DNA of 4,427 bases, taken from the IMG/VR virus record IMGVR_UViG_2706794677_000007. The stretch is one strand, 5' to 3'. The notes below the pieces were generated by a model. The model was not told the DNA's origin and ran no database searches. It saw nothing but the letters and a program-made list of their open reading frames with translations. Of the stretch, positions 1-4,427 are shown one piece after another (position 1 is the first letter of the stretch; each line of letters starts with the position of its first letter). The translations under genes and the position numbers were made by a program. The DNA is from a virus (lineage: Duplodnaviria; Heunggongvirae; Uroviricota; Caudoviricetes).

Positions 1-1
1 G

Positions 2-76
2 CTGTCGTTCTCAAAATCGGTGGAGCTGCATGACAAAGTCATCGGGCATTATCTGAACATAAAACACTATCAATAA
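2..76 (+). CDS. insB: IS1 transposase InsB, C-terminal fragment (5' end outside window); translates ...[24 protein letters not shown], stop TAA at 74-76
   Basis: Hand translation of frame 2 gives the characteristic InsB C-terminus and stops 15 bp before the IS1 terminus. Confidence 0.8.
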   Translation: MSFSKSVELHDKVIGHYLNIKHYQ

Positions 77-685
77 GTTGGAGTCATTACCTGCGCCCCC
101 CTGTGGAATGTAGTAATAACGTTCCATAACGCGGGCACGCCATATTTCCAGATTTTCAATATCTTCACCGTCTGTAATGGTGTCAGCGTACCCTGTGGAC
201 GGCAGACCACTGACGGGTGTTCCCAGTTGCATGGCAATACCATCATCCGTATTCCCCGCCGATCCCGGTTCGTCTGCCACAACAGGCACCCGGAGAAGAC
301 CATCGGCTGCGGTCACCGTCGCCGTCGTGGTAAAGGTCACCTGATTATCACGCTGGATCTGCGTTCCCGCTGGCAATACCGGCGTCCCCTCTACGCCATC
401 CCAGCGCACAAATCCCCGGGCTGCCACCGCTTCTTTTCGCGGGCAGCGTTTGATTCTGGCGTGCCGGTACAGCCAGTCTTCATCACACACGTCCGGTAAC
501 AGATTTCTGGCAAGATAATCGATATACCCGTACAACGTGTGTACGGCTGCAGCCTGTACACGGGCATACACTTCCGCATCCATACGACGAAGCAGCGTAT
601 CCTGCTCAAAGCGGGTTAATAAATCGCTCCGGATCATAGAAATAAGTTGCGGGAGGCCGGGGCGATAAAACTGACTGTCAGCCAT
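11..685 (-). pseudogene. Baseplate J-like protein (Mu gp47 family) interrupted by IS1. Native coding sequence is 92-685 (about 198 codons); the last about 26 codons (11-91) are read from the IS1 end and are not native.
   Basis: ORF-track protein begins MADSQFYRPGLPQLISMIRSDLL...YARVQAAAVHTLYGYIDYLARNLL, typical of baseplate J-like proteins. The ORF runs into IS1 at 91 and stops at 11-13 inside it. 224 aa is much shorter than typical baseplate J proteins (about 350 aa, from memory). SD-like GGAG sits 9 nt upstream of the ATG (685), and the start overlaps the gp46 stop (ATGGCTGA). Confidence 0.7.
69..91. repeat. IS1 terminal inverted repeat (IRR, about 23 bp) of the left copy
   Basis: Terminal sequence ...ATCAATAAGTTGGAGTCATTACC equals the IS1 right-end repeat; the extent of about 23 bp is from knowledge of IS1. 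Confidence 0.75.
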
Positions 686-1088
686 TCAGTTCACTCCAGA
701 TATCATCAAAAATAATGTTGTGAATATTGCCGTCACGCTGGTAAATGGTAATGGCAAGTGCCAGCGAGTCTGTCCCGGTCCGGACAGCGTTAATATCAAG
801 ACGGGAAGCAACACCATCCTCCACCATCCACGCCAGCGCCTCACGGACATAATCTCTGGCAAGCTGCGGGGTTTTATTTGTCAGCTTGCTGCGTCGCAAC
901 AGATACAAACGCGACCCCGTGCGATCATTCTGAACCGCAGGCCAGGTATCCCCCCACCATCCAAATATCCGTGGTGCATCATCACGCCCGGCACGCCGCC
1001 ATGTAAAAAGCGAAATAATCACAGCACGCGTCAGAAGGTCGATCGAAGCCCCGGTCGACACGGGTCGCCCGTTAACATTAATCATCAT
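678..1088 (-). CDS. Phage Mu gp46-family baseplate protein
   Basis: 136-aa protein with a GWWGD motif and overall resemblance to the phage GP46 family; sits between gp45 and gp47 homologs as in Mu. Start is 5 nt after the gp45 stop. Confidence 0.75.
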   Translation of the reverse strand: MMINVNGRPVSTGASIDLLTRAVIISLFTWRRAGRDDAPRIFGWWGDTWPAVQNDRTGSRLYLLRRSKLTNKTPQLARDYVREALAWMVEDGVASRLDINAVRTGTDSLALAITIYQRDGNIHNIIFDDIWSELNG

Positions 1089-1093
1089 GATTT

Positions 1094-1441
1094 TCAGCCC
1101 ATCGGTTGATCCGNNNNNNNNNNNNNNNNNNNNNNNNNNNNNNNNNNNNNNNNNNNNNNNNNNNNNNNNNNNNNTTCCCCACGTTTCAGTCCTTTCAGCC
1201 GGTAACGTCTGTCAGCCACGACCACAACCACACCATGAGAACGATCGCCCGCCGGAAATAAAGCAACGCCCTCAGCACCGTTCTGTGCGGCAGATGTAAA
1301 ACCATAAGGTTCAAGGTGCTCAACGTGTTGTTTCTGATCTCCGGCTATCATTTTCAACCCTACAGACTGACACTTTCTGGCGGAATCCACCGCCGTGATG
1401 ACAGCCCGGGAAATCAGATTACGAAGAGAAAACCCGTTCAT
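1094..1441 (-). CDS. Phage Mu gp45-like baseplate assembly protein V (spike), containing a 61-nt unresolved N block (1114-1174) that stays in frame
   Basis: Protein MNGFSLRNLISRAVITAVD...EHLEPYGFTSAAQNGAEGVALFPAGDRSHGVVVVVADRRYR resembles the gpV/gp45 family. Strong SD (GAGGAGGA) upstream of the ATG at 1441; start overlaps the P stop by 23 nt. Confidence 0.7.
   Translation of the reverse strand: MNGFSLRNLISRAVITAVDSARKCQSVGLKMIAGDQKQHVEHLEPYGFTSAAQNGAEGVALFPAGDRSHGVVVVVADRRYRLKGLKRGEXXXXXXXXXXXXXXXXXXXXXDQPMG
1114..1174. other. Run of 61 N (unresolved or masked bases) inside the gp45-like gene
   Basis: Literal n characters in the sequence. The flanking coding sequence is in the same frame on both sides, so the run appears to preserve true length. 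Confidence 0.95.
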
Positions 1442-2501
1442 CAGAAATCCTCCTCAACATTTTTTTCTTCCTGGCGGTAACAGGCTCGGGGAGATAAGCA
1501 TCTGCCGGGCCAACCCGTAATTCAGTCGTCGTGCCCCGGTCGTCCTGGTTATAGGTAACTTCTGCGATCACCAGTTCATCATTATCAAAATTATTCAGCG
1601 GGTCGAAAACGATGACAGATAACCCCGGACGCCATAACGCGCCACTGCCCTGCCGCCAGCCCTGAACCGTATATGTTGTCTCACGGGTAAGCGCAGCCCG
1701 TTGGCGCGCTTCAAATTCACAACGGGCCTTACAGGTTGCTGTCGTTGCTGTGCCTGACTGCTGAATCAACAAAGGGCGATAACGGGTCACGCCACTGTCC
1801 TGAATGGTCTGACGTATTGCGGCAATGGTGGCCTCACCAAAATCATCGTCGTTGCCCGGGCGCTGCCCACTGACCTGATATTCAGAAAACCGCTCTCTGA
1901 TGCTTCTTTCCGTGTCACAGGAAAGAATATTCTCTCCCAGCACCAGCACCAGCGCCGTCGCCGCTTTACCTGTTCCGGGTTTTCCCAGAACCAGTCGCCC
2001 GCATTCATCGTCATAAGCCAGCGTCTGAACCTGCCCCAGTAACCGGTTAAGACAATCGGCAACGGTTTCGCCGTGTTCCGGCTGGGCATCAATCACCGCT
2101 GTCTGCGGCACGCCAGCATCAACAACGGTGATGCCAAATGGCGCAGCCAGTTCACTGACTATTCTGAGCAGGTTTTTTCCGCTCTGCTGGAGTGGCAAAG
2201 CAGAGCAGTCAACCAGATCGGCTGTTTTGCTTCGCCCGACAATTCCCATGCTGACGCTGCTGGCGTCATAACGAAGCGGTAGTGCCTCCACATATCCGGT
2301 GAGCACAGGCTCATCCCCGATAAGCACTTCAACCAGCTCACCATTTTTTATCCGGGGTTGATAATCCCGGCTTCCGGGCCAGCGGGTGGTAATGGCAACA
2401 TTAAAATCCCGGGCAATACGGTTAATGCCCGCACTGATACGGACGGATGTCCAGCCGCCCCATTCGCGACCGGAAACCCGAAGTAAAACGGTATCATTCA
2501 T
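1419..2501 (-). CDS. P: Phage Mu P (gp44)-like baseplate hub / tail protein (P2 gpD family)
   Basis: 360-aa protein MNDTVLLRVSGREWGGWTSVRISAGINRIARDF... resembles Mu P / phage late control D family; lies immediately downstream of the N homolog with ATGA start/stop overlap at 2498-2501. Confidence 0.8.
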   Translation of the reverse strand: MNDTVLLRVSGREWGGWTSVRISAGINRIARDFNVAITTRWPGSRDYQPRIKNGELVEVLIGDEPVLTGYVEALPLRYDASSVSMGIVGRSKTADLVDCSALPLQQSGKNLLRIVSELAAPFGITVVDAGVPQTAVIDAQPEHGETVADCLNRLLGQVQTLAYDDECGRLVLGKPGTGKAATALVLVLGENILSCDTERSIRERFSEYQVSGQRPGNDDDFGEATIAAIRQTIQDSGVTRYRPLLIQQSGTATTATCKARCEFEARQRAALTRETTYTVQGWRQGSGALWRPGLSVIVFDPLNNFDNDELVIAEVTYNQDDRGTTTELRVGPADAYLPEPVTARKKKMLRRISDERVFSS

Positions 2502-3889
2502 CTGACGGGTACCCTTAATGCCCTGACCGGAACAAAGCCCGGATGAGAGATGGCATTTCGATCCAGGATATCAGTTTCACGGGACGCATCGTCGTACCAT
2601 GACGCAGCCAGAACAAGCGCAGGCAGAACTTCCGCTGGCGTTCGCTCTGCGGTTTCCTCCGTCTGAACCAGACGCGCCTGAATATCCCGGTTCAGTTCTG
2701 TACGTAATGACGTCAGCTGAAAAAACAGCCTGTCATCCGCCGTACGCCTGAGCTCCTGTTCAATCGCCGCGTTCAGCGATTTGCGTATGATGGTGAGATT
2801 TTCCCGCGTGGGTGGTTGCGCTCTCTCATCCTGTCCTGTGCTGGCTGCCACGCTGTCAAGTGCCGGATGAGAAACGTGAATAATATCGGACTGACGTTCA
2901 GTGGAACCACCAACAGCCACAACCGCCTGCTGATTTTTCACCAGGCTTCCGGGTTGTGGCAGTGAAGTGACCGCCCTTGTGGCTTCGCTGATTGCCGTCG
3001 TCCGGATGACAGCAGCCACAAGGTTTGTCTGCTGTTTTTGCCTGATAACCGATGCGGAATCTGTGGGCCACACCGCACGCGGTGCCAGTCCTGGGTCCAG
3101 CGTAATGCCGGACATTGTCGTTATGGACTGCACCAGATCCTGTGTGTTATCCACCAGCCGGGTTCCGGCCCGCCAGGTATCCTGCAACGTATGCACAAAA
3201 TCACTGGCAACCGACGGCGGCATCAGAATGACGGATAAATCGCCCTGCAGTAGTCTCGCTCCGGCAGAAACAGCCGAATTAACCATTTTGAAAGCTGTCT
3301 GAACGGTTCCCAGCATATCGGTCGTCCGGGCAATAACATCGTTCTGAATAAAGTCCGGTATTCCCGCGAGATCAAAATCGCCGAACATGTCTTCAATCAA
3401 CTCATCCAGGAATACGGACGACTCCTCCAGTTTTCTGGCGGTTGCAGCTCCGGCGACCGGAAATGACAGTTCCCCGCTCTCAACAAACTGAAATGAAACC
3501 CGGCACATACGGCCTTCAGTGCCGGAGTGAGAAACGGTCACCTGCCCGTCAATACAGCCCTGCATTTCACCGAACTGCGGATGGATCAGCGTCCCCGGCC
3601 CGGCGGTTTCAATCGCTGTAATCAGCCTGTCGCGCTGCTCTGCGTAATCATCACCAACGAGATACGCATTAATCGTCAGCCGTCGCGTGGCACGCCCGAG
3701 ATCTTCCGTGTACGGTTTGTCACGGTTTGGGTATTCATGGACCTGAACGCGGCGTCCGAACGAACCCTCGTCGCTCTCCACCGAAAACGGAACGCCACGA
3801 AATGAAGCGTCGTAAAGATTATCGCGCCAATTGATACCTGAAGATGCAGAAAAGAGTGAAGAAAGAGAAGGTAAAGAAGGTAAGTCCAT
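2498..3889 (-). CDS. N: Phage Mu N (gp43)-like DNA circulation protein
   Basis: 463-aa protein MDLPSLPSLSSLFSASSGINWRDNLYDASFRGVPFSVESDEGSFGRRVQVHEYPNRDKPYTEDLGRA... resembles the Mu DNA circulation protein family. SD GGAG (3895-3898, minus strand) 5 nt upstream of the ATG; N-P-gp45-gp46-gp47 order matches Mu. Confidence 0.8.
   Translation of the reverse strand: MDLPSLPSLSSLFSASSGINWRDNLYDASFRGVPFSVESDEGSFGRRVQVHEYPNRDKPYTEDLGRATRRLTINAYLVGDDYAEQRDRLITAIETAGPGTLIHPQFGEMQGCIDGQVTVSHSGTEGRMCRVSFQFVESGELSFPVAGAATARKLEESSVFLDELIEDMFGDFDLAGIPDFIQNDVIARTTDMLGTVQTAFKMVNSAVSAGARLLQGDLSVILMPPSVASDFVHTLQDTWRAGTRLVDNTQDLVQSITTMSGITLDPGLAPRAVWPTDSASVIRQKQQTNLVAAVIRTTAISEATRAVTSLPQPGSLVKNQQAVVAVGGSTERQSDIIHVSHPALDSVAASTGQDERAQPPTRENLTIIRKSLNAAIEQELRRTADDRLFFQLTSLRTELNRDIQARLVQTEETAERTPAEVLPALVLAASWYDDASRETDILDRNAISHPGFVPVRALRVPVR
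3866..3883. repeat. Perfect 9-bp tandem duplication (AGAAGGTAA x2 on plus strand; TTACCTTCT x2 on coding strand) encoding LPS-LPS at the N-terminus of the N homolog
   Basis: Read directly from 3866-3874 and 3875-3883. Confidence 0.8.
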
Positions 3890-3894
3890 ACTGT

Positions 3895-3898
3895 CTCC
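3895..3898 (-). promoter_or_regulatory. Shine-Dalgarno sequence (GGAG) for the N homolog
   Basis: Minus strand reads ...TTTTTTTATAGTGGAGACAGTATG. Confidence 0.6.
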
Positions 3899-3903
3899 AC
3901 TAT

Positions 3904-3927
3904 AAAAAAACCGCCAATTTCTGGCGG
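3904..3927 (-). terminator. Rho-independent terminator downstream of the AT-rich ORF and immediately upstream of N
   Basis: Stem 3911-3916 (CCGCCA) pairs with 3922-3927 (TGGCGG), 5-nt loop; on the minus strand the hairpin is followed by T7 (plus-strand A-run 3904-3910). Confidence 0.7.
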
Positions 3928-3935
3928 CTTATATA

Positions 3936-4331
3936 TTAATCATCATTAATATCTTTCATATTCAATTTGCAATTTTCGTAGGTCACTCCCGACTCGCCAT
4001 TAACATTAACTCCAGCTCTGATATTCCCGTTTTCTTTTACATCTACAAAAAACTGGCCTCTTGGCATCTTGAACGCAAATGTAAAACCAACAGTATCTGA
4101 ATCAAAATCATCATCTTTATATATTGGGATCAAAAATGTCATCGTCGCTGGTGATGCATTGTTTGCAAAATCAAATACACCTATACTTTTGCCGAATTCA
4201 TAAGAAGCTTTTCTCAATATAATCGCACCGCTGGCAGAAGGGGATGGGCACGATATCCTCAGTTGTCTGAATCCATCTGTATCCAAGTCAACGTCATTAT
4301 CTGCAGATGTTTTAACGGGTAATGACTCCAA
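3936..4331 (-). CDS. AT-rich ORF of unknown function (131 codons as drawn). Probably the 3' part of a gene whose 5' end was removed by IS1: the TTG start and first 4 codons lie inside the IS1 end, and the non-IS1 reading frame begins at 4317.
   Basis: Long open frame in a region of about one-third GC (hand counts 22/60 and 17/60 on sampled lines, versus about 31/60 in the one tail-gene line counted). Ends at TAA 3936-3938 just before the terminator. No convincing SD before TTG 4329-4331 or the internal ATG. No recognisable family from the protein sequence. Confidence 0.4.
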   Translation of the reverse strand: MESLPVKTSADNDVDLDTDGFRQLRISCPSPSASGAIILRKASYEFGKSIGVFDFANNASPATMTFLIPIYKDDDFDSDTVGFTFAFKMPRGQFFVDVKENGNIRAGVNVNGESGVTYENCKLNMKDINDD

Positions 4332-4340
4332 CTTATTGAT
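4318..4340. repeat. IS1 terminal inverted repeat (IRR, about 23 bp) of the right, inverted copy
   Basis: Reverse complement of 69-91. Confidence 0.75.
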
Positions 4341-4427
4341 AGTGTTTTATGTTCAGATAATGCCCGATGACTTTGTCATGCAGCTCCACCGATTTTGAGA
4401 ACGACAGCGACTTCCGTCCCAGCCGTG
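4333..4427 (-). CDS. insB: IS1 transposase InsB, C-terminal fragment of the right (inverted) copy; 5' end outside window; stop TAA at 4333-4335
   Basis: Minus strand translates ...[30 protein letters not shown]. Positions 4409-4427 continue the IS1 sequence (CACGGCTGGGACGGAAGTC on the minus strand). Confidence 0.8.

Follow-up and report, generated by a model that had tools for sequence, protein, structure and literature searches.

The DNA analysed here (the window, 4,427 nucleotides) carries on its minus strand the genes of a Mu-type baseplate module in the order N, P, gp45, gp46 and gp47, with matching Pfam and PHROG families. The gpN-like ‘DNA circularisation’ or baseplate hub protein (positions 2498–3889, 463 amino acids) matches PF07157 (DNA_circ_N, E = 3e-36) and phrog_184. 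It is followed by the baseplate hub protein gpP (1419–2501, 360 amino acids; PF21683, PF22255, PF21929 and phrog_177), whose gene contains a hexamer VNTR, (CCAGCA)2 at 1937–1948, present in 1 to 5 copies among strains; in comparison with E. coli FDAARGOS_944 (L001), an A7-versus-A8 homopolymer difference alters the last 6 residues of the protein. The gene for gp45, the baseplate assembly protein V or spike (1094–1441; PF06890, E = 4.9e-27, N-terminal part), is interrupted by a run of 61 N at 1114–1174. This run stands for 247 bp, and the missing 186 bp keep the frame; in complete genomes (L002–L027) gp45 has 177 amino acids. The idea that the run hides something special was set aside, since related loci show ordinary gp45 coding sequence over these 247 bp, and the run was treated as a gap or mask. 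The baseplate wedge protein gp46 (678–1088, 136 amino acids) matches PF07409 (E = 4.5e-33) and phrog_180. Finally, gp47 (92–685; Baseplate_J, PF04865, E = 3.5e-24; phrog_2103 and phrog_6) is cut by an IS1 element, with an open frame that continues into IS1 to position 11. The sequence-only reading had described an intact N-P-gp45-gp46 block, a truncated gp47 and an AT-rich ORF. The gene identities proved right, as did the truncation, the gp47 fragment comprising codons 1–198 of 360; gp45, by contrast, is not callable as intact from the window because the N run replaces part of it.

The AT-rich ORF lies upstream of N on the same strand (3936–4317, 37% GC) and corresponds to the 3′ part of its gene, about codons 35–160. 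A second IS1 copy truncates it at about codon 34 of 160, cutting off the 5′ part. A Pfam search with the ORF gave no family, and its sole match was a PHROG of no assigned function (phrog_5586, E = 1e-88). A hairpin with a T run after it, resembling an intrinsic terminator (3908–3930, minus strand), is located directly 3′ of this ORF. At full length the protein begins like a lipoprotein, and its gene is an accessory gene of the moron type, placed between the tape-measure gene and N.

Both ends of the window are formed by IS1. The left end (1–91, plus strand) corresponds to the last 91 bp of the element, with the IRR end at 91, and includes the 3′ end of insB; the right end (4318–4427, minus strand) corresponds to the last 110 bp, with the IRR end at 4318. 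Positions 1–91 and 4318–4408 form an inverted repeat of 91 nt with 100% complementarity, as had been proposed from the letters alone. The runner-up inverted pair in the window spans 19 nt at 84%, so the 91-nt repeat is far beyond chance. The length of this repeat is limited solely by the start of the window, as the right arm is IS1 through position 4427. The insB stop codon, TAA at 74–76, lies 15 bp ahead of the terminus at 91 in a confirmed frame, and the IRR ends of both copies face inward, again in agreement with the earlier description.

As the window holds just the last 91 and 110 bp of IS1, size and coding capacity were judged on copies in complete genomes. There, including loci L002–L027, both arms are whole 768-bp copies with 0–1 mismatch. 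These copies agree with IS1 in their length (about 768 bp), in their imperfect terminal inverted repeats (about 23 bp, with matches at 18 of the 23 outermost positions), in their insA and insB′ frames, and in a direct target duplication at each insertion, which for IS1 is 9 bp or sometimes 8 bp and is 9 bp here. They encode InsA (PF03811 and PF12759) and InsB′ (PF03400, DDE_Tnp_IS1, E = 7e-74), and are 100% identical to Shigella sonnei plasmid elements annotated as ‘IS1-like element IS1A family transposase’. The complete genomes also bear on the idea that the terminal repeat is an assembly foldback or a chimera, with one IS1 or none really present, which the sequence-only reading had named as a result that would overturn it. 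The window does end inside the repeat at both sides and does contain an N gap; however, independent complete genomes, produced by several sequencing projects, contain two distinct IS1 copies of full length with precisely these junctions, and we consider such an artefact to be extremely improbable. The earlier description of a window cut at two inverted IS1 copies that bracket Mu-type baseplate genes was correct as far as the architecture is concerned.

The baseplate genes belong to a prophage related to the Stx2e phage phiP27 (NC_003356), whose genes L48–L52 share the order N-P-gp45-gp46-gp47 and are 96.7% identical at the nucleotide level over window positions 92–3893. In contrast to the window, phiP27 has no IS1, and it lacks the AT-rich ORF and the terminator, its tape-measure gene and N being only 15 bp apart. 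Compared with phiP27, the prophage in S. sonnei has decayed to a remnant that contains several IS elements and lacks most head genes, with a prohead-protease fragment alone upstream of the sheath gene. Except for the N gap and the VNTR copy number, the segment between the two IS1 copies is the same as in S. sonnei complete genomes (e.g. HE616528.1, 4,988,504 bp). Among the matches listed, 20 of the 21 distinct long or complete assemblies in which the sequence recurs exactly, S. sonnei 53G among them, show the arrangement flank, IS1 (768 bp), cargo (4406–4424 bp), IS1 (768 bp) and flank, and each of the four junctions is native. Beyond the left IS1, the complete genomes continue with the remainder of gp47 (Baseplate_J_C), gp48 and tail-fibre genes; beyond the right IS1 they carry the genes for tape measure, tube and sheath. 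The gene order of these outer flanks matches that of the intact phiP27 and of the FDAARGOS_944 prophage, and the cargo is collinear with the flanking genes. From its sequence identity with the long assemblies it can be inferred that the source of the window probably has the same outer flanks.

The target sites of the two IS1 copies are decisive for the history of the locus. The search for target-site duplications suggested earlier, which we performed on complete genomes, revealed that each copy has its own. The left IS1 is flanked by TGCGCCCCC, a duplication within gp47, of which the inner copy occupies positions 92–100 and the same 9-mer stands directly outside IS1 in S. sonnei 53G. The right IS1 is flanked by GTTTTAACG, a duplication within the AT-rich accessory ORF, with its inner copy at 4309–4317. 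The duplications are not swapped between the two copies. In E. coli FDAARGOS_944 both sites are empty and each 9-mer is present in a single copy. No single duplication surrounds the whole IS1-cargo-IS1 unit in the complete genomes, as its outer flanks carry two different 9-mers. The unswapped duplication specific to each IS1, together with the collinear outer flanks, indicates independent simple insertions and speaks against both a composite transposition and a fixed inversion. The cargo is present at a coverage of at least 80% in 48 E. coli RefSeq complete genomes, and neither IS1 junction is crossed by any of the best matches in this set. Because these matches stop short of both junctions, the two insertions appear, from such comparisons, to be specific to the S. 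sonnei lineage of the long assemblies. The exact pattern of the left junction gave no match among the GTDB species-representative genomes, probably because S. sonnei has no representative of its own in that set.

Formally, two inverted IS1 copies around a segment are organised as in a compound transposon. Tn9 is a compound transposon with IS1 copies in direct orientation, and Tn1681 has inverted IS1 copies around a heat-stable enterotoxin gene. The locus resembles Tn9 and Tn1681 in having two IS1 copies around a few kilobases of unrelated DNA, inverted as in Tn1681. The sequence-only reading had accordingly raised the possibility of mobilisable baseplate genes, that is, of a Tn1681-type transposon that moved as a unit and delivered these genes to the site. 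Full-length, near-identical inverted IS1 copies do bracket the 4.4-kb segment, as this scenario demands. Unlike in Tn9 and Tn1681, however, the unit as a whole has no duplication around it, the cargo lies in its ancestral context, and there is neither a second location nor a plasmid copy. The breaks in both target genes coincide exactly with the ends of IS1, and the 20 assemblies carrying both copies all have IS1-cargo-IS1 at a single genomic location. A search of 72,556 plasmids did not find the cargo; distant gp46 homologues gave just 3–4% coverage. The idea of mobilised baseplate genes thus finds no footing, and we regard the delivery of the segment by a composite transposon as having a negligible chance of being correct. 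The locus resembles IS1 compound transposons in its architecture, with no sign of past movement as a unit. In addition, one assembly (L018) has kept the IS1 in gp47 and has at the other site an IS5 together with a 448-bp deletion. The two IS1 copies are therefore not an obligate unit.

Inverted repeats of 768 bp with 0–1 mismatch, located 4.4 kb apart, also form a competent RecA substrate. Two independent insertions could accordingly have been followed by an inversion of the segment through homologous recombination, either fixed or as a frequent switch, and larger IS-associated rearrangements near the locus do differ between strains. Nevertheless, the strand and order of the cargo genes agree with the rest of the tail operon, and this, with the unswapped duplications, refutes a fixed inversion. 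In their consensus sequences, where low-frequency inversion or excision within a culture would not show, the 20 long assemblies with both IS1 copies include no inverted isomer and lend no support to the orientation flip previously proposed for this segment. We judge a history that includes inversion to be very unlikely.

Taken together, these observations make it very probable that the locus arose by two independent simple IS1 insertions in a decaying phiP27-like prophage of S. sonnei, with neither composite transposition nor inversion. The window would be a short-read contig from S. sonnei or a near-identical strain, covering the baseplate region of a defective prophage of the phiP27 type that is integrated beside ssrA/smpB. 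Two copies of the resident, massively expanded IS1 would have entered the prophage in independent events of ordinary simple transposition, one into gp47 at codon 198 and the other into the AT-rich moron ORF at about codon 34. Each insertion has its own 9-bp target duplication, and the opposite orientation of the copies at a distance of 4.4 kb would be mere happenstance. The segment between them would have kept its original place and orientation. The assembler would have been unable to resolve the 768-bp repeat, so that the contig stopped just inside each copy and acquired the terminal 91-nt ‘perfect inverted repeat’.

A more novel view would be that the inverted IS1 pair is still active as a unit in populations of S. 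sonnei, as a compound transposon that can take N-P-gp45-gp46 to plasmids or other sites, or as a segment flipping at appreciable frequency. Such a unit, if real, would escape notice, since linkage across IS1 is beyond the reach of short reads. We hold this to be a very doubtful proposition; the pair may be latently able to move or flip, a suggestion that nothing in these data supports.

Prophage decay and IS1 expansion in S. sonnei have already been documented at the population scale (Hawkey et al., 2020, PMC7373316), and the locus is ordinary and already known in kind: a further prophage that decayed through IS1 insertions as IS elements expanded in S. sonnei. With the simple IS1A-type insertions that make up this expansion in Shigella it shares the 768-bp length, InsA/InsB′, the 9-bp duplication and gene inactivation, and it shows no substantive difference from them; here the two copies just happen to be oppositely oriented at a spacing of 4.4 kb. 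The genome of S. sonnei 53G contains 165 IS1 copies in 4.99 Mb (PMC7373316), a density that predicts about 22 adjacent IS1 pairs within 4.4 kb of each other, of which about 11 would be inverted. In IS-rich genomes such as those of Shigella, short-read contigs routinely start and stop inside IS copies, which calls for caution: assembly and chance proximity are expected to yield contigs ‘bracketed by inverted IS1’, which are no evidence of a compound transposon. We infer that the ends of the window are assembly breaks of this type, IS1 being where short-read assemblies are interrupted. Of the 3271 collection blocks in which the N protein is indexed, 3132 have a longest N-carrying contig of 2–5 kb; such recurrent 2–5 kb contigs with N, given by thousands of public assemblies, are the signature of assembly breaks at both IS1 copies.

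The two IS1 copies that bracket the cargo are independent simple insertions into a phiP27-like prophage that is decaying in place. In an inverted-repeat search of the window, positions 1-91 paired with 4318-4408 at 100% complementarity across 91 nt, all remaining inverted pairs being imperfect and no longer than 19 nt. The left arm terminates at position 91 with ...GTTGGAGTCATTACC, whose reverse complement opens the right arm at 4318, and a TAA at 74-76 closes the open frame 15 bp from the IS1 terminus. The repeat length of 91 nt is set by the window start, since the right arm runs on as the same element up to the window end at 4427. In complete genomes, each repeat belongs to a full-length element of 768 bp, and the two elements differ by 0-1 mismatch. 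Both code for InsA and InsB', and Shigella sonnei plasmids carry elements of 100% identical sequence that are annotated as IS1A-type IS1. All defining features tested were found, and the elements are bona fide IS1. The sequence-only reading was thus correct in recognizing perfect reverse complements of the IS1 right end at the window ends, and in placing the insB stop 15 bp from the terminus.

An exact-sequence look-up of the gp47-IS1 fusion ORF (11-685) gave 226 indexed blocks in the public collection; HE616528.1 is among the 26 contigs read that carry it. Outside a stretch of N and a hexamer repeat, the cargo is identical to these S. sonnei-type genomes. No best match among the E. coli RefSeq complete genomes crosses either IS1 junction; the best of them, FDAARGOS_944, contains this prophage segment free of both IS1 copies. 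The IS1 in gp47 is flanked by a direct 9-bp duplication (...cagggtc TGCGCCCCC [IS1] TGCGCCCCC ctgtgg...) and that in the AT-rich ORF by its own (...cagat GTTTTAACG [IS1] GTTTTAACG ttacta...), both sites being empty in FDAARGOS_944, with one copy each of TGCGCCCCC and GTTTTAACG. On the far side of the gp47 IS1, the prophage continues with the gp47 C-terminal part (Baseplate_J_C), gp48 and tail-fibre genes; past the other IS1, it continues with the first ~34 codons of the AT-rich ORF, followed by tape measure, tail tube and sheath. This is the uninterrupted prophage order of FDAARGOS_944; the Stx2e phage phiP27 has the same gene order, with 96.7% identity over 92-3893.

It had been proposed that the IS1 pair may form a composite transposon carrying a mobile baseplate module. 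Both copies are indeed full IS1, and the likeness to Tn1681 lies in their inverted orientation only. No duplication surrounds the unit, each copy having its own, unswapped 9-mer. A compound-transposition origin is therefore rejected: the copies have no outer duplication in common, the break in each target gene falls exactly at the IS1 ends, and the cargo, found on none of the PLSDB plasmids, sits in its ancestral context. Judged by the features tested, the locus is unlike a compound transposon: no duplication lies at its outer ends, and its cargo is neither foreign nor present in several contexts. The same reading had alternatively proposed an invertible segment. A fixed inversion is ruled out by the unswapped duplications and by the cargo genes, whose strand and order are still those of the tail operon. 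A script testing four junctions, strand and order in 21 distinct assemblies recovered the native arrangement in 20, with a cargo of 4406-4424 bp, and the inverted one in none. At the CP022672.1 locus (8791-9987), the gp47 IS1 is kept, and an IS5-like element with a 448-bp deletion, which takes out most of the AT-rich ORF and the right-hand IS1 site, replaces the other copy. A foldback artefact of assembly is dismissed, as independent complete genomes resolve both IS1 copies.

In principle, the DNA between any pair of IS1 copies can be mobilised, and 768-bp inverted repeats can recombine. Functionally meaningful mobilisation or inversion of the cargo, as rare events within a culture that are invisible to consensus assemblies, seems to us extremely improbable. 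Even if this occurred, the cargo is a non-functional piece of a baseplate operon, because gp47 is broken and a prohead-protease fragment is the only head-gene remnant upstream of the sheath gene.

The 4.4-kb spacing of the two insertions is not surprising, since S. sonnei 53G carries 165 IS1 copies in 4.99 Mb (PMC7373316, Hawkey et al. 2020). With random placement at this copy number, the chance of a next IS1 copy within 4.4 kb is 0.136, and each genome is expected to contain ~22 IS1 pairs within that distance, ~11 of them inverted and ~6 with IRR (the right terminal inverted repeat) inward. The expansion of IS1 in S. sonnei, accompanied by pseudogenisation and by variation between strains, has been described in detail (PMC7373316), and the locus is an ordinary, already known case of it. 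Assemblies of this lineage from short reads repeatedly break at both IS1 copies and so produce this contig, which had already been suspected of being cut there: the longest contig carrying the N protein measures 2-5 kb in 3132 of 3271 blocks of the collection, and that carrying gpP in 1443 of 1509.

Every cargo gene is on the minus strand, and PHROGs back the Pfam assignments. They comprise a DNA_circ_N protein (463 aa; 2498-3889), a GpP-type baseplate hub (360 aa; 1419-2501), the gp45 N-terminal domain (from 1441 downwards), gp46 (678-1088) and the Baseplate_J (gp47) fragment (92-685). Within gp45, a 61-N run (1114-1174) replaces 247 bp of ordinary coding sequence found in all related genomes and looks like a scaffold gap or mask; its loss of 186 bp is divisible by three, so that the ORF appears to continue across it. 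In gpP, a hexanucleotide VNTR, (CCAGCA)n, at 1937-1948 alters an (LV)n stretch of the hub protein and could be used for typing strains, with n=2 in the window and n=1 to 5 in related assemblies (n=5 at the CP022672.1 locus, where IS1-A, the right-hand copy, is missing). Near the gpP 3' end (about 1453-1459), the coding strand has a homopolymer of A7 where E. coli FDAARGOS_944 has A8, a difference that shifts the final 6 codons from NVEEDF* to MLRRISDERVFSS*, and the ORF then overlaps gp45 by 23 nt.

The 3' part of the AT-rich ORF (3936-4317, minus strand) has 37% GC versus 54% for the remaining cargo, and has no match in Pfam. The full gene lies between tape measure and N in FDAARGOS_944 (16030-16512 of that locus; 160 aa, 37% GC), and its protein matches phrog_5586, of unknown function. 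Its lipoprotein-like N-terminus (…LTSCC…), a terminator-like hairpin of its own directly after the gene (ORF part and hairpin together occupy 3908-4317 of the window) and its absence from phiP27, in which 15 bp separate tape measure and N, make it look like a moron.

The FDAARGOS_944 prophage, which is the closest copy free of IS1 and lies near zinT/msrPQ and not beside ssrA, adjoins a frameshifted gene for the T3SS effector ipaH (5496-7137 of the locus), which suggests that this genome, labelled E. coli, belongs to an EIEC- or Shigella-like strain. At L013, one of the cargo-bearing loci, the prophage ends on its tail-fibre side against the tmRNA gene (ssrA), which neighbours smpB (19480-19842). 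An IS4 copy lies beyond rnfH (beyond 18100 at L002 and at L005, the 53G locus), followed by bamE/recN in 53G and by raiA/pheL/pheA in other strains; on the other prophage side, bamD-IS4 abuts the prohead-protease fragment. These IS4-flanked neighbourhoods indicate IS4-associated rearrangements that vary from strain to strain.

Follow-up and report, generated by a model that had tools for sequence, protein, structure and literature searches.

IS1 insertion in a Mu gp47-like baseplate gene of a decayed phiP27-like prophage in Shigella sonnei

The DNA considered here (the window: 4,427 nucleotides of IMG/VR virus record IMGVR_UViG_2706794677_000007) is almost certainly a piece of the Shigella sonnei chromosome lying between two inverted copies of IS1, one of which, by a simple insertion, splits the baseplate gene gp47 of a dead phiP27-like prophage. 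In the mechanism proposed, IS1 would have transposed into codon 198/199 of a 360-aa gp47, making its usual 9-bp duplication, and translation from the native gp47 start would run 26 codons into the IS1 end and stop there, giving a product of 224 aa. The 162 remaining gp47 codons, gp48 and the tail-fibre genes are still found directly behind the IS1, and the prophage is non-viable, before or besides this insertion, by loss of its head and early regions. An earlier note, made from the sequence alone, had read the locus as a gp47 homolog interrupted by IS1 in a decaying prophage, and this part of its interpretation stands, whereas the loss that it also proposed of the gp47 C-terminal part, gp48 and the fibre genes does not.

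The long ORFs of the window, all of them minus-strand, make up a Mu-type baseplate block, the last member of which is the gp47::IS1 fusion ORF (11-685, minus strand; 224 aa, ATG start), as delimited by Pfam and by alignment to an intact ortholog. Its ATG (685-683) overlaps the stop codon of the gp46-like gene (680-678) in the motif ATGGCTGA, with GGAG 8 nt upstream; the start coupled to gp46, the normal ribosome-binding site and the C-terminal tail described earlier were all recovered. Codons 1-198 (685-92) are native Baseplate_J/gp47 sequence, and codons 199-224 (91-14) with the stop (13-11) are derived from IS1; the boundary at nt 91/92 coincides with a codon boundary, codon 198 ending at nt 92 and IS1 beginning at nt 91. 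The entry into IS1 at this position and the stop 26 codons later were thus correctly placed in the note. Against the uninterrupted 360-aa ortholog of Escherichia coli FDAARGOS_944 (locus L001, taken from the ecoli_genomes collection), residues 1-198 are identical and similarity ends exactly there, as had been anticipated, although the portion of gp47 that the ORF lacks amounts to 162 of the 360 residues (45%) and not to a C-terminal third.

The assignment of the gene to the Baseplate J-like family, with Mu gp47 as its homolog, was borne out by a Pfam Baseplate_J match (PF04865) at residues 69-201 of the fusion ORF (E=1.2e-24; 87.5 bits against a gathering cut-off of 21.1). This match covers positions 2-137 of the 255-position profile only, so that the ORF ends mid-domain, whereas the 360-aa full-length ortholog matches the whole profile (2-255 of 255; 185.3 bits). 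The genes for gp44, gp45 and gp46 upstream and gp48 downstream provide the Mu-type synteny expected of gp47. A complete domain and collinear full-length similarity were found for the restored or intact 360-aa gene but not for the fusion ORF, and therefore the locus is a disrupted member of the Baseplate_J family, a pseudogene. With the cut passing through the Baseplate_J domain, the 224-aa product is predicted to be incapable of building a baseplate wedge. Residues 197-224 of the fusion also match phrog_27209 (83 aa, function unknown; E=1.6e-16), which suggests that this family includes spurious ORFs read from IS1 ends in phage and prophage records.

A naturally short or split Baseplate_J protein was considered, given that PHROGs holds both an N-half (phrog_2103) and a C-half (phrog_1608) family, and was rejected because 187 of 217 phage records contain one continuous match to at least 80% of the 360 aa (tblastn). 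Versions of the protein of ~200-221 aa do exist in databases, where they are labelled 'partial', and those of 212-221 aa are on contigs of ~4.5 kb; they are consistent with ORFs cut by contig ends. Natural homologs ending near residue 224, which the note had named as evidence that would overturn its reading, were thus not encountered.

The left end of the window (1-91, plus strand) consists of the 91 IRR-proximal bases of the gp47 copy of IS1, 100% identical to positions 10595-10685 of locus L002, which comes from a complete genome carrying the exact 224-aa protein, and the body of the element lies beyond this end. One copy of its 9-bp target-site duplication, GGGGGCGCA on the gene strand, follows at 92-100 (minus strand; established from the L002 flanks), and the second copy, beyond the IS1, falls outside the window. 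In L002, the element has 768 bp, ends in GGTGATGCTGCC...GGAGTCATTACC and carries the InsA/InsB Pfam domains; its flanks read ...CACAGGGGGGCGCA/GGTAATGAC... and ...GCATCACC/GGGGGCGCAGACCCTGAT..., and comparison of both with the intact reference gave a 10-base overlap composed of the 9-base duplication and one chance match. The features of the IS1 family are all present: a length of ~768 bp with imperfect terminal inverted repeats of ~23 bp (here 768 bp, with ends GGTGATGCTGCCAACTTACTGAT and GGTAATGACTCCAACTTATTGAT), genes for InsA and InsB (DDE_Tnp_IS1) with matches to PF03811, PF12759 and PF03400 in both copies, and a target duplication of 9 bp (occasionally 8 bp in the family), which is GGGGGCGCA at the gp47 copy and CGTTAAAAC at the second copy. 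The gp47 copy is transcribed antisense to gp47 in all ten of the long-contig loci listed. Removal in silico of the IS1 and one copy of the duplication yielded an intact gp47 ORF of 360 aa, for which H238R is the sole difference from the intact E. coli copy; with phiP27 L52 it shares 351 of 360 residues. On this sequence evidence, the event was a plain transposition without deletion at the junction, and it is read as apparently recent because the restored ORF departs from the E. coli copy by a single residue only.

Adjacent deletions are a known effect of IS1, and nothing of the phage is present beyond the IS1 end in the window, both ends of which are IS1. An insertion accompanied by IS1-mediated deletion of gp48, the fibre genes and the 3' end of gp47, with possible transfer of these to a site beside another IS1, would account for such an arrangement, and the note had regarded the 3' part as missing from the locus, presumably together with the other genes, and recommended that the 3' part be sought elsewhere, for example next to another IS1 copy. 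This was examined in ten long-contig loci among those carrying the exact 224-aa protein, which were found by exact-protein look-up. In all ten of the loci listed, a Baseplate_J C-terminal ORF, Phage_Mu_Gp48 (PF10076), a 346-aa fibre gene and genes with Caudo_TAP, phage_tail_N and DUF4376 domains are directly behind the 768-bp IS1. Along this flank, the sequence is collinear with, and 98.4% identical to, that of the intact E. coli prophage, and the 3' part of gp47 adjoins the very same IS1, with the perfect duplication GGGGGCGCA around the element and an open gp47 frame upon its excision in silico. The deletion reading is therefore already refuted for the genomes examined and could apply only to an individual strain; as an account of the window it is exceedingly unlikely. 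The genes appear lost because the window, in the manner of short-read contigs, stops inside the IS1 repeat. They may nevertheless be affected by it: polarity is a classical effect of IS1 insertions, and with this copy antisense to gp47, transcription initiated at the phage late promoter probably fails to reach gp48 and the fibre genes.

The second IS1 occupies the opposite end of the window, where its 110 IRR-proximal bases (4318-4427, minus strand) are 100% identical to L002 6073-6182. Its 9-bp target duplication, CGTTAAAAC on the gene strand, is represented by one copy at 4309-4317 (minus strand), and the L002 flanks of the element read ...AACGTTAAAAC/GGTGATGCTG... and ...GTCATTACC/CGTTAAAACATC... 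The two 768-bp copies have no mismatches, are inverted relative to each other and face inward with their IRR ends at the ends of the window. This arrangement led to consideration of an IS1-mediated deletion, an inversion or a composite transposon, each of which was discarded: both copies have their own perfect 9-bp duplication, and in each of the closed genomes inspected the segment between them is collinear with phiP27. Homologous recombination between the two inverted copies could flip the 4.2-kb baseplate segment; its orientation is that of phiP27 in all chromosome-scale assemblies examined, and short-read assemblies cannot distinguish the two orientations.

The target of the second IS1 is a 160-aa, low-GC, lipoprotein-like gene of phrog_5586 (function unknown), the 3' part of which (approximately codons 35-160) is at 3936-4317 on the minus strand. 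The element splits this gene after codon 34, with the target CGTTAAAAC at gene nt 101; a full-length copy is present at L001 13030-13512. The gene is located between those for the tape-measure and DNA-circularisation proteins, is also present in related E. coli prophages, and has a GC content of 37% compared to 54% in the phage genes. A Pfam search with the 160-aa gene gave no match. Its N-terminus, VIKPFLMTVAILTSC, resembles a lipoprotein signal with a lipobox, and the gene may be a moron of the superinfection-exclusion type. Just after it, an intrinsic terminator hairpin (GCCGCCA..TGGCGGT followed by T7) is predicted at 3896-3931 on the minus strand (RNA fold, -14.0 kcal/mol).

Between the low-GC gene and gp47, the remaining genes of the window, all on the minus strand, encode a DNA circularisation protein (Mu gp43/N-like; 2498-3889, 463 aa; Pfam DNA_circ_N PF07157, E=3e-36), a Mu gp44/GpP-like baseplate hub protein (1419-2501, 360 aa here; Pfam GpP-like_1st, Gp44-like_2nd, NMB1110_3rd and GpP_4th), a Mu gp45-like baseplate assembly protein (1094-1441, true length 177 aa; Pfam Phage_Mu_Gp45, E=1.1e-26) and a Mu gp46-like baseplate protein (678-1088, 136 aa; Pfam GP46 PF07409, E=4.5e-33), the stop of the last overlapping the gp47 start. 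The middle and C-terminal part of the gp45-like gene is hidden by a run of N at 1114-1174. These 61 N replace 247 bp of the otherwise identical L002 (9326-9572), corresponding to residues 90-172, so that the real locus exceeds the window by 186 bp; the 115-aa ORF listed at this gene is an artefact of the mask, and the sequence beneath it is of ordinary composition (GC 54%). Near the 3' end of the gp44-like gene (1455-1470, minus strand), the window has an A7 homopolymer, compared with A8 in both E. coli L001 and phiP27. Owing to the resulting frameshift, the protein ends in 13 different residues instead of its final 6 (NVEEDF), and the gene overlaps the gp45 start by 23 nt. The lengths called for gp44 vary among S. 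sonnei assemblies (350, 358, 360 and 362 aa), and the A7/A8 difference may be real variation or a long-read homopolymer error.

The host element is a phiP27-like prophage remnant beside smpB, with a Mu-type contractile tail, that is decayed and non-viable. Its nucleotide identity to phiP27 is 96.7% over 88% of the phage part of the window (92-4317), and it shares the gene order L44-L57. In its upstream part, the order is rluD-bamD-IS4-120-aa prohead-protease fragment-IS3-family element-sheath-tube-assembly protein-tape measure, and beyond the second IS1 of the window it continues downstream as DNA circularisation-gp44-gp45-gp46-gp47'-[IS1]-'gp47-gp48-fibres-smpB. Upstream of the sheath gene, only the 120-aa Peptidase_S78 fragment was found, between the IS4 and the IS3-family element. 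No capsid, portal, terminase, lysis, early or regulator genes were present in the 21 kb examined, and thus the complete head, packaging, lysis and early set of an inducible prophage is lacking. With the head and early genes gone and the second IS1 at the other end of the window, the decay suspected in the note is upheld.

The flanks of the remnant differ by strain. In L005 (HE616528.1), the order is ratB-IS4-bamE-recN, and in most other strains (L005 being compared with L002 and L014) it is ratB-IS4-raiA-pheL-pheA, with bamD-IS4 on the opposite side of the remnant; this is a pattern that an inversion between copies of IS4 would fit. Downstream of the remnant in L007, the arrangement is different again, with an integrase and other phage genes. 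The prophage of L001 (NZ_CP065613.1, 621407-643817) is nearly identical to the remnant, at ~99% over the window segment, and has an intact gp47. It is situated between zinT and head genes, beside an ipaHe effector gene with a frameshift, and ISEc60 interrupts the sheath gene of this prophage. Presence of the ipaH gene suggests that L001, although catalogued as E. coli, is an EIEC- or Shigella-like strain.

All other tail genes of the remnant, from sheath to fibres, still have open reading frames, and the head genes are absent as they are from tailocins. These features, together with an insertion that appears widespread in S. sonnei, would be compatible with the notion that the head-less tail module, or the gp47-IS1 fusion itself, has been domesticated and retains a function, for example as a tailocin-like particle or as an exapted piece of baseplate; this is considered very unlikely. 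The fusion stops at position 137 of the 255 in the Baseplate_J profile, while phages generally carry the full-length continuous protein (the 187 records noted above), and a polar effect of the antisense IS1 on gp48 and the fibre genes would be expected. An R-type tailocin has an intact baseplate and tail set without a head, along with lysis and regulatory genes of its own, but here gp47 is split by IS1 and lysis and regulator genes are absent from the 21 kb examined. The head region was lost via an IS-bounded deletion that left the protease fragment, which resembles decay rather than design. As for the open frames, they can be read as retention but are equally expected for a young clone; they do not testify to selection, since even the severed 3' fragment of gp47 has remained almost identical to intact copies, as a recent event would leave it. 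Very little probability is likewise given to the tail cluster being kept as a tailocin-like or exapted module in which the gp47 IS1 serves as a reversible switch, a role conceivable in that the 360-aa gene would be perfectly reconstituted if IS1 were excised precisely at the 9-bp duplication, or to the 224-aa fusion having a function of its own.

The window is 100% identical to L002 over both of its non-masked blocks, and an exact-sequence look-up located the 224-aa protein on chromosome-scale contigs. The same protein is deposited as UniProt Q3YYR0 (Q3YYR0_SHISS) of S. sonnei Ss046, and it bears the names 'head assembly protein [Shigella sonnei]' and 'putative head assembly protein [Shigella sonnei Ss046]'. 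This name is a misannotation; what is deposited is an N-terminal piece of a baseplate wedge protein, extended by IS1-derived codons. The neighbouring DNA-circularisation protein is represented by 3271 blocks in the collections, and in 3132 of the 3271 the longest carrying contig measures 2-5 kb. Taken with the ~4.5-kb contigs of the 'partial' proteins, this identifies the window as the usual IS1-bounded fragment from short-read S. sonnei assemblies. Its resemblance to a short-read contig ending in repeats, and its run of N, might also raise the suspicion of a misassembly at the junction, in which phage DNA and an IS1 end were fused into a chimeric contig; with the same junctions and target duplications recurring in several independent chromosome-scale assemblies of 4.8-5.0 Mb, the chance of this is close to negligible. 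An exact scan for the 39-nt IS1/gp47 junction in genome_contigs, which holds one genome per GTDB species, found none, probably because Shigella is there folded into the E. coli species representative. In the ecoli_genomes collection, the phage segment was found in 48 genomes (at least 80% coverage) and the IS1 junctions in no record.

Insertions of this kind are abundant in the genus. Shigella reference chromosomes contain 229-348 IS copies, mostly IS1 (Hawkey et al., 2020; PMC7373316), and for S. sonnei ~380-440 IS copies per chromosome and ~660-710 pseudogenes per genome have been reported, with an IS-split gene often counted by PGAP as two pseudogenes (PMC12795559). A literature search on the S. 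sonnei P27 prophage with IS1 found nothing. The gp47::IS1 gene is an already known, routine IS1 pseudogene, its protein having been public since the Ss046 genome. S. sonnei has several hundred IS insertions like it, by which genes are disrupted and short-read assemblies broken, and it is of little importance beyond correct annotation. The lesson to be drawn is that a gene running into an IS end at the edge of a contig or window should not be taken to signify deletion of the downstream sequence.

Among known systems, the gene is most directly compared with Mu gp47. Residues 37-351 of the intact 360-aa ortholog align with the solved 360-aa 'Baseplate protein gp47' 9ki1_H (E=4e-36), and this nearly end-to-end alignment justifies the designation Mu gp47 homolog. 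The order gp43-44-45-46-47-48 is common to Mu and this locus; unlike Mu gp47, the ORF of the window consists of residues 1-198 and 26 unrelated IS1-derived residues. The closest phage is the Stx2e phage phiP27 (NC_003356), where the corresponding genes are in the order L48-L52. phiP27 is a complete phage of 42.6 kb without IS1, whereas S. sonnei has only a remnant devoid of the head, into which IS1, IS4 and an IS3-family element have inserted; phiP27 also lacks the low-GC 160-aa gene, its tape-measure gene abutting the DNA-circularisation gene. The IS1 pseudogenes of Shigella, as annotated in Ss046 and 53G, feature a canonical 768-bp IS1, a 9-bp duplication and a genome with hundreds of IS, and the same is found here. 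From these other pseudogenes, gp47::IS1 shows no difference of substance, its sole oddity being the old name 'head assembly protein'.

Follow-up and report, generated by a model that had tools for sequence, protein, structure and literature searches.

Enterobacterial phages encode, in or near their tail gene clusters, small exported add-on proteins that alter the surface of the lysogen or infected cell, such as the receptor-masking lipoproteins Cor (phi80, N15 and HK022) and Llp (T5), and Bor and Lom of phage lambda. Cor and Lom are covered in PMC3594210, which also gives the precedent for morons in tail operons and summarises the Juhala/Hendrix definition of a moron that is used here: extra DNA between genes that are adjacent in relatives, with a composition unlike that of the surrounding genes and with a promoter and a transcription terminator of its own, which is expressed from the repressed prophage. 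Gene 15 of phage HK97 (Juhala et al. 2000; Cumby et al. 2012) is a superinfection exclusion moron, and its product gp15 stops injection of the genome in a manner dependent on the incoming tail (PMC3594210). A precedent for exported exclusion proteins is given in PMC3952083, in whose account (citing Bebeacua et al. 2013) Ltp of Streptococcus phage TP-J34 is a superinfection-exclusion lipoprotein that targets the tape-measure protein.

We have analysed a stretch of phage DNA of 4,427 nucleotides (the window) that carries the distal part of a small accessory gene, here called X, next to an IS1 end. Like HK97 gene 15, X is an extra tail-operon gene beside the tape-measure gene, absent from close relatives, with deviant GC content, its own terminator and a small product predicted to be targeted to the envelope. 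However, gp15 is an inner-membrane protein of the YebO family encoded upstream of the tape-measure gene, whereas X is located downstream, has no Pfam match, carries a predicted signal peptide or lipobox and is predicted to fold into one helix and eight strands; the two have no sequence relationship, and no promoter of its own was detected for X. Ltp resembles X, as predicted for the latter, in being a small, prophage-encoded and exported or lipid-anchored protein outside the cytoplasm, and it is a precedent for blocking tape-measure-mediated DNA entry. It differs in its Gram-positive host, its location in a lysogeny module and its architecture (for X, mostly beta structure is predicted), and there is no detectable similarity between the two. 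Cor, Llp, Bor and Lom share with X the small size, the export (in the case of X predicted) and the add-on position in or near the tail cluster, but not any homology.

The AT-rich part of the window (GC 0.376 at 3890-4317, versus 0.544 at 92-3889) is set off by an abrupt step at about 3890-3930, and contains a 131-codon ORF on the minus strand (3936-4331) which has been deposited as CST24788.1, "Uncharacterised protein [Shigella sonnei]". The ORF is followed by an intrinsic terminator (3908-3930, minus strand; stem-loop GCCGCCAG-AAAUU-GGCGGU plus U7) with a stem of 9-10 bp, five G-C pairs and a folding energy of -14.0 kcal/mol (RNAfold). Three terminator-like matches were observed in the region against 0.4 expected, the X terminator is kept in intact alleles, and no Rfam RNA family was found in the window. 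A previous sequence-only reading had pointed out the sharp GC shift, the ORF on the same strand as its neighbours and the strong terminator, and all three were borne out. Further along the minus strand follow an intact gene N of 463 aa (Mu gp43-type DNA circularisation/tail protein; 2498-3889; PF07157, E=3e-36), which is 96.7% identical to phiP27 L48 at the nucleotide level, and genes P (Mu gp44-type baseplate hub; 1419-2501; PF21683/PF22255/PF21929), Q (Mu gp45-type; 1094-1441), V (gp46 family; 678-1088; PF07409, E=4.5e-33) and the first 594-595 nt of W (baseplate J/gp47; 92-685; PF04865). Gene Q is broken by a masked run of 61 N (1114-1174), which corresponds to 247 bp in L024, and matches PF06890 in unmasked contigs. 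The setting appears to be a prophage in decay in Shigella sonnei, derived from a phiP27-like temperate myophage whose tail module is of the Mu type.

The identity of the AT-rich ORF became apparent from longer and IS1-free sequences. Its 382 nt outside IS1 (3936-4317, minus strand; GC 0.374) encode codons 35-160 plus stop with 100% identity to residues 35-160 of WP_000594909 (P0001). The full-length gene has 160 codons, a GTG start, a GGAG ribosome-binding site, its own intrinsic terminator and a GC content of 36-37%, and its product matches PHROG 5586 ("unknown function") over residues 1-160 of the 161 profile positions (E=9.7e-89). As the ORF matches a conserved protein family (residues 35-160), it did not arise as a random open frame in AT-rich DNA, an outcome that had been named as fatal to the sequence-only reading. 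A 61.7-kb contig that matches the window at 99.97-100% identity has the gene order tape measure, X 5' part, a 768-bp IS1, X 3' part and N. This order (tape measure, X nucleotides 1-110, IS1, distal X and N) is seen on contig IMGVR_UViG_2874968258_000001, in which W is also interrupted by IS1. Across IS1 the window lineage therefore retains the first 37 codons of X and, before them, the tape-measure gene, both intact, and a corresponding 37-aa fragment has been separately deposited from S. sonnei.

The junction itself is in line with a simple IS1 insertion. The right-hand IS1 end of the window (4318-4427, comprising the 3' end of insB and the terminal inverted repeat IRR) runs toward 4318 on the minus strand and is identical to the end of the complete element in L024, where an IS1 of exactly 768 bp has CGTTAAAAC at both ends. 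One copy of this 9-bp target-site duplication is located at 4309-4317 of the window (minus strand; X nucleotides 102-110), and 4317 is the last base outside IS1. Length, inverted repeats, transposase and duplication are all those of a simple IS1 insertion, with no difference from the insertions known from IS-driven decay of Shigella prophages. In this lineage IS1 entered X at nucleotides 102-110 and duplicated 9 bp. We conclude that the AT-rich ORF is very probably the inactivated 3' part of the small accessory gene X, cut by IS1 in a decaying S. sonnei prophage. This agrees with one of two earlier proposals, that the ORF is the remnant of a foreign gene hit by IS1, and the suggested search for IS1-free copies in other genomes did recover the intact 160-codon gene.

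The AT-rich DNA had also been described as lying where the tape-measure gene is expected. This was misleading, as the order is tape measure, X and N, and the tape-measure gene, located just past IS1 on the 61.7-kb contig, is not missing from the lineage. The idea that a tape-measure gene ordinarily has this AT-rich stretch as its C-terminal end draws on the location of the stretch directly upstream of N, the place of the tape measure in Mu and phiP27. X is, however, an ORF of its own, with a separate ribosome-binding site, start and signal peptide. It starts 67 bp past the tape-measure stop (64-71 bp across intact relatives, 16 bp in one lineage), and the full-length tape measure of phiP27 ends 15 bp before N with no such sequence. 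A frame continuous with the tape measure was not found, nor any match of X to PF10145 (PhageMin_Tail) or any other Pfam family. This identity is refuted, and we give it practically no credence.

The other earlier proposal was a hybrid gene, for which IS1 supplies both transcription and the TTG start, so that the 131-aa product would be functional but dependent on IS1. The first 14 nt of the ORF (TTG GAG TCA TTA CC) are indeed derived from IS1, the TTG (4331-4329) is within the element, and an in-frame TAA precedes it at 4349-4347, as had been noted. The TTG, earlier taken for the only start codon, is the first start-type codon, and eight more in-frame ATG, GTG or TTG codons follow. The insAB genes read in the direction of the ORF, and the insB stop (4335-4333, in a different frame) is one base ahead of the TTG, which makes read-through and weak re-initiation conceivable at a low level. 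The IS1 InsAB' frame is, however, rarely translated, and a consensus scan showed no promoter-like site at 3700-4427 on either strand; nor is there a Shine-Dalgarno sequence before the TTG or any of the eight internal start-type codons. The ORF is open and identical in >20 assemblies, but this identity reflects the clonality of S. sonnei rather than selection, and the prophage has been broken a second time, in W. Finally, the hybrid product has neither the signal peptide nor half of helix 1, and would stay in the reducing cytoplasm where no disulfide is formed. An IS1-dependent hybrid gene is thus very unlikely. The fragment in the window lacks the upstream region, ribosome-binding site, start codon and signal peptide of X together with the first 15 mature residues and half of helix 1, and with these losses we infer with high confidence that it is a non-functional pseudogene. 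With equally high confidence, the TTG supplied by IS1 is taken to be an accident.

The second IS1 copy is located at the other end of the window (1-91, plus strand; also an IRR/insB end) and is inverted relative to the right-hand copy; the 91-nt arm at 4318-4408, starting where IS1 begins, is a perfect inverted copy of 1-91. The called genes adjoining the IS1 ends match PF03400 (DDE_Tnp_IS1), and the RefSeq annotation in PEC122 reads IS1B family transposase. In L053 the second insertion is seen in full, with W nucleotides 1-595, the inverted 768-bp IS1 and W nucleotides 586-1083, flanked by the 9-bp duplication GGGGGCGCA. A preference of IS1 for AT-rich targets, as had been suggested earlier, fits the site in X but not this second target, which is GC-rich. 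An enrichment of IS1 in the AT-rich cassette (three independent events) was also considered, and no statistical claim is made for it, since the events were found using X as the query and the second target is GC-rich. A literature search gave no account of IS1 in a phiP27-like prophage of S. sonnei.

Intact X occupies a recurrent position. The empty site, in which 15 bp separate the tape-measure stop from the N start, was seen in phiP27 and in the three E. coli prophages inspected (N 94-97% identical). Of about 50 complete E. coli genomes that carry the tail module, about 41 had the empty site and 11 had X. An intact X is present, for example, in E. coli FDAARGOS_944 and STEC309. Allele 2 of X was present in 101 E. 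coli genomes and in phage vB_EcoM-720R4. In four other Mu-type tail lineages the slot between the tape measure and N holds diverged relatives of X (35-49% identity). P0038, P0041 and P0042 are each located there, and P0050 follows a tape-measure gene, on a contig that stops short of any N. In total, X directly follows the tape measure in six diverged Mu-type tail modules and directly precedes N in five. More distant relatives were found on phage-plasmids in a non-tail context, beside toxin-antitoxin and partition genes. The wider taxonomic range is drawn mostly from protein clusters and metagenome contigs, as a scan of species genomes gave two loci only, both with allele 1. In STEC, ETEC and Shigella prophages of the phiP27/SfV type, the slot between tape measure and N can be recognised as a cargo site; the moron described in the SfIV paper sits elsewhere, between Q and the lysis genes.

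X has three of the hallmarks of a moron as defined above. It is extra DNA between genes that adjoin each other in relatives, its GC content is 0.35-0.40 against 0.47-0.57 in the flanks (four lineages), and it has its own terminator, with differing sequences in allele 1, allele 2 and the P0038 lineage. A dedicated terminator together with strongly deviant GC was seen in three of the four tail-module lineages examined. The fourth (P0042; L057) has no terminator, and X is there flanked by gaps of 16-17 bp. Upstream of X no sense-strand sigma-70 consensus promoter was detected in L001, L026 or L055, by a consensus scan that could miss a weak or activator-dependent promoter. Taken together, the lack of a consensus promoter and the one lineage with no terminator and narrow gaps suggest that X may be part of the late tail-operon transcript instead of being expressed from the repressed prophage, which would weaken the classical picture of a moron expressed in the lysogen. 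The position of X, conserved over 35-49% identity, could equally mean that X serves the infection cycle of the phage itself.

Such a late lytic-cycle protein, made with the tail genes, might mask receptors against loss of progeny to debris, following the logic of T5 Llp, or condition the envelope at lysis. The absence of a detectable promoter in three lineages, the tight operon of L057 and the position kept across deep divergence would suit it. Still, X is dispensable, since it is absent from phiP27, a functional phage, and from about 80% of the related E. coli prophages, and neither the dedicated terminators with deviant GC in three lineages nor the relatives beside maintenance genes outside any tail operon are expected from it. 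We regard a role in the lytic cycle of the phage as unlikely.

Within allele 1, dN/dS was 0.26-0.71, from 4-24 substitutions per pair, which shows that X is not evolving neutrally and only that much; the allele 2 sequences were too similar to be informative. Between lineages X (36-49% identity) is more diverged than N (52-72%).

Export of the X protein was assessed with sequence rules only. All eight full-length members have a K/R n-region, a hydrophobic h-region and small residues at -3 and -1, as expected for a Sec signal peptide. The A-x-A|K cleavage site is conserved, with cleavage predicted at AQA|K, and the PROSITE lipobox fits allele 1 (LTSC) and P0050. The ORF in the window fails every one of these export rules, with a maximum hydropathy of 0.04 versus 2.1-3.1 in full-length relatives. 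These rules predict a Sec signal peptide for intact X, with cleavage at AQA|K or, in the window allele, lipidation at LTSC. An AlphaFold model from 19 sequences, which replaced an earlier model from 7 sequences (pLDDT 48.7), confidently predicts one helix and eight strands, and two conserved cysteines are located in the first and the last predicted strand; a disulfide between C57 and C150 is predicted. The model resembles small up-and-down beta-barrels at the fold level only, and no significant structural neighbour was found in PDB or BFVD.

Family searches were likewise negative. Pfam, NCBIfam and PADLOC gave no match for either the truncated or the full-length protein, Pfam searches over 19 members of the X family returned noise only (E>0.1), and a profile search of PDB sequences gave chance matches only (E>0.4). 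Known anti-phage defence and exclusion families gave no matches in PADLOC-DB or in Pfam (YebO included), though X may act by an analogous mechanism. An identity with the lysozyme inhibitors MliC/PliC (PF09864) was considered and rejected, as none of the 19 members matched PF09864. In X, unlike in MliC/PliC and Brucella PhiA, the SASG motif directly follows the first cysteine instead of being part of a later loop, and there is an extra N-terminal helix. X belongs to no described family beyond PHROG 5586, and may define an uncharacterised family of exported proteins in temperate phages of enterobacteria, marked by two conserved cysteines and by a small fold predicted to have eight strands, and tied in position to the tape-measure/N junction of Mu-type contractile tails.

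With regard to function, intact X would be an exported envelope protein that benefits the lysogen or the infected cell. By analogy with HK97 gp15, TP-J34 Ltp, Cor and Llp, its most likely role, which we propose tentatively, is to block the entry of incoming phages at the periplasm or the outer membrane, by superinfection exclusion or receptor masking. More specifically, and more doubtfully, X might represent a new class of periplasmic or outer-membrane exclusion protein that intercepts the tape measure or the tail tip of incoming myophages; if so, the fast divergence of X in comparison with N would reflect an arms race.

Alternatively, intact X could be a host-directed lysogenic-conversion factor like Bor, Lom or PliC/MliC, an exported binding protein or inhibitor by which the bacterium is protected in its host, for example from lysozyme, complement or a small toxic ligand. 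The comparison with E. coli MliC (hhalign, probability 5%) aligned signal peptides only, however, a host-directed role leaves the positional link to the tape measure in six lineages unexplained, and in S. sonnei and some S. flexneri X or the adjoining N has been destroyed without apparent cost. We consider a host-directed role rather unlikely. As an exclusion protein or otherwise, a rare exported protein that recurs behind the tape measure is a cheap candidate for a screen for phage exclusion or lysogenic conversion.

The window itself is a textbook case of IS1-driven prophage decay in Shigella and carries little wider weight. It starts and ends inside two IS1 copies and thus shows only the distal fragment of X, and many S. 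sonnei and S. flexneri assemblies end exactly at these copies. Assemblies that break at IS copies in this way yield orphan "hypothetical proteins", and the database entries of 131 aa and 37 aa represent the two parts of a single disrupted gene.

Between two IS1 ends (1-91 and 4318-4408), which bound the window as perfect inverted copies of one another, the Mu-type tail and baseplate genes W' (baseplate J, the 5' part of W, 92-685), V (GP46, 678-1088), Q (1094-1441), P (gp44-like hub, 1419-2501) and N (DNA_circ_N, 2498-3889) are all encoded on the minus strand. The gap of 428 bp from N to the right-hand IS1 has 37.6% GC, compared to 54.4% in the tail genes, and contains an intrinsic terminator (3908-3930; stem of 9-10 pairs, U7 tail, -14.0 kcal/mol) and an ORF of 131 codons (3936-4331), the TTG start of which is IS1 sequence together with the next 11 nt. 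The sequence-only reading had described an AT-rich ORF of this length with a strong terminator beside IS1, and the computed GC content, ORF and terminator agree with that description, as does the in-frame TAA within IS1 upstream of the TTG (4349-4347). The TTG is indeed supplied by the IS1 end, but eight more in-frame start-type codons follow it, and it is not the sole start codon as had been claimed; no Shine-Dalgarno sequence was found at any of the nine, TTG included.

The AT-rich stretch matches DNA of 11 of the 5,426 complete Escherichia coli genomes with 97-100% identity. There it is part of a complete 483-bp gene encoding the 'hypothetical protein' WP_000594909, located between genes annotated as 'phage tail tape measure protein' and 'DNA circularization protein'. 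This gene, here called X, has a GTG start, a GGAG ribosome-binding site and 160 residues (N-terminus MIKPFLMTVAILTSCCAQAK), and the window ORF corresponds to residues 35-160. The search for a full-length gene in IS1-free relatives was therefore successful, and since X is a separate complete gene between the tape-measure gene and N, the sequence is not the C-terminus of a tape-measure protein. The exact 131-aa product has been deposited as 'Uncharacterised protein [Shigella sonnei]' and more than 20 assemblies have its ORF on IS1-bounded contigs of approximately 4.6 kb; a deposited partial S. sonnei protein of 37 aa represents the complementary X residues 1-37.

The 61.7-kb viral contig IMGVR_UViG_2874968258_000001, which includes loci L024 and L053, matches the window with 99.97-100% identity along all of the sequence they share and shows what lies beyond the window ends. 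The order is tape-measure gene, X nt 1-110, a 768-bp IS1, X nt 102-483, N, P, Q, V, W nt 1-595, an inverted 768-bp IS1 and W nt 586-1083. Each IS1 copy is a simple insertion that duplicated 9 bp of its target, CGTTAAAAC in X and the GC-rich GGGGGCGCA in W, where the copy (left-hand in the window) is inverted relative to the first; ORF 11-685 is accordingly a W'-IS1 hybrid with its final codons within IS1. The proposal that the AT-rich ORF is the 3' remnant of an acquired gene entered by IS1 is borne out by this arrangement. The tape-measure gene expected at this place is neither replaced nor missing: it is found with X nt 1-110 just across IS1, and the window simply ends at IS1, as do many draft-assembly contigs. 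Counting that of the window, three independent IS1 insertions were found in or beside the X cassette. In E. coli PEC122 (L050 1664-2832) IS1 is located at the 5' end of a second allele of X, oriented as in the window, and in Shigella flexneri SFBU1023 (L017 4561) and E. coli ECMA0423 it is located at N codon 10, just beyond the X terminator, leaving X intact and N destroyed. As the cases were located by searching with X, they do not demonstrate a hotspot. Disruption of prophage genes by IS1 is routine in Shigella.

Through IS1 the window copy has lost everything upstream of codon 35, i.e. any control region, the ribosome-binding site and the GTG start, as well as the signal peptide/lipobox and the first 15 mature residues, which make up half of helix 1. 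What is left of the frame lacks a hydrophobic N-terminus (hydropathy 0.04), and no promoter-like site was found within 3700-4427. IS1 reads in the direction of the ORF and the insB stop is one base before the TTG, and a trace of coupled translation is conceivable; any product would, however, remain in the cytoplasm without export signal or disulfide. The same prophage carries a second break, in W. We conclude that the window ORF represents a pseudogene fragment, to which IS1 has supplied a start by accident.

The intact gene is an optional cargo at a fixed site. The tail module of the window shares 96.7% identity with its counterpart in the Stx2e phage phiP27, which lacks X and has 15 bp from the tape-measure stop to the N start. 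The site is also empty in three inspected E. coli prophages with N genes 94-96% identical, and in approximately 41 complete E. coli genomes (counted as a single uninterrupted match) versus the 11 with X. E. coli UMNF18 (NZ_AGTD01000001.1) and STEC316 (NZ_CP041431.1) each carry one X-bearing and one empty phiP27-type module. Phage vB_EcoM-720R4 and 101 complete E. coli genomes carry allele 2 at this slot (49% protein identity, 34-35% GC), and the terminator behind it differs in sequence (-20.4 kcal/mol). In each of the four tail-module lineages examined the GC content of X was 0.35-0.40, compared to 0.47-0.57 for its neighbours, and three of the four had an own terminator. Morons have been described as extra DNA between otherwise adjacent genes, with deviant composition, own terminator and own promoter, and with expression from the repressed prophage (PMC3594210). 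X exhibits the first three of these features, and no sense-strand sigma-70 consensus promoter was found upstream of it in three lineages. An added gene in a tail operon that has deviant GC and carries its own terminator is the textbook case of a moron.

The lineage without terminator (L057 5984-6471, relative P0042) has gaps of 16-17 bp from X to the tape-measure gene and N, and a GC content 13-17 points below the neighbours, a packing that, taken with the low GC, does not fit easily with either a recent insertion or a transcription unit of its own. This tight arrangement and the promoter result favour late co-transcription, in line with a late envelope function serving the phage, albeit we regard such a role of X as quite improbable.

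The rule-based signal-peptide call applies to all eight full-length relatives: each combines a K/R n-region with a hydrophobic core, for which the best 10-residue hydropathy is 2.1-3.1, and a conserved A-x-A|K site with small residues at -3/-1; allele 1, the variant matching the window copy, also fits the PROSITE lipobox (LTSC), as does relative P0050. Cysteines C57 and C150 are kept across the family and probably form a disulfide. Foldseek searches with the predicted structure against PDB and BFVD gave nothing at E<1e-3; fold-level resemblances were to de novo designed barrels, Cap15, lipocalin-like Tp0751 and avidins. MliC/PliC identity was rejected, as the family profile and E. coli MliC, compared by hhalign, paired in their signal peptides only (probability 5%).

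X has a full-length match to PHROG 5586 (unknown function; E=1e-88) and none in Pfam, NCBIfam or PADLOC. When 1.84 billion representative proteins were searched with a profile, only 19 relatives were obtained, and 5.8 billion proteins contained 15 clusters at 90% identity; the family is thus rare, and catalogued (PHROG 5586, RefSeq hypothetical proteins) yet uncharacterised. Relatives P0038, P0041 and P0042 (35-39% alignment identity) lie between tape-measure and N-type genes of other Mu-type tail modules, and P0050 lies downstream of a tape-measure gene and a HIRAN-domain gene. A HIRAN-domain gene between tape measure and X in one metagenomic lineage (L060 2387-2974) suggests that the slot gathers more than one kind of cargo. 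Relatives P0048, P0049, P0052 and P0056 (23-27% identity) belong to the maintenance region of phage-plasmids of approximately 20-39 kb (L046 740-1270; L047 2919-3413; L048 2044-2550; L061 1-452), a context quite unlike a tail operon, with genes for a ParA-type ATPase and a CI-like repressor, an IncFII RepA gene in two loci, and a toxin-antitoxin pair (Gp49/HTH or MazE/PemK) adjoining X in three.

Pairwise identities were 36-49% for X, 52-72% for N and 49-75% for the tape measure, i.e. X diverges fastest, and the ranking of pairs by identity was incongruent between the three. Within allele 1, dN/dS was 0.26-0.71 on small counts, those behind pairwise values up to 0.6-0.7 being insufficient to test for diversifying selection. 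Among the allele-1 variants (L001-L003, L019-L025; X codons 17-40), the amino-acid differences within the first 40 residues, the part printed for each, lie between positions 10 and 40 and affect mainly the mature N-terminal helix, e.g. KILTNEEIVSRFISNVKTSAD versus KTLTNAEIASRFVNNVKASAY.

A tail assembled in the cytoplasm cannot contain a signal-peptide protein. As the signal peptide thus rules out a tail component, and phiP27 does without X, we infer that X is accessory and would act in the envelope; its functional assignment follows from such reasoning throughout. The reading that fits best with the constant location next to tape-measure genes, the fast divergence and the phage-plasmid site beside toxin-antitoxin and immunity genes is that intact X might be an exclusion or receptor-masking protein, which we put forward tentatively; if true, X as a new exclusion protein would be of modest interest. 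That X is a host-directed conversion factor of the Bor/Lom/inhibitor type appears rather unlikely. The closest functional precedents for X are HK97 gp15, TP-J34 Ltp, Cor and Llp. Llp is a receptor-masking lipoprotein. So is Cor, and the HK97 gp15 moron, a neighbour of the tape-measure gene, prevents injection of the genome depending on the incoming tail (PMC3594210). The TP-J34 lipoprotein Ltp targets the tape-measure protein (PMC3952083, citing Bebeacua et al. 2013).

The masked 61-N run in Q (gp45 family; 1114-1174) corresponds to 247 bp in the otherwise identical L024, so that 186 bp of the real locus are absent from the window; the Q ORF as listed (115 aa, including residues written as X) is an artefact, and Q has 177 aa in unmasked contigs. 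In E. coli FDAARGOS_944 (L001 9322-12122), the X of which is the most similar to that of the window (100% identity), ISEc60 splits the tail sheath gene, and this prophage is therefore also defective. In E. coli FDAARGOS_1077 (L008 4020-5493) N adjoins a 66-aa ORF followed by the major capsid gene, with an apparent deletion of the genes for head completion, sheath, tube and tape measure.
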